Part shown: positions 1 to 64,000 of the stretch, piece after piece | How the letters are laid out: each line of letters starts with the position of its first letter | Numbering within the stretch: position 1 is the stretch's first letter | Assembly: GCA_043814055.1 (NCBI GenBank) | Contig: JBDRKL010000004.1 | Coordinates: 80,518-144,517 of the forward strand | Length of the DNA: 64,000 bases | From: an archaeon | GTDB taxonomy: Archaea; Undinarchaeota; Undinarchaeia; Undinarchaeales; JBDRKL01 | Direction of reading: 5' to 3' | Position numbers and translations under genes: made by a program | Notes under the pieces: model-generated | The model's input: the letters and a program-made list of their open reading frames with translations, nothing else | What the model was told of the DNA's origin: nothing | Databases searched by the model: none

Positions 1-447
1 ATAATTAAAACCCTGCGCAAGGATGGCAACGATATTGAAATCCGACCCGAGCTTACAGGGAAAGCAACGCAGTTCGGCAATCTTGACGAGCTCATCCGGC
101 TCAGCCAGGATATTGAAGGCGTTCTGCCGTGCATTGATTTCGCGCACATGTTTGCGCGCACTGGGAAGTTCAACTCGTACGTTGAATTTATGTCAATGCT
201 TGAAAAGATTGAGGTCAGCCTCGGCAAGAAAGCCCTGCAGAACATGCACTGCCACGTGTCAGGCATAGAATTCACTGAGAAAGGTGAGCGCAGGCACTTG
301 GAAATGCCAGATTCTGACTTTCATTACTTAGATTTGGCAAAAGCGTTCAAGGACTCTGGGATGCGCGGCATAGTGATTTCAGAAAGTCCTAATATTGAAT
401 TAGATGCTTTGCTGATGAAAAAATTGTATGGTCAATCAGCTCGGTAG
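1..447 (+). CDS. Endonuclease IV-like TIM-barrel protein (5' truncated by window edge)
   Basis: Frame 1 open from base 1: RPELTGKATQFG...PCIDFAH...HCHVSGI...ISESP, typical of archaeal Nfo/AP-endonuclease-2 family. Confidence 0.8.
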   Translation: MIKTLRKDGNDIEIRPELTGKATQFGNLDELIRLSQDIEGVLPCIDFAHMFARTGKFNSYVEFMSMLEKIEVSLGKKALQNMHCHVSGIEFTEKGERRHLEMPDSDFHYLDLAKAFKDSGMRGIVISESPNIELDALLMKKLYGQSAR

Positions 448-555
448 TCCCGCAATGAATCGCCAGAAAATGTAAAAATAATATTGCTGACGTTTCATTG
501 CGCCCGCAGCATCATCAAAGTAATGCGGACAGCCATCCTCCGCGACCAGGCGGAG
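439..555 (+). repeat. Multi-hairpin repeat element (type A) with internal inserted hairpin
   Basis: GCTCGGTAGTCCCGCA (439-454) identical to 32501-32516; 15-nt loop GCATCATCAAAGTAA; 7-nt linker; terminal hairpin CTCCGCGACCAGGCGGAG 538-555; extra hairpin CGCAATGAA/TTCATTGCG (451-459/494-502). Confidence 0.8.
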
Positions 556-581
556 TGATGAAGAAATTGTATTCTATCTAA
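556..581 (+). pseudogene. Displaced duplicate 3' end of the endonuclease IV-like gene (MKKLYSI*)
   Basis: TGATGAAGAAATTGTAT (556-572) vs TGATGAAAAAATTGTAT (413-429), one synonymous difference, followed by TCT ATC TAA. Confidence 0.75.
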
Positions 582-1224
582 CCACTACGTTTCTAGCTAC
601 GTGGTAGACCTTGAGTAAAATAGTTATTATTATTCCTGCCAGAGCAATCCAGAGCGCTGTTGTGTAGCTTGTGATTGATATTGCAGCCAGAGTCAGGTAA
701 GTTACCATAAGCAAGCCAATTATGGAGCCGATTATCACCGCGGCAAATACTCTGCCCTTGTCAAGTCCGATTGCCCTGCCGAGCAACGATGCCATTACAG
801 CGCCTGTGCCCTGAAATGGTATTATCATCCAAAGCGTACAGCCAGCGAACGACATTCTTTCAACCCATTTATGGATGCCGATTATTCTCTTGGTCTGCGT
901 TGTTATCCATCTCGCGTATTTCCCAACTATTTTTGAGTGCTTAAAAAAGTCCAGGCTTGTGTAAAACCCGAGCCCCACAAAGAAGTCAATCATGAAAAAC
1001 GAACTCACAACCACTATCGGGCTGAGTCCCATGTATATCCCAAGCGGTATGGCGGACTCCTTGCCAATCGGCGGCAGGAAGTAAATCGCCATTAGAAAAC
1101 CAATTTGGCTGAAGCCAATCTCGTCCAGTGAATAATACAGCAGAAAAACCCAGGCAATCATCAGCAGGAAGGGCGTGTACAGCTTGACGAAAGTGTTAAG
1201 GTCTTCTGGACGCGTGAATCTCAT
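574..1224 (-). CDS. Small multi-drug export family membrane protein
   Basis: Hydrophobic 216 aa with KESAIPLG and IPFQGTGA motifs. Confidence 0.75.
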   Translation of the reverse strand: MRFTRPEDLNTFVKLYTPFLLMIAWVFLLYYSLDEIGFSQIGFLMAIYFLPPIGKESAIPLGIYMGLSPIVVVSSFFMIDFFVGLGFYTSLDFFKHSKIVGKYARWITTQTKRIIGIHKWVERMSFAGCTLWMIIPFQGTGAVMASLLGRAIGLDKGRVFAAVIIGSIIGLLMVTYLTLAAISITSYTTALWIALAGIIITILLKVYHVARNVVVR

Positions 1225-1275
1225 ATAATTCCCTAAGTGCAGAACATTTAAAGCTTTTCTTTCCTAATATAAATT

Positions 1276-1686
1276 ATGCCTTTTGAATATATTGAGCACG
1301 AGGCGGACATTGGAATTAAAGGAACGGGCAAGACAGTGGAAGAGGCCTTTGCAGAGGGAGCCAGGGCAATGTTCGGTATTATGGTTGATTTGGAAAAAGT
1401 TGACCCTGTCAAAAGAATTGAGGTTGAATGCGAAGCTGAAAACATCGGGTCTCTTTTTGTTGAATTTCTTAATGCCCTGCTCGCTCAAGTCAACATTGCA
1501 GAAATGTTCTTTTCAAAGTTTGAAGTTAAGATTGACGGTACTCATCTGACTGCAACTGCGTGGGGTGAGCAGATTGACCAGGAGAAGCACCAGACCAAGA
1601 TTGAAGTCAAGGCGGCGACTTTCTCTGGGTTGAAGTATGAAGAGAAAGATGGGGTTCACTCAATTCAGTGTGTGGTTGATGTGTAG
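1276..1686 (+). CDS. Archease (RtcB cofactor)
   Basis: EYIEHEADIGI N-terminus, EVKAATF C-terminal motif; adjacent to rtcB. Confidence 0.95.
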   Translation: MPFEYIEHEADIGIKGTGKTVEEAFAEGARAMFGIMVDLEKVDPVKRIEVECEAENIGSLFVEFLNALLAQVNIAEMFFSKFEVKIDGTHLTATAWGEQIDQEKHQTKIEVKAATFSGLKYEEKDGVHSIQCVVDV

Positions 1687-1690
1687 AGTT

Positions 1691-1773
1691 AACCAAAGGC
1701 AATCAAATGGCTTGGTAAAGTCACAGCTTCATTTATTTCTTGTGGCTTGCTCTTCCTCCGCGAGCAGGCGGAG
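1691..1773 (+). repeat. Multi-hairpin repeat element (type A)
   Basis: Aligns along its length with 32362-32444; GGTA 1714-17, stem AAGTCACA/TGTGGCTT, 15-nt loop, 7-nt linker, CTCCGCGAGCAGGCGGAG 1756-1773. Confidence 0.85.
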
Positions 1774-1856
1774 AAGTCAAGGCGGCGACTTTCTCTGGGC
1801 TGAAATATGAGGAGAAGGACGGGGTGTATTCAGTAATTTGTGTTTTGGATGTATAA
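1773..1856 (+). pseudogene. Diverged duplicate of the last 28 codons of archease
   Basis: EVKAATFSGLKYEEKDGVYSVICVLDV* vs EVKAATFSGLKYEEKDGVHSIQCVVDV* (1603-1686); first 27 bp identical. Confidence 0.92.
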
Positions 1857-1981
1857 TTTTTTTTATAACAATATATAAATACATTCAAATTAACAATCGT
1901 TAAGTTCACAATTGTTAATACAGCGACTTTTTGAAGAGACATCCAGCGACTCTGGAACTGCTGAACTAGGAGGTGATACAA

Positions 1982-2212
1982 TTGCTCAATGCATTTTTGC
2001 TGATAAACACGAAACCGGGAAGGGGGAGAGAGGTTGTTGAGAAATTGTTGGAACACGAGGAGTTTGAAGAGGTAAGGCAGGTCTACGGCGACTATGACAT
2101 ATTTGGCAAGGTGAGCATATCAAGCATGGATGAGCTGAACAAGTTCCTGCTTGAAACAATAAGGAACATGCCGGATGTTGAGCTCTCAAACACACTGGTG
2201 CAAATGGGCTAA
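1982..2212 (+). CDS. Stand-alone Lrp/AsnC ligand-binding domain protein
   Basis: AFLLINTKPG...VYGDYDI pattern; TTG start 1982 after GGAGGTGA ribosome-binding site. Confidence 0.85.
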   Translation: MLNAFLLINTKPGRGREVVEKLLEHEEFEEVRQVYGDYDIFGKVSISSMDELNKFLLETIRNMPDVELSNTLVQMG

Positions 2213-2247
2213 AATACTTAAATAGCCGGGAGCAACAGAGCTGCGAC

Positions 2248-3690
2248 ATGGACCTTACCTTGAAGCAAACCGAAGAGCTAGTATGGGAGCTCCCAAAAAC
2301 TGGCGAAATGCTTGTTCCTGGAAGAATCTACGGCGACGAAGAAATCGTGAAGCACCTTAACAATGACGTGAAAGCCGGAAAGGACTGGAACGCTCTGAAG
2401 CAGGTTTACAACGTGGCGTGCCTGCCAGGAATTCAAAAAGCGTCGCTCGCGATGCCAGACGTGCACCCAGGATATGGCTTTCCAATCGGCGGTGTCGGGG
2501 CATTTGACACTGAAACCGGGGTAATTTCAGTTGCAGGAGTTGGCTTTGATATCAACTGCGGAGTCCGGACTTTAAAGACACCGCTCAAAAAGGATGATGT
2601 TGAAAAGAAAAAGAAAGAGCTCGCTGAAGTTTTATTCAGGGTAATCCCAGCTGGACTCGGCTCAACCGGCGACATCCGCCTGAGCATAGACCAGATTGAC
2701 GAAGTGCTGGTAAATGGTGCTAAGTACTCAGTAGAAAATGGATATGGCTTAAAGGAAGACCTTGAATTCATTGAAGAAAATGGAAAAATCGCAAATGCAA
2801 ATCCTGAGAATGTCTCACGAACCGCGAAGCAGAGGCAGTTCAAGCAGATAGGCACGCTCGGCTCTGGGAATCATTATCTTGAAGTGCAGTATGTTGATGA
2901 AATCTTTGACGAGGTGGCTGCAAAAGCATATGGGCTGGAAAAAGGCCAAATCCTGGTTTCAATTCACTGCGGCTCCCGCGCGCTCGGCCACCAAATCGGA
3001 ACTGACTACCTCAAAACTTTGGAAGCTGCGTCAAAGAAATACAAAATCCCAATCCGCGAGAAAGAGCTTGTATGCGCCCCGTTCACGAGCGAAGAGGGCC
3101 AGCAGTACTTCACCGCAATGAACTGCGGAATAAACTGCGCGTTTGCGAACCGCCAGGCGCTTGCTCACTTGACGCGGAAGGGTTTCACAGAAGTATTTGG
3201 TCTTGGAGAAAAAGAAGTTGAAACCTTTTACGAAATCGGGCATAATACCTGCAAGCTTGAGGAGCACGACGGCAAAAAGCTCATCGTGCACAGGAAAGGC
3301 GCAACAAGAGCGTTCGGCCCTGGGCGAAAAGAAGTGCCGAAAAAATACCGAGAAATCGGCCAGCCAGTCCTGGTCGGCGGGACAATGGGGACGTGCTCTT
3401 ACATACTCCACGGGACTCAGAAAGGGATGGACGAGACCTTCGGAAGCGCGTGCCACGGGGCAGGGAGAAATATGAGCCGCCAGCAGGCCAAGCGCGAGTA
3501 CTTCGGGGAAACAGTTATAAAAGAGCTCGCCGCAAAGGGCATAATAATCAAGGGTCATTCAAAGTCCGGAGTTTCAGAGGAAGCGCCAGGTGCCTACAAG
3601 GACGTTACTGAAGTGGTTGACGTAATGCATACTTCAGGAATTGCGAAGAAAGTTGTGAAAGTTAAACCTTTAATATCAATAAAGGGATAG
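2248..3690 (+). CDS. rtcB: RNA-splicing ligase RtcB
   Basis: PDVHPGYG, DINCG, GNHY, HCGSR, HRKGA, HGAGR motifs. Confidence 0.97.
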   Translation: MDLTLKQTEELVWELPKTGEMLVPGRIYGDEEIVKHLNNDVKAGKDWNALKQVYNVACLPGIQKASLAMPDVHPGYGFPIGGVGAFDTETGVISVAGVGFDINCGVRTLKTPLKKDDVEKKKKELAEVLFRVIPAGLGSTGDIRLSIDQIDEVLVNGAKYSVENGYGLKEDLEFIEENGKIANANPENVSRTAKQRQFKQIGTLGSGNHYLEVQYVDEIFDEVAAKAYGLEKGQILVSIHCGSRALGHQIGTDYLKTLEAASKKYKIPIREKELVCAPFTSEEGQQYFTAMNCGINCAFANRQALAHLTRKGFTEVFGLGEKEVETFYEIGHNTCKLEEHDGKKLIVHRKGATRAFGPGRKEVPKKYREIGQPVLVGGTMGTCSYILHGTQKGMDETFGSACHGAGRNMSRQQAKREYFGETVIKELAAKGIIIKGHSKSGVSEEAPGAYKDVTEVVDVMHTSGIAKKVVKVKPLISIKG

Positions 3691-3706
3691 GGGGTGAAAA
3701 AAAATT

Positions 3707-3805
3707 ATGCAGGACGATGATGAAGATTATCCAAGGGATCTTGAGGATCTAGATGACCTGGAAAACCTGGATGATGTAACCGACCCATGCGACGGTTCTA
3801 TTTAA
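3707..3805 (+). CDS. Putative 32-aa acidic micropeptide
   Basis: MQDDDEDYPRDLEDLDDLENLDDVTDPCDGSI*, 15/32 D/E, preceded by GGGGTGA RBS right after the rtcB stop; not in ORF track. Confidence 0.55.
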   Translation: MQDDDEDYPRDLEDLDDLENLDDVTDPCDGSI

Positions 3806-3925
3806 TAAAATTCTCTGCGCGGGCAGTTGGCGAAGTTTAATATTCAATTACTTCGGAGTAGCCGGCGCTAACAATAGCTCCAAAGCAAGATTTATTAATT
3901 ACTACTGCTCATTCCTACTGAAACC

Positions 3926-4567
3926 ATGATAAAGTCAATAAAAAACTTTATGTTCAGGATGTCCGCGACCCAGATAATCGCAGGCATCATCCTATTGGCA
4001 TCCGTCCTCATATTCGTGCTTTTCTCTGCAATATCATCCGCCTCAGGCATTGGCAGCCATCCGATATTTGGGTTTCTCCTGCTCTGTTTTCTGCTCCTGC
4101 TCACGCGGCTTTCAATCCTTGTCAAGGTCGGAATCGGGTTTGTGAACATAATACTCCTCCCTGTAACAATGTATTATGGCCTACTACCTGCGTTTGCAAT
4201 GATACTCCTTACCAGCTACATTTACATAAAAATCGCGACCAGGCCAACCCCGATTGACTTCTTAATCACAAAGGGCGTGCAGGGCGCAATCGCCCAGTCA
4301 ATTTACTTCTCAATCTGGGTGCTAACTATCCACTTGATGTTCAAGTTTGTGAGCTTTGAGTACTTCTTCATCCACTTGACTTTCATGTATATGCTCTGCA
4401 TTGCAATCTACATAATTTACATGGTGCCAGCTCTTCACATTATCGCGCTTGACCCTCTCCCAATCACGCTGGTCAATGGAATGATGATGATGGCGGTTCA
4501 GTTCATACTCATAACCCTAACCGGGAGCAGCTTTTTTATGTTTGTTAAGTCGCTTGCCGGAGTCTAG
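3926..4567 (+). CDS. Hypothetical multi-pass membrane protein
   Basis: 213 aa, about 6 hydrophobic segments. Confidence 0.7.
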   Translation: MIKSIKNFMFRMSATQIIAGIILLASVLIFVLFSAISSASGIGSHPIFGFLLLCFLLLLTRLSILVKVGIGFVNIILLPVTMYYGLLPAFAMILLTSYIYIKIATRPTPIDFLITKGVQGAIAQSIYFSIWVLTIHLMFKFVSFEYFFIHLTFMYMLCIAIYIIYMVPALHIIALDPLPITLVNGMMMMAVQFILITLTGSSFFMFVKSLAGV

Positions 4568-6042
4568 TTGTAGAACCTGCTCCACTTGTGGCTGCCGATT
4601 GTCGCGCCTATCCAAACCAGAACTGGCAATATTTCAAGGCGGCCTATCCACATCTGGAAAATGAGGACTATTTTTATCAGCATCGGCGCGGTTGCGGAAG
4701 TTATTCCAGTGCTCAACCCGACTGTTGCAGCAGCTGAAGTTGTCTCAAACAATGAGTCAATGAAGCTGAAGCCATACGCTGTTATTATAAGGGTTCCAAC
4801 AATGATAAAGAGCATATAAATGAAGAAGTACCACGAGACCTGATTTGCCTCCTCCTCTGAGAACACTTTCTTCCCAACTTTCAGCGGGAGAACCGAGGTC
4901 TTCGGCAGGAGGAACTTGTTTATTATCCAGGGCACTGAGCTGAGGAGCATTAGCAATCTTATGATTTTCAGTCCGCCAGCTGTTGACCCGGCTGACCCGC
5001 CGATGAGCATCAATACTATCATAACGCTCTTCACGAAATCATCTGCCAATGCTATGTCCATCGTCGCGTAGCCAGTGGTTGTGCTGGCGCTCATAACCTG
5101 GAAAGCGCTGTGCCGCAGAGGCTCTGGGTCTCCCTGACCCTGCAGGTACAGGGCAAGTATTCCAGTGAACACTATAAATATGACAAGCAGAGCCTGCACT
5201 TCTCTGCTCTTCGCAAAGCCCCTAAGTTCCTGCCACTTCCAGCCAAGGAGCTTGTAGTGAAGTATGAACGGTATTGAGCCGACAAGCATCAATGCCATTA
5301 TTGCAATTTCAATCCCAACGCTTGAGTAAGCGCCTATGCTCACGGCCTTGATGGAGAAGCCGCCTGTTGAGACAACTGTGAACACGTGGTTGATAGCGTC
5401 GTAAAGCGGCATTCCAAGCAGGTAAAGAATGAGCGCCCCAACCGCAGTGTACAATAAATATATCTTTGCCATGTTGCGCACAGTGTGGTGCACGCTCGGC
5501 TCAAGTCGCTCTTCCCTCGCCTCGCCCCTGAACAGGTAAGAAGCTGACATTCCAGGCCCGACCATAACTGTGAGGAAAAGCACAACTACGCCTATACCGC
5601 CTATCCATTGCGTCAAACTGCGCCAGAACAACAAGCTTAGCGGCACTGCTTCAATATCTGGCAGAGTGCTTAATCCCGTTGTTGTAAATCCGGACATTGA
5701 CTCAAAGTAGCTGTTCACAAATGCATCCGCCCCAAGCCCGCCATAGAGCTGCGGCGAGAGCATGTAGTAAGGCGCAGCTCCAACCAGCGCCATTATTGCG
5801 AAAGCACTGGCACCAAGAACCATAGCCCGGCCAAGTGTCAAATGCCCTCGCTGGTAACGCTTGAACAGCGTGAATCCAAAACTAAGTGATATCACGGACG
5901 CGATTACATAAGGCAAGAACGGCTCACCGTAGTAGACCGCGAGAATAACCGGGAGCAGAATTAAATTGCCTACAACCAGGAGAATTATGCCTAGGTAATG
6001 CAGTACTGTTGAAGCGAATTCAGGAGTTATCTTGGCTCTCAT
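4564..6042 (-). CDS. trkH: Trk potassium uptake membrane protein
   Basis: FESMSGFTTTG, WIGGIG, VSTGGF, TTTGY, IGGSAGSTAGGLK, TVGLS, GRLEI motifs. Confidence 0.95.
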   Translation of the reverse strand: MRAKITPEFASTVLHYLGIILLVVGNLILLPVILAVYYGEPFLPYVIASVISLSFGFTLFKRYQRGHLTLGRAMVLGASAFAIMALVGAAPYYMLSPQLYGGLGADAFVNSYFESMSGFTTTGLSTLPDIEAVPLSLLFWRSLTQWIGGIGVVVLFLTVMVGPGMSASYLFRGEAREERLEPSVHHTVRNMAKIYLLYTAVGALILYLLGMPLYDAINHVFTVVSTGGFSIKAVSIGAYSSVGIEIAIMALMLVGSIPFILHYKLLGWKWQELRGFAKSREVQALLVIFIVFTGILALYLQGQGDPEPLRHSAFQVMSASTTTGYATMDIALADDFVKSVMIVLMLIGGSAGSTAGGLKIIRLLMLLSSVPWIINKFLLPKTSVLPLKVGKKVFSEEEANQVSWYFFIYMLFIIVGTLIITAYGFSFIDSLFETTSAAATVGLSTGITSATAPMLIKIVLIFQMWIGRLEILPVLVWIGATIGSHKWSRFYN

Positions 6043-6695
6043 TATTTGACCAGTGACTTTATCACATCAGGCGCCGCCTTGCTCTTTGCGGTTATCCAGA
6101 GCAGGTCGCCGGCGTTAAGTGTTTCATCGCCCTGCACTAGTATGATGTCCTCTTTCCTCTCTATCACGACTATTTTTGAATCCTTTGGCAGCCCGCACTT
6201 GTTCGCAGCCTTGCCCACTGCAGGCGAATTGTCAGTCAGGTAAAGCTCAAGAAGCTCCATCTTCCCGCCTGCCAAAGTCACAGCGGTCTTCGCGCCCTTT
6301 AGCCGGAAAGAGTTCATGAAATCACTGACAATTGAGCTTGTTACTGATATTGCACCATCAACCCCTGCCTGTATGAATAGGGTTTCATTCGCAGGATTAT
6401 TTACTCGTGCGGCAATTTTTCCAACCTCGGCTTTCTTCGCGAGGTGGCAAATCATCAAATTCACGTTGTCATCGTTGGTCAGCGCCGCGATCGCGTCCGC
6501 GCGGTCTATGCCCGCGTCCTTCATTATCTTCGCGTTCGTGCCGTCGCCCTTGATTATGAGCGCGTCAAGCTCGTCAGCAAGCTCTTCTGCTCTCTCGTCG
6601 TCCTGCTCAATGATTACAACGTCCTCGTTCTCCGCAACGAGCGTCTTCGCTAGAATCTCTCCTGTTTGCCCGCCGCCTACAATTATAACGTACAT
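6042..6695 (-). CDS. trkA: Trk potassium uptake NAD-binding protein
   Basis: IIVGGGQTG Rossmann motif, GDGT, C-terminal RCK-C domain; upstream of trkH. Confidence 0.93.
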   Translation of the reverse strand: MYVIIVGGGQTGEILAKTLVAENEDVVIIEQDDERAEELADELDALIIKGDGTNAKIMKDAGIDRADAIAALTNDDNVNLMICHLAKKAEVGKIAARVNNPANETLFIQAGVDGAISVTSSIVSDFMNSFRLKGAKTAVTLAGGKMELLELYLTDNSPAVGKAANKCGLPKDSKIVVIERKEDIILVQGDETLNAGDLLWITAKSKAAPDVIKSLVK

Positions 6696-6790
6696 ATTTC
6701 AGCATAAGGAGCTGGATTATAAAAGCTTTTGGCAGATAGAAAGCTATTTATAAACACATTTCTACATATACAACTCACTTAGTGATTCTT

Positions 6791-7066
6791 ATGCAGCACT
6801 CACGAGGATTCCGCGCAAAGTCAAGATACAAGCTCAGTGGAGGGCGATTTTCAATAGCCGAGGCTTTGCAGGAGTTCAAACCGGGGGACAGAGTTCGTGT
6901 AAACATTAATCCAGCTGTGCACAAGGGTATGCCTCACCCGCGCTTTCAGGCGGCGGACGGGTGCGTTGTGGAGAAGCGCGGCCGGTCCTTCAGGGTTGAG
7001 GTCAATATAGGCAATGCGACGAAGCAAATACTGGTAAAACCAGAGCACCTTAAGCCGCTGAAATAG
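6791..7066 (+). CDS. rpl21e: 50S ribosomal protein L21e
   Basis: SRGFRAKSR, KGMPHPRF motifs; conserved rpl21e-rpoF-DUF655-ksgA order. Confidence 0.95.
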   Translation: MQHSRGFRAKSRYKLSGGRFSIAEALQEFKPGDRVRVNINPAVHKGMPHPRFQAADGCVVEKRGRSFRVEVNIGNATKQILVKPEHLKPLK

Positions 7067-7078
7067 GGGGAGTAAAAA

Positions 7079-7417
7079 ATGGTAGGAAAAAAAATATTAT
7101 CTCAGAAAGCAGTGCCTCTTGTTGAGGTCCAGAAAATTGTGGAGACCCGCAAAAAAGAGGGCGAGCTCAGCTATGAACAGAACCTCACGCTGGAGTACTG
7201 CAAGAAATTCGCAAAGCTTAATCAAAAAGATACTGCGGCAGCTATCAAGGAGCTCATTGATCTTGAAAAAGTAACAGAAACACACGCCGTATCGCTCACT
7301 GACCTTATGCCAAATAACGAGGGTGAGGTAAAGCTTATTTTTGCCAAGGAACATTTTATCCTTGCTGAAGATGAAATCAGCAAGATTCTTGAGGTATTAG
7401 GCAAGTACAGGAAGTAA
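7079..7417 (+). CDS. rpoF: RNA polymerase subunit Rpo4 (F)
   Basis: ELSYEQNLTLEY, DLMP motifs and synteny. Confidence 0.92.
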   Translation: MVGKKILSQKAVPLVEVQKIVETRKKEGELSYEQNLTLEYCKKFAKLNQKDTAAAIKELIDLEKVTETHAVSLTDLMPNNEGEVKLIFAKEHFILAEDEISKILEVLGKYRK

Positions 7418-7418
7418 G

Positions 7419-8084
7419 ATGCCAACTGACGAGAATGCGATTGTTTTGGACTATTTGGCCGAAGGGCGGGCAGACTCAAGCGTGCCGGGATACAAGCGCG
7501 AAAGGCGAGTAGCGCAGGTGCTTGGAATTGATTACTTCAGCCTGCTTGAGATTTCAATCCGCGAAGATGACAGTGCTGCGCAGGGCGACCACATTTACAT
7601 CGGCAAGGGAGTGCGCGACAAGGTTCACCACATAATCAGGCGGCTCAACCACAGCGATTTGACCTCAACTGCAAAGGTTGAGCTTGAATATGTTCTTGAA
7701 AAGCTCGTGAAGACGAACGAGGCAAAGTTCGTGAAATTCTTCAACGAGTGCGGGTCATTGACAATGCGCCTGCACAGGCTTGAACTGCTCCCTGGCGTGG
7801 GGAAGAAGCACATGTGGGATATCACGAAAGCGCGCAGCGTGAAGAAGTTTGAGAGCTTCGCGGACATAGCGGAGCGCGTGAAACTGCTCCCAGGCCCAGA
7901 AAAGCTAATAGTCAAGAGAATCATATGGGAGCTAAAGGGCGAGGACGACAAGCTCAAGCCGATAAAGTACAAGATATTTGTGGGCGCGCAGCTTCTGCCT
8001 GGTGAGGCTGAAAAGCCAACTGCCAAAGCTGAGGAAAAGGAAAGTGGAGCTAAACCAGCTGAAAACCCTGCTGAATCAGAATAA
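7419..8084 (+). CDS. DUF655 family putative RNA-binding protein
   Basis: AIVLDYL, LHRLELLPGVGKK motifs and synteny. Confidence 0.92.
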   Translation: MPTDENAIVLDYLAEGRADSSVPGYKRERRVAQVLGIDYFSLLEISIREDDSAAQGDHIYIGKGVRDKVHHIIRRLNHSDLTSTAKVELEYVLEKLVKTNEAKFVKFFNECGSLTMRLHRLELLPGVGKKHMWDITKARSVKKFESFADIAERVKLLPGPEKLIVKRIIWELKGEDDKLKPIKYKIFVGAQLLPGEAEKPTAKAEEKESGAKPAENPAESE

Positions 8085-8832
8085 CCTGAAGCTTTCTTCC
8101 AGGTTGGATCAGAACTTTTTATACGATTCTGAAATTCTTAAGCGCGAGGTTGAATACGCTGAGCTTTCAGCAGACGATGTTGTGCTTGAAATTGGGCCTG
8201 GAGTCGGAACTCTCACTGAGGAAATTCTGAAGAAAACAAAAAATGTCACAGTGATTGAAAAGGACGCAAAGTTCAAGCATATTCTTGAAAAGCTCGGTTG
8301 TAAAGTGATAATCGCGGACGCTATGGAAGTTGAATGGCCCATGTGCAGCAAGATTATCTCAAACCTTCCATACTCAATCTCAAGCCCATTAACTTTTAAA
8401 ATCCTTGCGCAGGACATTGAACTCGCAGTGCTTTGCTACCAGAAGGAATTCGCGCGGAGAATGTCCGCGCGGCAGGGCGCAAAGGGCTACTCGCGGCTCA
8501 GCGTGAACTGCTACCTCCGCGCGGTTGTTGAGCTCAAGGAAGACATTCCAAAAGAGAAATACTTCCCAATTCCAAAGGTTGATTCCACAATTGTTAAATT
8601 AATTCCAAAAAGTGGCACAGTGCCGGAGCATTTTGACAGCATTTGCCGCGCGTTATTCCAGCACAAGAACAAGAAAGTACGCAACGCGCTGATGGATTCT
8701 GCGCACGAGATTGACAGCGACAAGGAAAAAGTCAAGGCCTGGGCTGAAGGGCTTTGGGAAATAAAAGACAGGAAAGTTACACAGCTCACGCCTGAAGAAG
8801 TTGTGGCGCTTGCTGGAAGTTGGACTAGTTAG
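8044..8832 (+). CDS. ksgA: 16S rRNA dimethyladenosine transferase KsgA/Dim1
   Basis: DQNFL, EIGPGVG, SNLPYSIS motifs; GTG start 8044 inferred. Confidence 0.93.
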   Translation: MELNQLKTLLNQNNLKLSSRLDQNFLYDSEILKREVEYAELSADDVVLEIGPGVGTLTEEILKKTKNVTVIEKDAKFKHILEKLGCKVIIADAMEVEWPMCSKIISNLPYSISSPLTFKILAQDIELAVLCYQKEFARRMSARQGAKGYSRLSVNCYLRAVVELKEDIPKEKYFPIPKVDSTIVKLIPKSGTVPEHFDSICRALFQHKNKKVRNALMDSAHEIDSDKEKVKAWAEGLWEIKDRKVTQLTPEEVVALAGSWTS

Positions 8833-8871
8833 TGGAGAAAATATTTAACGAACCCAAACCATACTACAGTT

Positions 8872-9405
8872 ATGGAACTGCCAAAGCTGAAAGAATGCAG
8901 GGGTTGTGATAAGCATTGCTGCAGGGGTGGCGCACTTGTAACTCTGGCGGATGCTGAGCGGGTGCGCTCCGCAGCATGCAAATTATTTGGGGAAGAACTA
9001 CTTCTTAAAGACATAGTCAACTGGGGGTGGTACAGGCCTCAGCTTGAGATAAAGACGCGCAAACAGAGTAAGCTTGTTGAGGAAAAGGACCGCTATTGCC
9101 TCTTCTTCTCCAAAGGCAGGTGCAGAATATACAAGGAAAAGCCGCTTTCGTGCAGCCTTTTTCCTTTCATAGTGAATGAAAGCGTCAGTGTATCCCTGAG
9201 ATGTCCTGCACGGAAATCTGCGAAAAAACTGCTCTCTCGCGGAGAATACCGGGCAAACGTGGAGCGCGTTGGGGGTATAATTAAGGCAGAGTACGCCAAG
9301 AGTGTGGGGCTCTTCAGCAGTATGAAGGGCAGGATAACGCTTGAACGGCTTGACAGGCTCAGAGCGAAGGATGAGCTGGCATACCTGAAGAGAATTATGG
9401 TTTAG
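8872..9405 (+). CDS. YkgJ-like cysteine cluster (CxxCxxCC) protein
   Basis: CRGCDKHCC, CLFF...CRIY..KPLSCSLFPF. Confidence 0.85.
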   Translation: MELPKLKECRGCDKHCCRGGALVTLADAERVRSAACKLFGEELLLKDIVNWGWYRPQLEIKTRKQSKLVEEKDRYCLFFSKGRCRIYKEKPLSCSLFPFIVNESVSVSLRCPARKSAKKLLSRGEYRANVERVGGIIKAEYAKSVGLFSSMKGRITLERLDRLRAKDELAYLKRIMV

Positions 9406-9483
9406 GTTTTTTGGCAGTAGGACAGGAAAGTCATATCACTGAGCCCTGAGGAAATCATAACGCTTTCTGAGTCATTTTAGTTA

Positions 9484-9501
9484 TTTCGAAAATTTCCGAA
9501 A
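9484..9501. promoter_or_regulatory. Palindromic candidate operator at the promoter of the GbsR-like/ABC operon
   Basis: TTTCGAAAATTTCCGAAA, 8 of 9 pairs, immediately upstream of TATATAAA (9504-9511). Confidence 0.45.
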
Positions 9502-9533
9502 AGTATATAAATCACTATTTTCTACCTCTGCGC

Positions 9534-10025
9534 ATGGGAGAAAAGGAAGAGCTTGCTAACCTAAAGAAGGATGTAATCAACATATACTCCACAATCCCTG
9601 AAATGATGGGGATTAACCGCGCGCTTGGCGTTATATGGGCTACACTAGCTTTTGAGGGTTCATTGACGATGGCAGAGCTCTCGGAAAAAACCGGCTACTC
9701 GCTTTCAACTCTTAGCCCATACCTGAAAACGCTTGATTTAATTGGCCGCATAGAGATCCGCAAGGAGGGCAAAGTAACAAAGTACCAGGCTTTGACTTCT
9801 ATGCGCGAGATTATGGACAAAATGATGGCGTCAATTCAGCTGAAATTCTCAACCTGCATAGCTGCACTGAAACAGGCAGAAGCGCATCTCAATACAATGA
9901 AGAAAACCGAAGATGTTAAAAATACGCTTGAAGTAGTACGAAAGCTAAGAGAGGAGCAGGAAGGATGTTTTGATCATATGATGAAAAATCTTTCAAAAAT
10001 GCCAGAGGGATCAATAAATGGCTAA
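9534..10025 (+). CDS. GbsR/MarR family HTH regulator
   Basis: GINRALGVIWATL, LTMAELSEKTGYSLSTLS HTH. Confidence 0.85.
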   Translation: MGEKEELANLKKDVINIYSTIPEMMGINRALGVIWATLAFEGSLTMAELSEKTGYSLSTLSPYLKTLDLIGRIEIRKEGKVTKYQALTSMREIMDKMMASIQLKFSTCIAALKQAEAHLNTMKKTEDVKNTLEVVRKLREEQEGCFDHMMKNLSKMPEGSING

Positions 10026-10713
10026 GGAAAACATGTTTGAAATAAAGGACGTCTGCAAGACCTACATGATGGGTGATGTTGAGACCCGCGCAGTATGCAA
10101 CGTGTCTGTAAATATCACGAAGGGCGATTACACAGCAATAGTCGGCGCCAGCGGCTCAGGCAAGAGCACGCTGATGCACATGATTGGCTGCCTTGACACC
10201 CCAACCAGCGGAACCATACTCGTGGACGGCATTGACATCTCTGAAATGACCGAGGATGAACTAGCGCTGGTCCGCAGGGACAAAATCGGCTTTGTCTTCC
10301 AGTCATATAATCTTATAACAAGCTTCTCTGCGATAGAAAATGTCGCGCTCCCGCTCAGGTTCGCAGGAACCTCACGAGAAGCGGCTAACGCAAGGGCAGA
10401 AGATCTCCTTGAGAGTGTCGGTCTCGGCCACAGGATGAAGCACAGGCCGAACGAGATGTCCGGCGGGGAGCAGCAACGCGTTGCAATCGCCCGCGCAATA
10501 GTGAACGACCCTGATGTAATTCTCGCGGACGAGCCAACGGGAAACCTTGACTCAACAGTCGGGGCTCAAATTTTTGACCTTCTAGAGAACCTGAACAAGA
10601 AAGAAAAGAAGACATTAATCATAGTCACGCACGACGTGCACTTGGCCGAACGAATAGACAAGCAAATACGCCTAAAGGACGGTCAAATCATAAACAAGGG
10701 GGTTTCTATATGA
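10018..10713 (+). CDS. ABC transporter ATP-binding protein (LolD/MacB type)
   Basis: [33 protein letters not shown]. Confidence 0.95.
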
Positions 10714-11861
10714 AGAAATTTTTGGTTTTAGCAATTGCATTAATGATGCTGGTGTCGGTAAGCGCTGTTTCAGCAGCCGAGGCTGACCTTAGGTTGTCCG
10801 GAGAAATTCCGGACGGCGCAGTCCAGCCAGGGGACAGTTTTACCCTGCGTTTGGTCTTTGATAACATTGGCACAACCGGAGCCACGAGCATTGACTATGA
10901 GATAATTGCCGGCTCTGCCATATCTGGGTATTCAACTGGGCACAGTGAAATCGGCGGCGTCCCTGCGGGAGAATCTCGAATAGTTAAAGTGCCGCTTACA
11001 GTTGCAAGCGATGCGAGCACTGGCGCCCACCCGCTAACCGTCAAGGTTAGGTACGGCGGCGGTTCAAACTCGCCGTTACAGGAAGAGTTCACTGTGCAGG
11101 TTGGCAACCGTGCTGACTTATATCTGCAGAACATCTGGCTTGAGCCCGAAGTTTTTGAGCCAGGTTCAGATGTAACACTTTACGCAAGCTTCAAGAACGT
11201 TGGCGAGGACGCTGCAAGAAAAGTCTCTGCAGTGATTGTGGCGAACTCAACTGACATAAAGCCAGTCCTATCCGGCGGCGAGGCGTATGTGGACATAATA
11301 GGCAAGGGTAGCACAAAGGCGCTTCCTTTCACAATAGCTGCAGAGAGTGGAACCAGCACCGGAATGTACGATGCCACCATAACCGTGAACTACGAGGACT
11401 CAACAGGAGTATCAGCTAGCGAAGAGTTTGACATAGGAATTCCTGTTTCCGGAACTCCAAGCCTGGAAATCCTAAACACCAAGATAGAAACAGGCGAGTA
11501 CAAGATTGAGGTGCAGAACCTCGGAACTTCAAAGGCAAAAGCAATCAAGGTAACCCTGCGCCAGGACGGCCAGATTGTCGGCGTTGACATTGAGAACGAG
11601 ATAAAAGCTGACAAGAAGAGCACTTTCCGCTTTACAGCCTACACTGCGGGTGTTGGTGAAGTGACAATGGAGTACCTTGACGAAGAGAATCGCGAATACA
11701 GCGAGACGATTCCTGTTTCAATCAGCGGCTCTGCAAGCGGAGGCTCAGGTGCCAGTGGTATAATTTTCTTCCTAATTGCTGTTGTTGAAGGAATATACAT
11801 CTACAAGCTGAGAAAGAAGCTCAAGAAACAGAATAAGCAGGAAAAACAGCAGAAGAAGTAA
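10710..11861 (+). CDS. COG1361-like S-layer/CARDB domain protein
   Basis: Signal peptide, Ig-like repeats, C-terminal TM and basic tail; typical partner of archaeal MacB-type ABC operons. Confidence 0.8.
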   Translation: MKKFLVLAIALMMLVSVSAVSAAEADLRLSGEIPDGAVQPGDSFTLRLVFDNIGTTGATSIDYEIIAGSAISGYSTGHSEIGGVPAGESRIVKVPLTVASDASTGAHPLTVKVRYGGGSNSPLQEEFTVQVGNRADLYLQNIWLEPEVFEPGSDVTLYASFKNVGEDAARKVSAVIVANSTDIKPVLSGGEAYVDIIGKGSTKALPFTIAAESGTSTGMYDATITVNYEDSTGVSASEEFDIGIPVSGTPSLEILNTKIETGEYKIEVQNLGTSKAKAIKVTLRQDGQIVGVDIENEIKADKKSTFRFTAYTAGVGEVTMEYLDEENREYSETIPVSISGSASGGSGASGIIFFLIAVVEGIYIYKLRKKLKKQNKQEKQQKK

Positions 11862-11867
11862 AACAAG

Positions 11868-12971
11868 ATGCTTGACCTTGCCCTTAGGGACCTAACCAGC
11901 CACAAGCTTAGAAGCTTTCTGACCGTCCTAGGTGTAATCATAGCAATTGCCGCCATAGTGTCCCTGGGCTCTTTCACTGCCGGAATAAACGAGCTTGTTC
12001 AGGGTCAGGCTGAGATGGTATCTGGAAAGATATTGCTCACCCAAGAGGGGGCTAGTACTATGCAAGGTCCTCCTTCTGGCGAGATAACAACAGACGATTT
12101 GGACGAAATCCGGCAGATGGACGGTGTTGACGCTGTTGCAGGTCTATTTCTCAAGCAGTCCGGCCAGCGAATGCTGGTCGGCGTTGACTTTGACAATATG
12201 GAACTCCTTGAGATGGACGAGATAAAAATGGAGGAGGGGGATTGGCCAGAGGCTGGAGATTACAAAATTGCTGTTGGCCACACGGTTTCTGAAACCTCCA
12301 ATCTTGGAATAGGAGACACGGTCAAGTTTGAGGATACCGAGCTTGAGGTCTCTGGAATTGTGGAAGAGCTCGGCACATTCATAGACCTGGGCATGATAAC
12401 TTCTTTAGAAATCGCGCAGGAAGCTTTTGATGCCAAAGATGTGGTGACAATGGCTTACGTGAAGCCGAATGACATTTCAGACGTTGAGAGCATAGTTGAG
12501 GATATTGAAGAGGAGTTTTCAACAATTAACGCAGGAACAGTTGAGGAAGAGATAGAGAAGGCGCAGGAGGGGATAAGGCAGATACAGCTCATAACACTCA
12601 GCATCGGCTTTATCACTTCGCTCGTAGCGGCAATCGGAATCATAAACACGATGTTCATGTCAATCACTGAGAAGACCAAGCAAATAGGCATAATGAAAGC
12701 AGTTGGCGCCAGCCACAGGGACATAATCATGGATGTTCTCCAGCAGGCGCTTCTGATGTCATTTTTCGGCGGGTTCGTTGGAGTTATGATTGGTTTAATA
12801 GGCACAGCTGGCGTGAACGCGGCAATGGGAATGCCGCTCGCGCGCGTGACTTGGTCTTTAGCGCTCTACAGTTTCTCTTACGGCGTGGTCCTTACGCTCG
12901 GCTCTGCGCTCTACCCAGCAATTAAAGCATCCAAAATTGACCCAATCAAGGCAATACAGGGTGGTGCCTGA
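11868..12971 (+). CDS. ABC transporter permease (MacB/FtsX family)
   Basis: RSFLTVLGVIIAI, EKTKQIGIMKAVGA, IDPIKAI. Confidence 0.93.
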   Translation: MLDLALRDLTSHKLRSFLTVLGVIIAIAAIVSLGSFTAGINELVQGQAEMVSGKILLTQEGASTMQGPPSGEITTDDLDEIRQMDGVDAVAGLFLKQSGQRMLVGVDFDNMELLEMDEIKMEEGDWPEAGDYKIAVGHTVSETSNLGIGDTVKFEDTELEVSGIVEELGTFIDLGMITSLEIAQEAFDAKDVVTMAYVKPNDISDVESIVEDIEEEFSTINAGTVEEEIEKAQEGIRQIQLITLSIGFITSLVAAIGIINTMFMSITEKTKQIGIMKAVGASHRDIIMDVLQQALLMSFFGGFVGVMIGLIGTAGVNAAMGMPLARVTWSLALYSFSYGVVLTLGSALYPAIKASKIDPIKAIQGGA

Positions 12972-14083
12972 TGATTCTGGACTCTACCCGCTCCGAGCTC
13001 ACGCGGAACAAAACCAGGACAATGCTCACAATAACTGGCATAGTAATTGGCATTTTGCTCATCACCACAATGGCCTCGCTCACTGAGGGAATCAAAGTCT
13101 CGCTTGACGAAAATATGGGCTTCCTTGAGGGTACAATAACAATAGTTGAGGACGCGGAAGGTATGAGCTTTATGAATTTTGTTATGATGAGCGAGCTGGA
13201 TGAAGACATTGTTGAGGAGCTTGAGGCATATGGCGAGATTGAGCAGGTGGCGCCAGTGCTTGTTGTAACCACTAGCGAAGGTACTGTCCAGGGTATGAAC
13301 TGGGGTGATATGAATATGTTTGATGGCTTTGACATCGGTTTCCAATCCGGTGGGCCATATGAAGATGATTCCAATGAAATAATAATTGGAAGCATGATTT
13401 ACGAGAACTATGACTATGACGTTGGTGATATCATCCGATTCTCTGGCGAGAATTTTGAAATAGTTGGAGTCCTGGAATCTGTTGGGAATCCACAGGACGA
13501 CAGTTCAGTGATGACCTCTGTTAAAACCGCTCAGAGAATAGGGGGCAAGGAAGGTATTCTAACTGCGGTAATGGCGAAAGTTTCCGACCCTGAGGAGGCC
13601 GAAAGCATAGCAGAGAAGATAGAAGAGGACTTTGACGATGTAATCGCGCTGGTTGACAAGGACATTCAGCGCGAAGCTGGGAAGATGCTCGCGCAGATAA
13701 ACGCAATGATTTACTCAATCGGCGGCATCGCATCCATGATTTCAATAATAGTCATAATGAACGTGATGTTCATGAGCGTCCGCGAGCGCACACGCGAAAT
13801 CGGAACTATGAAAGCCATCGGAGCCACAAACCGGCAGATTCTTCTTGAAATAATGGGCGAAGCAATAATCATGGGTTTCATAGGCGGCTTGATTGGGCTT
13901 GGCCTAAGTTTCCTGGCTGTAATGGCAGTGAACGCAGCGATTGGCAGCCAGATGGCGCTCATATCACCTCGGCTTGCAGCAATGTCAATCAGCTTCGCCT
14001 GCGTCATAGGTCTTATTGGAGGCGCGCTTCCTGCGAGGCAGGCGGCCAGGCTTGACCCGATTGTGGCGCTAAGATACGAATAA
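12971..14083 (+). CDS. ABC transporter permease (MacB/FtsX family)
   Basis: RTMLTITGIVIG, ERTREIGTMKAIGA, LDPIVALRYE. Confidence 0.93.
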   Translation: MILDSTRSELTRNKTRTMLTITGIVIGILLITTMASLTEGIKVSLDENMGFLEGTITIVEDAEGMSFMNFVMMSELDEDIVEELEAYGEIEQVAPVLVVTTSEGTVQGMNWGDMNMFDGFDIGFQSGGPYEDDSNEIIIGSMIYENYDYDVGDIIRFSGENFEIVGVLESVGNPQDDSSVMTSVKTAQRIGGKEGILTAVMAKVSDPEEAESIAEKIEEDFDDVIALVDKDIQREAGKMLAQINAMIYSIGGIASMISIIVIMNVMFMSVRERTREIGTMKAIGATNRQILLEIMGEAIIMGFIGGLIGLGLSFLAVMAVNAAIGSQMALISPRLAAMSISFACVIGLIGGALPARQAARLDPIVALRYE

Positions 14084-14132
14084 AAACTTATTTAAAGCGC
14101 GGTTCTCTAGCTTTCTCAAGGAGGTAATTAAA

Positions 14133-14468
14133 ATGACAGATTTACCAAATGCACCAATTAAGAGGATTATGAACAAGGCAGGCGCAGAGAGAATGTCAGC
14201 AAGCGCAGTTGTGAAAGCAGCAGAGGCAGCCGAATCATACCTTGCAGACCTTGCAAAGCAGGCACTGGACAACGCAGCAAACGACAGGCCGGCACGCAAG
14301 ACCATCATGGACAAGGACATTGACGCCGCGCGCGAAGCACTCAGGAGCGGGGCAAGCTTCTCAGCACCAGTTCCATCAGAGCCAGTTGCAGAAGAGAGCT
14401 CAGAGCCAGCAGCTGAAGCATCAGCAGAATCTTCAGAATCCGCAACAGAAGAGAGCACGAGCTTCTAA
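14133..14468 (+). CDS. Archaeal histone-fold protein with acidic C-terminal tail
   Basis: LPNAPIKRIM...AERMS...RKTIMDKDI histone fold plus 38-aa E/S/A-rich extension; GGAGG RBS. Confidence 0.88.
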   Translation: MTDLPNAPIKRIMNKAGAERMSASAVVKAAEAAESYLADLAKQALDNAANDRPARKTIMDKDIDAAREALRSGASFSAPVPSEPVAEESSEPAAEASAESSESATEESTSF

Positions 14469-14521
14469 GAAATTTTTTAATTCGGGAATTTATGCCTAGC
14501 GTGAGCTGAGGGCTTATTTTG

Positions 14522-15277
14522 CTAGTCTATTTTCCCAAGCATCCTGAGAACCCCGCCTAGCTCGCCTGCAGTCGGGGTATATGAGCGTACGCAGTCAATC
14601 GCGCAGAGCGCGCCTGTGAAGAAGGATTTCCGCAGTTCATCCATAAGTTCCTCAATTTCAAGTTTGTCCTTATCAGACCGCGTTATTGAGTGAACATATT
14701 TACGTGTGCAGTTTTTTATTTCATCAAGCATTTCAGTAGAATTGTCTGGTTTTGGGGTTTTGCCAAGTTTAGCGCCTGCCTCTTCTACCAACCCTTTAAG
14801 TTTCGTGGTTTCTGCGTTGTCCACATTTGAATCCTTCAGTATCTTTATAGCTGCAAACACTCCCCCTATAAAAAACCTGTTGTTCCTCGCGCGCCTTTTG
14901 TCTAAAAGCACGCTGATTATCGCCTCTTCTACTAGCATGAGCTTTTTGACGCCTTTCTCTGCCTTCATCTCTTCCAGCTGCTTTACCATTTCCTGATGCT
15001 TTTTTACCTCCTTCTCCCCGTCCGCAACATCAAGATAGAATGCAAGGCTGTAATGCTCACTCCTCAGTATTTTTCTCGCCTCTTCGCACGCTTTCTGGAG
15101 GCTCTCCGCTCTGCCTCTAGTTTCGCCTATCCTTTTGTCCATCTTACGGAGCTCTTCCCGTATTACTAATACCCAAGCCAGATTCTCCTTTAGGCTCTGC
15201 TTGCTGTCAATAAATATCCTGTTCGCAATAGCATATTGGCCTTCAAGCTGCCTGAATAAGTCGCCTGCGTTGGTCAT
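14522..15277 (-). CDS. Hypothetical helical/coiled-coil protein
   Basis: 251-aa ORF filling the gap; no recognised motif. Confidence 0.65.
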   Translation of the reverse strand: MTNAGDLFRQLEGQYAIANRIFIDSKQSLKENLAWVLVIREELRKMDKRIGETRGRAESLQKACEEARKILRSEHYSLAFYLDVADGEKEVKKHQEMVKQLEEMKAEKGVKKLMLVEEAIISVLLDKRRARNNRFFIGGVFAAIKILKDSNVDNAETTKLKGLVEEAGAKLGKTPKPDNSTEMLDEIKNCTRKYVHSITRSDKDKLEIEELMDELRKSFFTGALCAIDCVRSYTPTAGELGGVLRMLGKID

Positions 15278-15357
15278 AAATTATACGTGTATTCCCCTGC
15301 CTATAAACTTTCCCCAAAGTTTAATTATTTGAAGAACTTATTCTTCTTTAATGAAAG

Positions 15358-15475
15358 CTCCGCCTGGCCGCGGAGGTGGGCCACGTCGGGGGATGCTCGC
15401 TTCAGCACGCAGCTCGTGCTGAGGCATGCGCTGCGTGTCTCTGCATGCTGGCGCATGCAGATCACTCGATCCCCC
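15358..15475 (-). repeat. Multi-hairpin repeat element
   Basis: Terminal hairpin CTCCGCCTGGCCGCGGAG 15358-75 (reverse complement of 32213-30); nested stems GGGGGAT/ATCCCCC, TCAGCACG/CGTGCTGA, CTGCATGC/GCATGCAG. Confidence 0.75.
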
Positions 15476-15505
15476 ATATTGAGAAAAACATGAAAGCACC
15501 AAACA

Positions 15506-15565
15506 CTCCGCCTGGCCGCGGAGGATGGCGTCAGGGGCATTCGCTCCTTTCAGTCGCGAAGCCCC
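15506..15565 (-). repeat. Multi-hairpin repeat element (type B) flanked by duplicated nre start
   Basis: CTCCGCCTGGCCGCGGAG 15506-23; GGGGC-TTCGC...GCGAA-T-GCCCC hairpin on minus strand; ATGAAAGCACCAAA at 15490-15503 and 15579-15592. Confidence 0.8.
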
Positions 15566-15578
15566 AATAGAGGTTTAG

Positions 15579-16781
15579 ATGAAAGCACCAAATATGTGTA
15601 TAGCCTGCAAAGGCGCAAGAGCCCTATGCGGCAACGAACGCTGTCCCCTACTCGCAAGAGTAAATGTCACGCCAAAGCTCACAGGCAGAATTGGAACCGA
15701 CTTCTTCGGCCCGTCCCCCAGCGTTTTCGTGGGCAGAATAGGCTACCCAAATCTCTATATGGGTCCGCTCGCGACTTTTCAGGAAGAAGAAAACCCTGAG
15801 CTTATGGACACGCCGAGCTCCTGGATGAATATGAGCTATGACAAGATTGTTGAAATGCGCTCAATGCTCATCCGCTCCAAGTCAGTGCAGAACATTTTCT
15901 CAAAATCAAGATTCATTGAAGAGAACCAGGAGCTTGCGCTCGCTGAGCGGCCGACTGATGTTGAGCTGAACTTCTCCCGCGAGCCAACCTACAAGGTCTC
16001 TTTCTCTGACGTGCATCAGCCAATGGGCCCGTCAGCTCCGCTAGAAAAAATGAAAATCACCGAGAACGTGAAGATAAACCGCAAAGTAGACCGCATAGTT
16101 TCAGACGACTTGAAAGCGAACGAGTCAGTGCTCAACCTCTACGACATTGATGTTGACGTTTACAAAATCACCACAATCCTCAGCTCAGGCGCGCTCGGCC
16201 TGGAGCAAAACCAGAAGCTCGTTCCTACAAGATGGAGCATAACCGCTACGGACGATATGGTCGCAAAGAATCTCATTGAGCAGGTCAAGGACTTCAAGAG
16301 CGTGAGTGAGTTCAACGTGTTTGAGTTTGAATACCTCAGCAACCACTTCTGCATACTCGCAATGCCTGGCAACTGGGAGTTTGAGAACTTTGAGGCCTGG
16401 GCGCCGGGCTCGTTCTGGAGCCAGGGTTTGAAGAATACTGCGATTACTGAAGAATACGAATCCTTTGAAGGCCGCAAGAAATACGCAACAGAGCAGGGTG
16501 GCGGCTACTACGCTGCGCGCCTAGGGGTTGTGGAAGGGCTCAGCGAGCTCAAGCGGCAGGCAAGAATTGTTTCGTTCAGGGAAATTTATGAAGGCTACAC
16601 AGTTCCTCTTGGCGTTTGGGTAGTTAGAGAAGCTGCTCGGAACGCTATGCGCCAGCTGCCTGTGAAATTCACAACCCTAAAAGAAGCGCTTGCGCACATC
16701 AACTCAAGAATGCGAATTGACACGAGTGATTATTTCTCAAAGAGCAGGATTCTGAGGCAGAAGCGGCTTACTGAGTATTAA
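15579..16781 (+). CDS. nreA: Nre family DNA repair protein
   Basis: N-terminal CxxCKG..LCG..RCP, LVPTRWSITATD, C-terminal PIP box QKRLTEY. Confidence 0.92.
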   Translation: MKAPNMCIACKGARALCGNERCPLLARVNVTPKLTGRIGTDFFGPSPSVFVGRIGYPNLYMGPLATFQEEENPELMDTPSSWMNMSYDKIVEMRSMLIRSKSVQNIFSKSRFIEENQELALAERPTDVELNFSREPTYKVSFSDVHQPMGPSAPLEKMKITENVKINRKVDRIVSDDLKANESVLNLYDIDVDVYKITTILSSGALGLEQNQKLVPTRWSITATDDMVAKNLIEQVKDFKSVSEFNVFEFEYLSNHFCILAMPGNWEFENFEAWAPGSFWSQGLKNTAITEEYESFEGRKKYATEQGGGYYAARLGVVEGLSELKRQARIVSFREIYEGYTVPLGVWVVREAARNAMRQLPVKFTTLKEALAHINSRMRIDTSDYFSKSRILRQKRLTEY

Positions 16782-17137
16782 ACAAAAGGCCAAACACTGT
16801 ATGAGTACATCCCAGCAATAACTATAATCGCAGCCGCGACTATGTAATTTCCTAAAAAGTATATCACGTACGCAAGCCAGTCTGGCTTCATATTCTTCTT
16901 CAGTCTGTGCAGCTCGTACTCCTCCATCGCTGAGACCATTATGAACGCGCCGTAGGCGAGCAGGAAGAATCCAATCACGTTCGTGTAATAAAGCAGCGTA
17001 CCCCCTGCAAATAGGACCATAATGCCGTTCGCTATCGCGCCCTTGTAAGTGAACTTTTCCCGCGTAGCCCAGCCGATTAGCAGAATCATTATTGCCTGGG
17101 CCATTGTTGCAACAATTGACGGCTCTACATACACCAT
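16778..17137 (-). CDS. Hypothetical membrane protein
   Basis: 119 aa with about 4 hydrophobic segments. Confidence 0.65.
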   Translation of the reverse strand: MVYVEPSIVATMAQAIMILLIGWATREKFTYKGAIANGIMVLFAGGTLLYYTNVIGFFLLAYGAFIMVSAMEEYELHRLKKNMKPDWLAYVIYFLGNYIVAAAIIVIAGMYSYSVWPFV

Positions 17138-17168
17138 AAAAAAGCATATGGGAACGTCCTTTATATAA

Positions 17169-18353
17169 TTATTTTGAGCAGTGAATGCTGATTACGTCCC
17201 CGCTCTTCAGTTCATAGTCAGCCCCGACCTTCTTCTTTGTCCGCGCGTCAATTCCGCAAACGAAATTCTTGCCAATATCCGTGTGAATCTTGTAAGCGAA
17301 CTCGCGAGCAGTTGTGCCTTTCGGAATCAAATGCGCATCCGGAAGCACGCAGCCTTTCTTGTCCTCATACTTGTTCTCGTCCTCAACAGGGTAAACCACA
17401 ATCAGGTTGAGCATTTCAAAAACCGCCTTGTCAATTGCTTTCTGAACTCCTGTGCCATTAAACTTCTTCAAGACCTTTTCCTTGATAAACTCAAGCGCTT
17501 TCTTCTGCGCTTCCTCAACATCCCCTATTATTTCAAAATCATCACTGCCTGGGTCATATTTTAAAATTCCTTTCTCAGCAGCGCGTCTTAGCGCGAGCTC
17601 GGAATCAGCTGAGGTTGGAATCGCGCCCTCCAGGTTCGGCAGGAATTTCTCAGCCTCTGGAATGTCGCACTTGTTCGCGCAAATGAGAATCTGCTTTGAA
17701 AACTCTCTCAGTTTTGTTGCAAACCTTTTCAAATCATCATCATTCCAGTCAGATGGCTTTTCAATATCCAAACCAAGCTCTCTCACAGCAGAACCAATAT
17801 AATGCTCCTTAACTTTCAATCCACTAAATCTTTCAACAAGAGCTTTCATCACCTCGCCTTTCTCCATCTGCAGTTTCCGCGCGAAAGCTTCCCAGTCCTT
17901 CTTGATTAGCGCAAGGAACCACAAATCTAATTCGTTTTCAAGGAACGTGATGTCCTCCTCGGGGTTATGCTCTCCTGGACTGCACGGCTTGCCCTCAGAA
18001 TCTGTTGAGCCAGATGCGTCAATCACGTGAATCAGCGCATCTGCTTGCCTCAAATCATCCAAGAATTTATTCCCAAGCCCTTTGCCCTCGTGCGCCCCTG
18101 GGACTAATCCGGCAACGTCAAGCATCTCAATCGGGATGTAACGTGTTCCATCCCTGCATTCAGAGTTGTTCGGGTTGCACTCAACGCCGAATTCCTTGCA
18201 CGGGCATGGCGCCCTGACGTAAGCTATGCCGCGGTTAGGCTCAATGGTTGTAAAAGGGTAATTCGCAATCTCTGCAGTGGCAAGTGTCGCGGCGTTCAGG
18301 AAAGTGCTTTTGCCGCAGTTCGGTTTTCCGACTATGCCTAATAGTTTTGCCAT
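17169..18353 (-). CDS. ychF: Obg-family translation-associated GTPase/ATPase (YchF-like) with TGS domain
   Basis: GKPNCGKST, NYPFTTI, DVAGLV, ANKCD, C-terminal TGS. Confidence 0.93.
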   Translation of the reverse strand: MAKLLGIVGKPNCGKSTFLNAATLATAEIANYPFTTIEPNRGIAYVRAPCPCKEFGVECNPNNSECRDGTRYIPIEMLDVAGLVPGAHEGKGLGNKFLDDLRQADALIHVIDASGSTDSEGKPCSPGEHNPEEDITFLENELDLWFLALIKKDWEAFARKLQMEKGEVMKALVERFSGLKVKEHYIGSAVRELGLDIEKPSDWNDDDLKRFATKLREFSKQILICANKCDIPEAEKFLPNLEGAIPTSADSELALRRAAEKGILKYDPGSDDFEIIGDVEEAQKKALEFIKEKVLKKFNGTGVQKAIDKAVFEMLNLIVVYPVEDENKYEDKKGCVLPDAHLIPKGTTAREFAYKIHTDIGKNFVCGIDARTKKKVGADYELKSGDVISIHCSK

Positions 18354-18399
18354 CTCACCACAACCTATTTATGCAAATTCCCTATATTATACCTTTGCA

Positions 18400-18903
18400 A
18401 TGAAATCACCTATATGCGGGCTCTGCGCGAGTATGGAATCGCTGTGCAGCTCCTGCCAGGGGAAGGTGGACTCCGGTGAGGCAACGCTGGCTGATGTTGA
18501 GCTAGCGCGCGCTTTGACCCAGCTCGCCCACAACATTCCGCCTCTGGACAAGGCCGAGTTCAAGCGCGCTGTTTCTGTTGACAATGTTATGCTCGTTACT
18601 GTGCCGAAGGGCACTGCAGGCCAGATGATTGGCCGTGGCGGAACTTTCGTGAAGGAAATTTCAAGCAGGCTCGGCAAGCAGGTCAAGGTGCTTGAGGAGA
18701 CCAATGACCACCGCGAAATAATGCAGAAAGTCCTGTTCCCGGCGCGCTGCCTTGGCGTGAACGTGGTATATGGAGCGCGCGGCAAGGACGGGTTCAAGAT
18801 CCGGGTTGCAAAGACTGACCGCGTAAAAGTGGACAACCCAGAGTCGTATGAGAAGCTCTTCAGCCAAGTGCTGGGAAAAGAGACTAAGATTAGTTTTGAA
18901 TAG
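18400..18903 (+). CDS. NusA-like KH-domain protein with N-terminal Zn motif
   Basis: MKSPICGLC..LCSSC, MIGRGG KH motif; ATG 18400 inferred. Confidence 0.8.
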   Translation: MKSPICGLCASMESLCSSCQGKVDSGEATLADVELARALTQLAHNIPPLDKAEFKRAVSVDNVMLVTVPKGTAGQMIGRGGTFVKEISSRLGKQVKVLEETNDHREIMQKVLFPARCLGVNVVYGARGKDGFKIRVAKTDRVKVDNPESYEKLFSQVLGKETKISFE

Positions 18904-18934
18904 GTTTATTTATGTTGAAGGTTAAGTAATTCTT

Positions 18935-20671
18935 ATGAGACTCGCAATAGTAGATAATGATCAGTGCAACCCTGAAACCTGCGGAGGCTTTCTCTGCGCC
19001 AGGGTATGCCCTGTGAACCGCGCCAAGAAGGCGTGCATTACTCAAAATTCTGAAATAAACCGGCCGCAGATAAATGAGGACTTGTGCATCGGCTGCGGAA
19101 TCTGCGTGAACAAGTGCCCGGTTGATGCAATCACAATCATAAACCTCGCAGAGGAGCTCAAGGACGATTTGCTCCACAGATACGGCGAGAACGGATTCGC
19201 GCTCTACCGCGGGCCAATCCCAATCAAGAACCAGGTTGTCGGTTTACTTGGTCAGAACGGAACTGGAAAAACCACTGCGCTCCAGATTCTCTCAGGCGAC
19301 CTGAAGCCGAACCTCGGCGCAGAAACTGAAGCGACCAAGGAGCAGCTCAAGGAATTCTTCAAGGGCTCGGAGATGCAGGACTACTTTGAGAACATTGAGC
19401 AGAAAAAGATGTCCTACAAGCCGCAGTACGTTGACCGGATTCCAAAAATGTTCAAGGGCAAAGTCAAGGACTTGCTAAAAAAATCCGACGAGCGCAAAAT
19501 CTATGACAAAATGGTCAAGGAGCTCGGCATGGAAGCGTTCTTGGAAAATGATATCACTGAAATCTCCGGCGGAGAGCTGCAAAAAACTGCGATTGCCGCA
19601 GCGATTATGAAAAACGCTGACATTTACTTCTTTGACGAGCCTTCCTCATACTTGGACGTCAAGGAGAGGCTTAAAATCGCGCGCGCGATTCAGGAATTGG
19701 CAAAGGAAAAACTCGTGATGGTTGTGGAGCACGACCTTGTTGTGCTTGACTACCTCACGGACCTGGTGCACGTATTCTACGGCAAGCCAGCAGCGTACGG
19801 AATAGTGAGCTTCCCCAAGGCAGCGCGGAACGGAATCAACGCATATTTAGAAGGGTTCCTCAAGGAAGAGAACGTTCGCTTCAGGGAAACTCCAATCAAG
19901 TTCATTGTGAAGGGCGCGGAGAAAGGAAAGAAACTTAATCCAATTGTAAATTTTGAAGGGCTCAGCAAGAAGTTTGACAATTTTGAACTCACTGTTGAGA
20001 AAGGAGAAATCCACGAAAAGGAAATTGTCGGAGTTCTTGGCCCGAATGCAACAGGCAAAACAACTTTCATGAAGATGCTCGCAGGGGAATTGAAGTCAGA
20101 CTCTGGCAATTTGAGCAAGGAAATCAAAATCTCATACAAACCGCAATACATCAAGCCAGAAGATGACTTGTTTGTGCGAGTTGCACTTGCAAAAACACCC
20201 CAGAAGCTCATCGCAGACCTCAGCCTTGAAAAGCTACTTGAGAAAAAGCTCGGCCAGCTCTCAGGCGGGGAACTGCAGAGAGTAGCAATCGCGCGGTGCC
20301 TGAGCCAGGAAGCAGACCTTTACCTGCTTGACGAGCCCTCGGCGCACTTGGACGTTGAGCAGCGCGTGAACGTTGCAGACATCTTGAAGCGGGATATTTC
20401 AACCCGCGAGAAGAGCGCAATAGTAATTGACCACGACATAATGTTCCTTGATTACTTGAGCGACAGGCTCATGACATTCCTTGGCGAACCAGGTAAAAAG
20501 GGCGAAGGCAAAGGACCTTACGCAATGGAAGAAGGAATGAACCTGTTCTTGAAGGACTTGGACATCACGTTCCGCAGGGACCCGGACACAGGCAGACCGA
20601 GGTCAAATAAACCTGACTCAGTAAAAGACAGGGAGCAGAAGAAGAGTGGGAATTGGTATTATGTTAAATAA
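18935..20671 (+). CDS. rli: Ribosome recycling ATPase ABCE1/RLI
   Basis: N-terminal Fe-S motifs, two Walker A boxes (GQNGTGKT, GPNATGKT), FRRDPDTGRPRSNK. Confidence 0.97.
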   Translation: MRLAIVDNDQCNPETCGGFLCARVCPVNRAKKACITQNSEINRPQINEDLCIGCGICVNKCPVDAITIINLAEELKDDLLHRYGENGFALYRGPIPIKNQVVGLLGQNGTGKTTALQILSGDLKPNLGAETEATKEQLKEFFKGSEMQDYFENIEQKKMSYKPQYVDRIPKMFKGKVKDLLKKSDERKIYDKMVKELGMEAFLENDITEISGGELQKTAIAAAIMKNADIYFFDEPSSYLDVKERLKIARAIQELAKEKLVMVVEHDLVVLDYLTDLVHVFYGKPAAYGIVSFPKAARNGINAYLEGFLKEENVRFRETPIKFIVKGAEKGKKLNPIVNFEGLSKKFDNFELTVEKGEIHEKEIVGVLGPNATGKTTFMKMLAGELKSDSGNLSKEIKISYKPQYIKPEDDLFVRVALAKTPQKLIADLSLEKLLEKKLGQLSGGELQRVAIARCLSQEADLYLLDEPSAHLDVEQRVNVADILKRDISTREKSAIVIDHDIMFLDYLSDRLMTFLGEPGKKGEGKGPYAMEEGMNLFLKDLDITFRRDPDTGRPRSNKPDSVKDREQKKSGNWYYVK

Positions 20672-21818
20672 TCACATGCTTATACACAAACAACCCGCTC
20701 AAAATCTTCGGCGCAAAAAAAGTTGACTTCTCTGGCATTACAATGTTTGAATCTTCCAAGCCTGCGTTTGCAACTTCCATTAATTCTTCAATTGAAACTG
20801 GGTGCAGCGCAATCGCAGCATCATACTTGCCCCCGTCAACAACTTTCTTCATTGTGTCAAGCTCGGACTCTGCGTAGTAGTCAAAGTGCGCGTGGTCCAT
20901 AATCATGTCGTGCGTCAGCTCAAACACTGGGTAAACTTCCCTTTCAAGAATGCTTGAGTCAAATTTGCCAACAACATCGTCAGGGACTTCCTTTGCATTC
21001 AGCAAATAGGACTTGCCACCTGAGTAGATGCAGAACTGGTGCTTCTCCGGGGTCTTGAACTCGTTAGTCTCTTCGAGCTCAAACCTGTCGCTTACTTCGT
21101 CAAACTTTTTCACTCCAGTTACCACGCGGTTGTACGCCTGAATCTTGGCCTCTTCAACAATGTACGCCAAAAAGTGCGTCTGGTTATTCTTCAGCGAAGT
21201 GTGATATCTGTGGTGCCCGTCCGCGATATAGAGGTTGTTCTTGCCGATGAGCTCCTTGAGCTTTTTGCCTTCTGCGCTGTTCTCCTTGACGCGGAAAACT
21301 CTGTTCTTTATCCCGTTCAGCTCGCTCTGCCCGCCAAAGTCAGATGTGAACTCATACTCTGGCTCGTATTTTGACTTAATCTCCTCAAGCACTGAGCTGA
21401 TTGGGGACTTGGTCAGCAAAAACACAGGGCCGAATGAGTAGCCAGTGGTTCGCCTAAGCTTCAGCCTGCCTTGGACTTTCTCGTCAAAAGTTTTCTCGTG
21501 CCGGATAATCTCGCCTTTTGAGTAATCGCTAACAGCCGCGGCAACGAACACGCCGGTTCGCGTCTCGTTCCCATAGCGCTGCTCGTAAACATAAAAACAC
21601 GGCTCGTTATCCTCAATGAGCGCCCCGCGCTCAATAAGCTCCTCAAGCGCGCCAACAGGGTGGGAGCCGAGCGTGATGTGAAATAATGAATTCTCTCTCT
21701 GCTGCAAAAATTTCTCCAGCTCTGTGCCTGGCTTTATTACGTCATATGGCGGGGCAGTGACCTCGCCGACTTTTTCCTTTGAAGGCCTAAGGCCTGTAAG
21801 TCCAATTATCTCTACCAT
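20664..21818 (-). CDS. DUF1015 family protein
   Basis: APPYDVI, IIRHEKT, YIADGHHRY, MPEKSTFFAPK. Confidence 0.92.
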   Translation of the reverse strand: MVEIIGLTGLRPSKEKVGEVTAPPYDVIKPGTELEKFLQQRENSLFHITLGSHPVGALEELIERGALIEDNEPCFYVYEQRYGNETRTGVFVAAAVSDYSKGEIIRHEKTFDEKVQGRLKLRRTTGYSFGPVFLLTKSPISSVLEEIKSKYEPEYEFTSDFGGQSELNGIKNRVFRVKENSAEGKKLKELIGKNNLYIADGHHRYHTSLKNNQTHFLAYIVEEAKIQAYNRVVTGVKKFDEVSDRFELEETNEFKTPEKHQFCIYSGGKSYLLNAKEVPDDVVGKFDSSILEREVYPVFELTHDMIMDHAHFDYYAESELDTMKKVVDGGKYDAAIALHPVSIEELMEVANAGLEDSNIVMPEKSTFFAPKILSGLFVYKHVII

Positions 21819-21869
21819 TTCTCAATGCACCTCGTGGCGCTCTATCCGTTCAAGTGGTTTAAATATATT

Positions 21870-22229
21870 TCACTTCCCAACAGTCATAACCAGTTCTTCT
21901 TGCTCAGCAATTATCTTGTTCATGTTGTCGTTTGACAGCTTTTGGTCGAGCTTGATAAGCAGTTGAGCGTATGGATTCCTCTCGTTTAGCTTGTACATTT
22001 TCGCTCTTCCCACGCAACGGGTGTGCTTTATGAGCCCGACTTCTATGAGCCGCGGGATGACCTCGTGTAGCGTGGTCCAGCCAACTTCTGCGCCTTCCTC
22101 TATGTCCGAGAGCGAGTAGTCCAATCCCCTGCCGAGTATTAAAAGGTCAATAACCCGTATGGTTGGCGAATTCCCAAGCGCCTTTGTTAAAAAAGTTTCT
22201 TCATATGTCATATTTGTTTCCATACACAA
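21870..22229 (-). CDS. Winged-helix (ArsR-like) DNA-binding protein
   Basis: GNSPTIRVIDLL..DYSLSDI..TRCVGRAKMYKLN. Confidence 0.8.
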   Translation of the reverse strand: MCMETNMTYEETFLTKALGNSPTIRVIDLLILGRGLDYSLSDIEEGAEVGWTTLHEVIPRLIEVGLIKHTRCVGRAKMYKLNERNPYAQLLIKLDQKLSNDNMNKIIAEQEELVMTVGK

Positions 22230-22272
22230 CCTCCTATTTAAATGTTTGTTTTTAGAGCTTTATTATTCTTTT

Positions 22273-22548
22273 TTAGAGTATTAGTTTACTGTCAATTTCC
22301 TCTTTAATTTCCTTAATGAAACGCGGATTCAATGAAACGTGGTCGTCTTCAACTGTTTTCTTTAGCATAATTTTTCTCTCCTTAACTAGGTCTGCTATGG
22401 CTCTTTTAGTCTCTTTTGATCCTCGGTTCTCCCGCGGAATCTTCTTTAGCATGTTCACGACACTTGTATGAGCCCCGCCCCACTTGCCTCTACGGTCCAA
22501 AGTTTCCAGCACGATTCGTCTCATCAAGCAATACTTTTCATAGTCCAT
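22273..22548 (-). CDS. Small basic hypothetical protein
   Basis: 91 aa, KWGGAHT and HVSLNP motifs; directly upstream of the HTH gene. Confidence 0.7.
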   Translation of the reverse strand: MDYEKYCLMRRIVLETLDRRGKWGGAHTSVVNMLKKIPRENRGSKETKRAIADLVKERKIMLKKTVEDDHVSLNPRFIKEIKEEIDSKLIL

Positions 22549-22608
22549 ATCGCCCAGAGCTTCAGATGAATATATAACCTTTTTTTAACTCTACTAGGTT
22601 TGTTGAGC

Positions 22609-23580
22609 ATGAACATCCTCGGAATTGAGTCCACAGCGCACACCTTGGGAATCGGTGTCTGCACAGATGAAGGTGAAATAATCTCAAGCGAGAAGATTAC
22701 ATACATTCCGGAGTCTGGCGGCATAGTGCCGCGCGAAGCAGCTGAATACCAGGCAGACCATTTTAAAGAAGTTCTTGACAAGGCAACTGAGAAAGGTGGA
22801 TTGGATGAAATCGACGCGTTTGCATTCGCGCAGGGACCTGGTCTCGGACCGTGCCTCAGAATCGGAGCCACAGCCGCCCGCTACTTATCTGAAGTTTACA
22901 AAAAACCGCTCATCGGTGTTAACCACTGCGTTGCACATATCGAAATCGGCAAGCTCGCAACAGGAACAAAAGACCCGGTTGTGCTTTATGTCTCAGGCGG
23001 GAACACGCAGGTCATCGCATACTCCGGCGGCAGGTACAGAGTCTTTGGGGAAACCTTGGACGTTGCAGTAGGAAACTGCCTTGACCAATTCAGCAGAGAA
23101 TTAGGTTTACAGCACCCAGGCGGGCCAAAGATAGAAGCGCTCGCGCTTGAGGGAAAAAATTACATTGAGCTCCCCTACGTTGTGAAAGGAATGGACTTGT
23201 CATTCTCAGGAATACTAACTTCGGTCAAGAACAAAGTGAAAGACCACAGCAAGGAAGATTTGTGCTACTCGTTCCAGGAAACCGCGTTCGCAATGCTCAC
23301 CGAAGTCACTGAGCGCGCAATGGCGCACACAGAGAAGCAAGAATTGCTCGTAACAGGCGGGGTCGCGGCTAACCAAAGACTCGCGGGAATGCTCGGCACA
23401 ATGTGCAAAGAGCGCGGCGCAGAGTTCCACGTGGTTCCAATGGAGCACGCCGGCGACAACGGTCTGATGATTGCGTGGACAGGAGCAGTTATGCTCAAAG
23501 CCGGGCTAACAACTGAGCTTAAGGATTCAAAAATAAATCAAAGGTTCCGCACAGATCAGGTTGATGTTACTTGGATGTGA
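22609..23580 (+). CDS. kae1: t6A synthesis protein Kae1 (KEOPS)
   Basis: LGIESTAHT, GPGLGPCL, VNHCVAH, YVSGGNTQ, DNGLMIA. Confidence 0.97.
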   Translation: MNILGIESTAHTLGIGVCTDEGEIISSEKITYIPESGGIVPREAAEYQADHFKEVLDKATEKGGLDEIDAFAFAQGPGLGPCLRIGATAARYLSEVYKKPLIGVNHCVAHIEIGKLATGTKDPVVLYVSGGNTQVIAYSGGRYRVFGETLDVAVGNCLDQFSRELGLQHPGGPKIEALALEGKNYIELPYVVKGMDLSFSGILTSVKNKVKDHSKEDLCYSFQETAFAMLTEVTERAMAHTEKQELLVTGGVAANQRLAGMLGTMCKERGAEFHVVPMEHAGDNGLMIAWTGAVMLKAGLTTELKDSKINQRFRTDQVDVTWM

Positions 23581-23583
23581 TTC

Positions 23584-24039
23584 TTATTTTATCTTGCCAC
23601 TCTTAAGCAATTTCTCTATTTCCTTTTTCACTTTGTCAGGCTGTTTCTTATATACCGCACTGCAGACAGTCAGCTCAGACAATCTGCACTCTACTGCAGT
23701 TGCTTGTATTGCCGCTAAGACATCTCCTTTGTTGTGCTCCTCAAACGCAGTAAGTATCTTGGAGTTAAATCTTTTTTTTGGCTGCGGGTTCCGTGTTGAG
23801 GGGCGCGTATTATTCTTTTTTATAGGGCTATCTGGAATTTCGCCTGACTTTATCCTTGAACTAATGCATGCAAGTTCTCTGCGCTCGTCCTTAGTAAGCA
23901 TTGAGCGCACAGCTTTGCAAACATTAAGGGCGCTGACTCCACACTCTTTTGAAGTATTGATAATCGCAGTTTCCAGAGTATTAGTTGCCATCTGCTGCTT
24001 GTACTCTTCACGTACTAATACTGGCCACGTTATTCTCAT
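23584..24039 (-). CDS. Hypothetical protein
   Basis: 151-aa ORF overlapping the dCMP deaminase operon; no recognised motif. Confidence 0.6.
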   Translation of the reverse strand: MRITWPVLVREEYKQQMATNTLETAIINTSKECGVSALNVCKAVRSMLTKDERRELACISSRIKSGEIPDSPIKKNNTRPSTRNPQPKKRFNSKILTAFEEHNKGDVLAAIQATAVECRLSELTVCSAVYKKQPDKVKKEIEKLLKSGKIK

Positions 24040-24045
24040 ATTATG

Positions 24046-24573
24046 TCACTTCTCAACCTTCTGCAACTCAACACCGCAGTCCTTCATAATCTTCTCAGCC
24101 ATCAAATCCGGATAGCCGTTCTCATAAATTAGCTTTTTAATTCCGGCATTAACTATCATCTTCGCGCAAACTGAGCACGGAGTGTTCGTGCAATACATTG
24201 TCGCGCCTTTGATTGAAACTCCAAACACCGCTGACTGAATAATTGCGTTCTGCTCAGCGTGCAAGCCAGTGCAGAGCTCGTGCCGCTCTCCGCTCGGAAC
24301 TTTCAAATCGTCGCGCAGGCATCCGATTTCGTCGCAGTGCTTCATCCCTTTTGGATTACCATTGTAGCCAGTTGTGAGGATGTGTTTGTCTTTCACAATC
24401 ACTGCGCCGACCATCCTGCGCGGGCAGGTTGAGCGCTCTTTCACAAGGTGAGCCATCTTCATAAAATATTCATTGCTTGACGGTCTCCCCTTAGTTTTAC
24501 CACCCTCGGTCTCAGCCCAGCTGCCTTTGGACATGAATTCTTCTAGTTTTTCCTTGTAGTTTACTTCAGCCAT
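24046..24573 (-). CDS. dCMP deaminase / ComEB family cytidine deaminase
   Basis: [28 protein letters not shown]. Confidence 0.93.
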
Positions 24574-24690
24574 TTCAAACTCCCCAATCGCACAGTGTTT
24601 GAAATAGACACAAAGCTTATTTTACGTATAAACTTTGTGTCGTATGTCTCCCGAAGCAAATAAAAGGTTAGGAGTTTATTAAAGTTTGCT

Positions 24691-24735
24691 ATGAACAAAT
24701 TCCTCAAGCTCGGCGCAGAGGCAAAGAATGATTAG
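24691..24735 (+). pseudogene. Displaced 5' end of bud32 (MNKFLKLGAEAKND*)
   Basis: KFLKLGAEAK identical in amino acids to bud32 residues at 25290-25319, differences only at third codon positions. Confidence 0.85.
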
Positions 24736-25291
24736 GTCATCTATTATAGCGGAAAAGATTTGGGAATATCTTAGGGATAACTTGGGTAAACTCAAAGACA
24801 AGTACACAAAGCCCAATGACAGAGTAGAACTGGTAAGAGGGATAGTGAAAGAAATCGGCACAAATGCTCGCACAGTAAACCCCTTCTTCAGTTACCTCCT
24901 TCAGGCTCCGCAAAAAGGTTGGAAAGTAAAATGGGGTTCCTTCTTCAAGAGAATGCATGAAGAGGATGTATTTTTCTTCTTGCAGTTGTCCCTTTTCATT
25001 TACAAGATTACTAGAGGGGGGGCGAGAAAATCAGGTGTGGTTTCTGCAATAGGCCTTGGGTATACGTTCAAAGCAACAGGCAGGGAACTTGACGACGTGT
25101 ACAAAACCGGTGCCACAGGGTTTATCTACAGTTACATACGAAAAAATGGCAGCATAACTGTTCCGGATGACTGCACAAAAGTGCAGGCCTACCTGAAGGA
25201 TCAGTACCAAAAGCACGATATAACAACAGTGCTTTCAACAATTACAACACTACTGCTCTGTGGGAGTATAGAGGTGCAGGGTGCAAAGTAA
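24728..25291 (+). CDS. Hypothetical cargo protein inserted in the bud32 5' end
   Basis: 187-aa AT-rich ORF between two copies of the bud32 N-terminus. Confidence 0.7.
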   Translation: MIRSSIIAEKIWEYLRDNLGKLKDKYTKPNDRVELVRGIVKEIGTNARTVNPFFSYLLQAPQKGWKVKWGSFFKRMHEEDVFFFLQLSLFIYKITRGGARKSGVVSAIGLGYTFKATGRELDDVYKTGATGFIYSYIRKNGSITVPDDCTKVQAYLKDQYQKHDITTVLSTITTLLLCGSIEVQGAK

Positions 25292-25877
25292 ATTCCTAAA
25301 GCTCGGCGCAGAAGCGAAACTCACCCGAAAAGGCGACAAGCTCACAAAGGAGCGCATCAAGAAAGGGTACCGCCTGAAAGAAATAGACGAGCCGCTCAGA
25401 AAACAAAGAACCGCGCGGGAAGCGAGCCTGATGGACAGGGCAAGGCGAGCCGGAGTTCTAGTCCCAAAGATTTACAAAGTTGACAAGGAAAAAATGAGCA
25501 TTGAAATGGATTTCCTTGAAGCGAAGCGAATTGACCAGGTTCTGACTGAAGAGCTCTGCGCGCAAACAGGAGCTGAAATCGCAAAGCTGCACGATGCTGA
25601 CATAATCCACGGCGACTTGACAACTTCAAACATCCTTGTGAAAGAAGACGGCATTTACTTCATAGACTTCGGGCTCGGCGAAGTTTCAAAAAGCATTGAG
25701 AAGAAAGGCGTTGACCTGCGCGTGTTTAAGGAAGCAATCCGCGCGACAAAAGGCGAGGAAGCTGACAAGTACATAGACGCGGCGATGAAAGCGTATGTGG
25801 AAAATTCAGAATCCGGCGCAGAAGTTTTAAAGCGCTTGGAAAAAATCGAGACAAGAGGCAGGTATAAAGAGCGTTAA
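25281..25877 (+). CDS. bud32: KEOPS kinase Bud32
   Basis: GAEA, KERIKKGYR, HGDLTTSN, IDFGL, RGRY. Confidence 0.95.
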   Translation: MQSKFLKLGAEAKLTRKGDKLTKERIKKGYRLKEIDEPLRKQRTAREASLMDRARRAGVLVPKIYKVDKEKMSIEMDFLEAKRIDQVLTEELCAQTGAEIAKLHDADIIHGDLTTSNILVKEDGIYFIDFGLGEVSKSIEKKGVDLRVFKEAIRATKGEEADKYIDAAMKAYVENSESGAEVLKRLEKIETRGRYKER

Positions 25878-26689
25878 TCTGAATTGTCTTTGTCTATTCC
25901 GCACTTCAAAATCATCTTCCTATACTTCTCCGGTTCAGCAAATTTTTCAGTCAGTTCCAGATACTCTCCCACCAGTTCTTCACGCGCCGGCGCCTGACCT
26001 TTTTTAAGCCTGTCAAATATCGCAGGGTCTCGCACAGCTTCCCGTCCTATCATAACTCCTTTCACTCCCATGTTTTTTAGAAACTCCACCTGCTTTTTTG
26101 TGTGTATGTCGCCGTTCGCGATTATGTTTTTTCCTGTTTCCACGCACTCTTCATAAACTGAAAAATCAGCAGGCTCCGCGCTGGTCTGCGTGCCGTGCCT
26201 TGCGTGGACCACGAAGAACTCTGCGTCAACTCCACTAATCAGATTCAGGTAAACCTTGTTCTCCTTGTCCCTCTGATTTAGGCCGAGTCGCATCTTCACA
26301 GATGCCTTGAACCCGTGGTCCCTAAACATATCCAACAGTTTCTTGGTCTTTGCCACGCGCCTAACCAGCGCGCACCCCTGCCCTTCTCTTATTACTTCAG
26401 GGCTCGGGCAGCCAAGGTTGAGGTTGAACCCCTCAAAACCTTTTGGCGGCTCAAACATAGCGAGAAACTGCGTGAACTGCGACTCGCTGACTCCAAGGAG
26501 CTGGGCGACCACAGGCGTCTCGTCCTTGAAATCAAGGCGGGACCAGGTGAGCTTGTTCTTCCGCGCGAGCCCGCCTACTTTTACCAGCTCTGTGAATGTG
26601 AGGTCAGCGCCGTGCCTGTGGCAAAGCGTTCTGAACGCGTTGCTGGTGATACCCTCCATCGGAGCCAGCATATACTGGAATTCATTCAT
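25874..26689 (-). CDS. dus: tRNA-dihydrouridine synthase family protein
   Basis: LAPMEG, NLGCP, KMRLG, VHAR, ANGDI, MIGR. Confidence 0.92.
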   Translation of the reverse strand: MNEFQYMLAPMEGITSNAFRTLCHRHGADLTFTELVKVGGLARKNKLTWSRLDFKDETPVVAQLLGVSESQFTQFLAMFEPPKGFEGFNLNLGCPSPEVIREGQGCALVRRVAKTKKLLDMFRDHGFKASVKMRLGLNQRDKENKVYLNLISGVDAEFFVVHARHGTQTSAEPADFSVYEECVETGKNIIANGDIHTKKQVEFLKNMGVKGVMIGREAVRDPAIFDRLKKGQAPAREELVGEYLELTEKFAEPEKYRKMILKCGIDKDNSD

Positions 26690-26827
26690 GCCAATAACTT
26701 GAAACGCGGATTATATAAGGTTTATACCGGCGCAGAAACAGCAGAGCGCTGTATAAATCAATGTATAATCTCAAAGAACCGCCGCGTCCCAGATAAGTAT
26801 TTAAGCAAAAGTTTTCATAGATATTTT

Positions 26828-27541
26828 ATGAAGGAATTCGATGTGTTGCCCTGCCCAAAGTGCAAAGGTTATTCTCTTGAAGGGGCTAAAATCCAGGTTA
26901 AGGATGGCAGGATACGCATAGTCCACACGGACTGCGGTGGCCGGCCCGCGGTTGCTGTAACCAAGATTTCCAAAAACGTTTTGTTTGAGCTCAAAACCTG
27001 TTTGAAAGATTTCAAGCTTTCAAGCAAGAAGGGATTTGAGCAACCAGGACTGGAGCTCTGGTGGGATATCTTCTCCGCTGTCCTAAACTCACTAAGTTCT
27101 GAAGTTTTCAAAGAAAAAGGGGAGTACGCGGAAGAGAAGGCTGTAATACTCATTAAAACCATACAAATGGCTGAGAAGTATCTGTGGAGTTATGTAGACC
27201 TAGACCCATCGCGTATTCGAGAAATCAATCAGGACAATTATAAAAAATTCCGGGAAGGTATGCTGAAGCAAATGTCAGAGTTGCTTGGTGAGTCGGTTGA
27301 AATTGATACCGATGTAATCCGCGCCAGGGTCAAAGAGTTTGCAGACAATAAATTCAACCCTGAGAGCATTACCGATTGGTGGAGATCTGACTTTCGCATC
27401 GTAAGGCAGTTCATCTTAGATGTAAAAGAACTCGATATGAATTCTGCTGGAAAATCAGAGCTCATATCTTATCTCCTTATTATGGAGATGTACTACGGGC
27501 CTATCCTTGCCTATGATGAAATAACAGTGCAAAGTAAATAA
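26828..27541 (+). CDS. Hypothetical protein with N-terminal CxxC...HxxC Zn finger
   Basis: In-frame ATG at 26828 downstream of the divergent dus start; CPKC...VHTDC. Confidence 0.7.
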   Translation: MKEFDVLPCPKCKGYSLEGAKIQVKDGRIRIVHTDCGGRPAVAVTKISKNVLFELKTCLKDFKLSSKKGFEQPGLELWWDIFSAVLNSLSSEVFKEKGEYAEEKAVILIKTIQMAEKYLWSYVDLDPSRIREINQDNYKKFREGMLKQMSELLGESVEIDTDVIRARVKEFADNKFNPESITDWWRSDFRIVRQFILDVKELDMNSAGKSELISYLLIMEMYYGPILAYDEITVQSK

Positions 27542-27702
27542 TGGTGCACTATGAGTTGCTTTAGCAGCCATGTGCTAATATAGGTTCTATAGCGCAAAGA
27601 AAGGTAATTATAAATAAGCACCAAGCTCGGCGCAGAGACGTGGAAGTGCGGCAGGTACAAAGAAAGATAGTTTATAAATAGTTCACTCTACATTATTTTA
27701 TT

Positions 27703-29802
27703 ATGGTAAGCACGAAGAAAGCAATTATTGTTATTGTTATTCTAGTTATCATACTTGTTGCACTTTTCCTAGTAGCTCTAGAGGCTGGCTGGTTGGACTC
27801 AATCAGTTTTGGCAGTGGCGGTGGAGGCGGTAGCGGTGGGAGCAGTACCCCGCGGCAAGGTGGTCAAACCACTTCAGCTAACTGGGGGAACATTATTATC
27901 CTTATCATAGTTATGGGCAGTCTTGGCGGGCTTGGCAAGGGTATAACAGGTACACAGCGCTACCAGAATTGGAAAGCTGGCAAGGATGAAGAGGGTGCAA
28001 AAACTCCTGACAAAAAGAAATCTAAAGCGGAAAAGGAGGCGGAAAAAAAGAAAAAGAAGGCGGAAAAGGAAGCTCAACAAAGGCTGAAGAAGGCAGACGA
28101 GGCGCGCAAGAAACAAGTAAAAGCCGAGGCGAAAGAGCGAAAAAAAGCCGAACAAAAACGTCTTCCACTTGAAGACATAAACCAAAAGACGAAAGCACGC
28201 TTCGGTGACCCTGGCAAAGTTCCTCTTTCTAAACGGGACATATGCCCGCACTGCGGAAATCTAATTTACAAAGGCACTAAAAAGTGTCCGCTCTGCAAAA
28301 AAGATCCTAGAAAGAAAGCTCAGAAGAAAACGAGAGACACTGCTTCTGCGTCTCAAGGTGCCTCCTCTTTTTGGACAACCTGCGAAAATTGCGGAAAGCC
28401 TCTTGGCAAGGATATGACAATCTGCGAGGTGTGCCACCACGCAGTTGGTCAGAAAGATTCTCCAAAGCAGCCAAAAGGCAAGGGGGCATCTCCTCCAGTG
28501 CACAGCGTTTCTAAATATTCAGAATCTAATAAAATAAAATGCCATAACTGCTACAAGGAAATCTCAAAATATTCTGAGGTTTGCCCTCATTGTAACGCAC
28601 GCCAAATTCCAGCAGAGCTTTCTGATCTTCATATCCCGCTGGAAAAAAAGAAGTTCTGGCCTTTTGGAAAAACAGTTGAGTTCGGCCACGCGCTGTTTGA
28701 CGAGGACGGCAAGCCGATTCCAAACACGCCGCACGGCTCAACAATCATCTGTCCAAAATGTCATAAATCACTTATGATGTTCAAGGTCAAGCCGAATCAC
28801 AGTGTGAAGGCCGCAGTCTGCCCAAACTGCAAGTTCAACGCGCTCAAGGACGACAAGCAACTGAAGGGGCTTTTTGAAAAGATAAAGCCGTGCCCATACT
28901 GCAAGAGCCACTCGCTCAAGCACACAGTTCTTATTTTAATCAAGCATCAAATCCCTGCCTCAGCTGGGACAAAGGAAGTGGACATTGGCATGTATGGAAT
29001 TCACAGGGGCAGGTGCTTCACCGCTTACTCCAAGCAAATTGGTAGCAGACCAGCACTTGAGATAACTAAAAAGCATCTTAAAGACCACTCAGAGACGGAC
29101 TGGTATATACCTGGCAAATCTGCCGAGGCTATTTTGTCCGACGACGACTACGCTGGCTTACCTGACCACGGCGGACTGGCTGATGATGGTTATTCCAGGG
29201 AAACGGAAAATCAGGAAGCTTCACCTGAAAGTCTGACTGAGCAGCTCAGGCAAAAATACAAGGGCAGGATAAAGACTATTGGCTCAAACGAATCCGTGCG
29301 CTGCCCGAAGTGCAAGACGTTGGGCAAAATCCTTTTCATCACATACGGCTACAACTCGCTCGCAGGAACTTACAGCGCAGTAGGCATCTGCGACAATTGT
29401 AAAGAGGAGCAAATCACAGTTGGCACCAAAATCCGCAAGTGCATAATCTGCGGCAACAAGTCGTTGCATTACGCAAAGGTTGCCGCTTCCTTCAAGGGGC
29501 TCACCTTGGTGCACAACGCGTGCTATGCCAAGCTGAAAAACAAAGACGACGCGCAATTTGAGAAACCCAGGAAGAAGCGGGAACAGAAGGAGGCCAAGAA
29601 AGTGCCCAAGACAGAATCAACCGAGAAGTCAGGCTTTTTCGCGCGGCTTTTTGGCCGTGGTGACAAAGAGGCGGATGAAGATGTGGGTGGAGCGGATGAT
29701 ATGGCAGGCATGGTCAAGTGTTCTAAATGTGAAGCAATCATGCCCAAGGACGCTGATATCTGCTTTGAGTGCGGCGCTGATTTTACTGAGGATGATGAAT
29801 AG
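27703..29802 (+). CDS. Membrane-anchored multi-zinc-ribbon protein
   Basis: Two N-terminal TM segments, K/E-rich coiled coil, 14 CxxC motifs including double-zinc-ribbon pairs. Confidence 0.8.
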   Translation: MVSTKKAIIVIVILVIILVALFLVALEAGWLDSISFGSGGGGGSGGSSTPRQGGQTTSANWGNIIILIIVMGSLGGLGKGITGTQRYQNWKAGKDEEGAKTPDKKKSKAEKEAEKKKKKAEKEAQQRLKKADEARKKQVKAEAKERKKAEQKRLPLEDINQKTKARFGDPGKVPLSKRDICPHCGNLIYKGTKKCPLCKKDPRKKAQKKTRDTASASQGASSFWTTCENCGKPLGKDMTICEVCHHAVGQKDSPKQPKGKGASPPVHSVSKYSESNKIKCHNCYKEISKYSEVCPHCNARQIPAELSDLHIPLEKKKFWPFGKTVEFGHALFDEDGKPIPNTPHGSTIICPKCHKSLMMFKVKPNHSVKAAVCPNCKFNALKDDKQLKGLFEKIKPCPYCKSHSLKHTVLILIKHQIPASAGTKEVDIGMYGIHRGRCFTAYSKQIGSRPALEITKKHLKDHSETDWYIPGKSAEAILSDDDYAGLPDHGGLADDGYSRETENQEASPESLTEQLRQKYKGRIKTIGSNESVRCPKCKTLGKILFITYGYNSLAGTYSAVGICDNCKEEQITVGTKIRKCIICGNKSLHYAKVAASFKGLTLVHNACYAKLKNKDDAQFEKPRKKREQKEAKKVPKTESTEKSGFFARLFGRGDKEADEDVGGADDMAGMVKCSKCEAIMPKDADICFECGADFTEDDE

Positions 29803-29833
29803 CCTCGCCCAAATTACATAACCTCTTATTCCA

Positions 29834-30253
29834 ATGAAATTCACAAAACAATCCGACAATGAATACTTCGGCAGGTTTGAGGAGAACGAAGACCTCAAGC
29901 AAGCGCTCCTTGAGCTCTGCAAAACTGAAAACATTCAAAGCGGCTGGTTCACAATCATCGGCGCGGTGAAGAACTCTGAAATCGCATTCTATGACCAGGA
30001 CCAGGGCAAATACCTGAATATGGCTCTTGACGAGCACGCTGAAATCATCAACTGCACAGGCAACGTCTCTTTGAACGAGGGCGAGCCGTTCGTGCACATG
30101 CACGCAACGCTCGCGGACAGGGAAGGCAGGGCATACGGCGGGCACGTGACGCGCGCAAAGGTCTTCGCCGCTGAGTTTTACATTAAAAAATTTGACAAGC
30201 CGGTTGAGCGCAGAAAGGACGAGTCAATTGGACTGGGGCTGCTGGAGCCATGA
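29834..30253 (+). CDS. PPC/DUF296 domain protein
   Basis: IGAVK, EIINCTGNV, HMHATL, YGGH. Confidence 0.9.
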   Translation: MKFTKQSDNEYFGRFEENEDLKQALLELCKTENIQSGWFTIIGAVKNSEIAFYDQDQGKYLNMALDEHAEIINCTGNVSLNEGEPFVHMHATLADREGRAYGGHVTRAKVFAAEFYIKKFDKPVERRKDESIGLGLLEP

Positions 30254-30795
30254 TTCACTTCGCAACAACAAACCCTGGGAAATTCAGGGAAGCAAAGGCT
30301 TTGTTTGAGAAAAACAATTTAGAACTCAGCCAGTTCAACGAAGAGCTCACTGAAATCCAGACCGATGATGTTGAGCAACTTGCCCTACACTCAGTCCGCG
30401 AGGCATACGAGAAGCTCAAGCAGCCTGTCTTCGTTGAGGACGCGGGCATTTTCATCAAATCGCTCAAGGGCTTCCCTGGTGTTTACAGCAAGCAGGCATA
30501 CCTCACAATCGGCTTGAAAGGAATATTGAAACTTCTTGAAGGCGTTGAAGACCGGAGCGCAGAGTTCTGCGCGGTCATCGCATACAAGGACGGCTCCGGC
30601 GAAAAAGTATTTAAAGGAGTCTGCATAGGTAATATCTCCCGCGAAGTGCGCGGGCGAGGTGGTTTTGGTTTTGACCCTATATTCCTCCCGAAAGGGCGCG
30701 AAAAAACTTTCGCCGAGGATGTTGAAACTAAATCCAACCTGTCTCATCGCGCGAACGCTTTGAGCAAATTAATTGGACATTTAAAAAATGGCTAG
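30250..30795 (+). CDS. rdgB: Non-canonical purine NTP pyrophosphatase RdgB/HAM1
   Basis: ATTNPGKF, VEDAG, GFPGVYS, GFGFDPIF, SHR. Confidence 0.95.
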   Translation: MIHFATTNPGKFREAKALFEKNNLELSQFNEELTEIQTDDVEQLALHSVREAYEKLKQPVFVEDAGIFIKSLKGFPGVYSKQAYLTIGLKGILKLLEGVEDRSAEFCAVIAYKDGSGEKVFKGVCIGNISREVRGRGGFGFDPIFLPKGREKTFAEDVETKSNLSHRANALSKLIGHLKNG

Positions 30796-31243
30796 AATGT
30801 ATTCACGAAGGAAGGGGAAATCCGGCAGCAAGAAGCCGATTAGTTCAGAGACTCCAAAATGGGTCAAGATTCCTCCAAAGGATGTTGAAACCATCATAGT
30901 TGAGCTCGCGAACAACGGCAGGCACGAAGCCGAGATAGGCATAATCCTGAGGGACCAGCACGGAGTTCCAAGCGTCAAGAATGTGACTGAGAAGAGCATC
31001 TCCCAGATACTCAGGGAGAACAAGCTGGAGCAGCGCCTCCCAAGCGACTTGACCCATCTCATAATCAGGGCTGCAAAAATAAAGAACCATATGAAAGCGC
31101 ACAAGCAGGATATGGACGGGAAGCGCGGCCTTCAGTTGACCGAATCAAAAATAAGGAGGCTAGCTAAGTACTACAAGGCTAATGGCGTTATTGAAAAAGA
31201 CTGGCGCTACGAGAACGAGCGGCTTGAATTCCTAGGCGGATAA
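30788..31243 (+). CDS. rps15: 30S ribosomal protein S15 (uS15)
   Basis: MARMYSRRKGKSGS, ILRDQHGVP, ESKIRRLAKYYK. Confidence 0.97.
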   Translation: MARMYSRRKGKSGSKKPISSETPKWVKIPPKDVETIIVELANNGRHEAEIGIILRDQHGVPSVKNVTEKSISQILRENKLEQRLPSDLTHLIIRAAKIKNHMKAHKQDMDGKRGLQLTESKIRRLAKYYKANGVIEKDWRYENERLEFLGG

Positions 31244-31245
31244 AA

Positions 31246-31875
31246 ATGGCAAGGGAAACAGTTGACAAGTGGAAGAGCAAGAAATTCTTTGATGTTGTAG
31301 CCCCGCCGCTATTCAGGAACGCTGTCATAGGGCAGACAATCGCATCAGACATTCGCAAAGTCCCGGGCCGAATAGTAATGGCCAACTACAGCACAATCAT
31401 AGGCGATCCGAACTCAAGGAACAACAAGGTCAAGCTCAAGTTCAAAATCACAGGTGTCAAGGGCGAGAAGGCAGAGACAGAGTTCCTTGGTCACGCGCTT
31501 GTCCAGGACTATCAGCGCAGTTTGGCGAGGCGCAGGACGAGCAAGGTATACAAGAATCAGGTAGTCACCACAAAGGACGGAAAAAGACTTCGCGTGAAAT
31601 CAATTATTGTTACAACTAGGCAGGTTAAGAAGTCAATGAAGAGCGAGCTTGGCAAGAAACTTCTTGAGTTCATGGCTGAGGATGCAAAGCAGTACAATTA
31701 CAATGAATTCATCAATGACGCAGTTTCTGGCAGGATTTCAATGCGAATGAAGAAAGGGCTTTCCAAGTTCTACCCGCTCAGGCACGCAGTGGTTGAAAAG
31801 ACCGAAGTTATTAAGGAAGCTGTGAAGGCTGAGCCGAAGGTTGAAGAGAAGCCTGCAGAAGAGAAGAAGGAATAG
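31246..31875 (+). CDS. rps3ae: 30S ribosomal protein S3Ae (eS1)
   Basis: DKWKSKKFF..APP, RRRTSK, TKDG motifs; follows rps15. Confidence 0.95.
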   Translation: MARETVDKWKSKKFFDVVAPPLFRNAVIGQTIASDIRKVPGRIVMANYSTIIGDPNSRNNKVKLKFKITGVKGEKAETEFLGHALVQDYQRSLARRRTSKVYKNQVVTTKDGKRLRVKSIIVTTRQVKKSMKSELGKKLLEFMAEDAKQYNYNEFINDAVSGRISMRMKKGLSKFYPLRHAVVEKTEVIKEAVKAEPKVEEKPAEEKKE

Positions 31876-31888
31876 GAAGCTTTATTAA
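31876..31888 (+). promoter_or_regulatory. BRE/TATA promoter of the C/D sRNA
   Basis: GAAGC-TTTATTAA ending about 22 nt upstream of the predicted sRNA 5' end. Confidence 0.55.
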
Positions 31889-31910
31889 TTCTATAAGACA
31901 CCATATTACT

Positions 31911-31975
31911 TGCAGTGAAGAAGTGAACACCCTCTGATACCGCCCAAAGATGATGAGTATGGTAGCTTCTGAGCA
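31911..31975 (+). ncRNA. Archaeal box C/D methylation guide sRNA
   Basis: TGC-A-[C GTGAAGA 31915-21]-12 nt-[D' CTGA 31934-37]-12 nt-[C' ATGATGA 31950-56]-12 nt-[D CTGA 31969-72]-GCA; terminal TGC/GCA stem. Confidence 0.8.
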
Positions 31976-32036
31976 CTCAATGATTTTTTGGTCCAGCTTT
32001 TGCGCGAGTTTTGCGAGCGGAAAAGGTGGGTGCCAG

Positions 32037-32084
32037 CACCCTCTGATACCGCCCAAAGATGATGAGTATGGTAGCTTCTGAGCA
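32037..32084 (+). repeat. Exact 48-bp duplicate of the sRNA 3' part
   Basis: Identical to 31928-31975. Confidence 0.97.
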
Positions 32085-32169
32085 ATCTTTTTCCTTCCAA
32101 TTTATCAAAAACGTCGGACGCACAGCGTCCGAGGCCAACGCGCTTCGCGCGTCTGGAGCTTGACCAAAA

Positions 32170-32564
32170 ACAGTGCTGCTGCTTGATGTTTTTGAAGCAG
32201 CACGTGGCCGCTCTCCGCGGCCAGGCGGAGATAGCAGTAGCTTCTGAGCAATCGTTTTCACAAACTTCTATTGAGGCTTCGCCGATGGCGAATGCCTCTG
32301 CTCTGCCTCCGCGAGCAGGCGGAGCTTCTGAGCAATCTAAACTTTTATTTTTCACAAATTTGACCGAAGGCACCCGAATGGCTTGGTAATGCCACAGCAT
32401 CACCAATTTTATGTGGCATGCTCTGCCTCCGCGAGCAGGCGGAGCTTCTGAGCAATCTAAACTTTTATTTTTCACAAATTTGACCGAAGGCATCCTACTT
32501 GCTCGGTAGTCCCGCAGCATCAAAAATTTCTTGCGGGACAAAGTGCCGCCTGATTTTTCAGGCG
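32170..32564 (+). repeat. Tandem cluster of four hairpin elements separated by copies of the sRNA 3' end AGCTTCTGAGCAATC
   Basis: Terminal hairpins at 32213-30, 32307-24, 32427-44, 32547-64; 74-bp exact repeat 32299-32372 = 32419-32492 (period 120). Confidence 0.9.
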
Positions 32565-32567
32565 AAC

Positions 32568-32581
32568 GAAAGCTTTATATA
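32568..32581 (+). promoter_or_regulatory. BRE/TATA promoter upstream of hairpin array
   Basis: GAAAGC-TTTATATA; no ORF follows within 370 nt. Confidence 0.6.
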
Positions 32582-32604
32582 CCCTCACGGATTACTAGAT
32601 TTCC

Positions 32605-32915
32605 CCTCCGGGGGTCTGACTGTATTGGGGAGGCATTTCCAATCTCTCAGAACAAGCTTGGGTTGAGGTGGGATCTGTGAAAGCCTTCGGGCTTACATGG
32701 AATTTATCTTGACCCACTCTAAGATTGGACTGGGTGGGGGAACGCGAAACCTTCGGGCGACGCGCAATTCAACCCGGTCCACTCTAAACTTGGATTGGGG
32801 TTGGACATGTAAAATTTTCGGATTTTATGCGAAAGATCTCAATCCACTCTAACCTGGACCAGGTGGGAGAGCGCGAAAGTTTCGGCAGACGCGTAATTTA
32901 ACTTGGTCCACTCTT
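32605..32915 (+). ncRNA. Putative novel structured RNA with four tandem covarying UUCG hairpins
   Basis: Units 32659-716, 32726-781, 32791-846, 32855-910; each TGG...TTCG...CCA followed by CTCT(AA); G-U pairs favour plus strand; ends approximate. Confidence 0.75.
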
Positions 32916-32955
32916 CTTCTCAAAGTTTTTAAAGAGGCAGTCACTACACTATCTG

Positions 32956-34317
32956 ATGGACTCCATCCTTAAAGAGGTTCTCAAGCGGGCTACGCCGACC
33001 GAGGCAGAGCACAAGAAATTGGAAAGCTTTGCCCAGCAGGTTGTCAGGAAACTCAAGGCAGCCGGCTACAGGGCAGACGTAGAGGGCTCTATCGCAAAGG
33101 ACACCTGGGTTTCAGGCACGCACGATGTTGATATTTTCATGTTTTTTGAGCCAGGAGTTCCAAGAAGCAAACTGGAAAAGGATGGCATAGCAGCTGGCAA
33201 GAAAATCATAAAAGGGCTCGGCGGCAGCCCAGTGATTGCGTATGCCGAGCACCCTTATGTGAAAGGTGCTATTGGGAATTTCAACCTTGATATAGTCCCC
33301 TGCTATTCAATCAAAAAGACCGAGGAGCTTCAGTCCGCGGTTGACAGGACACCGTTCCACACCGCTTACATAAAGAAAAACCTCACCAAAAAGCAGATGG
33401 GTGAGACGCGCCTGCTCAAGCAATTTATGAAAGGCGTCGGCGTGTACAGCGCCAAGGAAAAAGTGCGCGGCTTTTCAGGTTATCTCTGCGAGCTTTTAAT
33501 CCTTGAGTACAAGGACTTCATGGGCGTTGTGAGAGCTGCCAAGAACTGGAAGTACGGCACGGTCATAGACCTAGAAAAGTTCTACAAGGGCAGGGAGGCA
33601 TTTAACCTGTTCAAGCACTCCCTCGTCGTGATAGACCCAATAGACAAGGACAGGAATGTTGCAGCCGCGGTTGAGAATGACAACTTTGAGCGTTTTTCAT
33701 TTGCGTGCAGCGAGTTCCTCGCGAAGCCGTCTAAAAAATTCTTTTACCCTGAAAATGTTCAAGTTCTTAGCAAAGGCGAGTTGAAAAAGAAACTTGAAAA
33801 GCACGGCGAACTATTCGTGGTCAAGTTTAAGACGCCAAAACTCATAGAGGACATTCTTTATTCTCAATTGAGGCGCAGTTTGGCTTCCTTAGTTAGGGCT
33901 GTGAAGGAAGAAGATTTTGAGGTTATTGACTCGGCGTTCCACTCCGATGAGTATTCATATTTCTTACTTGAGCTAAAAACTGCAAAGCTACCGGGGATTA
34001 AAAAGCTTGACGGCCCTCCAATCCAGATAAGTCAGGAACACCAAAAAAAATTCACGGACAAGTACAAGAAGCAAAAGCCATGGGTGGAGAAAGGCCGCTG
34101 GTATGTTGAAGTTCCTAGGGAATATGTCCAAGCTGTAAAGTTGCTCAAGCAGTTGCTCTCAAATCCGCGGCAGATTGGGATTGGAAAATATATATCAGAC
34201 AGTCTTAAGAAAGATTATAAAATCCTTTCAGGCTCAGAATTGTCTAAGGAATACAAGGAAGAATTTGCAACGTTTTTAACGCAGTACTTGGTCAAGAAGA
34301 ACTCCTGGAATTGGTAA
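32956..34317 (+). CDS. cca: Archaeal class I CCA-adding enzyme
   Basis: VEGSIAKDTW..HDVDIF, YAEHPY, DIVPCY, AVDRTPFH, GFSGYLCELL, DPIDKDRNVAAAV. Confidence 0.97.
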   Translation: MDSILKEVLKRATPTEAEHKKLESFAQQVVRKLKAAGYRADVEGSIAKDTWVSGTHDVDIFMFFEPGVPRSKLEKDGIAAGKKIIKGLGGSPVIAYAEHPYVKGAIGNFNLDIVPCYSIKKTEELQSAVDRTPFHTAYIKKNLTKKQMGETRLLKQFMKGVGVYSAKEKVRGFSGYLCELLILEYKDFMGVVRAAKNWKYGTVIDLEKFYKGREAFNLFKHSLVVIDPIDKDRNVAAAVENDNFERFSFACSEFLAKPSKKFFYPENVQVLSKGELKKKLEKHGELFVVKFKTPKLIEDILYSQLRRSLASLVRAVKEEDFEVIDSAFHSDEYSYFLLELKTAKLPGIKKLDGPPIQISQEHQKKFTDKYKKQKPWVEKGRWYVEVPREYVQAVKLLKQLLSNPRQIGIGKYISDSLKKDYKILSGSELSKEYKEEFATFLTQYLVKKNSWNW

Positions 34318-34318
34318 C

Positions 34319-34465
34319 TTAAATTTCTTCCTCTTCCACTGGAGTATCGTCTTGATCGTCGTTATATTCTTCGCTAGACTCACTGTCATCTTCCCAAAGA
34401 TCTTCGTCGCCCTCTAGCTCATCTTCTTTTTCTTCGTCTTCAAGATAATCATCGTCCACCACCAT
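34319..34465 (-). CDS. 48-aa hyper-acidic micropeptide
   Basis: MVVDDDYLEDEEKEDELEGDEDLWEDDSESSEEYNDDQDDTPVEEEEI*, 28/48 D/E, GAGGTGGTG RBS; not in ORF track. Confidence 0.7.
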   Translation of the reverse strand: MVVDDDYLEDEEKEDELEGDEDLWEDDSESSEEYNDDQDDTPVEEEEI

Positions 34466-34549
34466 TAACACCACCTCAAAGTTTTTTGAACTGGGCTTCG
34501 TAATTACATAAATAGTTTATAAACCTTTCTAATTCCCAAAAAATAGAAA

Positions 34550-34567
34550 GGCGGCCCGGAGGCCGCC
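34550..34567 (-). terminator. GC hairpin plus U-tract downstream of basic peptide gene
   Basis: Minus strand GGCGGCC-TCCG-GGCCGCC followed by TTTCTATTTTT. Confidence 0.55.
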
Positions 34568-34587
34568 AACATTATCACAAACTTCGT

Positions 34588-34689
34588 TTATCTCTTCTTT
34601 TTTGTTGTCTTTTTCTTGGCGGCCTTTCTCTTCACGGTTCTCTTCTTTACCGCCTTTTTCTTTACAGCTTTTTTCTTTTTTGCAGGCAT
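34588..34689 (-). CDS. 33-aa lysine-rich (histone H1/HC2-like) micropeptide
   Basis: MPAKKKKAVKKKAVKKRTVKRKAAKKKTTKKKR*, 20/33 K/R, GGAGGTG RBS; not in ORF track. Confidence 0.75.
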   Translation of the reverse strand: MPAKKKKAVKKKAVKKRTVKRKAAKKKTTKKKR

Positions 34690-34765
34690 GTTACACCTCC
34701 AGGTGTTCAACTTGAGTATCAAGTTGTTAATAGAAAATAACTACGCTTTACTTATAAACTTTTTC

Positions 34766-35194
34766 TTATTCCAATTTTTTCTCTTCTTGCAATTCAATCA
34801 GCTCTTCAAACCTTTTTCCGTCGGTGTAAGCGAATTTTTTTGACACTTTGAAATTTTTTCCTTTTGTGTATTGTATCTTTCCAATGTCCAAAAATACCCA
34901 ATCGCGCCCTTCAAACCTTACCGCGACGTATGGAATTGCGCCGAATGTCTGCGCGAACGTGACGAGCTTTACAATTTCATCATAAGTTAAATGAACATAA
35001 TCTTGAGTGCTTGACTTGGACTCAATTGCGAAATACTTCTCGCCGTTCCCTGCGACAACGTCGGGGCAGGGGCGCCTTGAGACCCCTGAGCCTGGGCCGC
35101 GTAGCGCAGCATAGCCATTGTTCCAGAACATTTCAATCAGCTCTCGCTCGGCGTTAGTTCCTTTTTGGTAGCGGTACTTGAGTTTTGTTGCCAT
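34766..35194 (-). CDS. hjc: Holliday junction resolvase Hjc
   Basis: YQKGTNAEREL, PDVVAG, AIESKS; start 35194 inferred. Confidence 0.93.
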   Translation of the reverse strand: MATKLKYRYQKGTNAERELIEMFWNNGYAALRGPGSGVSRRPCPDVVAGNGEKYFAIESKSSTQDYVHLTYDEIVKLVTFAQTFGAIPYVAVRFEGRDWVFLDIGKIQYTKGKNFKVSKKFAYTDGKRFEELIELQEEKKLE

Positions 35195-35248
35195 CACTTC
35201 AGGTAGGTTTCCGCAATTCTTATATCTCACTATGTACTAAAATAATAC

Positions 35249-35842
35249 ATGGCAGAAGAAAAGAAAGAAAAGAATTGGTGGAGAAAATACACCAAGAAGC
35301 ACTTGGAAAACTCTGAATCAGATGAGCCAGTGCAGGAAGCTCCAACAACGGAGAGTGCTGCACCCGAGGAAGAAAGCACTGCGCCTGAGATTGACATCTC
35401 TGACCCTTTCTCCGAGCTTAATACAATAATGCAGAGAAACCTTGACGGCATTATCAAGAATATGTTCAGCAGGGACGTTTTCCGTTTCCCTGAGATGCCC
35501 GCCACGCTGAAGATGGACGGGGGGATTTTCAGAAAGCCAAGGGCAACAGTTCACGAGACTGACAAGGAAGTTTTTGTCGCAATTGAAATGCCGGGCGCGA
35601 ACAAGGGCAATATCAAGATAACCGTGGACGGCTTGAACTTAATCATAGACGCTCAGACAAAGAGCGAAAAGAAGCGCGAGGGATTCTCAAGCTCGTCCTA
35701 TCAGGGTTTTAGGAACATCATAAGATTGCCGTGCGAAGTCTTGAAGAAAAAAGCCAAGGCAGAATACAAGCAGGGAATCCTGAAAGTTACTCTGCCAAAG
35801 AAGGAAGTTTCTGACGAGCCTGGTGACATTCCTATTGAATGA
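35249..35842 (+). CDS. Small heat shock protein Hsp20
   Basis: EMPGANK, IIRLPCEV, AEYKQGILKVTLPK. Confidence 0.9.
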   Translation: MAEEKKEKNWWRKYTKKHLENSESDEPVQEAPTTESAAPEEESTAPEIDISDPFSELNTIMQRNLDGIIKNMFSRDVFRFPEMPATLKMDGGIFRKPRATVHETDKEVFVAIEMPGANKGNIKITVDGLNLIIDAQTKSEKKREGFSSSSYQGFRNIIRLPCEVLKKKAKAEYKQGILKVTLPKKEVSDEPGDIPIE

Positions 35843-35844
35843 AG

Positions 35845-36330
35845 TTATTTTATAACTTTGACAATTTCAATGCTACCATCAATTAAGGCCTCAGTTGCAT
35901 ATTTTTTGTCAGTACCTTTCCAATAATACTTTATATGCTCTTGAGCCTCCTCAAGCTCCTCTTTGCAGTGTTTTTTAATTATTTTCAAAACTTCTTCTTC
36001 ACTTTCAAATCGCTCACGAGCGTCTACAGCTATCATAGCTTTGTTCAACCAAAGCCCTGCTTGCAGAACCCGATCCATTCTTGTAAAAAATGGTTCTCCC
36101 TCTATAATTCTTACTTTATAGCAGTGATCATATAGTTTTGATATATTTTTCCGCATTTCTACAAACAGGGCTTTTTTTCTTGAGGGTCGGTTCCTCGGCC
36201 GTTTGAGCTCAAATAGCGTTTCGTATGTTCTTCTATGCAAGTTATATTCTCTGAAGTCTCTTTCACATGATTTTAATATATCCCCAACTTTGTAGGTCTT
36301 GTTTGATGAGTGATAATATGTATCTTCCAT
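35845..36330 (-). CDS. Putative ADP-ribosyltransferase-fold protein
   Basis: YYHSS...KVGDIL N-terminus resembles Arr-type FYHGT...GDLL; RPSR..ALF; C-terminal TEAL; AT-rich; start 36330 inferred. Confidence 0.5.
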   Translation of the reverse strand: MEDTYYHSSNKTYKVGDILKSCERDFREYNLHRRTYETLFELKRPRNRPSRKKALFVEMRKNISKLYDHCYKVRIIEGEPFFTRMDRVLQAGLWLNKAMIAVDARERFESEEEVLKIIKKHCKEELEEAQEHIKYYWKGTDKKYATEALIDGSIEIVKVIK

Positions 36331-36343
36331 ACGGTCCTCTCTA

Positions 36344-36883
36344 CTATACCACAAAGTACTCTCTTATCGCGTTCCCAAAATTGTGCGCCACTGCAGGGCC
36401 GCAGGCGGTTAGAATATTGTTGTCTGCCACGACTTTTGTCTCGGTGAACATTCCGCCTGCGGCTTCAATTGCCTCGCGCTGTTTTCCGTCGCCGTTCCAG
36501 GCTGTGAGCTGCTTGTCCTTTACAATGTTTGCCTTAGCAAGCGCGAGCGGGGTGATGCAGATTGCCGCCACGAGCTTTTTTGCGGAGTTGAACGCCTGAA
36601 CTTTTTCAATTATCTTCTGGGTCGTGCCTGTGTCATTGTTTAAGACCTCTGCCATCCCAGGCCCGCCGATTAAAACTATGCCATCATAATTATCAACCGC
36701 GATGTCTTCTATCAAAAGTTTCGGGGTTGCCTTGCCCCCGTCAGCGCCGTAGAGTTGTTCCATAGTGTTGCTCGCAATATCAACTTCAAACTTCGGCTTC
36801 TGCGAGAAACTCAGCGCGCTCTTGGTTTCTATGAGTTCTGCGTCCCTGAAGTTGTCAGTCACTATGAATGCAAGTTTTATCAT
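36344..36883 (-). CDS. DJ-1/PfpI family protein
   Basis: NFRDAE, LIGGPG, AAICITP nucleophile elbow, ILTACGP. Confidence 0.9.
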   Translation of the reverse strand: MIKLAFIVTDNFRDAELIETKSALSFSQKPKFEVDIASNTMEQLYGADGGKATPKLLIEDIAVDNYDGIVLIGGPGMAEVLNNDTGTTQKIIEKVQAFNSAKKLVAAICITPLALAKANIVKDKQLTAWNGDGKQREAIEAAGGMFTETKVVADNNILTACGPAVAHNFGNAIREYFVV

Positions 36884-36950
36884 ATTATCACTTATAGCAA
36901 CCTTTATATTTAATTCTTATTATAGAGTAGGTTACTTGGTGCACAAATTG

Positions 36951-37030
36951 CACCAGTGCTCAATTGGCTGGGTAGTCCTGCAGCATGACAAATATCCTGC
37001 AGGACAGCTTGTCAACTGAGCTTGCAGTTG
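36951..37030 (+). repeat. Multi-hairpin repeat element (type A) in tRNA-Thr leader
   Basis: GGTA 36971-74, stem GTCCTGCA/TGCAGGAC, 15-nt loop GCATGACAAATATCC, 7-nt linker, 18-nt hairpin CAACTGAGCTTGCAGTTG 37013-30. Confidence 0.75.
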
Positions 37031-37147
37031 CCTCGATAGCTCAGTTGGTAGAGCGTTACCTTGGTACACGGCACGAGAATCGTGCGCGATTCCGACTGCC
37101 GTCGAAACAGGTAAAGGCCGGGAGTTCAACTCTCCCTCGGGGCTCCA
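37030..37147 (+). tRNA. tRNA-Thr(GGT) with 42-nt intron at 37/38 (37067-37108), CCA encoded
   Basis: Acceptor GCCTCGA/TCGGGGC, D stem GCTC/GAGC, anticodon stem TTACC/GGTAA, anticodon 37063-65, TTCAACT loop. Confidence 0.93.
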
Positions 37148-37199
37148 ACATTAAAGAATAAACATATAAACGAACTAGCTTGATTTGAGGTGAGGAATA

Positions 37200-37622
37200 A
37201 TGAAAAAATTATTGATAGTTTTAATATGTTTGATGTTAAGTGTTATTATTGCTGGCTGTATTGGTCAAGGAGATGGTACAGGCAATTCGACTATAAACAA
37301 ATGTGAAAATCTTTCAAATTATCCTGTAGATAAAGCACATTGTTATTCTGATGTAGCACTAAAGCAAAACAATCCACTATTATGTGAAGACTTAGGCGAA
37401 ATGGGCTATAAGGGCGTTTGTTACTTTGATATTGGAAGCAAAACAGGAGATGTATCTGTTTGTGATAATTTAGAAGGGGCACTAGGTGTATATGTTTGCT
37501 ATAAGGATGTTGCAATTGCTTTAAAAAATCCAGCAATCTGTGAAAAAATTGTGCCTGCTCCAGGAGTCACAGAATTTAATTTAGAATATTTGCAAACATC
37601 TTGTATTGAGGGGGCATCATAA
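37200..37622 (+). CDS. Cys-rich putative lipoprotein
   Basis: Signal peptide ending IAGC; repeated Cx(9-12)CY..VA motifs; very AT-rich. Confidence 0.75.
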   Translation: MKKLLIVLICLMLSVIIAGCIGQGDGTGNSTINKCENLSNYPVDKAHCYSDVALKQNNPLLCEDLGEMGYKGVCYFDIGSKTGDVSVCDNLEGALGVYVCYKDVAIALKNPAICEKIVPAPGVTEFNLEYLQTSCIEGAS

Positions 37623-37698
37623 AGTTCGTAACGGTGCTTTTTAATATTTCATTGGAGGTTCTAGGAACCGGCAAAAATATGGTAGCAGGTTTCTAGTG

Positions 37699-37724
37699 GT
37701 GGGTTCAATTCTCTCTCAAGGCTC
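37699..37724 (+). repeat. Degenerate copy of tRNA-Thr 3' end (att-like scar)
   Basis: 20/26 ungapped identity to 37120-37145. Confidence 0.55.
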
Positions 37725-37732
37725 TCAATTTT

Positions 37733-38356
37733 CTAAAACATCCCTGCAGAACTCTCTATCGCTTCCCTTGCCCCGCCGATAATCGGTTCCATATGCCCAG
37801 CAAGCAAATTTTCCACGTCAAGCTCTCTGAGTTTTTTCAATGACTCGTGCAGTTTCTCAATATTACCGCCAATAAAATCAGTCCTGCCAACGCCCTGCGG
37901 GAAAATAGTGTCCCCTGAAATCAAAGTTTTAGTTTCAGAATCATAGAGGCAAATACTTCCTTCTGAATGACCGGGGGTGTGAATCACTTCAAACCCTGCG
38001 AACTTCTCGCCCTCTTCAAACTTTATATCAACTTCAACACCCTCGGCTGGCTGCATTATCGTGTACTCGTCTGCTACTTCAACGTGCGGCGCGTCCAATT
38101 TGTGCACTGCAAGCTTCGCCCCAGCCTCTTTCAGCAGTTTATTCCCGCCAATGTGGTCGCCGTGGCAATGCGTATTAATTATAAGGTCAAGCTCGCTGAG
38201 TTTTAAAACCTGTTCAATCTGCGCAATTCTTTCTTTTTCAAATCCAATTCCGCCCGAATCAATCAAAATATTCTTTTCACCCATGAGCAAATAAGAATTT
38301 GAATCGCCGATTGTTTTTTCTCTAAAGCAATATATGTTGTCGAGTATTGGTTTCAT
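37733..38356 (-). CDS. Metallo-beta-lactamase fold hydrolase (glyoxalase II-like)
   Basis: THCHGDH, HTPGHS, SGDT, AGH. Confidence 0.92.
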   Translation of the reverse strand: MKPILDNIYCFREKTIGDSNSYLLMGEKNILIDSGGIGFEKERIAQIEQVLKLSELDLIINTHCHGDHIGGNKLLKEAGAKLAVHKLDAPHVEVADEYTIMQPAEGVEVDIKFEEGEKFAGFEVIHTPGHSEGSICLYDSETKTLISGDTIFPQGVGRTDFIGGNIEKLHESLKKLRELDVENLLAGHMEPIIGGAREAIESSAGMF

Positions 38357-39624
38357 TGTCTTGGTTGCAACTTGTTGACCCTCAGGAACTTTCTTATCAT
38401 CTTCAAATCTTCGTTAATCTGGCTCCCAACCATCTCAAATCTCTTCAAATCCTTTGCAGGGTCTTCCCCCACCTTTATTTTATACAGGAAGTCTGTGTAG
38501 TTGACTCTGCTGTCAAACATCCTATGCCGCGCTTCTGCTGTTCTGTTTTTGACATCTTTGTATACCTTGCTGCTCCTCGTCATTTCCTTTAAGCTGTTAT
38601 ACAGGTGCTCTCCTAAAATTGGCTCTGAGGTGTCAAGCATATGGACAACTAGCGGAAGTTCCATAATAATTTCATTTTGAAGGCTGGTGGTGCTTTTTGA
38701 GTGCAGCGAAACGTGCAGTTTTTCTTCCCGTTCCATTCTCACCACTTCTTCATACACAATTTTCTTGAGCCTCAGCTCATTAATTTGCTCAGGGGTTGGC
38801 ACAAAGCCATCTTTAAGAAGGTCCTCAGTCAGTACCCTTTGGAATCCTTTTGTGTCGTCCCAAATAAAGAGGAGGTCAAGGTCAGCATATTTTGTCGCGT
38901 CACCCCTAAGCGTTGAACCAAAGAGTGAGAAAAGGTATGTTCTCCCAATCTCCTGATTCCCCACGCCAAAGGTATCTTTTATCTTCTTGGCCATGCGGCT
39001 GACAATAACTTTTGCATTTTCATGACGTTTTCTGCTGGCTGCTTCCATTTCCATATGCAGTTTTTTCACCTTGGCATCCACCACGGACTTTTTGTAGGAA
39101 AATGCTGTAAAAAACCTCCACTTGTAACTGTCATCAATTATGATATTCCACCGGGTGGGGTTCTTGCTGCTTATTTCAAACATCACCCTGTCAGCTATTT
39201 TGTATTTATCATATACGCAATCATGCTCCGGCTCTATGTATGGAAGCTTGTTATAGTCAGATGGAAGTATTTGTGCAACTTCATCCATACTGATTCCCAT
39301 AGTATCACTAATCTCTTGGGGCGTAAGCGCATGATTCATTATGCTCTTCTGTATTCTGTAGGCATAATCATCAAGTGTTGACAGCATAAAAATGCCTATC
39401 TGGATTATGGTGTCTGAAAACTGGCGGAGCTCCTCTGTCCTGCTTTCGATCTCATCCTCACGGCACATAAACTCAACAATGGTGCCTTTGTCTGGGATGT
39501 GCCCCCCCTTCTCTGCACAATACACCTCAAATGAACGATGGCCCTTCTTTTGCAGTGCCTCTATTATCCTCCTTTCATCTAAAGTCTTTACATAGAAAAC
39601 TGCTTTAACTAAACGCTTTGTCAT
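38353..39624 (-). CDS. Multidomain protein with C-terminal Pol-beta-like nucleotidyltransferase domain
   Basis: LFGSTLRGDATKYADLDLL motif; N-terminal 280 aa unrecognised. Confidence 0.7.
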   Translation of the reverse strand: MTKRLVKAVFYVKTLDERRIIEALQKKGHRSFEVYCAEKGGHIPDKGTIVEFMCREDEIESRTEELRQFSDTIIQIGIFMLSTLDDYAYRIQKSIMNHALTPQEISDTMGISMDEVAQILPSDYNKLPYIEPEHDCVYDKYKIADRVMFEISSKNPTRWNIIIDDSYKWRFFTAFSYKKSVVDAKVKKLHMEMEAASRKRHENAKVIVSRMAKKIKDTFGVGNQEIGRTYLFSLFGSTLRGDATKYADLDLLFIWDDTKGFQRVLTEDLLKDGFVPTPEQINELRLKKIVYEEVVRMEREEKLHVSLHSKSTTSLQNEIIMELPLVVHMLDTSEPILGEHLYNSLKEMTRSSKVYKDVKNRTAEARHRMFDSRVNYTDFLYKIKVGEDPAKDLKRFEMVGSQINEDLKMIRKFLRVNKLQPRQ

Positions 39625-39848
39625 ATTCTACTCCCAAGGAAAACTGCTTTCAATTTTGCAAGTGTCCCCTTAATCTCCCTCTCTAGCTCTGCGCCATCGC
39701 AATAAATATCAATCATAAAACAGTCTGGGTCCCCTTCATCCATACTTATTTCTTTCATTATCCTAAAATGGTATCGCCTCAAGTTGAGCCGTTCTTCCAA
39801 TTTTTTCTTGCTTACTCCTTCAATGCTGAACATTAGGATTTTTTCCAT
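39621..39848 (-). CDS. Small hypothetical protein coupled to the NTase gene
   Basis: 75 aa, 4-nt stop/start overlap with 38353-39624. Confidence 0.6.
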   Translation of the reverse strand: MEKILMFSIEGVSKKKLEERLNLRRYHFRIMKEISMDEGDPDCFMIDIYCDGAELEREIKGTLAKLKAVFLGSRI

Positions 39849-39896
39849 GTATTAAAGATGGAAAACTATCTATATAAGAATTTTCTAAACTCGCTT

Positions 39897-40955
39897 ATGA
39901 AAGTAAAACTCAAGAATCAGTCAAAAAACTTTCGAACAGTTTGGTTTGAGTCTCCTCAAGTTGTTATGATTGACCAGCCAAAGCTCCCTTTCAAGTTCGC
40001 GATAAAGCGGTTCAAGACCTACAAGGAAACAGCAAAAGCAATTTCTGACATGATTGTGCGCGGAGCTCCTGCAATCGGCGCAACAGCCGCATACGCAACT
40101 GCGCAGGCAGTGCTTGAGTTCAAGGGCGAGGATGTGAAAAAGTTTGACGATTATATGCGCACAGCGTGCAAGCTCATCAAGTCTGCGCGGCCGACTGCGA
40201 TTGACCTCGCGCACGCGACAGACCGAGTTTACAACGCGGTAATCCGCTGGGATAATCTCAAGCAGGCCAAGATGATTGCAGTAGATGAAGCTGAGAAAAT
40301 TGCTGATGAGTATATTTCAATGAGCCGAAGAATTGGAGAGCACGGAGCAGAATTAATTCAGCACCGCGCGAGAATTCTCACTCACTGCAACGCTGGCTGG
40401 CTTGCTACAGTTGATTGGGGTACTGCGCTCGCTCCAATATTTACCGCACATAGGTCCGGGACAAAGCTCTTCGTGTTCGTTGACGAGACCCGGCCAAGGC
40501 TTCAGGGTGCAAGATTAACTGCTTGGGAGCTCGCGCAGGAAGGAATTGACCACGCGATAATCGCTGACAACGCAGCAGGATATTATATGCGCAAGGGTGA
40601 AGTGGATATGTGCATAGTCGGCGCGGACAGAATCGCAGCGAATGGCGACGTGGCAAACAAAATTGGCACCTATGAAAAAGCAGTTGTTGCGAAAGAGCAC
40701 GGAATTCCATTTTATGTTGCTGCGCCAAAGCCGACTTTTGACTTTGAGTGCAAGACAGGCGATGAAATTCCAATTGAAGAGCGGAATGAGAATGAAGTTA
40801 AGAAGATGTGGGGCAAAGAAGGCATAATAAGTGTTGCAAATCCAGGCTCGCCTGCGAAAAATCCAGCTTTTGACATCACTCCATCCAAGTTTGTGACAGG
40901 TTATATTACTGAAATTGGGATTTTGAAGGCCAATCAGCTCTCAAAACTTGGTTGA
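39897..40955 (+). CDS. mtnA: Methylthioribose-1-phosphate isomerase (eIF2B/MtnA family)
   Basis: VRGAPAIG, ARPTA, THCNAGWLAT, DETRP, GADRI, NKIGT, NPAFD; start 39897 inferred. Confidence 0.9.
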   Translation: MKVKLKNQSKNFRTVWFESPQVVMIDQPKLPFKFAIKRFKTYKETAKAISDMIVRGAPAIGATAAYATAQAVLEFKGEDVKKFDDYMRTACKLIKSARPTAIDLAHATDRVYNAVIRWDNLKQAKMIAVDEAEKIADEYISMSRRIGEHGAELIQHRARILTHCNAGWLATVDWGTALAPIFTAHRSGTKLFVFVDETRPRLQGARLTAWELAQEGIDHAIIADNAAGYYMRKGEVDMCIVGADRIAANGDVANKIGTYEKAVVAKEHGIPFYVAAPKPTFDFECKTGDEIPIEERNENEVKKMWGKEGIISVANPGSPAKNPAFDITPSKFVTGYITEIGILKANQLSKLG

Positions 40956-41107
40956 TTCTCTTCAAATTTTCACTCTTTTTATTGCTATTTATTCCCCATA
41001 TTCATAATAAATATCTTCATAGCGGTTTCACCAAGTTCCAAAACCTGCTTTTCCCAAGGCAAACTTATTTATATACTATATACGTACTGATTCCAAGGTG
41101 AATTTGA

Positions 41108-44100
41108 ATGGCCCCTAAATTAATGAAAATTGGAATATTAGTTGTACTTATAACACTCTTTGTCGCGCAGGCCGCATACGCGAATTGCACATACTCCGGC
41201 ACAGGGGATTGGATAATTGATTCCACTGAAAGCTGTGCCAATACCAGCGAAGTAATAACCCTTAATGGAAACCTTACTATTAATGGAGAACTTAATTTCA
41301 CCAACGTGACGCTCAAGGTCAATGCAACAACGCAGGGTGGTTTTAAGATATTCCTTAACGGCTCTACAACAAAATTCAATGTTTTCGGCGGCTCAAACAT
41401 AACCAACGAGAGTGCAGCCAACAGCTACAACATTACTGTTGACAATGGAACCCTCATAATAAACAATTCAGTTATTGAGATGCTGAACAACTTAACTCTA
41501 AGCAATAGCGCCTTAGCAAACTTCACAAACGTAACTTTCAACAGAAGCAACATAAGCATAGCTGACTCAACCTCAAACCTCACTGTAAAATGGTATGTTG
41601 ACGTCTATGTAAATGACACAAACGGAGTCAACACAAGCGCAACAGTTGTAATAAACGATACTGCCAATAACAATCACTTCTCTGGTGCGAGCAGTGCCTC
41701 AACCGGCATGATTACCCAGCAGGTCCTGCCTGAATTCTGGCGCAATAACGCAACTTGGTATTATTATTCATTGTATAATATATCTGCATCCAATGCCTGG
41801 GGCAGCAATAATACTACTTTAAACCTGACCTCGGACAAAACAGGCTCAAATAATATTACACTCACAGTTACTGCAGTGCCAAACTGCACAATAACTGCTC
41901 TAAACACTTCAATAACTCTGCCACCACTCGGCTTGCAGATAGTTGAAGTAAACATTACAAACACAGGCGGGCTTACAGACAATTTCACCCTGAATACGTC
42001 ACTCCCAACTGGGTGGTCCTATGACATTGTGAACAGCACAGTCTATAACATGGTGGCAGGTTCATACACTTCAGCAAACTTGCGCATAATTGTTGGTTCA
42101 AATGGCCAGCCCGACTCAATGCAGACGCTTACCCTCTACTGTTATTCGCACAGAAACGCTGGTGCGTTCAATACCTCTACAATGAATGTAACAGTTGACG
42201 ACGCTCTGGAATATGCAACTATAACTCAAAACGCAACGGACTGGATTGAAGGTAACGAGAGCAGTCAGGGAATATGGGGGCCGTCAAATTACACAACTGC
42301 ATGGGTCCTCTGGACTCTGAACACAACCGCAAATTCAAGCATCACAAACATCACGAACACAACCTCAATCTTCAACGCAACCCAGCACGCAAGCGGTTAC
42401 TGGCTTGATGATGTTTATGAAAATAATACTACAACTGCCATGGTCATAATCGCATATAAGGAAGCAGGATATGCAAACAATAGCACCAATGGGAATCTTA
42501 CTCTAGCTGCAAACTATTTGATGACCCAGGCAAAAGTTGATGCCAACCATGCCTGGCCATCAACAACAAACAATGCTTACACCACTGCCGTAATCCTAAC
42601 AGCACTTTACAAAGAAGGGACCTACAATTCTAATACCAGTGCAATAAATGCAACAAAATGGCTTGTTGGAAATCTGACAAACGCCTCAACAGGCAATTAC
42701 ACCTATTGGAGCTGGGGTAATAATACCACAAACACCTCTTGGGGAATTTGGGCTACAAAATCCGGTTATGGTTACGGGAACTTGAATAGTACTGAGCAAA
42801 CCAAGCGGAATGCAGCAGTACTCTGGCTCAAGCACAACCAATCCAGAGACGGCTACTTCGGCTCCAGCGCAAACATCTATGACACTGCAATGGCTGTAAT
42901 CGCACTTAAAGCAGAAGGTGTTGCTCTTACTGACACATGGGAAATTGACATTGACAAGAATTTCAGCACAACCTATGACCGCTACAATGCCTCGCTTGAG
43001 CAGGCAATTTACTGGATATACACGCAGAGAAACACCTCATCCGGCGGCTGGGGACTTTCTCCAACAAGCGCGCTGGGCTCTTCACTTGGAACACTTGCTT
43101 TAGGCGGCTCTTATGCAACTGTGAGCGGACAAGTTCAGGGCTCTGGGAATGCATCTGGCTTCAACATCACTGGGGTAAATGTCACATTCGGCTCATACAC
43201 TGCACAGACAAACAGCTCAGGTCATTACAAGCTGAACGTGCCTGCAGGCACCTACAGCTGGGATGTAGCTCATATAAACTTCACTGCTAACTCAAGCACT
43301 GGTTTTGTTCTGGGCAACGGCGAGTCCAGAACTCAAAACATTCTGATGCTGCCAGGGATAAACATTACTGGCTTCTACGGTACGGAGGAAACGTCAAACA
43401 AATATCTCTCAACAGCTTCTCCTGCAGCCAGCGCTACATACAACATCTCTGCAACCGCTGTCTACAAATACAATACCAGTAGGGGTGTAAATGGAACCTA
43501 CTACTACAGCTTAAACGTAAGCACAGTCTCCGGTCCATATGCGTCAAATGCCACAACTGGATATTTCATGCAGGGCGGATTGACCGCACCGGCCGTAACC
43601 GTACAAACGGCATACACAACCAATCTCTCAATCAATGACTCATACGGAAGCTACGCTGAAACAGCAAAAACTCTTACTGTAACAGTTGTAGCAACCGGCG
43701 ACCCAGCAACTGACTCAAGTGGCGGTCCACCTGGATCCACCTCAGACTACGGCCTTTCATTCCTTGAATACAGCCACGCAATCAAGCTTGCACAAGGTGA
43801 GACCCAAACAATTAAAGTCAAGATAAAGAACTCAGGGACGAAATCTCTTGAAAACGTTGCCCTCTCTATAGTAAGCATAAACAGCGACTGGTACTCCTCA
43901 AAAGTTTCAGGCACCAGCTCTGGAATTGAAGGGATGCTGGACAGCGGGGAAGTAGTGACCTATGATGTCACGTTCAACATACCTGCAACCGCGGATCCAA
44001 AAACCTACTCAGGCACCTGGCGCGTAAAGGACTCTGGGGGCAACGCGCTCGCAGAGAAGGCAATGAACCTGACAATCACTGGAACTGCAGTTACAACTGG

Positions 44101-44521
44101 TAATGGCACCCAAAACGAAACCAAAATAGGTGGGCTCGGGCTGACCCTGCCGGACATCTCTGGTTCAGGCGTTGTGATTATGCTTATAATCGTGCTCGGT
44201 GGTGCTGCAGCCGGCTTTGTAATCTGGTACAAGTTCTTCCGGATGGTGCCAATCTCAGACATAAAAAAGAACATAACAATGTACTCATCGGGCGGCGCCC
44301 GCCTTGAGGGTGTTGTGAAGTCCGTGACTGAAACCAAGAAGGGTAAGGTCTTTATGATAGCTGACCACACTGGCAAACTGCACGTGCGCTATCCATACTA
44401 CACAACAATTGAGAAAGGCGACCTGATTCGCTCAAAGGGCGTTATGAAAACCTACAAAGAAGTGCCGTACATGGATGCAGTTGACCTGCTCAGAGTTACG
44501 GTGAAGCACAAAGGGATGTAG
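41108..44521 (+). CDS. Large cell-surface glycoprotein with C-terminal TM and cytoplasmic OB-fold
   Basis: Signal peptide; N/T/S-rich; prenyltransferase/squalene-oxidase-like repeats (Q..DGYFG, GGWG); Ig-like domains; TM; EGVVKSV...FMIADHTGKLHV OB fold. Confidence 0.8.
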   Translation: MAPKLMKIGILVVLITLFVAQAAYANCTYSGTGDWIIDSTESCANTSEVITLNGNLTINGELNFTNVTLKVNATTQGGFKIFLNGSTTKFNVFGGSNITNESAANSYNITVDNGTLIINNSVIEMLNNLTLSNSALANFTNVTFNRSNISIADSTSNLTVKWYVDVYVNDTNGVNTSATVVINDTANNNHFSGASSASTGMITQQVLPEFWRNNATWYYYSLYNISASNAWGSNNTTLNLTSDKTGSNNITLTVTAVPNCTITALNTSITLPPLGLQIVEVNITNTGGLTDNFTLNTSLPTGWSYDIVNSTVYNMVAGSYTSANLRIIVGSNGQPDSMQTLTLYCYSHRNAGAFNTSTMNVTVDDALEYATITQNATDWIEGNESSQGIWGPSNYTTAWVLWTLNTTANSSITNITNTTSIFNATQHASGYWLDDVYENNTTTAMVIIAYKEAGYANNSTNGNLTLAANYLMTQAKVDANHAWPSTTNNAYTTAVILTALYKEGTYNSNTSAINATKWLVGNLTNASTGNYTYWSWGNNTTNTSWGIWATKSGYGYGNLNSTEQTKRNAAVLWLKHNQSRDGYFGSSANIYDTAMAVIALKAEGVALTDTWEIDIDKNFSTTYDRYNASLEQAIYWIYTQRNTSSGGWGLSPTSALGSSLGTLALGGSYATVSGQVQGSGNASGFNITGVNVTFGSYTAQTNSSGHYKLNVPAGTYSWDVAHINFTANSSTGFVLGNGESRTQNILMLPGINITGFYGTEETSNKYLSTASPAASATYNISATAVYKYNTSRGVNGTYYYSLNVSTVSGPYASNATTGYFMQGGLTAPAVTVQTAYTTNLSINDSYGSYAETAKTLTVTVVATGDPATDSSGGPPGSTSDYGLSFLEYSHAIKLAQGETQTIKVKIKNSGTKSLENVALSIVSINSDWYSSKVSGTSSGIEGMLDSGEVVTYDVTFNIPATADPKTYSGTWRVKDSGGNALAEKAMNLTITGTAVTTGNGTQNETKIGGLGLTLPDISGSGVVIMLIIVLGGAAAGFVIWYKFFRMVPISDIKKNITMYSSGGARLEGVVKSVTETKKGKVFMIADHTGKLHVRYPYYTTIEKGDLIRSKGVMKTYKEVPYMDAVDLLRVTVKHKGM

Positions 44522-45044
44522 CTCTTCTGCTTGGAGATATTGCAAGCTTTTCAAGTTCGCCCAGTTTAGGGTTTGTGTGCCCGCATTTCTGGCAGACAAA
44601 AACTATCTTGGAATGCTCTGGCCGCCCGTCTATGAAATCCTTGTACCTGTCCTTGATATAATTAAAATATTTCTGAGCCGCAGCCTCGGTCTTTGCTGAA
44701 AATATCATGCTCCACTCAAAATCTCCAAACAACATATAAACATCAATTACTTCAACACCCATCTCAGCAGCAACTTCTCCTCCTTTGAGTCCGCTTATTA
44801 TCTTGTTCAGGCCTGCCTTGGTCGGCGGACTGGCCTTGAAAAGAACCATATAAGTGGTCCAGCCCATCTTGGTGCAGTCGGTAAGCGCTGAATATCCTAT
44901 TATGACCTGCTCGTCTTCAAGAGCTTTTCTAGTTCGGAAGACTGTACTCTGGGCGCAATTTAATTTTTTAGCTATTGCAGAGTCGCTCTGCCGCGCGTCT
45001 TTCTTTAATTCCTTTAGAACTTTTTCGCGTATTTCATCTTTCAT
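44496..45044 (-). CDS. Lrp/AsnC family transcriptional regulator
   Basis: LKKDARQSDSAIAKKL HTH, GYSAL, GDFEW. Confidence 0.88.
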   Translation of the reverse strand: MKDEIREKVLKELKKDARQSDSAIAKKLNCAQSTVFRTRKALEDEQVIIGYSALTDCTKMGWTTYMVLFKASPPTKAGLNKIISGLKGGEVAAEMGVEVIDVYMLFGDFEWSMIFSAKTEAAAQKYFNYIKDRYKDFIDGRPEHSKIVFVCQKCGHTNPKLGELEKLAISPSRRATSLCASP

Positions 45045-45107
45045 AACTCCACAATTCTCTCAAAACTATTATTTAAAACTTTCTTTCTATGCGATCCAGT
45101 GCATAAT

Positions 45108-45635
45108 CTAATTTCGCGTCTTGCAAACTGCCTTAATCCTTTCAAGGACAAGCGGGTTTTTCAAAACATCCTCGCCCTTCTTTTTCAAAACTCCAACCCC
45201 GCCGATAAAAATCATCTGGTGCGCTCTGGCGAATTTTTCCATTGCTGTTATTGTGCCCTGTATTGAATCCTTGCTCGCTTCTCCGGATGCTCCTGCAATT
45301 ACGTTCTTCCCCCTCAGCGAAAGTTTTTGGTACAAATAATTAGTCCTGTCCATAAAGTTTTTCATAAGACCTGAGACATTGTCAAAATAGCAAGGGCTCC
45401 CAAGCACAATCGTGTCTGCCTTTAGCAGTTCAACCTCAAGCGTTTTCATACCATCCCGGATTACACACTTCTTGGTTTCCTGGCATTTGTCACAGCCATT
45501 GCACTGCTTCAGTTTAAGGTCTCTCAGCGCGATGAATTTCCTCTTCGTGCCAAGCTCTTTCATAATCGCCTTGACAAGCTTGTCAGTGTTGCCGTTCTCC
45601 ACGGGGCTTCCTGATATGCCGAGTATGTAGGTCAT
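45108..45635 (-). CDS. Flavodoxin-like iron-sulfur flavoprotein
   Basis: GISGSP..GNT, CNGCDKCQETKKC, LGSPCYF; real start 45635. Confidence 0.9.
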   Translation of the reverse strand: MTYILGISGSPVENGNTDKLVKAIMKELGTKRKFIALRDLKLKQCNGCDKCQETKKCVIRDGMKTLEVELLKADTIVLGSPCYFDNVSGLMKNFMDRTNYLYQKLSLRGKNVIAGASGEASKDSIQGTITAMEKFARAHQMIFIGGVGVLKKKGEDVLKNPLVLERIKAVCKTRN

Positions 45636-45669
45636 GAGTAAAATGGTTTGGGTATAAACCAATTTGCAC

Positions 45670-45729
45670 GGTAGCGGTGCAGCATCACCAATTTGATGCA
45701 CCGCACTTTCCCTCCGCAAGTAGGCGGAG
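45670..45729 (+). repeat. Multi-hairpin repeat element (type A) abutting tRNA-Gly CCA
   Basis: GGTA, stem GCGGTGCA/TGCACCGC, loop GCATCACCAATTTGA, 7-nt linker, CTCCGCAAGTAGGCGGAG 45712-29. Confidence 0.85.
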
Positions 45730-45910
45730 TGGTGCGCCGGCCGGGACTTGAACCCGGGTCGCAGCCTGTTTGCAACCCACTTCGCAGATTTACTGCCGCG
45801 AAGCGGCTCCGAATCGCGTAGCGATTCGTTTTTTGGTCGAGCTTTTTGCGCGCGTAAGCGCGGAAAAAGGTCGTGGCAAGGCTGAATCATAGCCGCTAGA
45901 CCACCAGCGC
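45730..45910 (-). tRNA. tRNA-Gly(GCC) with 106-nt intron at 37/38 (45768-45873), CCA encoded
   Basis: Acceptor GCGCTGG/CCGGCGC, anticodon stem CAGCC/GGCTG, BHB helix TTGC/GCAA, T arm CCGGG-TTCAAGT-CCCGG. Confidence 0.92.
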
Positions 45911-45949
45911 ATTGACTCTTACAGAGTCTTTTTCAATACTTAAGAGTTC

Positions 45950-46024
45950 TGGTGGGCCCGACCGGAATTGAACCGGTGACCTTTTCCACGTCAAGGAAAT
46001 GTCATACCACTAGACCCCGGGCCC
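45950..46024 (-). tRNA. tRNA-Val(GAC), CCA encoded, G at position 8
   Basis: GGGCCCG/CGGGCCC, TTTCC-TTGACGT-GGAAA, ACCGG-TTCAATT-CCGGT. Confidence 0.92.
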
Positions 46025-46102
46025 GTATCCAGGGTTTAGCACCCTACCCTGGAAGTATTATAGAGGGGTTGGAGTGTATAAATATATTTGGTAGGCATCA
46101 GT

Positions 46103-46285
46103 TTACCATGGCAGCATTCCAACGAGCGCGAGAACCAGAATAACAATAAGTGCTAAACTGCTGAAAGCTGCAATCTCTACTCCAAATTCTGGTCCTTTTA
46201 ACAGGGTCAACGCAAGTATTACAATGAGTCCATTGCAGACCACTACGAGTAGAGGGTTATGATGCCCTTTCCGGTTTAGAATCAT
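46103..46285 (-). CDS. Small two-TM hypothetical protein
   Basis: 60 aa with two hydrophobic segments; could be a fragment. Confidence 0.4.
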   Translation of the reverse strand: MILNRKGHHNPLLVVVCNGLIVILALTLLKGPEFGVEIAAFSSLALIVILVLALVGMLPW

Positions 46286-46525
46286 GATTGTTCAAATAAT
46301 TGTCTTTGCTTTTATATATTATTTTCTAGACTGGAGTATACAGAACGCGTATGTCCCCAAGCCCGCTCAACATCAGGATTTAAACAACTTTTTCTTACAG
46401 CGCAAATACGCCTTTTTTAAACGCTTTGCATACGCTGGATGAAATGTTAAGAAGACAAGAATCGCCATGCCTATAATGCTTATTCCAAGTATTATTGCAA
46501 TTTTTTCTGTTGCCATCTTATTTTT

Positions 46526-47038
46526 TCACACTCCAATATTTTGCAGCAAGTCAATCAAACTGCTTGGCGTTACAACGCCTCTGACTTTCTTATTCTTGTC
46601 TAAGACAGGGATGTAGTGAAAACCCTCTTTATATACCAACTCTATTACTTTGTTGATAGGAGTGTCCAGGCTTACTACAGAGCTGTGTTTATTTATCAAC
46701 TCTTTGGCATTTTTGTACTGGAATTCCCTTATGTAGCCAACATTCAGCAATTGTACAAGCGGTTCATATTTTACCTGATGCAAAAACAGTTTAATCATGT
46801 CTTCGTCGCTAATTTCCCCTACAAACTCATCCTCTTTTGTAACTACTATGCAAACATTCGTGTCCTCCCTTTTTAGTTTGTTTAGTATTTTTTCTGCGTC
46901 ATCGTCAGGATGAAGGAGAACAGGTCTGATCATTGCATCTTTCGCAGTCAATCCGCCTACACCTGCAATTTCAGAAATAGCTACAGCGTCTTTCTTTCTT
47001 AACTTTCTATTAAAATCTGCAGACTTTATTTTTTTCAT
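46526..47038 (-). CDS. CBS domain pair protein
   Basis: LTAKDAMI, FVGEISDED, IPVLDKNKKVRGVVT. Confidence 0.9.
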   Translation of the reverse strand: MKKIKSADFNRKLRKKDAVAISEIAGVGGLTAKDAMIRPVLLHPDDDAEKILNKLKREDTNVCIVVTKEDEFVGEISDEDMIKLFLHQVKYEPLVQLLNVGYIREFQYKNAKELINKHSSVVSLDTPINKVIELVYKEGFHYIPVLDKNKKVRGVVTPSSLIDLLQNIGV

Positions 47039-47373
47039 TCCGCCCCCCTCTTTTTAACAATTTTATCATATACCTTAAACAACTCCTTAATCTCTTTTAT
47101 TTTAAGGGAATAGAATTTCTCAGGCGGCTTTTCCTCGGAATTTACAAAACCAAAATCATACAGCAGTTTCAGGTGCTTGGACGCAGAAGACTCGGTTAGG
47201 TTTAGTTTCTCAGCTATTTCATGGACAGATACCTTTTCTTTCTGGCAAAGTATATGCAACATGTCCCTTCTTGCCCTGGACCTTATCGCTCTGGCAAGTT
47301 GTTCATCCGGCATAATTTTGTGTAAGCTTGGCGACTTTTTAAGTGTTTCTATGTTGCACAACTGAGCAACCAA
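47035..47373 (-). CDS. ArsR family transcriptional regulator
   Basis: RARRDML..SVHEIAEKLNLTESSASKHLKLL. Confidence 0.88.
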   Translation of the reverse strand: MVAQLCNIETLKKSPSLHKIMPDEQLARAIRSRARRDMLHILCQKEKVSVHEIAEKLNLTESSASKHLKLLYDFGFVNSEEKPPEKFYSLKIKEIKELFKVYDKIVKKRGAE

Positions 47374-47426
47374 AAAACTGAAAAAGTTTGGATTTTTGCC
47401 GTGCCTTTATATGCAAATGAGGCGAT

Positions 47427-47960
47427 TTACACAGGAACTAGGTCATATAATTTATTCAAATCAGGGTTTACTTTCCCTTCCCTTATGAGCGGGAAGTCCA
47501 CGTTTACCATTACGGGTTTTTCAATGAGATACGTTTGGTATGCCATTCGAACAGCGTTGTAGTATCTTCTTGCTCTCGCGTGGTCGGGAGCTGAGAAACA
47601 CACTATAAAATCATACTCACCGTTGACATACAACATGTCTTTTACTATGACGTTTTGCTTCTTTGGTTCGTCTTCAACAATTCTTTTTATAAGTATTTCC
47701 ACGAATTTGTTGGTCATGGGTTTACACTTCATCATGAGCTGGTATAACCCGTGTTTCATCTTGGTGTCGTCAATCACTGCTGTGTAACCCCATATAATTT
47801 TTTCTTCTTCGAGCTCTTTTTTCTTTCGCCAAACCCTCTGCCTGTGGCTCTTTAACTCTTTTGCAATCTCGCGTATGCTCTGCGTTGGGTCATCAAGCAG
47901 ACATTTTAGCAGTCTAGATGTGTATATTTCTTTGTTATTTTTTGACTCTTTTTCGGTCAT
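47427..47960 (-). CDS. Lrp/AsnC family transcriptional regulator
   Basis: QSIREIAKEL HTH, WGYTAVID, NGEYDF; paralogue of 44496-45044. Confidence 0.88.
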   Translation of the reverse strand: MTEKESKNNKEIYTSRLLKCLLDDPTQSIREIAKELKSHRQRVWRKKKELEEEKIIWGYTAVIDDTKMKHGLYQLMMKCKPMTNKFVEILIKRIVEDEPKKQNVIVKDMLYVNGEYDFIVCFSAPDHARARRYYNAVRMAYQTYLIEKPVMVNVDFPLIREGKVNPDLNKLYDLVPV

Positions 47961-48208
47961 TTTAATACCATTTGTAACATATTAAGTACAAAACCTTTAT
48001 ATATGTATATTGTATTTAATAATTGTTGCGAGTTAGAGGCGTTGCACACCGCAAGGCGTGTGATGGAATCTGCTTTGAAAATAAGTAGGGGAACCGTGTA
48101 AAAAGCGGGTTTCTGGCTCGTAGCACTCTTATTTATATGTGAGTTCAACATTGTGATTCGACAGTTTTATAAAGCCCAACGCTTGATTATTCAATTAGTG
48201 TAATAAAA

Positions 48209-50935
48209 GTGACCCTATCTAAAAACATTAATTGGCACCACAAGAACGTGGAACACGTTCTAAGCGAGCTTAGTACAACAAGAAAAGGGTTGTCAAGCAA
48301 TGAGGCGGACAAGCGGCTTAAGGAGCACGGCTACAATGACCTCGGGAAGTTTGAAAAGGTTTCGGCTTGGAGGGTTTTTCTAAGGCAGTTCAAGAGCTTT
48401 ATCATATATGTTTTATTGTTTGCAGCAGCTGTTTCATTCTTTATCGGGGACCACACTGAGTTCTCAGTTATCTCCGGCATAATACTATTTGTTGTTATTT
48501 TGAGTTTTATAGAAGAGTACACAGCATCCAAGGATATGGATGCCCTGAAGAAGCTCACACCCATTATGGCAAGGGTGCTGCGCGATGGACAGGCCAAAAC
48601 CATTCACTCTAGAGAACTTGCCCCAGGAGATGTTATTCTCCTTAAGAGCGGTGATCGCGTTCCTGCCGACGCGCGCTTGATAAGCGCTAATAGTCTCAAA
48701 ATAGACGAGTCCATGCTCACCGGCGAGTCAAAATCTGTTTTGAAAAACACAGACTCGCTGAGCGGTAAGGTGTCTCTTGCGGATATGAAGAACATGGTGT
48801 TCTCAAGCACATTAGTCGTTGGCGGAGGCTGTGAAGCAATAGTTGTTGGAACTGGCCGCTCAACAGAAGTTGGAAAAATCTCTGGCATGCTGAACAGCAT
48901 TGTGGATATTGAGACTCCACTCCAGAAGCGGATGGACAAATTTGGAAAGCAAATCGCTGTTGGCGTGTTTGCCCTTTGTGCCCTCATCTTCGTTTTGGGC
49001 ATTTGGCGTGGAGAGCCAATCGCCGGCTTGCTCTTGATATGCGTTGCGATGTGCGTGGCTGGAATACCTGAGAGCCTCCCAACGATAATCGCAGTCACAC
49101 TGGCTGTTGGCGTCAAGAACATGGCAAAACAGAATGCCATAATTAGGAGGCTTCCTGCTGTTGAAACTCTTGGCGCAACCACGGTCATCTGTACTGATAA
49201 AACTGGAACGCTCACGCAGAACAAGATGGTCATTGAGAACATTTGGACAATGGATACAGAAGTGAATGTCACTGGCGTTGGCTTCAATCCAAAGGGGCTG
49301 TTCTTGCGAGAGGGCGTAAAGATAAACCCCAATAGGCACAACACCATCTCAAAGCTTTTGGAGATAGGCGTTATGTGCAACAACGCCAATCTTCTGAAAA
49401 AGAAAAAAGATTGGCTTATTGACGGTGAAGCGCGCGAAGGTGCTTTTATAGTCCTAGCAAAGAAAGCCGGCATAGAGAAGATAGAATTTCATAAAAAACA
49501 CCCGAGAATTCACGAGCATCCCTTTGACCCTGTTAGGCGGTGCATGACGACCATTCACCACGTAAAAGATATTCCTATTGTGTATACAAAAGGCGCTCCA
49601 TCAAGCGTGCTCGAAAAGAGCGATTTCTATCTCGATGGCGGGAAGATAAAGAAAATGACGCGGAATGAAAAAGAGCTCATTCTCAAAAAGAGCGATTTCT
49701 ACGCCTCTAAGGGTCTTCACGTCATGGCGCTGGCTTACAAGGAACACAAAGGCGAAACTATGGAGCTTTTCAGAGTTGAGAAAGGGCTGATATTCGCGGG
49801 TCTTGCGTCAATGCGCGACCCTCCTGAGCCGTCGGCGAAGGAATCTATTATTAACTGCAAGGAGGCAGGAATCCGGGTGGTAATGCTTACAGGAGATAAT
49901 CGTGAGACAGCGAAGGCTATCGCAGAGGATTTAGACATATACAAGGTTGGCGACAGGGTGGTAGAGGGCGTTGAGCTTGATGAGATGGACGACACGGCTC
50001 TTAAAAAGATTATTAATGAGATTAGTGTTTTTGCGCGGGTAACCCCCAAGCACAAGCTTAGGATTGTTGAGTGCCTTCAGGATCTTGGGCATGTTGTGGC
50101 GATGACAGGCGACGGCGTGAATGATGCCCCTGCTTTGAAGAAGGCTGACATTGGGGTGGCGATGGGTCGCTGCGGCACAGAGGTTGCGAAAGAGGCATCA
50201 GAGATGGTTCTGAAGGATGATAACTTCACGACGATAGTGAATGCTATAAAAGAGGGGAGAAACGTATATTTGAACATACAGAAGACAGTGTATTACCTTT
50301 TGGCAACGAACTTCTCAGAAGTTATATTAATCCTGGTCGCGGTGCTGCTCGGAGCGCACGCTCCGCTTACAGCGCTCATGATTCTTTTCATAAACCTGGT
50401 GGGGGACGAGTTGCCGGCGCTCAGCCTTGCGTTCCAGAGGCCGTCAAAGAGTATAATGAAACAGAAACCTCGCGACATAAAAGAGGGTATCCTGAGTGAC
50501 TATCTGCTGCTGAAGCTGGTAGAGCCAGTACCTCTGATGGTTTTGGGAACGCTTCTTTTGTACATTTGGACAATAGCAACAACAGGTTCCTTCGTGAAGG
50601 CACAGACAGTTGCCTTTGCAACTATCATAATGTTTGAGATTTTCCACACGCTAAACGCAAGGAGCTGGCAGGAGACTGCGCTATCCAAGAAAGTGCTGCT
50701 GGATCCGTTACCTCTCCTCGGCATGGCGAGCTCGTTTATCGCCACTTTGATTGTTATATATGCACCGTTCTTCCAGGGAGTATTCGGCACGGTTTCGCTT
50801 GCTCTAACGGAGTGGATCATAATAATAGTAGCCGCATCTTCAATCCTATTCTATAGGGAGATTGAAAAATCCGTGCTTAACGCGGAGATACAAGAACGAA
50901 CCAAGTCGTCTATTTACCCTACACGGGAAGTATAA
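48209..50935 (+). CDS. P-type (P2A-like) cation-transporting ATPase
   Basis: TGES, PESLP, DKTGTLT, KGAP, TGDN, GDGVNDAPALK. Confidence 0.95.
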   Translation: MTLSKNINWHHKNVEHVLSELSTTRKGLSSNEADKRLKEHGYNDLGKFEKVSAWRVFLRQFKSFIIYVLLFAAAVSFFIGDHTEFSVISGIILFVVILSFIEEYTASKDMDALKKLTPIMARVLRDGQAKTIHSRELAPGDVILLKSGDRVPADARLISANSLKIDESMLTGESKSVLKNTDSLSGKVSLADMKNMVFSSTLVVGGGCEAIVVGTGRSTEVGKISGMLNSIVDIETPLQKRMDKFGKQIAVGVFALCALIFVLGIWRGEPIAGLLLICVAMCVAGIPESLPTIIAVTLAVGVKNMAKQNAIIRRLPAVETLGATTVICTDKTGTLTQNKMVIENIWTMDTEVNVTGVGFNPKGLFLREGVKINPNRHNTISKLLEIGVMCNNANLLKKKKDWLIDGEAREGAFIVLAKKAGIEKIEFHKKHPRIHEHPFDPVRRCMTTIHHVKDIPIVYTKGAPSSVLEKSDFYLDGGKIKKMTRNEKELILKKSDFYASKGLHVMALAYKEHKGETMELFRVEKGLIFAGLASMRDPPEPSAKESIINCKEAGIRVVMLTGDNRETAKAIAEDLDIYKVGDRVVEGVELDEMDDTALKKIINEISVFARVTPKHKLRIVECLQDLGHVVAMTGDGVNDAPALKKADIGVAMGRCGTEVAKEASEMVLKDDNFTTIVNAIKEGRNVYLNIQKTVYYLLATNFSEVILILVAVLLGAHAPLTALMILFINLVGDELPALSLAFQRPSKSIMKQKPRDIKEGILSDYLLLKLVEPVPLMVLGTLLLYIWTIATTGSFVKAQTVAFATIIMFEIFHTLNARSWQETALSKKVLLDPLPLLGMASSFIATLIVIYAPFFQGVFGTVSLALTEWIIIIVAASSILFYREIEKSVLNAEIQERTKSSIYPTREV

Positions 50936-50975
50936 AATTAGTACTTACATAAGCCCCTAGGCCAGTATCGTGACC

Positions 50976-50988
50976 GAGCTACAGTCCC
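50976..50988 (-). repeat. 13-bp copy of tRNA-Phe 5' end
   Basis: GGGACTGTAGCTC on minus strand identical to 59605-59617; no cloverleaf follows. Confidence 0.35.
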
Positions 50989-51157
50989 ACAAACTTTTAA
51001 CCGGTTAGCTATCCTTCTGGATAACTATGCTGAAAAGTTTGATCAAAAATAGGCCATATCAAGTTTGTGATGCTATAGCCTTATTGGTCTGGTCAATCTG
51101 TTGCGCTGTTTTCCATAGGCACTAAAGTATATAAGATTTCCCACATTACACATCTTC

Positions 51158-52369
51158 ATGCCAGCAGAAATGCTCCCAACAGTGACCTATTTCGCCACGC
51201 TCCTCGGCTTCGGCGTACTGGTCACAGGATTGTCGCGCCGTGTGAACATCCCCGAGGCAGTCTTCATGCTCCTTGTCGGCCTTGCGTTCAGCCCGACATT
51301 CTTTAACCTCGTGGACATAAACCTAATGGGTGACATTCCGGAATTTCTCAGAACCCTTGCCTTAATCATAATCGTTTTCGCATCCTCATTCCATCTCAAG
51401 CTTGACACATTCAAGAAGGTCTCAAACATTTCCCTAAAGATGTCCTTCGGCGGCTTCTTCTTCACAATGTTCTTTATGGCACTCTGCGCCCATTTCATAT
51501 TCGGGCTTTCTACACTAGGTTCGCTCCTGCTCGGTTCAATAGTAGGCGGAACATCCTCTGCCGCGATATACACTTTTCGTGGCGCTCTGGAGAAGGAAAA
51601 GCACGCCTTTGACATCCTCACTGTGGAATCAATCTTCACCGACCCGCTCACAGTCCTGGTTCCAGTGCTTCTGCTCAGCGCAATCACAGGCGGGGTAACT
51701 TCAGGAACATTTTACATCTCTCAGTTCTGGCAGATGATTGCAGCCGGCGTCGGAACCGGTGTAGTGATTGGATTTGCAGCGGTTGAGGTGTTCAAGCACA
51801 CTCAGCGCGAACTTTCTCCAATACTTAGCTTCGCAATAGCAATGATAACCTATGCAATGGCCAGCAACGTAGGCGGTTCTGGGATCCTTGCAGTTGCATT
51901 GTGCGCGATGATACTCGGCAATCTCAAAATTCCGCACAAGGAAATAATCGGCGAGTTTGAGGATTCACTCTCCATAATGCTCACCATCTCAGTCTTCACC
52001 CTCCTCGGCGCGCAAATCTCACTCTCATTTGGAGATGGCCTACTTTTCAAGGAAATTATCTTCCTCGCAATTCTCATATTCTTCGCCCGCCCGGTGCTTG
52101 CAATACTCTCACTCGCAAAGACAAACACAAACCTCCCTGACACATTGCTCATTGCGTTCACCGGCCCGCGCGGCGTGGCTTCTGCGGCAATGGCTGCAAT
52201 TCCGGTTACTTTCGCCCTGCGCGAGAATATTGAATGGCTCATTCCAGAAGCAGAGCTCATCCTCCTAACAACATTCATGGTAATCCTCTTCACAATGCTC
52301 TCAAGCACAATAGTTGGTTTTATTTTCTCAAGAATAGGCAGTAGTGCTGAAGAGCAAAATTCTAATTAG
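51158..52369 (+). CDS. CPA1 (NhaP-like) cation/proton antiporter
   Basis: About 12 TM; TSSAA, VESIFTDP, FARP, GPRGVASA. Confidence 0.92.
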   Translation: MPAEMLPTVTYFATLLGFGVLVTGLSRRVNIPEAVFMLLVGLAFSPTFFNLVDINLMGDIPEFLRTLALIIIVFASSFHLKLDTFKKVSNISLKMSFGGFFFTMFFMALCAHFIFGLSTLGSLLLGSIVGGTSSAAIYTFRGALEKEKHAFDILTVESIFTDPLTVLVPVLLLSAITGGVTSGTFYISQFWQMIAAGVGTGVVIGFAAVEVFKHTQRELSPILSFAIAMITYAMASNVGGSGILAVALCAMILGNLKIPHKEIIGEFEDSLSIMLTISVFTLLGAQISLSFGDGLLFKEIIFLAILIFFARPVLAILSLAKTNTNLPDTLLIAFTGPRGVASAAMAAIPVTFALRENIEWLIPEAELILLTTFMVILFTMLSSTIVGFIFSRIGSSAEEQNSN

Positions 52370-53181
52370 GCTAGCATTGCTCTTGCCTTGCCCTGAAGCT
52401 TTTCAAGCACTTTCCTGCTGACCTCGGTCTTTCCATACAACTCGCCAATATCGCTTTCCGCCAGCTCTTCTATCAAAAGAATGCCGGCCTTGGAGAGCTT
52501 TTCGTGCACTTTTTTTTCAATGTTCAGAATCGTGAGCGGATATATGCTCTTGTCATCTATCATGCTCCTCAGATCCCCGTCAGGCGGGTAGTTCCAGCCC
52601 ACTAGCAGCGTGCCTTTCGCCTTCGCATATCTTGTACCGTGCTCGGAGAATTTCGTGTTAGTGACCAGCATTATGTTGTCGTAAACCCCTTTGTTCGGAC
52701 CCTTGTTAATGTCATCAAACCGAGCCCAGGTTTGTATCACGGTCCCTAGGTCGCAGAACCTGTGCGGGTTCACGTGGTGTTTGCACTCCACAAGGTACTT
52801 CTTCCCGTCCTTTTCCACAATTACGTCCATCTGGTGCTCTATGCATTCCCCTTGAACTATCTTGTTCCACTCTGTCTCGTAGCCGTGGGCTCTGAACAAG
52901 TGCGATATGTACTTCTCAAACTCGTGCTCGCCCGGCTCAAGCGCCGCGAGTGCCTGCTTGAGCTCGTACTTCTTTGAATGAGCTTGCTCATATTTGTTGA
53001 GCTTTGCCAAAACCCAGGTGAGGATATCTTTTGTAGTTGTTCCTTCCCTGACGTTCTGCTCAACTTCACTTACAATTCGCTCCGCAACATCTTTTGGAAC
53101 TCCAGACCGCTCGCATGTCCTGAGTATTTTTTCCCTGTCAAACTTTGCCCTCTCACCGTTTGCCTTGATTACGTAGACCAT
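52366..53181 (-). CDS. ATP-cone plus Mrr-like PD-(D/E)xK endonuclease fusion
   Basis: VIKANGERAKFDREKI ATP cone; FEKYI..MDV..LVECK nuclease; C-terminal helical domain; start 53181 inferred. Confidence 0.82.
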   Translation of the reverse strand: MVYVIKANGERAKFDREKILRTCERSGVPKDVAERIVSEVEQNVREGTTTKDILTWVLAKLNKYEQAHSKKYELKQALAALEPGEHEFEKYISHLFRAHGYETEWNKIVQGECIEHQMDVIVEKDGKKYLVECKHHVNPHRFCDLGTVIQTWARFDDINKGPNKGVYDNIMLVTNTKFSEHGTRYAKAKGTLLVGWNYPPDGDLRSMIDDKSIYPLTILNIEKKVHEKLSKAGILLIEELAESDIGELYGKTEVSRKVLEKLQGKARAMLA

Positions 53182-53215
53182 AATCCTAATTAACCACACA
53201 GCCCTTATAACCCTT

Positions 53216-53722
53216 ATGCAAATCAGCGTAATTGGCTCCTCAGAAGCATCAAAGGAAGTGCTTGACCTGGCCGAGCAAGTCGGGAAGGAAATTGCCAAGG
53301 CAGGCGCAACTCTAATCTGCGGCGGGACAGGCGGAGTAATGGAGGCCGCGTGCAGGGGCGCGCACAGCGAAGAGGGTATCACAGTCGGGATACTTCCGAA
53401 CGGCAAGGATGGCGCGAACAAGTATGTTGACATAAAAATTCAAACGCATCTCGGTCACATGCGGAACTCGCTGGTAGCAAGTTCAGGAGACGCAGTAATC
53501 GCGATTGCTGGTTCGCTGGGCACGCTTTCTGAGGTGATGTTTGCAATGACTTTCAACAAGCCAATAATACTTCTCAGCGGTTCGGGCGGCATTTCTGACT
53601 ACTGGGAAACCTTTTCCAAGCTTCCTGAAATAAAAGACAAGGCAGAGTACTTTAATGCAAATATTTCATTTGCGAAAACTCCAAAAGAAGCAGTTGAGCT
53701 CGCGCTGAAAGAAATTACTTAG
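53216..53722 (+). CDS. TIGR00725 family (LOG-like) Rossmann protein
   Basis: [28 protein letters not shown]. Confidence 0.9.
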
Positions 53723-54458
53723 CTTTCCCCTGCGTCTTAACTTTATCCATCGCAGCCTTGATTTTTTCCTCATCTCCCAAATAATAATGCTTAATCGGCT
53801 TCAGCTCGGCATCCAGTTCATAAACCAGCGGAAACCCTGTTGGAATATTCAACTGCGTTATCTCTTCTTCTGGAACATTATCCAAGTGCTTGACCAGCGC
53901 CCTCAAACTATTCCCATGCGCAGAAATCAAAACCTTTTTCCCAGCCGTGAGCTCTGGCACAATCTCATCATTCCAATACGGCATAAATCTCTCAACTGTG
54001 TCCTTCAAGCACTCAGTCCTTGGCAATTCCTCATCGCTGAGCCCTGCATAAGCCGAGTCTGCTCTCTGCTTCTCCCACTCCTTGTCGCTCATCGCAGGTG
54101 GTCTGATATCATAACTCCTCCGCCAAATCTGAACCTGCTCTTCCCCGTGCTCCGTAGCCATCTCTGCCTTGTTCAATCCCTGCAGAGCGCCGTAGTGCCT
54201 CTCGTTCAATCTCCAACTCTTTTTGATTGGAATTCCAACAAGCCCCATTTTCTCAAGAACAATATCCAAAGTCCTAATCGCCCTTTTCTGAACTGAGGTA
54301 AATGCGATATCAAAAGTGTAATCATCTTTCAAAACTTCCGCAGCATACTCTGCCTCTTCAACACCTTTCTCGCTCAGGTCAACGTCAACCCAGCCGGTAA
54401 AGCGGTTCTCCTTGTTCCACGTGCTCTCTCCGTGGCGGAGCAGGACTAGTTTAATCAT
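53715..54458 (-). CDS. gpmA: 2,3-bisphosphoglycerate-dependent phosphoglycerate mutase
   Basis: [32 protein letters not shown]. Confidence 0.96.
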
Positions 54459-54594
54459 AAGGGGTAAGATGGAAGTTTTGCTTAATTAAAGTTTCTGTAG
54501 CCAAGCAACAACGCTGGCTTTCAAGATTTAATGTTTGAGAAAATTAGGGATGCGGCCCCGCAACGCAGAACCGCTTAGTGTTAATCTATGATAA

Positions 54595-54636
54595 TTACTT
54601 CTTCTTTTTCTTTGCTGCCTTTTTCTTTGCTGCCAT
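54595..54636 (-). CDS. Putative 13-aa lysine-rich micropeptide MAAKKKAAKKKKK
   Basis: AGGAGTGA RBS upstream; same composition as 34588-34689; not in ORF track. Confidence 0.5.
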   Translation of the reverse strand: MAAKKKAAKKKKK

Positions 54637-54729
54637 TTTGGTATTTTTCACTCCTAGGGTTTTTTTTGAATGTTCTTTTTACCCTAATCAAACTAATCAT
54701 ATTAAGCTTATAAACTTTTCTAAAAATTT

Positions 54730-55329
54730 TTATTTTCCCTTTCGGAGAATCCTGAACTTTGAGATGTAGTGCCCAGATTCCCTTGGGACTTTTTTTGATG
54801 AGAATATCTGCTGGCTCGCGAATCTTATGTCCTCAAGGGTGTAGAATGCATTTGGGTTTTGCTTGCGTATGAGCGAGGTCAAGTGGCGTATGTCCTTGCG
54901 AATTACCACTATGTAAATTACGTGCACTAGTCCGGAAGTTCCCTGCGCCTCAGAAACGGTTACCCCGTAGCCGGCCTCTTTCAGTATTTCTATAAGCTCA
55001 GTTGCGTCGCTTTTCGTGATTACCCTGACCAGCAGGGTTCCAAAAGCTATCCTCTCCTCCATATAGATTCCAATAAAGGTCCCGAATGCGAATCCGCCTG
55101 CGTATGCAAGGTAGCAAAAAATATTGGTCAGATTCTGCATTATCTGGGTTAGGGCTACAAGCCAAATAAGAACCTCAAAGAAGCCAATGACTGGCGCAAG
55201 ATTCTTGAAGCCCTTGGCCACGAAAATTATCCTCATTGTGCCCATTGAAACATCAACTACGCGGGCGAGAAATATCAGCAACGGGACAATGACGAATGCG
55301 AAGATTTCAGGTGATGCCATGATAGCCAA
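54730..55329 (-). CDS. DUF2179/DUF5698 family membrane protein
   Basis: ARVVDVSMGTMR, GFFEVLIW, YAGGFAFG, GYGVT. Confidence 0.88.
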   Translation of the reverse strand: MAIMASPEIFAFVIVPLLIFLARVVDVSMGTMRIIFVAKGFKNLAPVIGFFEVLIWLVALTQIMQNLTNIFCYLAYAGGFAFGTFIGIYMEERIAFGTLLVRVITKSDATELIEILKEAGYGVTVSEAQGTSGLVHVIYIVVIRKDIRHLTSLIRKQNPNAFYTLEDIRFASQQIFSSKKVPRESGHYISKFRILRKGK

Positions 55330-55365
55330 ATATGTCTGGGTGGTTTAAAGAGATTTTGGTCAAAC

Positions 55366-58300
55366 CTATGTGCTGTTATACGTCCAATTATAATTTTGTT
55401 CAGCTGTGAAAAAGTATCCCCAGCCTGGCTCAAGGCAGACGAAGTCGCCGCTCCACAATCCACTGCTGCGCGTTATGCTCTGGTAGCCAGTGCCAAGCAC
55501 GACGTAGCGCGCGATGGTATCGCCGTTTGACATTCCTGTTGCATTTAGTGTTGAGTTCAGGTTGCAGTCCTGTATTGCCGAAACCCATCCAACTGTGTTC
55601 ACTTCTATCTGCCCCAGTGTTGAGTTCGTCGCGCTTATCGTAACATTATTTGACCCGTTCAGCACTTCTCCGACGAGCCTGCCGTTGAGCGGGAGGTTAT
55701 TTGCCATCACATATGCACGCCCTGCAACCAAAGTTGTGAAATTTCCTTGCCAGGAGCCGTTCTTGTAGAACGCAGCCTGATACCCCGGCGGGCTTGTGCT
55801 CGTGTTATAATAAGCGATTACTGCAGAGTTTCCAGGGTCTTCAAAGAACGTGGAAGAAATGCTGGAGTTGACTGGGTTAAGCGGCAGAGAGAACAGCATC
55901 ATCTCAGTTGAGGTGCCAAGGCTCGTGGGCGTCATTGGGAGGTTGAACTTTCCCATCACGTTGGTGGTGAAGTTCAGGCTGGACCCGTTGTATGCAGCTA
56001 CTCTATAATACCTAGCACTGTACATGATTGCGTCTCCGTCGGTCCAGTTGGCATCGGAAGTGCTGTTGTATGACGCGTTGGTGGGGTTATTGAGTAGCAG
56101 AGTGGCGTTCTCGCTGTTGTAAATCCTGTACCCCTGAGCGTCTGGAACACTGCTCCAGTTCAGGACTATTGACTCGTTGTCAGAATGAAGCGCTGCAGTG
56201 AAGTTCTGCGGCATCTGCACAGATGGCGCAGGCAGGACTGTCAGATTGTAAATCGTTGCGCTGTGTGCTATGCCTGCTGAACAGCTCGTGGACACAGTGG
56301 CATTCACAGCCCCTGCGGACAGGGCGGTTATGTTCCAGTAAGTCGCTGTAATATTATCCTCTACAATGTTCCCCAGCACGTGCGTCAGATTCTCACCCGC
56401 GCTTATGTTCATTGCAGAACCGCTTATTGAAAGTGTCGCGTTGCAGCCCGTGACATTGCCGCCAGTTGCGTTTATCGTGGCATTCACGGTGAAATTGTCT
56501 GAAATGTTATACTGCGCATTCTCCGCAGGATGAGTTATGTTGACTGACGCGGTTCCGTAGTAAGCGCTCACGTTTATCATCACAGCGGCTTCAGTATAAT
56601 CTGAGTAAAAGTTCTCCCCTGGCTCGCAGTATCCCTGATATCCATTTCCTGTGACGCGCAGTTCCTGCAGACCTGGCGTTGCGTTCTGTGGTATAGTGAG
56701 GTTCGCTGTCATTACATAGAAGTGAGGCTTCAGTGTTTCAGATGCACTGGTGTTGCCAGCCATTACCAGGGTCGTGTTGTTCAAAAAGAACGCCCAGTGG
56801 CAGGGTATTACGCTCTGGTCGTGATAGCCGTACCAATATATTGTCGCTTCTATGGTTCCGTTTTGTTTCGGGCTGGAATTGCTCACAGAGAAATTCACAA
56901 CATCATATATTGAGTTGAAGGACGTGCACGAATGCGTGGATGAATTGGTCAGTGCTATCGGCTCTGCTGACGCAGTAAGGAAGAGCCAGGCCTGCTTCTC
57001 GTCAGGCGCGGTGACGCGGACTGAGTATATGCCAAAGCTCTCGGTTGTGAAATTGTAGTAAGCCACGCCCCCTGCAGTGGCTGACGAATTGTTGTAAAGC
57101 GATAGTGACTGGGTTGCGTTTATTCTCTTGAACCCCAGCTGGGAAGCATTGGACGTTGCCAGGACTGAAACGTTTGCGCTCTCATTCCAGTATACTGGGA
57201 TATTGCTTGAGTCAGACATGCTTATGTTCGAGTCGCTGCCGAGCGCCGCAACATTCAGCGAGTAGCTCGTGTTCTGCTGCTGAGCCGGCAGCCGAAGCGC
57301 AGGGTCGCCGAGTAGCGCGAACAGGAAGATTGTGCGCTCGTCCAGATTCATCTCAGGATTGTGGTTCGCTATAAAATAATCAAGCCCGCCCTTTGCCATT
57401 GCGCCGAGCGTGTTGTTCCCAGCGTGGTAGGCGTCAAAAATATATGTTATGATGGCTTCCATGTATGAGTGCGCGGTTATGTTAAGCACGCCGTTGTCAA
57501 AATGGTATGTGGGCGTTCCGCTGGTGGTCCTGCTCCCGCCAATGTACGCTATACCGCCAGCCTCAGAGAGCAAAAACGCTTCGCCGATTGATATGTTGTT
57601 GTAAGACGGGACATAGAGGTTCGTGTCAAAAGCGCCTGCGTCGCAGGACAGCGAGACTATAACTGGCACTCGTGAATTGTTGGAAAACGCCATAACATCA
57701 GCCAGTGTCAGGTATGGTGAAGAGGTCTGGAAGTACTGGCCGTTGCTGTGGCTGAACAGGTAGAACATTCCATAGCTTTCGTTCACCAGCGCGTTGCCTA
57801 TGTGTGTGCCTGTGAAATTGCCGTCAGTCTTGAAGAAGCGGGTTATGTTCATTCCGCTGAGCGCATTCCTGTTCACCACCTCCTGGACTATCATCTCGCC
57901 CTCGTGATATGTCCTGTAGTTAGGCGTGCCAGCGGCAAGGCCCACATTCTTGAACCAGTCCCAGGAAACCGTGGAGTTCCACGCAATTATCTTCTGCACA
58001 GTGTGGTTGGCCTGCGTGGTATTATTGACCGGCAATCTGCCGACCATGTAGGACGTGTCAAAGTTGTAGTCAGGCGAGGAGTAAAAAAAGTCAGTAGGAA
58101 CCCACTTGTCATAAGTCGCAGAGGCGGACGAGTACGCGTAATAGCTCGGCGGCACCTGAAGCCCGTTCCCGAAGAGCGTCACGTACTCAAGGTTGGGGTG
58201 CGCAGTGGTGTTGTTCAGGAAAGATACAATGCGGAGGGCGAGCGTGTAATTATAATTGGTTATGTTGCCTATCCCGCCAAGCGATGAGTTGCTGTAGCCA

Positions 58301-58518
58301 GTGAAAGGCGGGTCTGATGCGTTCGCGTAATTTTCATATACCCACGTGGTGTTCACAACTGTCGTGTTAATACCGTCTGAGGTGTGAAAATCCGCGAGGT
58401 CCTGCGCGTAGTCATAAAATTCAGGCGGGGTTATTATAACGTTTTCCTCTGTGAATGCAAACGCGGGGCTCAGAAATAGGAGTAGTGGGATTAATAGCAG
58501 TATCCAGGTCTTTTGCAT
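55366..58518 (-). CDS. Secreted peptidase C25 (gingipain-like) with C-terminal Ig/FN3-like domains
   Basis: VTLFG, VPTDFFY, VGRLP, FSHS, SLSCDAGAFD, IAYIG, LLGDPAL. Confidence 0.82.
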   Translation of the reverse strand: MQKTWILLLIPLLLFLSPAFAFTEENVIITPPEFYDYAQDLADFHTSDGINTTVVNTTWVYENYANASDPPFTGYSNSSLGGIGNITNYNYTLALRIVSFLNNTTAHPNLEYVTLFGNGLQVPPSYYAYSSASATYDKWVPTDFFYSSPDYNFDTSYMVGRLPVNNTTQANHTVQKIIAWNSTVSWDWFKNVGLAAGTPNYRTYHEGEMIVQEVVNRNALSGMNITRFFKTDGNFTGTHIGNALVNESYGMFYLFSHSNGQYFQTSSPYLTLADVMAFSNNSRVPVIVSLSCDAGAFDTNLYVPSYNNISIGEAFLLSEAGGIAYIGGSRTTSGTPTYHFDNGVLNITAHSYMEAIITYIFDAYHAGNNTLGAMAKGGLDYFIANHNPEMNLDERTIFLFALLGDPALRLPAQQQNTSYSLNVAALGSDSNISMSDSSNIPVYWNESANVSVLATSNASQLGFKRINATQSLSLYNNSSATAGGVAYYNFTTESFGIYSVRVTAPDEKQAWLFLTASAEPIALTNSSTHSCTSFNSIYDVVNFSVSNSSPKQNGTIEATIYWYGYHDQSVIPCHWAFFLNNTTLVMAGNTSASETLKPHFYVMTANLTIPQNATPGLQELRVTGNGYQGYCEPGENFYSDYTEAAVMINVSAYYGTASVNITHPAENAQYNISDNFTVNATINATGGNVTGCNATLSISGSAMNISAGENLTHVLGNIVEDNITATYWNITALSAGAVNATVSTSCSAGIAHSATIYNLTVLPAPSVQMPQNFTAALHSDNESIVLNWSSVPDAQGYRIYNSENATLLLNNPTNASYNSTSDANWTDGDAIMYSARYYRVAAYNGSSLNFTTNVMGKFNLPMTPTSLGTSTEMMLFSLPLNPVNSSISSTFFEDPGNSAVIAYYNTSTSPPGYQAAFYKNGSWQGNFTTLVAGRAYVMANNLPLNGRLVGEVLNGSNNVTISATNSTLGQIEVNTVGWVSAIQDCNLNSTLNATGMSNGDTIARYVVLGTGYQSITRSSGLWSGDFVCLEPGWGYFFTAEQNYNWTYNST

Positions 58519-58554
58519 GAAATTTCATATGCCAGCGGACTATAAAAATTTGTC

Positions 58555-59034
58555 CTAATTCAGCGCCCAAATACTATAATTTAGTAACGCGGCAAAACTC
58601 ACCCAGGCGATATATGGGATTAAAAGATATGCTACCCTTTTGTCCACCTTGTAGAAAATCCAAATCGTTGCGAATATCGCAATCCAGAGCAGGAATATTT
58701 CAGCCAAGGCAAGCAACGGATTCTGGAGTCCGAAGAAGAATATTGACCAGAGCACGTTTAGCACAAGCTGAGCTGCGAATATTGAAACGCCCTGCTTAAC
58801 CTCGTGCTTTTCAAACCCTTTCACCCAAATCAAATAAAGCGAAACCCCCATCAGCACGAACAGCGTTGTCCATACCGGCGCGAAAATCCAGTTCGGCGGG
58901 TTAAAGCTCGGCTTTGCGAGCGCTGCGTACCAAGTTCCAATGTTTGGAGTTGTGAAGAAAGAGCCGATTATTCCAGCGAGCTGGCACACAGCGAGTGATA
59001 AGACAAGTTTCTTGTAGTCAACATTCATGTTCAA
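58555..59034 (-). CDS. tspO: TspO/MBR family protein
   Basis: WYAALAKPSFNPPNWIFAPVWT, LNVLWS..FF, PYIAWVSFA. Confidence 0.95.
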   Translation of the reverse strand: MNMNVDYKKLVLSLAVCQLAGIIGSFFTTPNIGTWYAALAKPSFNPPNWIFAPVWTTLFVLMGVSLYLIWVKGFEKHEVKQGVSIFAAQLVLNVLWSIFFFGLQNPLLALAEIFLLWIAIFATIWIFYKVDKRVAYLLIPYIAWVSFAALLNYSIWALN

Positions 59035-59082
59035 TGGTAAGGAAGCAAATTATTTATACTCTATTGTGTTGTATCTGAATCA

Positions 59083-59559
59083 ATGAAACACTCCCTGAAA
59101 ATTGGATTCTGCTTCGGACTCACGTCCGGCATAATAACAACTTTGGGTTTAATGGTCGGCTTGCACGCTGGCACGCACTCAACACTCGTCGTGATAGGTG
59201 GCATTCTCACAATCGCAATCGCGGACGCATTCTCAGACGCGCTCGGCATCCACATCTCAGAGGAGTCCGAGAACAAGCACACCCCCCGCGAAATCTGGGA
59301 GGCAACTCTCTCAACTTTCTTCTCAAAGCTTTGCTTCGCCCTAACTTTTCTAATACCCGTGCTACTCCTTGATTTGTCAACAGCGATATGGGTGAGCATT
59401 GCCTGGGGTCTATTAGTTCTTGCGCTCGCGAGCTACGCGATAGGTCGGGCTGAGACAACAAAAACCTGGCACGTTGTTGCAGAGCACCTGCTCATCGCAG
59501 TTGTGGTCATAATCATCGCGCACTTCGTCGGCGACTGGATTGGCACGGTGTTTGTTTAA
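59083..59559 (+). CDS. VIT1/CCC1-like membrane protein
   Basis: FGLTSGIITTLG, IADAFSDALG. Confidence 0.82.
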   Translation: MKHSLKIGFCFGLTSGIITTLGLMVGLHAGTHSTLVVIGGILTIAIADAFSDALGIHISEESENKHTPREIWEATLSTFFSKLCFALTFLIPVLLLDLSTAIWVSIAWGLLVLALASYAIGRAETTKTWHVVAEHLLIAVVVIIIAHFVGDWIGTVFV

Positions 59560-59604
59560 AGCAAATTATTTATATGCAGCTCGCGATTTAATCCGCACAA
59601 CATT

Positions 59605-59678
59605 GGGACTGTAGCTCAGCCCGGGAGAGCACCAGACTGAAGATCTGGGTGTCGGGTGTTCAAATCACCCCTGTCCCA
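59605..59678 (+). tRNA. tRNA-Phe(GAA), CCA not encoded
   Basis: GGGACTG/CTGTCCC (U6-U67 mismatch), CCAGA-CTGAAGA-TCTGG, GGGTG-TTCAAAT-CACCC. Confidence 0.93.
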
Positions 59679-59693
59679 CTCAAACCCTTTCTG

Positions 59694-59820
59694 GACCAAA
59701 GGCATTCAAATAGCTCAGTAGCGCTGCAGCATCATTGATTTTATGCACCGCAAAGTGCAAACACGCAAAGCGTGTTGCGCCACACACTTTGTGTGTGCGC
59801 GCCAGCCGATTTTGCGGCTG
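59694..59820 (+). repeat. Composite multi-hairpin repeat element
   Basis: GACCAAAGGCA start, AGTA, stem GCGCTGCA/TGCACCGC with 15-nt loop, linker AAAGTGC, two extra hairpins, GCGCCAGCCGATTTTGCGGCTG (59799-820) identical to reverse complement of 63064-85. Confidence 0.85.
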
Positions 59821-59860
59821 CACCACTACCTTTTTATATCCAATCAGCTTACCCCCCTCT

Positions 59861-60634
59861 ATGACCCGGCTCATAGCTGTCGCCTCTGGGAAAGGCGGCG
59901 TTGGGAAGACAACTTCTACTGTAAACATCGGAGCAGCCCTGGCCAAATTTGGCAGAAATGTGATAGTTCTTGACGCGAACCTCACCACTCCTAACGTTGG
60001 CCTGCACCTTGGAATGCACGGTCCTCTCACAACCCTGAACGATGTAATTGAAGGCAAGGCAACAATCACGGACGCAATCTACCTGCACCACAGCGGCCTC
60101 CGCGTTATCCCTGCCGGCATCAGCCTGAGGCATTTGAAATCCGCTGATCCTGCGCGCCTCTGGGACATTATGCTGGACCTCTTCGGCTCTGCAGAAGTAG
60201 TGCTTTTAGACACTCCCGCTGGATTAGAATCAGGAGCAAAAGCAGTGCTGGACGCGGCAGAGGAAGTCCTAATCATAACAAACCCTGAAGTGCCTGCAGT
60301 CACGGACGCGTTAAAAACAATCAGAGTCGCGAAGCACTCCGGCGCCCAGCCAATCGGGGTTGTAATCAACAAAGTAACCAACGACCACGGTGAGATGAGC
60401 AAGGAAGAGGTTGAGGCAATGCTAGACCTTCCTGTAATTGCGCAAATCCCTTTTGACAAGGAAATTACCCGCTCAATAAAAATGAAGAGCCCCATAGTTC
60501 TCCGCTATCCAACGAGCCCTGCGGCCAAGGCGTACACAAAGCTCTCCGCAGACCTGGTGGGCATTGAGCACGAGATAAAAGCAGAAGGCTGGGGCGCGGT
60601 GCACTTCCTCAAAAAACTCTTTGGAGTAAACTAA
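59861..60634 (+). CDS. minD: MinD/ParA family ATPase
   Basis: SGKGGVGKTT, LDANL, LDTPAG, NPE..AVTDA; start 59861. Confidence 0.92.
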   Translation: MTRLIAVASGKGGVGKTTSTVNIGAALAKFGRNVIVLDANLTTPNVGLHLGMHGPLTTLNDVIEGKATITDAIYLHHSGLRVIPAGISLRHLKSADPARLWDIMLDLFGSAEVVLLDTPAGLESGAKAVLDAAEEVLIITNPEVPAVTDALKTIRVAKHSGAQPIGVVINKVTNDHGEMSKEEVEAMLDLPVIAQIPFDKEITRSIKMKSPIVLRYPTSPAAKAYTKLSADLVGIEHEIKAEGWGAVHFLKKLFGVN

Positions 60635-60635
60635 G

Positions 60636-61397
60636 ATGATACTCGGCTTCAAGGAAATCTACGGCTTCACAGCCATGGATTCAAATGGGAAGAAGCTTGG
60701 GAAGCTTTTCAACGTGATAGTGGACGCGGAATCCGAGGACGCTTATTTCTACCTGAGCAGCAGGGCGGGCACAATGCCGCTCAGCGGGCTTGCGAAAAAG
60801 AACTACTTCGCCTCAATCAATAAACTTGGATCCATAAATCACAGCGACAAAACGCTCAAGTTCAGCGCCTCTGCTGAAAAACTTAATCATAATCCTCCTG
60901 CAGCGTCGCTCTACGATCACCTGACTTTTGTTCCTCCTGCTCCGCTGGAGTTGATGGGCATCCACGAAGGCACGCGCGTCTACGATGCGCGGAAGAAGCT
61001 CTCCGGGGTTGTGTATGACTACCTGCTTGACAATGAGCTCGGCAAGCGCATTGGAATAGTGATAGTCCCGCTCAAGGAGCTCCACACCTCAGTGAACGTG
61101 AAGCCGCGCATCAAGCCGGGCACTACATACGCAGCTGACCTGGCGCACCTAAGATTGTTCCGCAACCGCGCTCACAACTACATAGTCATAGACCAGTCCT
61201 TCAGCCAGATAAAGTGGATTTCCGGAGTGCCGGACTATTCTAGTGTAGAGTCATCAGCGCCGGACAACTCGCTTGCAACCTACATAGATGGGCACCTAAA
61301 GCAGGGGTACTCCCCCGAGGACATTGAGGCGAGCTTAATTGAGGCTGGCTGGGACGAGAAAACTGTTTCTGAAGCGATAAAAAGGATGGGATTTTAA
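60636..61397 (+). CDS. Protein with two PRC-barrel-like repeats and a C-terminal helical domain
   Basis: IYGFTAMDSNGKKLGKL..IVD and GTRVYDARKKLSGVV.DYLLD; YI..L.QGYS.EDI..L.AGW tail. Confidence 0.6.
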   Translation: MILGFKEIYGFTAMDSNGKKLGKLFNVIVDAESEDAYFYLSSRAGTMPLSGLAKKNYFASINKLGSINHSDKTLKFSASAEKLNHNPPAASLYDHLTFVPPAPLELMGIHEGTRVYDARKKLSGVVYDYLLDNELGKRIGIVIVPLKELHTSVNVKPRIKPGTTYAADLAHLRLFRNRAHNYIVIDQSFSQIKWISGVPDYSSVESSAPDNSLATYIDGHLKQGYSPEDIEASLIEAGWDEKTVSEAIKRMGF

Positions 61398-63035
61398 TTA
61401 TCTCAACCCTTCAACATCAAACTCAAACAACGTAACAGGATATTCTATACCAAAGTGCGACAAAACATCAGGGCTAACTTCTCCAAAAACTCCAATCACC
61501 TTGTTCCCAACGAGAACTTCCACTACCCTGCCTGGGATGAAAGTTCCATACTCGCACTCCCTGATTGAGTACTTCTTCCCAATATTGTTCAGGAACGCCT
61601 CAACATTCGCCTTTGCCTCTGAGTAGTTCGCTTCCGAATGCAAAATTCCTCCTCCAATTCTCCACACGTTCTTTGCGCCGGTCTCAAACTTGCTGTCCAG
61701 CTGAACCGTGATTCCAATTTCAAAGAGCTTCTGCGGCATTTCCGAGCTCGCGTTCTCCGAGAAGTTCTGCAAGAGCCCAGGGAGCAGTGAAGACCTGCAT
61801 ATCGTGTACTCAACAGTTCTTGGATTCTTAATCTCCGCGACAGGGGTTTCTGGCAAATGCGCTTTTGTGAATTCTTTCTCCTTGTTTGAAAGCACGAAAT
61901 TCACTCCCTCCTGGAACCCAAGCCCAACCATCAAAGTTCTCAGCGTGTTCGCTAACTCGTTCCTCGCGTTCGGCTTTCCAATAGTCCCAATCTCAGGAAG
62001 CCGCGGCTCAAACTTGTCATACCCGTGCCCAACTGCAATGTCCTCAACAATATCAATCGGATGCATCACGTCCATCCTGTACGCTGGCACAATCGCATCC
62101 TTGCCGTCAAACCCAACGCGCATCTTCTCAAGTGCTGCCTTTACTTCGCCCGGCTTCATGTTCAGGTCAAGCAATTTGTTAACATAATTCAAATCCAGTT
62201 TCATCCTCTGCGGGGTCAAGTCAGGGGTTGTAACAACTTTCTTATCAGGATAAATCGCCTTCACTTCATAAATCTCAGCGCCCCTGTCTGCAAGCGCAGT
62301 TGTAACCACGTTCATCATTTCCATAACTGGTTTCCACGCGGTTCCGGTAACCTCTATGAACATGTTCTCAGTGTCTTCTCGTATCCTGCCGAACTGCGCG
62401 TTCGTGTAAGGAAGAACAGCCATTGTGTTTCCTTTCGCGTCAATGTAAGCAGGGTATTCCTTCCAGTTCTCTGCGAGGTGCTTGTATTCCTGCCCCTTCG
62501 GATGTTGCTCCTCAACCTCTTTCACAGTCATTTCATCATTAAACAAAAGCGGAGTGAACTTGTAATCCGGCTTCACAGTTGTGTATTTCACAGGGAAATT
62601 AATATCCCCTAGGTGATATGTTCCCATAGCGGCTTTCTTTCGGTTTCTTCCAATTGTGAAAGTCAATTTATCCTGGAGTTGCATGAACCCTGCAACAGTT
62701 TCCTCAGTGAACTTGTAGCCCTTAACAACTGCAAATGCGGCGCAGCCTCTTGTTCCCAGCACGCTCTTGTCAACGTGAACGTCATATTTTGACTTCTTTA
62801 CTTCATACTCTGGCAGACCTTTCTTAACGCCCAAAAAGCCCTGCACGCCCCGCGCGAACCCTTCAATTGAGTACATGTCCGGCCTGTCAGGCGTAATGTC
62901 AAACGATACAGTTTCCTCGTCAAGCCCTTCAAGTGTAAAGCCCATCATCGGCAGAACGTCAGAGTACTCACGCTTAGTGAGCGTCTTTCCTATAAGCCCT
63001 TCCAAATCTACGCGGTTGAAATTTAATACTGCCAT
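61398..63035 (-). CDS. pheT: Phenylalanyl-tRNA synthetase beta subunit
   Basis: DITPDRPDMYS, YRMDVMHPIDIVED, GEVSP. Confidence 0.96.
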   Translation of the reverse strand: MAVLNFNRVDLEGLIGKTLTKREYSDVLPMMGFTLEGLDEETVSFDITPDRPDMYSIEGFARGVQGFLGVKKGLPEYEVKKSKYDVHVDKSVLGTRGCAAFAVVKGYKFTEETVAGFMQLQDKLTFTIGRNRKKAAMGTYHLGDINFPVKYTTVKPDYKFTPLLFNDEMTVKEVEEQHPKGQEYKHLAENWKEYPAYIDAKGNTMAVLPYTNAQFGRIREDTENMFIEVTGTAWKPVMEMMNVVTTALADRGAEIYEVKAIYPDKKVVTTPDLTPQRMKLDLNYVNKLLDLNMKPGEVKAALEKMRVGFDGKDAIVPAYRMDVMHPIDIVEDIAVGHGYDKFEPRLPEIGTIGKPNARNELANTLRTLMVGLGFQEGVNFVLSNKEKEFTKAHLPETPVAEIKNPRTVEYTICRSSLLPGLLQNFSENASSEMPQKLFEIGITVQLDSKFETGAKNVWRIGGGILHSEANYSEAKANVEAFLNNIGKKYSIRECEYGTFIPGRVVEVLVGNKVIGVFGEVSPDVLSHFGIEYPVTLFEFDVEGLR

Positions 63036-63040
63036 TTTAG

Positions 63041-63063
63041 ATGTACGCTGTCTCCCTCAGCCA
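63041..63063 (-). pseudogene. Displaced duplicate of pheS 3' end
   Basis: ATGTACGCTGTCTCCCTCAGCCA identical to 63154-63176; ends ATC TAA one base before pheT ATG. Confidence 0.9.
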
Positions 63064-63124
63064 CAGCCGCAAAATCGGCTGGCGCTTTGTGCTACGTTCG
63101 CTCACTTCGTTCGCGAAGCAGCAC
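63064..63124 (-). repeat. Multi-hairpin repeat element (type B) between duplicated pheS ends
   Basis: Minus strand GTGCTGC...GTAGCAC stem, linker AAAGCGC, CAGCCGATTTTGCGGCTG abutting the duplicate. Confidence 0.8.
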
Positions 63125-63149
63125 TCTTTAGTTATGTTATTTTGTGATA

Positions 63150-64000
63150 TCATATGTACGCTGTCTCCCTCAGCCATTTCAAATCATTCTTGTAATAAAA
63201 GTATCTGATGTCTTTCAATCCCAAGGCAAGCATTATCGGCCTCTCCAGGCTCAAGCCCCATGCAAGCACAGGCACGTTAATTCCCAAGGGTTCCGTAACC
63301 TCTGGCCGGAATATTCCAGAACCTCCTAACTCAATCCATTCCCCAATTGATTCCATCCAAACCTCGGGTTCAACGCTCATCTCTGTGTACGGGAAATACG
63401 AAGGCCTGAACCTGATTTTTTCAAAGCCCAGCCTCCAGAAGAACTCTTTCAAGTAACCAAGATGGTCCTTGAAAGTTGCGTTCTCATCCACAACAATTCC
63501 GTCAATCTGGGTGAACTCTGGCAAGTGCTTGTAATCAACTGTCTCGTTCCTGAAAGTCCTTCCAATGGAAAAGACCTTCGCGGGCGGCTTGACCTTTGAA
63601 AGCCACCTTGCGGAAACCGCAGTGCAGTGAGTCCTCAAAACAGGGTTCTTTGCAATATCTGGGGTCCACTTATACCCCCAGCCGCTTGAGTTTTTCACGC
63701 CTTTTTCATGCGCGTTTTTGACATTCTCAACTATCTTCGCGTCCGGCAGCTTGGACTCTTTTGGATTCTCTAGGTAAAAAGTGTCTGCCAGGTCGCGGCA
63801 CGGGTGGTCCTGGGGCTGAAACAGCGCGTCAAAGTTCCAGAAGCTTGATTCAACAACCGGCCCGTCTGCCTCTTCAAATCCCATTTGCAAATAAATCTTC
63901 CGTATTTTGTTTGTCGCAATCGTGAGCGGATGCAGCTTGCCGCCAAAAACCTTGGGCACTTCCGCGTTCAAGTCGTATTTCCTGAATTTTTTGCCTTTCC
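63150..64000 (-). CDS. pheS: Phenylalanyl-tRNA synthetase alpha subunit (5' truncated by window edge)
   Basis: FWNFDALFQPQDHP, RNETVD..HLPEF, PSYFPYTE, GGSGIFRPE. Confidence 0.97.
   Translation of the reverse strand, partial: KGKKFRKYDLNAEVPKVFGGKLHPLTIATNKIRKIYLQMGFEEADGPVVESSFWNFDALFQPQDHPCRDLADTFYLENPKESKLPDAKIVENVKNAHEKGVKNSSGWGYKWTPDIAKNPVLRTHCTAVSARWLSKVKPPAKVFSIGRTFRNETVDYKHLPEFTQIDGIVVDENATFKDHLGYLKEFFWRLGFEKIRFRPSYFPYTEMSVEPEVWMESIGEWIELGGSGIFRPEVTEPLGINVPVLAWGLSLERPIMLALGLKDIRYFYYKNDLKWLRETAYI

Follow-up and report, generated by a model that had tools for sequence, protein, structure and literature searches.

Duplicated gene ends and dispersed hairpin modules form an array behind a C/D box sRNA gene in an undinarchaeal genome

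Arrays in which the end of a stable-RNA gene is repeated are known from E. coli, where the distal 178-bp repeats of tyrT (the rtT region) each end with the last ~19 nt of tRNA-Tyr, while small hairpin repeats are represented by the yeast mitochondrial GC clusters, bacterial REP/BIME and the Rickettsia palindromic elements. Casposons prefer the 3′ ends of tRNA or EF-2 genes and can stack in tandem, and the Cas1 stagger is fixed (14–15 bp, or one CRISPR repeat), with leader-proximal growth. Sublocation classes of integration into tRNA genes were reportedly distinguished by Williams in 2002. FoSTeS/MMBIR has been reported chiefly for rearrangements in eukaryotes and bacteria, where it is a rare event, and to our knowledge not as the recurrent spread of one hairpin-module family to gene ends. 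Double-hairpin elements occur in the mitochondria of Allomyces and chytrids (Paquin, Laforest & Lang 2000, as cited in PMC3787672), integration of PYG1 at a tRNA gene in Pyrococcus yayanosii is associated with 44-bp repeats (PMC9897764), and a paper on Pyrobaculum C/D sRNAs reports a MITE-like sRNA element of another kind, which bears TIRs (PMC6009581). We found no description of elements such as those reported below in the literature on Undinarchaeota repeats and archaeal tRNA-gene target duplications.

The genome studied here is a 980-kb metagenome-assembled genome (MAG) of 14 contigs, 82% complete and 92% coding. DPANN genomes are tiny and tightly packed; in this one, repeats appear to insert repeatedly at gene boundaries. 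The locus behind one small RNA (sRNA) gene, located within a 64,000-nt stretch that was analysed as a whole (the window), is the largest example of an undescribed, enzyme-less-looking type of DNA insertion at gene ends, and also the richest single record of it, with five copies of the gene end, at least three kinds of insert and the empty state in outgroups. We consider it probable that the array is a lineage-specific pile-up, formed by duplicative insertion of dispersed hairpin modules that encode no protein.

Archaeal C/D box sRNAs have the boxes C (RUGAUGA), D′ (CUGA), C′ (UGAUGA) and D (CUGA), guides of 10–12 nt and a short terminal stem. The gene at 31911..31975 (+) has the same box order (C GUGAAGA, 31915-31921; D′ CUGA, 31934-31937; C′ AUGAUGA, 31950-31956; D CUGA, 31969-31972), 12-nt guides and a UGC/GCA terminal stem. 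Its matches in Rfam are weak C/D matches below gathering (sR14, E = 0.043, and snoPyro_CD; 17.8–17.9 bits), and the C/D box assignment therefore rests on architecture and conservation. The boxes and the D′ guide are invariant in nine aligned relatives, and the D′ guide (GUGAACACCC) is perfectly complementary over 10 bp to the 23S rRNA of this genome (C12:9250-12211(-)), near position 2619; for the D guide, the search gave no clear target. Upstream lies rps3ae, encoding ribosomal protein S3Ae (31246..31875, +; Pfam Ribosomal_S3Ae, E = 1e-49), and the gene order rps3ae–sRNA–cca is kept across the order. A BRE/TATA-like box (AAGCTTTATTAAT, 31877..31889, +), ~22 nt ahead of the sRNA 5′ end, is the presumed sRNA promoter, with similar boxes upstream of the sRNA in relatives and at 32569-32581. 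The latter box (AAAGCTTTATATA, +) forms the right border of the array, just outside it, and presumably serves as promoter for the hairpin RNA array and for cca. Judged by its sequence, this methylation-guide sRNA gene is real, conserved and still intact.

The earlier note's reading of the repeated word as the 3′ end of a small-RNA gene is upheld. The same sRNA lies between rps3ae and cca in 18 relatives, once in each, and AGCTTCTGAGC is single-copy in all 13 order-level genomes and in five metagenome contigs carrying the sRNA. The gap from sRNA to cca is ~70 nt in three relatives (G004, G008 and G012), compared with 980 nt here. Since the relatives carry the sRNA end once, three of them with so short a gap, the array is lineage-specific. 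Searches for the exact rps3ae protein in other assemblies and for the exact 24-nt sRNA pattern in metagenome contigs gave no match.

The repeated word AGCTTCTGAGCA, which comprises the D box and the 3′ end of the sRNA, is found in five exact copies on the + strand within 490 nt (31964-31975, 32073-32084, 32239-32250, 32323-32334 and 32443-32454); the earlier note had also counted five, with two ends (32333 and 32453) placed one base short. When one mismatch was allowed, the window contained six matches against 0.72 expected, a number reached in 0/100 shuffles, and five of the six exact occurrences of this 12-mer in the whole 980-kb genome are in the array. Copies 1 and 2 are part of a 48-nt exact repeat (31928-31975 = 32037-32084), copies 2 and 3 share 17 nt exactly (23 nt with one mismatch), 15–16 nt are shared between copies 2/3 and copies 4/5, and copies 4 and 5 are embedded in a 74-nt exact repeat (32299-32372 = 32419-32492), in line with the 48 bp, about 15–18 bp and longer duplications noted before. 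The duplicated pieces thus measure 48, 23, about 23–29 and about 37 nt, the last inside the 74-nt repeat. Start-to-start spacing of the copies is 109, 166, 84 and 120 nt, and TRF reported a single 120-nt repeat (x1.9) only. The possibility that the repeated word belongs to the inserted modules, and not to the sRNA, was rejected: CTTCTGAGCAATC was confined to the array in a whole-genome search, and elsewhere the terminal hairpin of the modules (h2) is followed by other gene ends.

The segments between the copies differ from each other and fold into strong hairpins (z-scores −3.2 to −5.0), and in two of them the terminal hairpin CTCCGCGAGCAGGCGGAG shares its final two bases, AG, with the repeat, much as had been seen before. 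Copy 1 is contained in the intact sRNA gene (T48, 31928-31975) and has a flank, CTCAATGA, unlike that of any relative. Insert X1 (61 nt, 31976..32036, −) is an inverted 'tRNA-trailer' module composed of a pseudo tRNA end, CCTTTTC, a small hairpin and CAAAAGCTGGACCAAAAAA; it brings a new T6 run, at 31985-31990, directly behind the sRNA, and its core, which was compared with the tRNA-Ser trailer, matches C10:117313-117332, C12:49113, C9:51795 and C4:126346. Copy 2 (32037..32093, +) consists of the 3′ 48 nt of the sRNA, including the D′, C′ and D boxes without the C box and identical at 48/48 positions to 31928-31975, and of the ancestral trailer ATCTTTTTC, which matches the GAGCAAC(C)TTTTT of relatives. 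Insert X2 (32094..32236, +) has four hairpins, with the trailer-module core AGCTTGACCAAAAA at 32157-32170 and the terminal hairpin h2 CTCCGCGGCCAGGCGGAG at 32213-32230; its part 32107-32171 is 92% identical to C12:3597-3661(-) (fold z −3.2 and −3.3). Copy 3 (32237..32261, +) is made up of GTAGCTTCTGAGCA and the trailer ATCGTTTTCAC, its 23-nt match to copy 2 extending into the trailer.

Insert M3 (32262..32324, +; z = −3.5) is a double hairpin, with h1 at 32273-32298, a linker, h2 at 32307-32324 and the left extension AAACTTCTATT, and is 94% identical to C12:3743-3794(-) and 84–90% identical to four other loci. Copy 4 (32323..32361, +) has the trailer ATC-TAAACTTTTAT-TTTTCACAAATT, with an 11-nt indel relative to copy 3. 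Insert M4 (32362..32444, +) has three hairpins, namely h0 (GACCGAAGGCA...), h1 with a 15-nt loop and h2 at 32427-32444, and is 85% identical to C4:82223-82290, a module behind the archease gene. Copy 5 (32443..32481, +), part of the 74-nt repeat, is identical to copy 4 and its trailer, and is followed by module M5 (32482..32564, +; z = −5.0), which has the three-hairpin architecture of M4 with a different terminal hairpin. In their middle parts M5 and M4 agree at 32/46 positions only, with compensatory stem changes in M5, and parts of it match C8:36279-36300, C12:34854-34879 and C1:6822-6858. The blocks are therefore closer to other loci (92–94% at C12:3597-3794; 85% at C4:82223-82290) than units 4 and 5 are to each other (70%). 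Copies 2–5 retain the ancestral trailer GAGCAATC and its T-run, the new flank being found at copy 1 only; a T-run is present in every unit, and a TATA-like AAACTTTTATTTTT in both units 4 and 5. Terminal inverted repeats were not found in the inserted blocks.

All these blocks are members of dispersed hairpin families, consistent with the earlier description of the inserts as mini-elements. A census of this genome gave 33 copies of h2 and 17 of h1–h2, and the h2 pattern with at most one mismatch has 24 copies here against 0–5 in 12 relatives. In 19 copies of the double hairpin, 94.7% of cells are paired, and 25 cells are changed on both sides, compared with 7.3 expected (0/500 shuffles). Both h1 and h2 are conserved across two families, with h2 being 100% identical, the left ends of the inserts vary (h2 alone, h1+h2, h0+h1+h2, or trailer module + h2), and 21/29 modules are co-oriented with the upstream gene. 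Rfam searches, run both with the gathering threshold and with E values up to 10, gave no family for the hairpin blocks, other matches being at chance level. Short, non-coding, present in many copies and expanded in one lineage, with compensatory changes, the modules belong with dispersed hairpin repeats; they resemble the known small hairpin repeats in being G+C-rich, of one to three hairpins and 50–100 nt, arranged in mosaic arrays, kept foldable and without a coding gene of their own. Unlike those repeats, for which target duplication is none or 2–3 nt, they are accompanied by 11–84 nt of gene end and have a right junction exactly at the terminal hairpin, and unlike REPs, which have the Y1 partner RAYT, no Y1 gene was found here. 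Roughly 100 loci of short dispersed repeats are present in the genome.

Duplication of the target is a property of the modules genome-wide, in support of the target-duplicating insertion proposed earlier. We searched, for all 33 h2 copies, for an exact match of ≥11 nt between the 3′ flank of h2 and the 450 nt upstream, and the sequence after h2 repeated the upstream gene end in 16/33, with 3/33 in the downstream and 0/33 in the reverse-complement control. In most copies the repeat begins 0–6 nt past h2. The duplicated gene ends (repeats of 11–84 nt) are those of tRNA, sRNA and protein genes, and starts of protein genes with their ribosome binding site (RBS) are duplicated too, in the opposite orientation; the architecture of module plus duplicated gene end occurs at >15 independent loci. 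Arrays are also found at tRNA-Pro, tRNA-Ser, tRNA-Glu, tRNA-Met and one protein gene end, so that a search of other RNA gene ends, as the earlier note had advised, did find similar arrays, while specificity for small-RNA ends did not hold. Seven of nine tRNA 3′ duplicates start in the T-loop, 16–19 nt from the CCA end, five of these seven being preceded by an element-borne GTTC, and the pseudo-ends behind tRNA-Leu(GAG) and tRNA-Leu(TAA) are closer to each other than to their own tRNAs. At archease and at one protein-coding gene of contig C7, most differences between the duplicated ends are synonymous, and a perfectly identical block lies next to them. Perfect tandem arrays are found behind tRNA-Met (90 nt x3, carrying the tRNA-Met end) and tRNA-Thr (67 nt x3), the former indicating that such units amplify by unequal exchange.

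Together, these observations support repeated target-duplicating insertion as the probable origin of the array, with the qualification that units 4/5, perhaps 3–5, of what had been taken for repeated integrations may stem from tandem amplification. The modules would have been inserted one after another directly behind the sRNA gene, each added block being closed on its right by a re-copied sRNA 3′ piece and T-rich trailer, so that the gene-proximal copy would stay whole and older ends would be pushed downstream. Since the insertion copies 11–84 nt of the gene end, the gene survives. We propose that the cell itself, with its machinery for recombination or replication, carried out the insertion, duplicatively and at the DNA level: strand exchange or DNA synthesis would exit the locus at the T-run behind the gene, copy a hairpin module from another locus, and return upstream at a short homology, with the duplication arising by re-copying from the return point. 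At the sRNA the return homology may be AGCTTC, common to the sRNA and to modules whose terminal hairpin precedes CTTC (h2+CTTC is present at C10:139528-139549 and C4:95872-95893), and at tRNAs it may be the universal T-loop box TTCRAATCC. Unequal crossing-over between copies could then amplify and reshuffle units, as in units 4/5.

The template-switch or homology mechanism specifically is held tentatively, with somewhat more doubt than confidence, and as one explanation the duplicative insertion and this mechanism are moderately probable, a grading that is a compromise between the two parts. The process resembles FoSTeS/MMBIR in that duplications of variable length surround a segment that was copied from another place and may have either orientation, with short homologies at the joints and no need for a dedicated enzyme; it differs from FoSTeS/MMBIR as described in being recurrent, and template switching is here a proposal. 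Several observations weigh against this mechanism. The tentative case for microhomology consists of matches of 2–10 nt, and the T-loop start of the tRNA duplicates is also expected from a T-loop-class integrase or from a reverse transcriptase (RT) stop at m1A58. The archease and C7 ends look more like imported replacement ends, from site-specific or Campbell-type recombination, than like in-situ copying. No donor carrying the exact junction was found; the closest paralogues, 85–94% identical, have other flanks.

One possibility, which we consider unlikely, is that an integrase or transposase acting in trans is responsible both for inserting the modules and for duplicating the target, the modules being non-autonomous (MITE-like, or a mini-att with a copied gene end). 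The enzyme, perhaps a casposase-like one, a tyrosine recombinase of the T-loop class or a novel protein, could be encoded in the missing 18% of the genome, since an 82%-complete genome could miss an enzyme, or be supplied by a virus or host cell. Such an enzyme would fit the precise right end of the inserts, with h2 meeting the repeat at an offset of 0–6 nt, the T-loop starts, which resemble T-loop-class att sites, the 48-nt repeat, sized like archaeal att sites (44-bp repeats, PMC9897764), the archease ends, with a block of identity and then diverged arms as in attL/attR, and hairpins kept by covariation, as for protein-recognised ends. As in tyrosine-recombinase integration into tRNA genes, the insert lies between direct repeats taken from an RNA gene's 3′ part, and successive integrations can give tandem arrays with partial gene copies. 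Unlike in those systems, the inserts are 46–150 nt and not kilobases (<150 nt in our att-type comparison), and starts and ends of protein genes are also used. Moreover, the variable repeat lengths (11–84 nt) and insert left ends argue against an enzyme with a fixed stagger, and the targets (tRNA ends, sRNA end, start codons with RBS, stop codons) have no common sequence. Cas1 (PF01867) gave no match in the 82%-complete genome, while control genomes matched, and no Phage_integrase, Y1_Tnp, TnpB, DDE_Tnp_1, rve or RVT_1 domain was found in it. MITEs have terminal inverted repeats and a target-site duplication whose length is fixed and matched to a transposase family. A classical MITE/IS reading was rejected, the blocks having no TIRs, duplications of 11–84 nt and no DDE, Y1 or TnpB.

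Duplication of the target and the formal order of repeat, insert and repeat are shared with casposon integration and with CRISPR spacer acquisition, the latter being the process to which the earlier note had likened the locus. CRISPR arrays have identical direct repeats of a fixed length (about 24–40 nt), at regular distances, with unique spacers of uniform size. The shared repeats of 12–48 nt, the uneven spacing and 'spacers' that are dispersed genomic hairpin modules are not those of a CRISPR array, and the lengths vary fourfold within one array, unlike in Cas1 systems. The youngest duplications, two perfectly identical ones, are found one at each end of the array, at odds with the polarised, CRISPR-like growth that the earlier note had asked about. 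The CRISPR/casposon reading was rejected on repeat geometry and the absent Cas1, and the CRISPR/integrase analogy is only formal, because lengths vary, growth is non-polar, the site is not sRNA-specific and no enzyme of spacer-acquisition or integrase type was found in the 82%-complete genome.

Compared with tyrT/rtT, the locus likewise consists of a stable-RNA gene followed by consecutive units that all end in a copy of the RNA 3′ segment, with the first copy as the functional end; tyrT/rtT differs in having near-identical tandem units, whereas the units here are heterologous members of dispersed families, with duplicated lengths of 12–48 nt, and the phenomenon is genome-wide. We assign a similarly low probability to a history of only one or two insertions, after which unequal crossing-over made units 3–5 (possibly more) and ectopic gene conversion from dispersed paralogues overwrote the inner hairpins; the array would then be a record of recombination instead of repeated integration. 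Copies 4 and 5 share their left boundary exactly, the 74-nt block is 100% identical between flanking halves that are 70% identical, the perfect arrays behind tRNA-Met and tRNA-Thr show that tandem units do arise, and conserved module ends could anchor conversion. X1, an inverted trailer module with a 48-nt repeat, and X2, which has four different hairpins and a 23-nt repeat, are however unlike units 3–5 in boundaries and content, so that at least three separate events are still needed, and M3 lacks both h0 and the 11-nt trailer indel.

Much less probable is an RNA-templated origin, in which RT would copy the 3′ end of a transcript from the U-run to a block (e.g. m1A57/58 in tRNAs), switch to the 3′ end of a module RNA (h2) and yield a hybrid cDNA that is incorporated behind the gene. 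The tRNA duplicates span T-loop A57–A59 to the trailer T-run, three of the four sRNA-end duplications end just past the T-run (the fourth at the mature sRNA end), and the fixed 3′ and variable 5′ ends of the inserts resemble 5′ truncation. The absence of RVT_1 matches speaks against this, as do duplicates that include trailer bases without post-transcriptional CCA, the oppositely oriented duplication of gene starts with RBS, and the lack of any known cause for an RT stop 12–14 or 48 nt from the sRNA end.

We likewise give very little weight to a selected function of the array, be it as small transcription units, as hairpins that act as terminators or insulators and separate the sRNA from the cca promoter, or as D-box decoys for C/D RNP proteins. 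The 12-nt copies are 100% identical between variable flanks, and the compensatory changes, the predominant co-orientation with the upstream gene, the T-runs and the TATA-like motif in units 4/5 could all be read in this way; conservation of h1/h2 across two families could mean function, and to that extent weighs against selfish spread. Relatives live without the array, though, the hairpin blocks have no Rfam match, and modules also lie beside duplicated starts and ends of protein genes, at which a role connected with the sRNA would be meaningless. The extra copies themselves show no sign of function as far as sequence can tell, because copies 2–5 lack a C box and a T-run lies behind each, and we favour reading the array as selfish or neutral DNA that a 92%-coding genome, with few spacers free, tolerates in this one. 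An assembly artefact, with repeats mis-joined or expanded, is hardly credible even for a MAG in which two contigs end within similar tandem arrays, since ordinary reads are longer than the 48- and 74-nt repeats, the architecture is found again elsewhere, and X1, X2, M3, the inner M4 and M5 are each unique in the array and fit only between two repeat copies, so that the assembled order is the only linear path and collapse could presumably only hide extra units, not create the array.

If the duplicative insertion is host-driven, by template switching or recombination, selfish DNA would spread without an enzyme of its own in a minimal genome, and a route would exist for swapping in new gene termini, terminators and ribosome binding sites. 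A bolder idea, which we think improbable, is that the modules make up a new class of mobile element in DPANN archaea, one that encodes no protein, anchored on transcription-unit ends (by the T-run and by the T-loop or other short homology), perhaps RNA-templated or moving via tiny recombining circles, and regenerating the invaded gene end each time. If so, arrays would record successive invasions, and gene termini, tRNA introns and intergenic modules would exchange sequence between lineages.

Partial tRNA and sRNA copies and spurious ORFs will mislead automatic annotation; at this locus, a 211-aa antisense ORF (31906-32541) was rejected as a protein gene, as it has no Pfam family and overlaps the sRNA. 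With the strict box pattern, one further C/D sRNA only was found in the genome (C12:49161-49210, −), which is accompanied by a trailer module without a duplicated 3′ end. At C12:72254-72355, it is the probable 5′ end of an sRNA, with its C box, that is duplicated around a module.

The interval between rps15/rps3ae (30788–31875) and the CCA-adding enzyme gene cca (32956–34317), both delimited by crude ORF calls, carries a 65 nt C/D box sRNA on the + strand (31911–31975), preceded by approximately 22 nt by a BRE/TATA-like box directly after rps3ae (31877–31889). The ends of the sRNA pair in a terminal stem (UGC/GCA); its boxes read GUGAAGA (C), CUGA (D′), AUGAUGA (C′) and CUGA (D), with two 12-nt guides, and Rfam C/D models match it weakly (sR14, E = 0.043). 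The remaining genomes of the order Undinarchaeales, including Naiadarchaeum, UBA55 and UBA543, have the same sRNA after rps3ae, with the four boxes and the D′ guide invariant in the alignment, and the genome's own 23S rRNA contains a perfect 10-bp complement to the D′ guide GUGAACACCC. The repeated word of the array takes in the final four bases of the guide, the D box and the 3′ strand of the stem, which makes it the terminus of a real gene, in agreement with the earlier note. The 16-nt D′ guide plus box GTGAACACCCTCTGAT was also detected in Woesearchaeota, Altiarchaeota, Hodarchaeota and Methanosarcinales MAGs (loci L024, L029, L049, L062, L073, L082 and L091), which suggests that the guide for methylating this 23S site is conserved widely.

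The 12-mer AGCTTCTGAGCA was found five times on the + strand (31964–31975, 32073–32084, 32239–32250, 32323–32334 and 32443–32454), which agrees with the earlier count, although two of the end coordinates given then were one base short. Allowing up to one mismatch there were six matches in the window versus 0.72 expected by chance, with none of 100 shuffles reaching six, and the exact 12-mer was present only once more in the whole 980-kb genome, while the longer CTTCTGAGCAATC was confined to the array in a search of the same genome. The lengths shared between copies differed: 48 nt for an exact repeat (31928–31975 and 32037–32084), 17 nt exact or 23 nt with one mismatch between copies 2 and 3, 15–16 nt between copies 2/3 and 4/5, and a 74-nt exact block (32299–32372 and 32419–32492) holding copies 4 and 5.

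The sequence AGCTTCTGAGC or its local variant is single-copy in all 13 genomes of the order and in five metagenome contigs carrying the sRNA, and no second sRNA end was found in any of these relatives. Three of them (G004, G008 and G012) have approximately 70 nt between the sRNA and cca, and three others (G001, G007 and G010) an unrelated ORF in this gap. In every relative the sRNA ends with CUGAGCAAC followed by a T-run. Copies 2–5 keep this trailer (GAGCAATC and the T-run) and copy 1 is followed by the new sequence CTCAATGATTTTTTGG, indicating that the functional gene is the leftmost copy, and that the ancestral downstream flank was displaced rightward with approximately 590 nt (31976–32564) added in this lineage.

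Each block between or after the copies folds into strong hairpins (z-scores −3.2 to −5.0) and belongs to a family with members scattered through the genome, with distant loci matching the blocks better than the blocks match one another. Block X1 (31976–32036) is an inverted copy of a module usually trailing tRNA genes, in which a pseudo tRNA end is followed by CCTTTTC, a small hairpin and CAAAAGCTTGACCAAAAA, as compared with the tRNA-Ser trailer. Block X2 (32094–32236) has four hairpins, with 65 nt (32107–32171) being 92% identical to contig C12:3597–3661. The double hairpin M3 (32262–32324) is 94% identical to C12:3743–3794, and is followed by the three-hairpin modules M4 (32362–32444), which shares 85% identity with the module that follows the archease gene (C4:82223–82290), and M5 (32482–32564). 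The inner halves of the units containing M4 and M5 are only 32/46 identical, adjoining a stretch that is 74/74 identical. Many tRNA genes measured 100–270 nt by ARAGORN due to large introns, such as tRNA-Met (C12:152935–153119), tRNA-Trp (C6:51029–51297) and tRNA-Gly (C4, near window 45770–45950), and the tRNA-Met intron holds the trailer module AACCTTTTTCCGACCTTCGGCCGCAAAAAGCTTGACCAAAAA, which also follows tRNA genes and, in inverted orientation, forms X1.

In the double hairpin, h1 (GRGGCTTCGC...GCGAAUGCCYC, in which one U is bulged) is joined by a linker to the terminal hairpin h2 (CTCCGCGRSCAGGCGGAG). Across 19 double-hairpin copies, of which relatives supplied three, pairing was kept in 94.7% of cells versus 85.3% in shuffles and 42–45% when slid, and 25 cells had changed on both sides versus 7.3 expected, which was not reached in any of 500 shuffles. 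The genome contains 24 copies of h2 (33 with looser matching), versus 1–5 in three genomes of one neighbouring family and none in nine others, thus representing a lineage-specific expansion. Double-hairpin modules were also located inside long ORFs (C9:26243–26300 in a 500-aa ORF, C4:24800–24902 and C12:93128–93186), and are in-frame insertions of the Rickettsia RPE type unless the ORFs were called too long.

The arrangement at the sRNA recurs elsewhere in the genome. For all 33 h2 copies, the last 3 nt of h2 with 35 nt of flank (38 nt) were sought in the 450 nt upstream, and 16/33 had an exact direct repeat of at least 11 nt, usually starting 0–6 nt past h2, versus three in the downstream control (two of these inside the sRNA-end array) and none in the reverse-complement control. 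What is duplicated is an end of an adjacent gene: for tRNAs the 3′ end (Pro and Ser-GGA, three copies each, Ser-CGA, Glu, Leu-GAG, Leu-TAA, Tyr and Met) or the 5′ end (Glu-TTC, three copies, and His), for a further probable C/D sRNA the 5′ end, and for protein genes either the start together with its RBS or the 3′ end (archease and a gene on C7). Similar arrays at other sRNA and tRNA ends, which the earlier note had suggested looking for, are therefore present, but the involvement of protein genes contradicts a specificity for small-RNA ends. Duplication length ranged from 11 to about 84 nt, and the inserts have a fixed right end at h2 and a variable left end (h2 alone, h1 and h2, a further hairpin h0 with h1 and h2, or a trailer module with h2). 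The last 28 codons of archease are present twice around a three-hairpin module (window 1603–1856; C4:82120–82373), and the displaced end still reads as a C-terminus with stop codon. At C7:33836–34084, three successive C-terminus versions (EEALELWE*, EEALALWK* and EAEALELFKA*) are separated by two double-hairpin modules, making this a protein-gene counterpart of the sRNA array.

From the nested repeats we infer an order of events. Placement of X1 after the mature sRNA end would have given the 48-nt duplication, and X2 would have been placed after ATCTTTTTC with a 23-nt duplication, later acquiring one mismatch. M3 would then have been placed after the T-run with a duplication of ~23–29 nt, the right copy subsequently gaining an 11-nt indel, and M4 added with a duplication of ~37 nt, which would show as a 74-nt identical block because the module ends are conserved. 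Three of the four duplications end just past the T-run, and one at the mature 3′ end. The 48-nt and 74-nt duplications, being perfectly identical, would be the youngest, and lie at opposite ends of the array, which argues against polar, CRISPR-like growth. The M4 and M5 units, perhaps with that of M3, could equally stem from unequal crossing-over followed by ectopic conversion, and such amplification does occur in this genome, as perfect 90-nt tandem units are present in threefold arrays at C12:153040–153280 and C13:47385–47655. Each unit ends on the last 17 nt of tRNA-Met, inside a 47-nt repeated segment extending upstream. Since two contigs (C12 and C13) end within these arrays, they probably caused the assembly breaks, and may exceed their visible length.

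With regard to mechanism, six-frame searches of the 82%-complete genome detected no Cas1, tyrosine recombinase, Y1 transposase, TnpB, DDE_Tnp_1, rve or reverse transcriptase domains, with control genomes matching in each search. The PF00589 search did not even yield a XerA-like recombinase, while all 14 control genomes matched; this absence may reflect the 82% completeness. The array blocks lack terminal inverted repeats, duplication lengths vary far more than one staggered-cut enzyme would allow, and the joints sit at sequences common to several loci. Left joints are in or after T-runs, which trailer modules also carry. Modules at C10:139528–139549 and C4:95872–95893 have h2 followed by CTTC, and the AGCTTC common to these and GGUAGCUUCUGA of the sRNA would account for copies 4 and 5 starting on the same base. 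One module in a relative ends with GGCGGAGTTCCTAAACC without any tRNA nearby, and the pseudo-ends of two tRNA-Leu genes are closer to each other than to their own tRNAs. Taken together, the shared joint sequences, undetected enzyme domains, missing inverted repeats and variable duplications lead us to favour a homology-guided, host-driven process, in which replication or repair would switch template, or strands would be exchanged with a locus bearing a module, with a return upstream of the departure point and unequal exchange afterwards. Seven of nine tRNA 3′ duplicates start in the universal T-loop box, 16–19 nt from the CCA end, with an element-borne GTTC preceding five of the seven. The same start would be expected from T-loop-class integrases and from a reverse transcriptase stop at m1A57/58, and keeps both alive. 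Rival readings also draw on the 100% identity of h2 across two families, and on the archease and C7 ends, which look like imported replacement gene ends, with an identical block followed by arms differing mainly at synonymous sites (in archease 0/27 versus 16/57 mismatches, 9 of the 16 being single synonymous changes).

The closest formal analogue of the array is the distal repeat region of E. coli tyrT, where units each end with the last ~19 nt of tRNA-Tyr. The modules resemble mitochondrial double-hairpin elements, GC clusters, bacterial REP/BIME and Rickettsia RPEs, and the stacking of units resembles casposon or CRISPR integration. CRISPR (no Cas1 in the 82%-complete genome, non-polar growth, variable repeat lengths), casposons (likewise no Cas1 in that assembly) and MITEs (no terminal inverted repeats, variable duplication length) were rejected. 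The bracketing repeats resemble att duplications at tRNA genes, for example 44-bp repeats (PMC9897764). Full-text searches of the literature on Undinarchaeota and other archaea surfaced no description of such elements. The array is of the small-hairpin-repeat kind, and the earlier proposal of repeated target-duplicating integration is supported as far as insertion with duplication is concerned, but the results lend no support to CRISPR-like behaviour, to polar growth or to a specificity for sRNAs.

Copy 2 lacks a C box and copies 3–5 have the D box only, with a T-run after each copy, and X1 supplies the functional sRNA with a new predicted T6 terminator 10 nt past its end. An antisense 211-aa ORF had no family match. 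We see no evidence in the sequence for use of the array to the cell, and it has the look of selfish or neutral DNA, tolerated in one of the few spacers left by ORFs that cover ~92% of the genome on a crude count. A separate tandem hairpin array upstream of cca (32605–32915) has UGG...CCA-CUCUAA units with UUCG-type loops, and similar units before cca in two further families of the order (L011 of G007, ~380–860, and L013 of G010, ~330–560, minus-strand reading) indicate that, in contrast to the sRNA-end array, it is conserved. Another dispersed family, in which a locus has up to 17 BLAST partners, was located outside the window in short gaps between co-directional genes (e.g. C11:9159–9255, C11:10047–10127, C7:73340–73439, C10:123838–123946 and C13:24744–24850), and consists of ATGAGACACAAAGC..GCTTCGTGTTC and ATTTCAAAGCTGATGAAATGGAGGAAACTTTGAAATG. 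Its second hairpin encloses the Shine-Dalgarno sequence GGAGG and ends on the start codon of the next gene, which looks like a mobile or standardised translation-initiation cassette.

Follow-up and report, generated by a model that had tools for sequence, protein, structure and literature searches.

The window, the whole stretch of 64,000 nt analysed here, contains an intact C/D-box-type sRNA (31911-31975, plus strand) between rpS3Ae (31246-31875) and the gene for the CCA-adding enzyme, cca (32956-34317). A degenerate C box and the D', C' and D boxes are visible in this sRNA, Rfam returns weak sub-threshold C/D matches for it (sR14, E 0.027), and its orthologue is single-copy in 12 relatives with 83-89% identity. 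The sRNA was the target of an insertion. Its 3' part (31928-31975) recurs as a second direct repeat at 32037-32084 on the plus strand, with 48 of 48 nt identical; this second repeat is a 5'-truncated sRNA copy that lacks the C box and has kept the original T-rich 3' flank. A segment of 61 nt lies between the repeats (31976-32036, minus strand) and is absent from the sRNA-cca spacer of the relatives. It carries a hairpin module in its short form (31984-32029, minus strand), which reads CCACC-T4-loop-A4-GCTGG-ACCAAAAAA on the minus strand.

The spacer downstream holds further material of this kind. A diverged composite copy (32083-32170, plus strand) comprises a 5' arm, T5/A5, two nested GC hairpins and then AGCTTGACCAAAAA. 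The preliminary description had placed this last string, as a reverse complement, correctly at 32157-32170 and had taken it as the start of an element; it is instead the 3' end of the diverged composite. The architecture of the composite is nearly the same as that of a sequence elsewhere in the same genome (G000, C12:3560-3680) and of composites upstream of tRNA-His and both tRNA-Glu genes. Three more partial copies of the sRNA 3' end, beginning at 32237, 32321 and 32441 (32237-32457, plus strand), bracket other hairpin elements. The last 14-23 nt of the sRNA are found in five copies within 31962-32463 (repeat family D2), each by a different hairpin element, and the sRNA-cca spacer measures 980 nt here, against a length of about 68 nt in G004, G008 and G012, three relatives whose flanking genes are the same. 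Taken together, the five copies and the expanded spacer indicate a putative hot spot at which serial insertions would have piled up. A second copy of the loop of the window insert is absent from the assembly, although the target duplication is perfect, which fits a cut-and-paste event or an unsampled donor better than simple copying. A search of metagenomes for filled or empty strain variants gave no exact match to the sRNA of the G000 lineage; the more distant orthologues found on metagenome contigs are all single-copy.

The second site of interest is a tRNA-Gly(GCC) gene (45730-45910, minus strand), in which ARAGORN detects a 106-nt intron at position 37/38. This intron (45768-45873, minus strand) is a long form of the element and comprises the module, hairpin 2 (45810-45828), hairpin 3, GGUUG (45773-45777) and CAAAC. 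The module (45829-45873, minus strand) has the orientation of the tRNA, and intron and module begin at the same base. In eight relatives (G002, G003, G004, G007, G008, G010, G012 and G013) the gene is intron-less, and their exons align across the junction without a gap, exactly at the intron site of G000. A homologous intron of 126 nt occupies the same tRNA-Gly position in G011. The exons interrupted by the intron join into a normal cloverleaf. Since ARAGORN found no other tRNA-Gly(GCC) gene in the assembly, the intron-bearing gene should be functional.

It had been claimed from inspection of the letters that the sequence between the sRNA duplicates (31984-32027) is homologous to 45829-45871 and that the latter is part of the tRNA-Gly intron. 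Both strings are present, the second one lies within the intron on the minus strand as called by ARAGORN, and the homology holds: the local alignment score is 40, while 2000 dinucleotide-preserving shuffles gave 16.7 ± 3.1 and none reached 40 (z 7.6). Among 42,594 44-mers sampled from the genome as background, only 2 reach the score of the pair. The two copies differ in orientation, the insert being antisense to the sRNA and the intron copy sense to the tRNA.

On the tRNA strand the module consists of C-R-ACC, T4-5, a variable and mostly self-paired loop, A4-5, GCT-Y-G and a single-stranded ACCAAAA tail. The C two bases ahead of ACC is fixed in 96% of the copies, a position that had been left free in the pattern scan. 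The following base covaries with its partner: among 104 copies, CA is matched by CTTG in 61, CG is matched by CTCG in 39, and 4 depart from the rule. The corresponding second stem pair of the window insert is C-G, consistent with this covariation. In an alignment of 60 copies, 93.6% of the stem cells are paired, and sliding the partner by one column lowers pairing to 54-58%; cells in which both bases have changed number 91 in this alignment versus 31 in shuffles, with none of 500 shuffles as high. A C.C mismatch at one stem position is conserved in the main family. Conservation has sharp borders, the first C on one side and the end of the A-run of the tail on the other, and the 10 bases upstream of the module carry no consensus. 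In all copies the helix leads directly into single-stranded ACCA. The two stem arms form inverted repeats, and the long forms end in CRACC...GGTTG in about a quarter of copies; the ACCAAAA tail on one side breaks this symmetry. A distal GGTTG was found downstream in 30 and upstream in 11 of 111 copies. GGTTG as a universal right end was rejected; it is enriched, yet present in only about a quarter of the copies.

Which strand folds was also considered. The antisense strand is more stable in 114 of 119 copies, mostly through the energies of G.G versus C.C mismatches, and this line was left without a verdict because the G-U counts are equal (27 vs 24). As a separate observation, the length of the tail A-run and the base next to it track the length of the stem T-run (129 distinct copies; z 7.5 at the first free position). 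This may reflect subfamily structure or alternative pairing. A triple helix or an alternative pairing of the A-tail was tried and dropped, the signal linking tail and stem length fading past position 5.

For the search across genomes, a covariance model (R1) was built from 60 copies, 53 of them from other genomes and 7 rows from G000, including both window copies. The insert copy scores E 1.2e-10 (match 31983-32032) and the intron copy E 3.1e-12 (match 45828-45876), values to be read with both copies in the training set. They are the two strong copies of the window and both lie on the minus strand; one weak copy on the plus strand corresponds to the composite (32133-32172, E 0.049). In the assembly of G000, a DPANN genome (980 kb, 14 contigs, 82% complete), the genome-wide search that had been suggested as a check detected 15 copies at E<=1e-4 and about 30 at E<0.01, and the other 16 genomes of the phylum contain 0-5 copies each at E<=1e-4. 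At the Rfam gathering threshold the module is without a match; within the window only tRNAs pass, and in three loci of other genomes nothing does. Permissive thresholds add only chance-level matches. In the searchable literature the core string retrieved only unrelated primers, and we found no published description of the element.

Many copies in G000 lie close to genes of stable RNAs. A sense copy starts 0-5 nt past the 3' end of 9 of the 40 ARAGORN tRNAs, of the RNase P RNA gene (RNaseP_arch, 141 bits, C12:3873-4205) and of at least one other C/D sRNA, and each of the 22 tRNA-linked copies runs in the direction of its tRNA. Behind three of the nine module-trailed tRNAs, a partial copy reaching from the T-loop to the 3' end is found still further downstream. 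In the modules that abut the nine tRNA 3' ends and the RNase P RNA, a run of T4-T6 starts 5 nt into the module, which corresponds to the sequence of an oligo-T terminator; module T-runs probably also serve as terminators behind RNA genes.

This arrangement could be read the other way round, with the module as a selected 3'-end cassette of stable-RNA genes and the copies in introns and inserts as secondary strays. The cassette would combine an oligo-T terminator five bases past the gene with an ACCA-ended minihelix that mimics a tRNA acceptor end, and a cut by RNase P or tRNase Z would free the upstream RNA. Hairpin-plus-RCCA model substrates are cleaved by RNase P. The close spacing behind RNA genes and the uniform sense orientation of the tRNA-linked copies agree with such a role, as do a helix that starts with C-G and continues into A-CCA, the sequence required of an RNase P substrate, and the archaeal RNase P RNA present in the genome. 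We nevertheless judge this reading unlikely. The tail is also conserved in copies that are antisense to the local transcript, namely in the window insert, in 11 copies behind tRNAs elsewhere and in Gaiellaceae copies before start codons; RNase P cutting where the intron begins would leave no intact pre-tRNA; and the target duplications and empty sites show that insertions took place.

Such duplications are not confined to the window. Comparing the 80 nt upstream with the 300 nt downstream of the module, a direct repeat with a score of at least 14 was detected in 22 of 114 copies elsewhere with enough flanking sequence, versus none in reversed controls. The duplications vary in length between 14 and 70 nt and the inserts between 45 and 200 nt. 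A distance of 0-7 nt separates the end of the first repeat from the module start in 20 of the 22 cases (15 and 20 nt in the remaining two), and the second repeat begins 0-207 nt past the module tail. Typical targets are the T-loop or the D-loop of a tRNA; the repeat spans from the loop to just past the gene end, and therefore the intact gene is rebuilt. Microhomology at the junctions lacks support as a rule: some repeats start in A-runs or end in AACC, but the bases upstream of the module carry no consensus. The proposal that intron sequence and intergenic elements come from one pool of mobile hairpin modules is supported by these results. The intron segment and the intergenic insert are copies of one dispersed, multi-copy family of homologous sequences with a covarying stem and patchy copy number, both sites of the window are empty in relatives, and long target duplications, perfect over 48 nt at the sRNA, accompany the insertions.

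Inserts framed by duplicated 5' or 3' ends of tRNA genes are the hallmark of archaeal integrative elements (PMC3293823), and the flanking repeats could in principle be att scars of tRNA-targeting integrase elements that have lost their interior, the module being a leftover arm. We consider this highly improbable. The inserts measure only 45-200 nt and are not kb-sized, the repeat length is not fixed, and the targets include the sRNA, ends of protein genes and hairpin loops of other elements; moreover, the identical module sits in introns without repeats. No full-length or autonomous element that bears an integrase and is bounded by the module was detected in 125 loci. One pair of copies (L027) had been a candidate for enclosing an autonomous element and was discarded, its two copies being independent insertions behind two tRNAs. 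A tyrosine recombinase (PF00589) was not found in G000 (82% complete), and the same holds in this assembly for a reverse transcriptase, the Y1/HUH transposase (PF01797), TnpB, DDE_Tnp_1, Cas1 and IS110.

The missing reverse transcriptase in G000 bears on a further explanation, mobility via RNA. Here, a transcribed element, or an excised and circularised intron, would be reverse-transcribed and inserted by target priming in a SINE-like manner. One sharp and one ragged end as well as target duplications of variable length are expected for this route, and indeed the repeat abuts the first base at the sharp end, the distance on the other side varies between 0 and 207 nt, the duplications range from 14 to 70 nt, and the intron copies are strictly sense. 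However, the duplications include flank bases outside the gene bodies, which may lie beyond the transcript, and the sharp end would correspond to an RNA 3' end only with an antisense transcript, opposite to the orientation in introns. We therefore regard an RNA intermediate as improbable, if somewhat less so than att scars, and return to insertion at the DNA level.

The intron copies have a common layout. A tRNA-Met intron of 109 nt (G000 C12:152935-153119, outside the window) has the same three-hairpin organisation as the Gly intron and a GGGUUG end. The Gly and Met introns of G000 are 78% identical over positions 37-138 (about 102 nt, E 6e-16); both begin with the module, followed by two further hairpins and then GGGUUG plus 5-6 nt. 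The idea that the intron combines a module with a decayed exon 1 copy was rejected, the 3' parts of the two introns being homologous to each other. In other genomes the module is present in 19 canonical introns called by ARAGORN, in all of them sense and at or near the intron 5' end. Where the call is usable, the distance from module to splice site is 0-7 nt; two of the 19 calls start the intron inside or after the module. GGTTG lies 4-8 nt ahead of the 3' splice site in at least 8 of the 19. Two antisense intron calls by ARAGORN look spurious. Further copies are found in T-loop introns and are closed by pairing of the CRACC/GGUUG type.

A motif with the canonical bulge-helix-bulge layout can be drawn from these sequences. 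In it, CGACC (or CAACC) pairs with GGUUG, the anticodon-loop UUGC forms a helix with GCAA, and two 3-nt bulges remain at the splice sites. The fold in which this motif is enforced has -76.2 kcal/mol. The free cloverleaf fold, with -82.3 kcal/mol, is about 6 better and favours the module's own stem over GACC/GGUU. The splicing endonuclease EndA is encoded in G000 (PF01974, C6:30540-30794, E 3.7e-32).

The interpretation that we favour, and that we hold to be probable, is that of a small non-coding insertion element with a constant hairpin module, which persists as a bulge-helix-bulge intron where its long form has landed in sense orientation in an anticodon loop. The way of insertion can be outlined from the arrangement of copies and repeats. 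The element would be moved in trans, or by host replication and repair, and would land where stable-RNA genes under heavy transcription expose single-stranded stretches, in the D-, anticodon- and T-loops and at the 3' ends. Filling-in of staggered breaks in the DNA would duplicate the stretch between them, and the duplication would restore the interrupted gene, as with the 48-nt duplication of the sRNA. For a long form in sense orientation within an anticodon loop, the terminal CRACC could pair with GGUUG at the other end of the element; with an additional helix of 4 bp to the anticodon loop, a bulge-helix-bulge motif would arise. The host splicing endonuclease could then excise the element, and it would survive as an intron through its splice motif, as suggested for tRNA-Gly and tRNA-Met. 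Selection for a function at the RNA level could be another source of the all-sense tRNA-linked copies and of the trailers behind RNA genes.

In this way, members of one family are observed in three states: newly inserted with a perfect duplication, trailing behind tRNA genes, and as a predicted spliceable intron where eight relatives have an empty site. These states link mobile DNA insertion to the origin of archaeal tRNA introns and make intron gain testable. A review of 2014 called the mechanism of tRNA intron transposition unknown (PMC4090602), and a preprint of 2026 on tRNA introns of Asgard archaea concludes that 'how they arrive remains open'.

The module is not restricted to the phylum of G000. 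In a collection of species-representative genomes the exact motif (fixed letters only) was found on more than 115 contigs; an arithmetic estimate that assumes uniform base composition puts the chance expectation at about 1. Among the matches listed, the record titles name Woesearchaeota, Nanoarchaeota, Micrarchaeota, Iainarchaeum, Parvarchaeota and Altiarchaeota. Other archaeal titles among those listed are 'Methanosarcinales' MAGs, Thermoproteota, Methanomethylicales, Thaumarchaeota and several genera of Halobacteria, and the bacterial ones are a Gaiellaceae MAG and two other MAGs of Actinomycetota. The G+C content of the contigs from bacteria is 65-71%, and the neighbouring genes, for example Obg, are bacterial as well. 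With R1, 11 and 7 copies were detected in two bacterial genomes, 9 in Halolamina salifodinae and 17 in a Woesearchaeota MAG. The Gaiellaceae copies are mostly antisense and lie just upstream of start codons; in a tandem pair among them, the loop of a different hairpin has received an insertion, accompanied by a long duplication. A motif of 33-45 nt that extends from DPANN to Halobacteria and Actinomycetota points to one of two things, a mobilising activity that has gone unrecognised or a tiny parasite that spreads horizontally. More tentatively, and as a possibility rather than an expectation, we propose a protein-less element of many archaeal phyla and Gaiellaceae-type Actinomycetota, which would be inserted by an undescribed mechanism (host replication or repair at folded single-stranded DNA, or an unrecognised enzyme) with duplications of 14-70 nt and would be a direct source of bulge-helix-bulge tRNA introns.

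Further details were noted in individual lineages. A Gaiellaceae MAG (L116, L101, L120, L148-L154) and a MAG of Actinomycetota (L025, L084, L106, L155-L158) contain multi-copy relatives of the module. These bacterial copies usually lie in antisense orientation 8-12 nt before a start codon, with AAAAGG at the position expected of a ribosome-binding site and a second long hairpin about 50 nt away. In Halobellus (L036), Halanaeroarchaeum (L118) and Halalkalirubrum (L124), a module-led insert of about 200 nt is located behind the same GC-rich, RNA-gene-like sequence and is flanked by an 18-23-nt repeat of the end of that sequence. In other Halobacteria the module begins 2-6 nt past stop codons.

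Several known systems resemble the element in part. One parallel is given by the transposed bulge-helix-bulge tRNA introns of Thermoproteales (Fujishima et al. 2010, reviewed in PMC4090602), where introns of different tRNAs also share sequence and intron-less orthologues also imply gain after speciation. Their transposition is thought to act at the DNA level by a mechanism that is unknown (PMC4090602). A family of transposed tRNA introns is recognised by sequence shared between isoacceptor introns beyond chance, as is seen for the Gly/Met pair. In contrast to the Thermoproteales introns, the intron sequence described here also occurs outside tRNA genes as repeat-flanked insertions, its core motif crosses phyla and even domains, and a defined 45-nt module marks the intron 5' end. 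The archaeal integrative elements of the SSV1 and pNOB8 type (PMC3293823) share with our element the rebuilt tRNA gene and the repeat of a 5' or 3' end, but here the insert has 45-200 nt without an integrase and the targets are not only tRNAs.

Similarities also exist to bacterial repeats. REP, BIME and REPIN sequences, which RAYT, an IS200-like Y1 transposase, mobilises, are likewise short imperfect palindromes with a conserved mismatch, multi-copy, located at gene ends and protein-less; however, the cognate Y1 transposase (RAYT) was not found in G000. To our knowledge, REPs show no long target duplications and do not occur as introns. MITEs such as Correia/NEMIS and elements of the IS1634/IS1549 type resemble our family in being non-autonomous, with inverted-repeat arms and target duplication. 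Duplications of tens to hundreds of bases are reported for IS1549 and IS1634. MITEs are characterised by a fixed short duplication and a related transposase element, whereas the duplications found here are variable (14-70 nt), DDE_Tnp_1, IS110, Y1, TnpB and Cas1 gave no match in G000, the element is asymmetric with the ACCAAAA tail on one side only, and an autonomous parent is missing from the 125 loci. The double-hairpin elements of fungal mitochondria are also tiny hairpins, inserted in introns or at gene ends and in some cases beside duplicated gene ends; judged from their description, they are set apart by sequence, hosts and scale.

Some additional arrangements in G000 deserve mention. 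A CAAAC variant of the module (C12:3823-3872) lies directly 3' of the RNase P RNA gene and is followed by a string of hairpin elements. The genes for tRNA-His (C12:37620-37870), tRNA-Glu(CTC) (C3:23810-24040) and tRNA-Glu(TTC) (C12:18290-18520) are preceded by duplicates of 17-29 nt of their own 5' ends, a few leader bases included, and then by a composite module. A variant with a perfect stem, CAAAC...GTTTG-ATCAAAAA, is found behind two tRNA-Thr genes, with three tandem units at C10:138481-138651 and two at C8:32633-32725; in the latter, each unit repeats the last 11 nt of the tRNA-Thr. Finally, a second and unrelated hairpin family, with an 8-bp stem, a loop starting with GCATCA and a subsequent CTCCGC...GCGGAG hairpin, is present in the window at 45670-45729 and 32362-32564, where it flanks the 3' end of the tRNA-Gly and fills part of the sRNA-cca spacer.

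What the first reader, a model, noticed from the sequence alone, without database searches (positions are those of the whole stretch)
32605..32915. Four-unit array of covarying UUCG hairpins (UGG...CCA-CUCUAA) with its own promoter, directly upstream of cca
Seen: four units (32659-716, 32726-781, 32791-846, 32855-910; 58/56/56/56 nt; periods 67, 65, 64). They differ in sequence but share one fold: ~10-bp basal stem opening with TGG and closing with CCA (TGGACTGGGT/ACCCGGTCCA, TGGACCAGGT/ACTTGGTCCA etc.), a purine-rich/AATT internal loop, a middle stem, an (G/A)AAA bulge and a TTCG apical loop. Units are joined by CTCTAA+2-3 nt. Wobble pairs and UUCG loops work only on the plus strand. A BRE-TATA (32568-81) precedes the array, and cca has a separate TATA-like box (TTTTTAAA near 32926). 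Established: UUCG is an extra-stable RNA tetraloop; CCA-adding enzyme and RNase Z act on acceptor-stem-like helices. Inference: a transcribed multi-unit RNA I cannot assign to any known class. One option is processing into G1-C72/G2-C71/A73 minihelix mimics that are substrates, decoys or regulators of the neighbouring CCA enzyme (the tRNA-Phe trailer here, CCC-A-CTCAAA, resembles CC-A-CTCTAA). Another is a multivalent protein sponge.
Basis: partly seen in the sequence, partly recalled or inferred. Interest (0 to 1): 0.9.

Follow-up and report, generated by a model that had tools for sequence, protein, structure and literature searches.

The report
Tandem tRNA-end-mimic hairpin RNA array
A small uncultured archaeon (Undinarchaeota) carries, just upstream of the gene for the enzyme that adds CCA to tRNA ends, a promoter-driven array of four hairpin RNAs whose ends copy unfinished tRNA ends; the array matches no described RNA family and probably uses the tRNA-trimming machinery.

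Summary
Four hairpin units lie at exactly the stated coordinates. They fold well only on the + strand, and 9 of their 25 pairs covary. No Rfam family matches.

Homologous arrays of 2-6 units occur in eight Undinarchaeales lineages. In every case the array sits between a BRE/TATA promoter and the separate promoter of cca, on the same strand. I found none in the other 397 archaeal genomes searched with the model, nor in a pattern scan of 185,579 species. Several sister lineages also lack it.

The new finding concerns the unit ends. Across 30 units the ends are nearly invariant: U(-1), G1, G2, A3 ... U70, C71, C72, A73, then C74, U75. This is the signature of this organism's own tRNA genes that lack an encoded CCA. 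The helix interior covaries freely. The number of upper arms varies from 1 to 3.

Best reading (about 45%): a polycistronic precursor cut by RNase P and RNase Z into tRNA-acceptor mimics, which then receive CCA. This is an untested, cargo-less tandem variant of tRNA-like "t-elements". The role of the mature RNAs is unknown. The cca linkage is consistent but traces to one inherited locus. No transcript data could be obtained.

The parts
32567..32581 (+). Archaeal BRE (CGAAAG) plus TATA box (CTTTATATA): the array's own promoter
   Evidence: Read. Equivalent A-rich BRE plus TTTAWATA boxes stand 60-90 nt upstream of the first unit in G003, G007, G011, L141, L143 and L179.
32603..32658 (+). Predicted 5' leader with two small hairpins (CCCC-UCCG-GGGG at 32603-32614; a second at about 32615-32651)
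   Evidence: MFE fold. The transcription start is inferred from the usual spacing of about 25 nt after the TATA box. The leader sequence is not conserved between lineages.
32659..32716 (+). Unit 1: U-1/GGG...CCC/A73, 58 nt, UUCG-capped hairpin
   Evidence: -31.4 kcal/mol, z = -5.6; CM R1 76.9 bits; 14 contiguous basal pairs.
32726..32781 (+). Unit 2: U-1/GGA...UCC/A73, 56 nt
   Evidence: -28.9 kcal/mol, z = -3.9; R1 83.6 bits.
32791..32846 (+). Unit 3: U-1/GGA...UCC/A73, 56 nt
   Evidence: -19.8 kcal/mol, z = -4.0; the - strand gives z = -0.9; R1 76.4 bits.
32855..32910 (+). Unit 4: U-1/GGA...UCC/A73, 56 nt, with the GGUGGGAGA motif in its consensus form
   Evidence: -25.0 kcal/mol, z = -3.3; R1 78.6 bits.
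32717..32725 (+). Linker 1 (CUCUAAGAU), which looks like a pre-tRNA trailer plus leader. Linkers 2 (32782-32790, CUCUAAACU) and 3 (32847-32854, CUCUAACC) are of the same kind.
   Evidence: C74 in 30 of 30 units and U75 in 28 of 30. The same CU(C/A/U) trailer follows A73 in 9 of about 17 CCA-less tRNA genes of this genome.
32911..32932 (+). 3' trailer CUCUUCUUCUCAAAG followed by a T5 run. This is the probable oligo-T terminator of the array and overlaps the TATA-like box of cca (TTTTTAAA, 32925-32932).
   Evidence: T4-T8 runs follow the last unit in G011, L141, L143, L144 and L179.
32956..34317 (+). cca: a class I archaeal CCA-adding enzyme (453 aa), probably with a leaderless mRNA from its own promoter
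   Evidence: Pfam NTP_transf_2, tRNA_NucTransf2 and CAA_C. Array-less relatives have the same TATA-to-ATG spacing.
31911..31975 (+). Context: a C/D box sRNA (GUGAAGA..CUGA..UGAUGA..CUGA, 12-nt guides). It is conserved next to rpS3Ae across the order, and duplicated or fragmentary copies extend to about 32540.
   Evidence: weak Rfam C/D hits; the same sRNA in relatives.

Best explanation
The locus is a stand-alone gene for a polycistronic non-coding RNA made of tandem tRNA-acceptor-arm mimics.

**Shown**
- Each unit is closed by a covarying helix of about 12-13 layers.
- The outer end of that helix and both flanks reproduce a CCA-less pre-tRNA of this organism: U-1 | G1 G2 A3 ... U70 C71 C72 A73 | C U N W A A.
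- A second conserved block (GGU-GGGAGA, purine-rich) starts at about position 8 of the 5' strand; its GGGAGA part sits at the inner end of the helix, about 11-13 layers from G1. In a tRNA, the elbow lies 12 bp from the acceptor end.
- Everything above this block varies: 1-3 arms, mostly UUCG-capped, which look like stabilising filler.

**Inferred**
- Transcription starts at the BRE/TATA box and ends at the oligo-T run in front of the cca promoter.
- RNase Z cuts after A73 and RNase P cuts before G1, releasing hairpins of about 55-120 nt.
- The neighbouring CCA-adding enzyme then tails these hairpins like tRNA minihelices.

**Speculative**
The mature, stable, multi-copy RNAs compete with or buffer the tRNA end-maturation enzymes (CCA enzyme, RNase Z, RNase P). 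Alternatively, they use that pathway only for maturation and stability, and act through the GGGAGA junction.
For: **Real structured RNA**
- Fold z-scores, strand asymmetry and 15% wobble pairs.
- In the basal helix of 24 units, 10 of 14 pairs change on both sides (59 cells). 89.8% of cells are paired, against 24-51% when slid. None of 500 shuffles reaches the observed score.
- Within-unit complementarity is 6.8 of 7, against 4.5 of 7 between units.

**Conserved family**
- CM hits occur in tandem in G003, G007 and G011, and in the metagenomic contigs L140, L141, L142, L143 and L144; L179 was read by eye.
- All arrays have a promoter box and mostly a T-run.

**tRNA-end signature in 30 units**

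| Position | Base | Units |
|---|---|---|
| -1 | U | 28 |
| 1, 2 | G, G | 30 |
| 3 | A | 28 |
| 70 | U | 28 |
| 71, 72 | C, C | 30 |
| 73 | A | 28 |
| 74 | C | 30 |
| 75 | U | 28 |

**Same signature in real tRNA genes**
- Own genome: 18 of 40 tRNA genes lack an encoded CCA. About 15 of these have A73, and 9 have A73-CU (for example Val-CAC, GGACCCG..CGGGUCC-A-CUCUUAC). U stands at -1 in about 30 of 40.
- ACT has a background frequency of 1.3% per position.
- In G003, 22 of 26 tRNA genes lack CCA and 6 have A73-CU trailers.
- Genuine tandem tRNA genes are 6-7 nt apart. Unit linkers are 6-10 nt.

**Machinery and precedent**
- RNase P RNA and RNase Z are encoded, and cca is a complete class I enzyme.
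- tRNA-like t-elements are cut by RNase P and tRNase Z in Haloferax (PMC4326828).
- In plant mitochondria, released t-elements carry non-templated C/CC/CA, and bare acceptor-stem-like stem-loops are proposed as cleavage signals (PMC1920247).
Against: - There are no transcript, end-mapping or enzymatic data.
- The units have no T-arm (no GTTCRANNC in 30 units) and no tRNA-model hit. Recognition would therefore rest on minihelix geometry alone.
- U-1 can pair with A73, which in real pre-tRNAs can disturb RNase P site choice.
- RNase P, RNase Z and cca are equally present in relatives without the array. The array is dispensable, so it is not part of the core pathway.
- Local alignments of units to tRNA genes pick tRNA 3' ends plus trailers, but do not score above shuffles.
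- The cca adjacency is inherited from one ancestral locus.
Confidence: 0.45

Rival explanations
1. A multivalent protein-binding scaffold or sponge RNA. The conserved GGUGGGAGA junction, the AAA/NGA internal loop of arm 1, or the UGGA/UCCA helix end would be repeated binding sites for a lineage-specific or ribosomal/RNA-binding protein. The resemblance to tRNA ends would be incidental, or would serve only to stabilise the helix end.
For: - Tandem multi-copy design with two conserved sequence blocks, while the helix interior and arms vary.
- Semi-conserved AAA/(Y)GA loop in arm 1 across G000, L143, G011 and G003.
- Patchy, dispensable distribution.
Against: - No K-turn (no 3-nt bulge followed by tandem G.A) and no other recognisable protein-binding motif.
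- No partner gene travels with the array. The neighbours are housekeeping genes that array-less relatives also have.
- It does not explain why positions -1, 73, 74 and 75, which lie outside the helix, match the tRNA-gene consensus.
Confidence: 0.22
2. A cis-acting element of cca expression. Transcription from the array promoter would run into or through the cca promoter. That would cause transcriptional interference, or a read-through array-cca RNA whose tRNA-like last unit is cut to release the cca mRNA. Array transcription or processing would thereby tune CCA-enzyme levels.
For: - The array is always co-oriented with cca and immediately upstream of it in 8 lineages.
- In the window, the only T-run after unit 4 is inside the cca TATA box.
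- G003 and G007 have no T5 run between the last unit and the cca TATA.
- In G003, an orphan ORF was inserted upstream of the array rather than between the array and cca.
Against: - cca keeps its own TATA box about 25 nt before the ATG, with or without the array. It does not need the array.
- Most arrays end in T5-T8 runs.
- A mere interference element would not need 2-6 elaborately conserved, covarying units.
Confidence: 0.12
3. A multi-hairpin archaeal H/ACA guide RNA. It would have a lower stem, a pseudouridylation pocket and an upper stem, with a 3' box 14-16 nt from the pocket, and would work with Cbf5.
For: - Cbf5 is encoded.
- The tandem hairpins each carry a conserved trinucleotide right after the lower stem.
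- The distance from the upper stem to that trinucleotide is about 16 nt in units 2 and 4 (sequence).
Against: - The box is ACU in 28 of 30 units, not ANA/ACA.
- There is no K-turn or K-loop for L7Ae.
- The 'pocket' 5' strand (GGGAGA) is conserved between units and lineages rather than target-specific. It is largely paired with the 3' strand, and some units carry extra arms inside it.
- A bipartite target search on the rRNA operon gave 0 hits for units 2-4. Unit 1 gave 2 against 1.2 expected.
- Cbf5 is equally present in array-less relatives.
Confidence: 0.03
4. Decaying relics of a tRNA gene cluster, or a selfish/mobile hairpin repeat without function. The window's genome contains other intergenic hairpin repeats.
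For: - tRNA-like ends.
- GGGAGAGC resembles the 3' half of a D-arm. This is a resemblance noted by eye, not a test.
- The region upstream is full of duplicated sRNA fragments.
- Patchy distribution.
Against: - Strong compensatory covariation, and retention in lineages whose cca proteins are only about 53-57% identical.
- One locus per genome: the CM finds nothing else in G000, G003, G007 or G011. There are no other copies by blastn.
- Conserved promoter.
Confidence: 0.06

Closest known systems
t-elements: tRNA-like processing elements. Known upstream of 5S rRNA and elsewhere in Haloferax volcanii (Holzle et al. 2008 and 2012, as cited in PMC4326828), and in wheat and Arabidopsis mitochondria (PMC1920247).
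   Same: Non-tRNA structures that present an acceptor-stem-like helix with pre-tRNA-like flanks. They are, or are proposed to be, cut by RNase P at the 5' side and by tRNase Z after the discriminator. Released plant t-elements receive non-templated C/CC/CA from the tRNA nucleotidyltransferase (PMC1920247).
   Different: - Known t-elements are single and flank a cargo RNA (5S rRNA or an mRNA) whose end they create. They usually keep a canonical T-arm (GGTTCRANYCC).
- Here the elements are tandem (2-6 per array) with no cargo, only 6-10 nt linkers. They lack any T-arm, have 1-3 UUCG-type arms and a GGGAGA junction, have their own promoter, and sit next to cca.
- Processing is not demonstrated here.
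Acceptor-T-arm minihelices, the in-vitro substrates of RNase P, tRNase Z and CCA-adding enzymes (established biochemistry, from my own knowledge), and the 'acceptor-stem-like stem-loops' at plant mitochondrial mRNA ends (PMC1920247).
   Same: A helix of about 12 bp ending in G1-C72 with a single-stranded discriminator. Recognition depends on helix end plus length, not on an anticodon.
   Different: Minihelices carry a 7-nt T-loop at the 12-bp mark. These units carry a purine-rich internal loop or junction and further helices there. A natural, genomically encoded multi-copy form is, to my knowledge, not described.
Polycistronic tRNA gene clusters
   Same: One promoter, units separated by a few nucleotides, and each unit delimited by U-1/G1 and A73/CU. 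Real Asp-Lys and Val-Thr tRNA pairs in these genomes are 6-7 nt apart.
   Different: There is no cloverleaf, no anticodon loop, no T- or D-loop, and no RF00005 or ARAGORN hit.
Archaeal multi-hairpin H/ACA sRNAs
   Same: Tandem hairpins with a conserved trinucleotide after each lower stem. PUA-domain recognition of ACA is itself a mimic of tRNA-CCA recognition (from my own knowledge).
   Different: ACU instead of ACA, no K-turn, a conserved rather than guide-like loop, and no rRNA target.

Membership tests
t-element (tRNA-like processing element) | Acceptor-stem-like closing helix with pre-tRNA-like 5' and 3' flanks | tested here: met
   U-1 in 28 of 30 units, G1G2 in 30, C71C72 in 30, A73 in 28, C74 in 30, U75 in 28. 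The same signature occurs in CCA-less tRNA genes of G000 and G003.
t-element (tRNA-like processing element) | Conserved T-arm (GGTTCRANYCC) / non-canonical cloverleaf | tested here: not met
   0 of 30 units contain GTTCRANNC. There is no RF00005 hit even at E < 10. Only one unit (G011 U2) has three arms.
t-element (tRNA-like processing element) | Cleaved by RNase P and tRNase Z at the element's ends | not testable with these tools
   The enzymes are encoded. There are no RNA data.
t-element (tRNA-like processing element) | Its ends create the end of an adjacent functional RNA (cargo) | tested here: not met
   Units are separated only by 6-10 nt linkers. The downstream gene, cca, has its own promoter.
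tRNA (RF00005) | Cloverleaf with a 7-nt anticodon loop and D/T loops | tested here: not met
   no hit in 32600-32920. In the window's four units the loops are UUCG tetraloops.
Archaeal H/ACA sRNA | ACA (ANA) box 3' of the lower stem | tested here: not met
   ACU in 28 of 30 units.
Archaeal H/ACA sRNA | K-turn or K-loop in the upper stem | tested here: not met
   By reading the sequences, no 3-nt bulge followed by tandem G.A/A.G is present. The AAA/NGA loop is symmetric.
Archaeal H/ACA sRNA | Bipartite guide pocket complementary to rRNA around a U | tested here: not met
   0 hits for units 2-4, and unit 1 at the chance level, on the 6-kb rRNA operon region. Coverage of 23S was assumed from operon order, not verified.
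C/D box sRNA | C (RUGAUGA) and D (CUGA) boxes with 12-nt guides | tested here: not met
   Absent from the units. Present in the separate sRNA at 31911-31975.
Type III toxin-antitoxin RNA repeats (ToxI-like) | Near-identical tandem repeats upstream of an endoribonuclease toxin | tested here: not met
   The units differ, with compensatory changes. The downstream gene is a complete, order-wide conserved CCA-adding enzyme.

The most novel reading that the evidence does not exclude
A natural, genomically encoded multi-copy 'minihelix' RNA that is a dedicated partner of the CCA-adding enzyme. RNase P and RNase Z would release tRNA top-half mimics. The neighbouring enzyme would tail them with CCA (or CCACCA, given the invariant G1G2). 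The mimics would then titrate, buffer or report tRNA 3'-end maturation capacity in a genome-reduced DPANN archaeon. This would be a free-standing, cargo-less t-element array acting as a regulator rather than as a processing signal.
Probability: 0.2. Interest if true: 0.85.

Novelty: new variant of a known kind. Interest (0 to 1): 0.62.

Why it matters
**Why it would matter if the processing model holds**
- It would be the first natural tandem array of tRNA acceptor-arm mimics with no cargo. That would show tRNA-end enzymes (RNase P, RNase Z, CCA-adding enzyme) being used to make, or being regulated by, a separate class of small RNAs in archaea.
- It would give the minihelix, so far a laboratory substrate and a centrepiece of tRNA-origin hypotheses, a living counterpart.
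- It would offer compact, self-excising RNA modules for archaeal genetic tools, as the Haloferax t-elements already do.

**What holds without the mechanism**
It is a well-supported new structured RNA family in an uncultured DPANN phylum. It has a clear covariance model and directly testable predictions: 5' ends at G1, and 3' ends at A73 plus non-templated CCA.

**Limits**
The family is narrow (8 known lineages of one order) and dispensable in sister lineages. Its function is unknown.

Tried and rejected
- **Rfam.** Nothing at gathering thresholds or at E < 10 except a chance miRNA hit.
- **tRNA detectors.** No hit in the array.
- **H/ACA reading.** No ACA box, no K-turn, a conserved 'pocket' and no rRNA target. 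Cbf5 is present everywhere, so it does not discriminate.
- **K-turn, bulge-helix-bulge, loop-E.** Readings of the GGGAGA and AAA/NGA loops by eye fitted none of these.
- **Similarity to the rest of the genome.** blastn-short found nothing beyond 13-15-nt chance matches.
- **Unit-versus-tRNA local alignment.** The best hits are tRNA 3' ends plus trailers, but the scores are not above shuffles.
- **D-arm and T-loop resemblances.** GGGAGAGC resembles a D-arm 3' half, and AAUUCAA in unit 2 resembles a T-loop. I noted both and did not pursue them as evidence.
- **Pattern scan of 185,579 species genomes.** Only the two Undinarchaeota records had multiple matches. The 20 single hits in bacteria are at the chance level.
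- **Pattern scan of JGI metagenome contigs.** There were 76 single hits. None is an array, and only one reaches the CM threshold; on reading it is a chance hairpin.
- **Unavailable.** The Holzle 2008 paper (PMC2327364) is not held.
- **MAFFT alignment of whole units** was structurally poor. I replaced it with CM-based alignments and a fixed-length end alignment.

Full report
**1. The observation**

- On the + strand each folds into one long irregular hairpin capped by UUCG, at -19.8 to -31.4 kcal/mol with z = -3.3 to -5.6.
- On the - strand two of the four units are no better than shuffles.
- The 341-nt region as a whole gives z = -5.95.
- On an alignment of the four units, 87% of cells are paired and 9 of 25 pairs change on both sides. 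No shuffle reaches the observed covariation score, and slid controls pair at only 22-47%.
- The BRE/TATA at 32567-32581, the TATA-like TTTTTAAA at 32925-32932 and the cca ATG at 32956 are all in the sequence.
- cca is a complete class I archaeal CCA-adding enzyme.

The 'purine-rich/AATT internal loop' is largely closed by GGG/UUY pairs, so the basal helix is about 12-13 layers long.

**2. Known classes**

- Rfam gives only three tRNAs elsewhere in the window. Nothing credible falls in 31500-33200 even at E < 10.
- ARAGORN finds nothing in the array.
- Upstream, at 31911-32540, lies a C/D box sRNA with duplicated or fragmentary copies. It is a separate gene.

**3. Organism and distribution**

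The window lies in a 0.98-Mb, 82%-complete genome. Record titles of its relatives identify the phylum as Undinarchaeota, order Undinarchaeales.

| Search | Result |
|---|---|
| Model R1 (four units), own genome | Only the four units |
| R1, relatives | Tandem hits in three genomes of another family (G003, G007, G011) |
| Model R2 (12 units), order / phylum | 4 of 13 genomes in the order; 0 of 4 in the rest of the phylum |
| R2, nearest 401 archaeal genomes | 4 of 401 |
| Sequence pattern, 185,579 species genomes | Multiple matches only in the two Undinarchaeota records; the rest are chance singles |
| Same pattern type, JGI metagenome contigs | Nothing real |

Going through cca homologues instead added arrays on the metagenomic contigs L140 (G011-like), L141/L142, L143, L144 (partial) and L179. 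That makes eight lineages, with 2-6 units each.

**4. Context**

The ancestral neighbourhood is PCC, Ham1, rpS15, rpS3Ae, C/D sRNA, cca.
- In G004 and G006 the C/D sRNA is followed directly by the cca promoter. G001 and L180 have a small ORF there. L139 and P0003 have no room for an array.
- Where the array exists, it always lies between the C/D sRNA side and the cca promoter, on the cca strand.
- Each array has its own BRE/TATA box. Most end in a T4-T8 run; G003 and G007 have none before the cca TATA.
- In G003 an orphan 180-aa ORF has been inserted upstream of the array, not between the array and cca.
- In L141 and L143 the C/D sRNA cluster is inverted.
- cca keeps a TATA box about 25 nt before its ATG, with or without the array.
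- On a cca protein tree, array-bearing lineages are not monophyletic. That suggests ancestral presence with several losses, but a single-gene tree with an unresolved base is weak evidence.

The cca adjacency is therefore perfectly consistent, yet it amounts to roughly one inherited event.

**5. Anatomy across 30 units**

*Basal helix (shown).* An end-anchored alignment of 24 units gives 14 pairs with 89.8% of cells paired. Ten pairs change on both sides (59 cells). None of 500 shuffles reaches this, and slid controls pair at 24-51%. Complementarity within a unit is 6.8 of 7 variable positions, against 4.5 of 7 between units of different genomes. Neighbouring units keep distinct helices. 15% of the pairs are wobble, which fixes the strand.

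*Two conserved blocks (shown).*
- The helix end and its flanks: U-1 in 28 of 30, G1 and G2 in 30, A3 in 28, U70 in 28, C71 and C72 in 30, A73 in 28, C74 in 30, U75 in 28, then [C/U/A][A/U]AA.
- GGU-GGGAGA, starting at about position 8 of the 5' strand; GGGAG itself occurs in 24 of 30 units.

*Variable part.* Above the second block the units have one, two or three arms and are 56-122 nt long. 20 of 30 units have at least one UUCG. Arm 1 often has an AAA/(Y)GA internal loop.

**6. The key comparison: pre-tRNA ends**

- In the window's genome, 22 of 40 tRNA genes encode CCA.
- Of the roughly 17 credible CCA-less genes, about 15 have A73. Nine continue A73-C-U, for example Val-CAC (GGACCCG...CGGGUCC-A-CUCUUAC), Phe (...CCC-A-CUCAAAC) and Ala-GGC (...GGGUCC-A-CUUCAA).
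- U precedes G1 in about 30 of 40 genes.
- ACT occurs at 1.3% of positions genome-wide.
- In G003, 22 of 26 tRNA genes lack CCA, and 6 have A73-CU trailers, for example Ala-UGC (...GGGUCC-A-CUCAAA).
- Genuine tandem tRNA genes are 6-7 nt apart: Asp-Lys in G000 and Val-Thr in G003. Unit linkers are 6-10 nt.
- The best local alignments of units 2-4 to tRNA genes are to tRNA 3' ends plus trailers, although the scores do not exceed shuffles.
- RNase P RNA and RNase Z are encoded in all seven Undinarchaeales genomes checked.

**7. Interpretation**

The two conserved blocks coincide with the two places where tRNA-end enzymes touch a tRNA. One is the acceptor end with its flanks. The other is a feature about 12 bp away, where the elbow lies. 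The interior of the helix and the arms are free to vary. That is what recognition by shape and ends, rather than by sequence, would predict.

*Model (inferred).* It is a polycistronic precursor. RNase Z cuts after A73 and RNase P cuts before G1. The released hairpins are CCA-tailed by the adjacent enzyme.

*Precedents.*
- Archaeal t-elements are cut by RNase P and tRNase Z in Haloferax (PMC4326828).
- Plant mitochondrial t-elements, once released, carry non-templated C/CC/CA (PMC1920247).
- The same study proposes bare acceptor-stem-like stem-loops as cleavage signals (PMC1920247).

*Estimates.*

| Claim | Probability |
|---|---|
| Real, selected structured RNA | about 0.9 |
| Processed by the tRNA-end pathway | about 0.45-0.5 |
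| Regulatory relation to the CCA enzyme beyond being its substrate | about 0.2 |

**8. Rivals**

- **Protein scaffold or sponge.** Possible, but it leaves the extra-helical -1, 73, 74 and 75 signature unexplained, and no partner gene co-occurs.
- **cis-regulation of cca by read-through or interference.** Possible as an added layer. In the window the T5 run lies inside the cca TATA, and G003 and G007 lack a T5 run. However, cca has its own promoter everywhere.
- **H/ACA guide.** Rejected: ACU instead of ACA, no K-turn, a conserved and largely paired 'pocket', and no rRNA target. Cbf5 is present with or without the array.
- **Relic tRNA genes or a selfish repeat.** Contradicted by compensatory covariation, a single locus per genome and the conserved promoter.

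**9. Novelty**

The kind (tRNA-like processing elements, minihelix substrates) is known. A promoter-driven, cargo-less tandem array lacking a T-arm, with a GGGAGA junction and fixed next to cca, is not described in Rfam. It also did not appear in the papers I could search; that search was not exhaustive. I file it as a new variant of a known kind.

**10. Limits**

- Only eight lineages are known, and five of them were found through cca, which biases the synteny count.
- Unit boundaries in relatives were curated by hand.
- CM E-values are rough.

Noticed in passing
window 31911-32540: A C/D box sRNA (31911-31975: GUGAAGA..CUGA..UGAUGA..CUGA, 12-nt guides) is followed by four further copies or fragments, all ending in GCTTCTGAGCAATC. 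These include a 120-bp tandem duplication (32299-32529, 90% identical). The same sRNA sits next to rpS3Ae throughout the order. In L141 and L143 it is on the opposite strand, and L141 also has duplicated copies.
   Followed up: partly
whole genome G000: 22 of 40 tRNA genes encode CCA and 18 do not. In the relative G003 only the four tRNA-Ser genes of the 26 examined encode it. U at -1 and A73-CU trailers are strongly preferred. In six tRNAs, U-1 can pair with A73, so ARAGORN shifts their boundaries by one base.
   Followed up: partly
G000 C12:115016 and C6:86651 (outside the window): ARAGORN calls an intron-containing 'tRNA-Pyl (CUA)' with acceptor GGAUCCG/CGGAUCC-A-CUCAAA, and a poor 'tRNA-His (AUG)' with only 5 of 7 acceptor pairs. 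Both look like mis-assignments caused by intron placement, or are not tRNAs.
   Followed up: no
window 37030-37144: Rfam finds a 115-nt tRNA (56.6 bits) that ARAGORN's default run on the window misses. With intron search it is tRNA-Thr(GGU) with a 42-nt intron.
   Followed up: partly
L017 (G003) 2404-2946: A 180-aa ORF with no Pfam family is inserted between the C/D sRNA and the array in G003. A 119-aa ORF (3300-3659, -) lies upstream of the array in G007. It is absent from the window's genome.
   Followed up: no
L141 2592-2680: An extra, divergent first unit (UUGGGC...GCCCAA-CAC, with GGGGUAA instead of GGGAGA) precedes the two canonical two-arm units. In G003 and G007 the last unit ends in UCCG-CUG/CCG instead of UCCA-CU, whereas its L179 orthologue is canonical.
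   Followed up: no
L179 1-23: The Logan contig starts with an Illumina adapter remnant (..GACGTGTGCTCTTCCGATCT). This is an assembly artefact at the contig end.
   Followed up: no
window 34319-34689: The gap between cca and hjc varies between relatives: small unannotated ORFs, an ATP-grasp gene in L140, and 90-103-aa orphans in G003, L139 and P0003. An earlier first-stage note proposes micropeptide genes here. I did not examine it.
   Followed up: no
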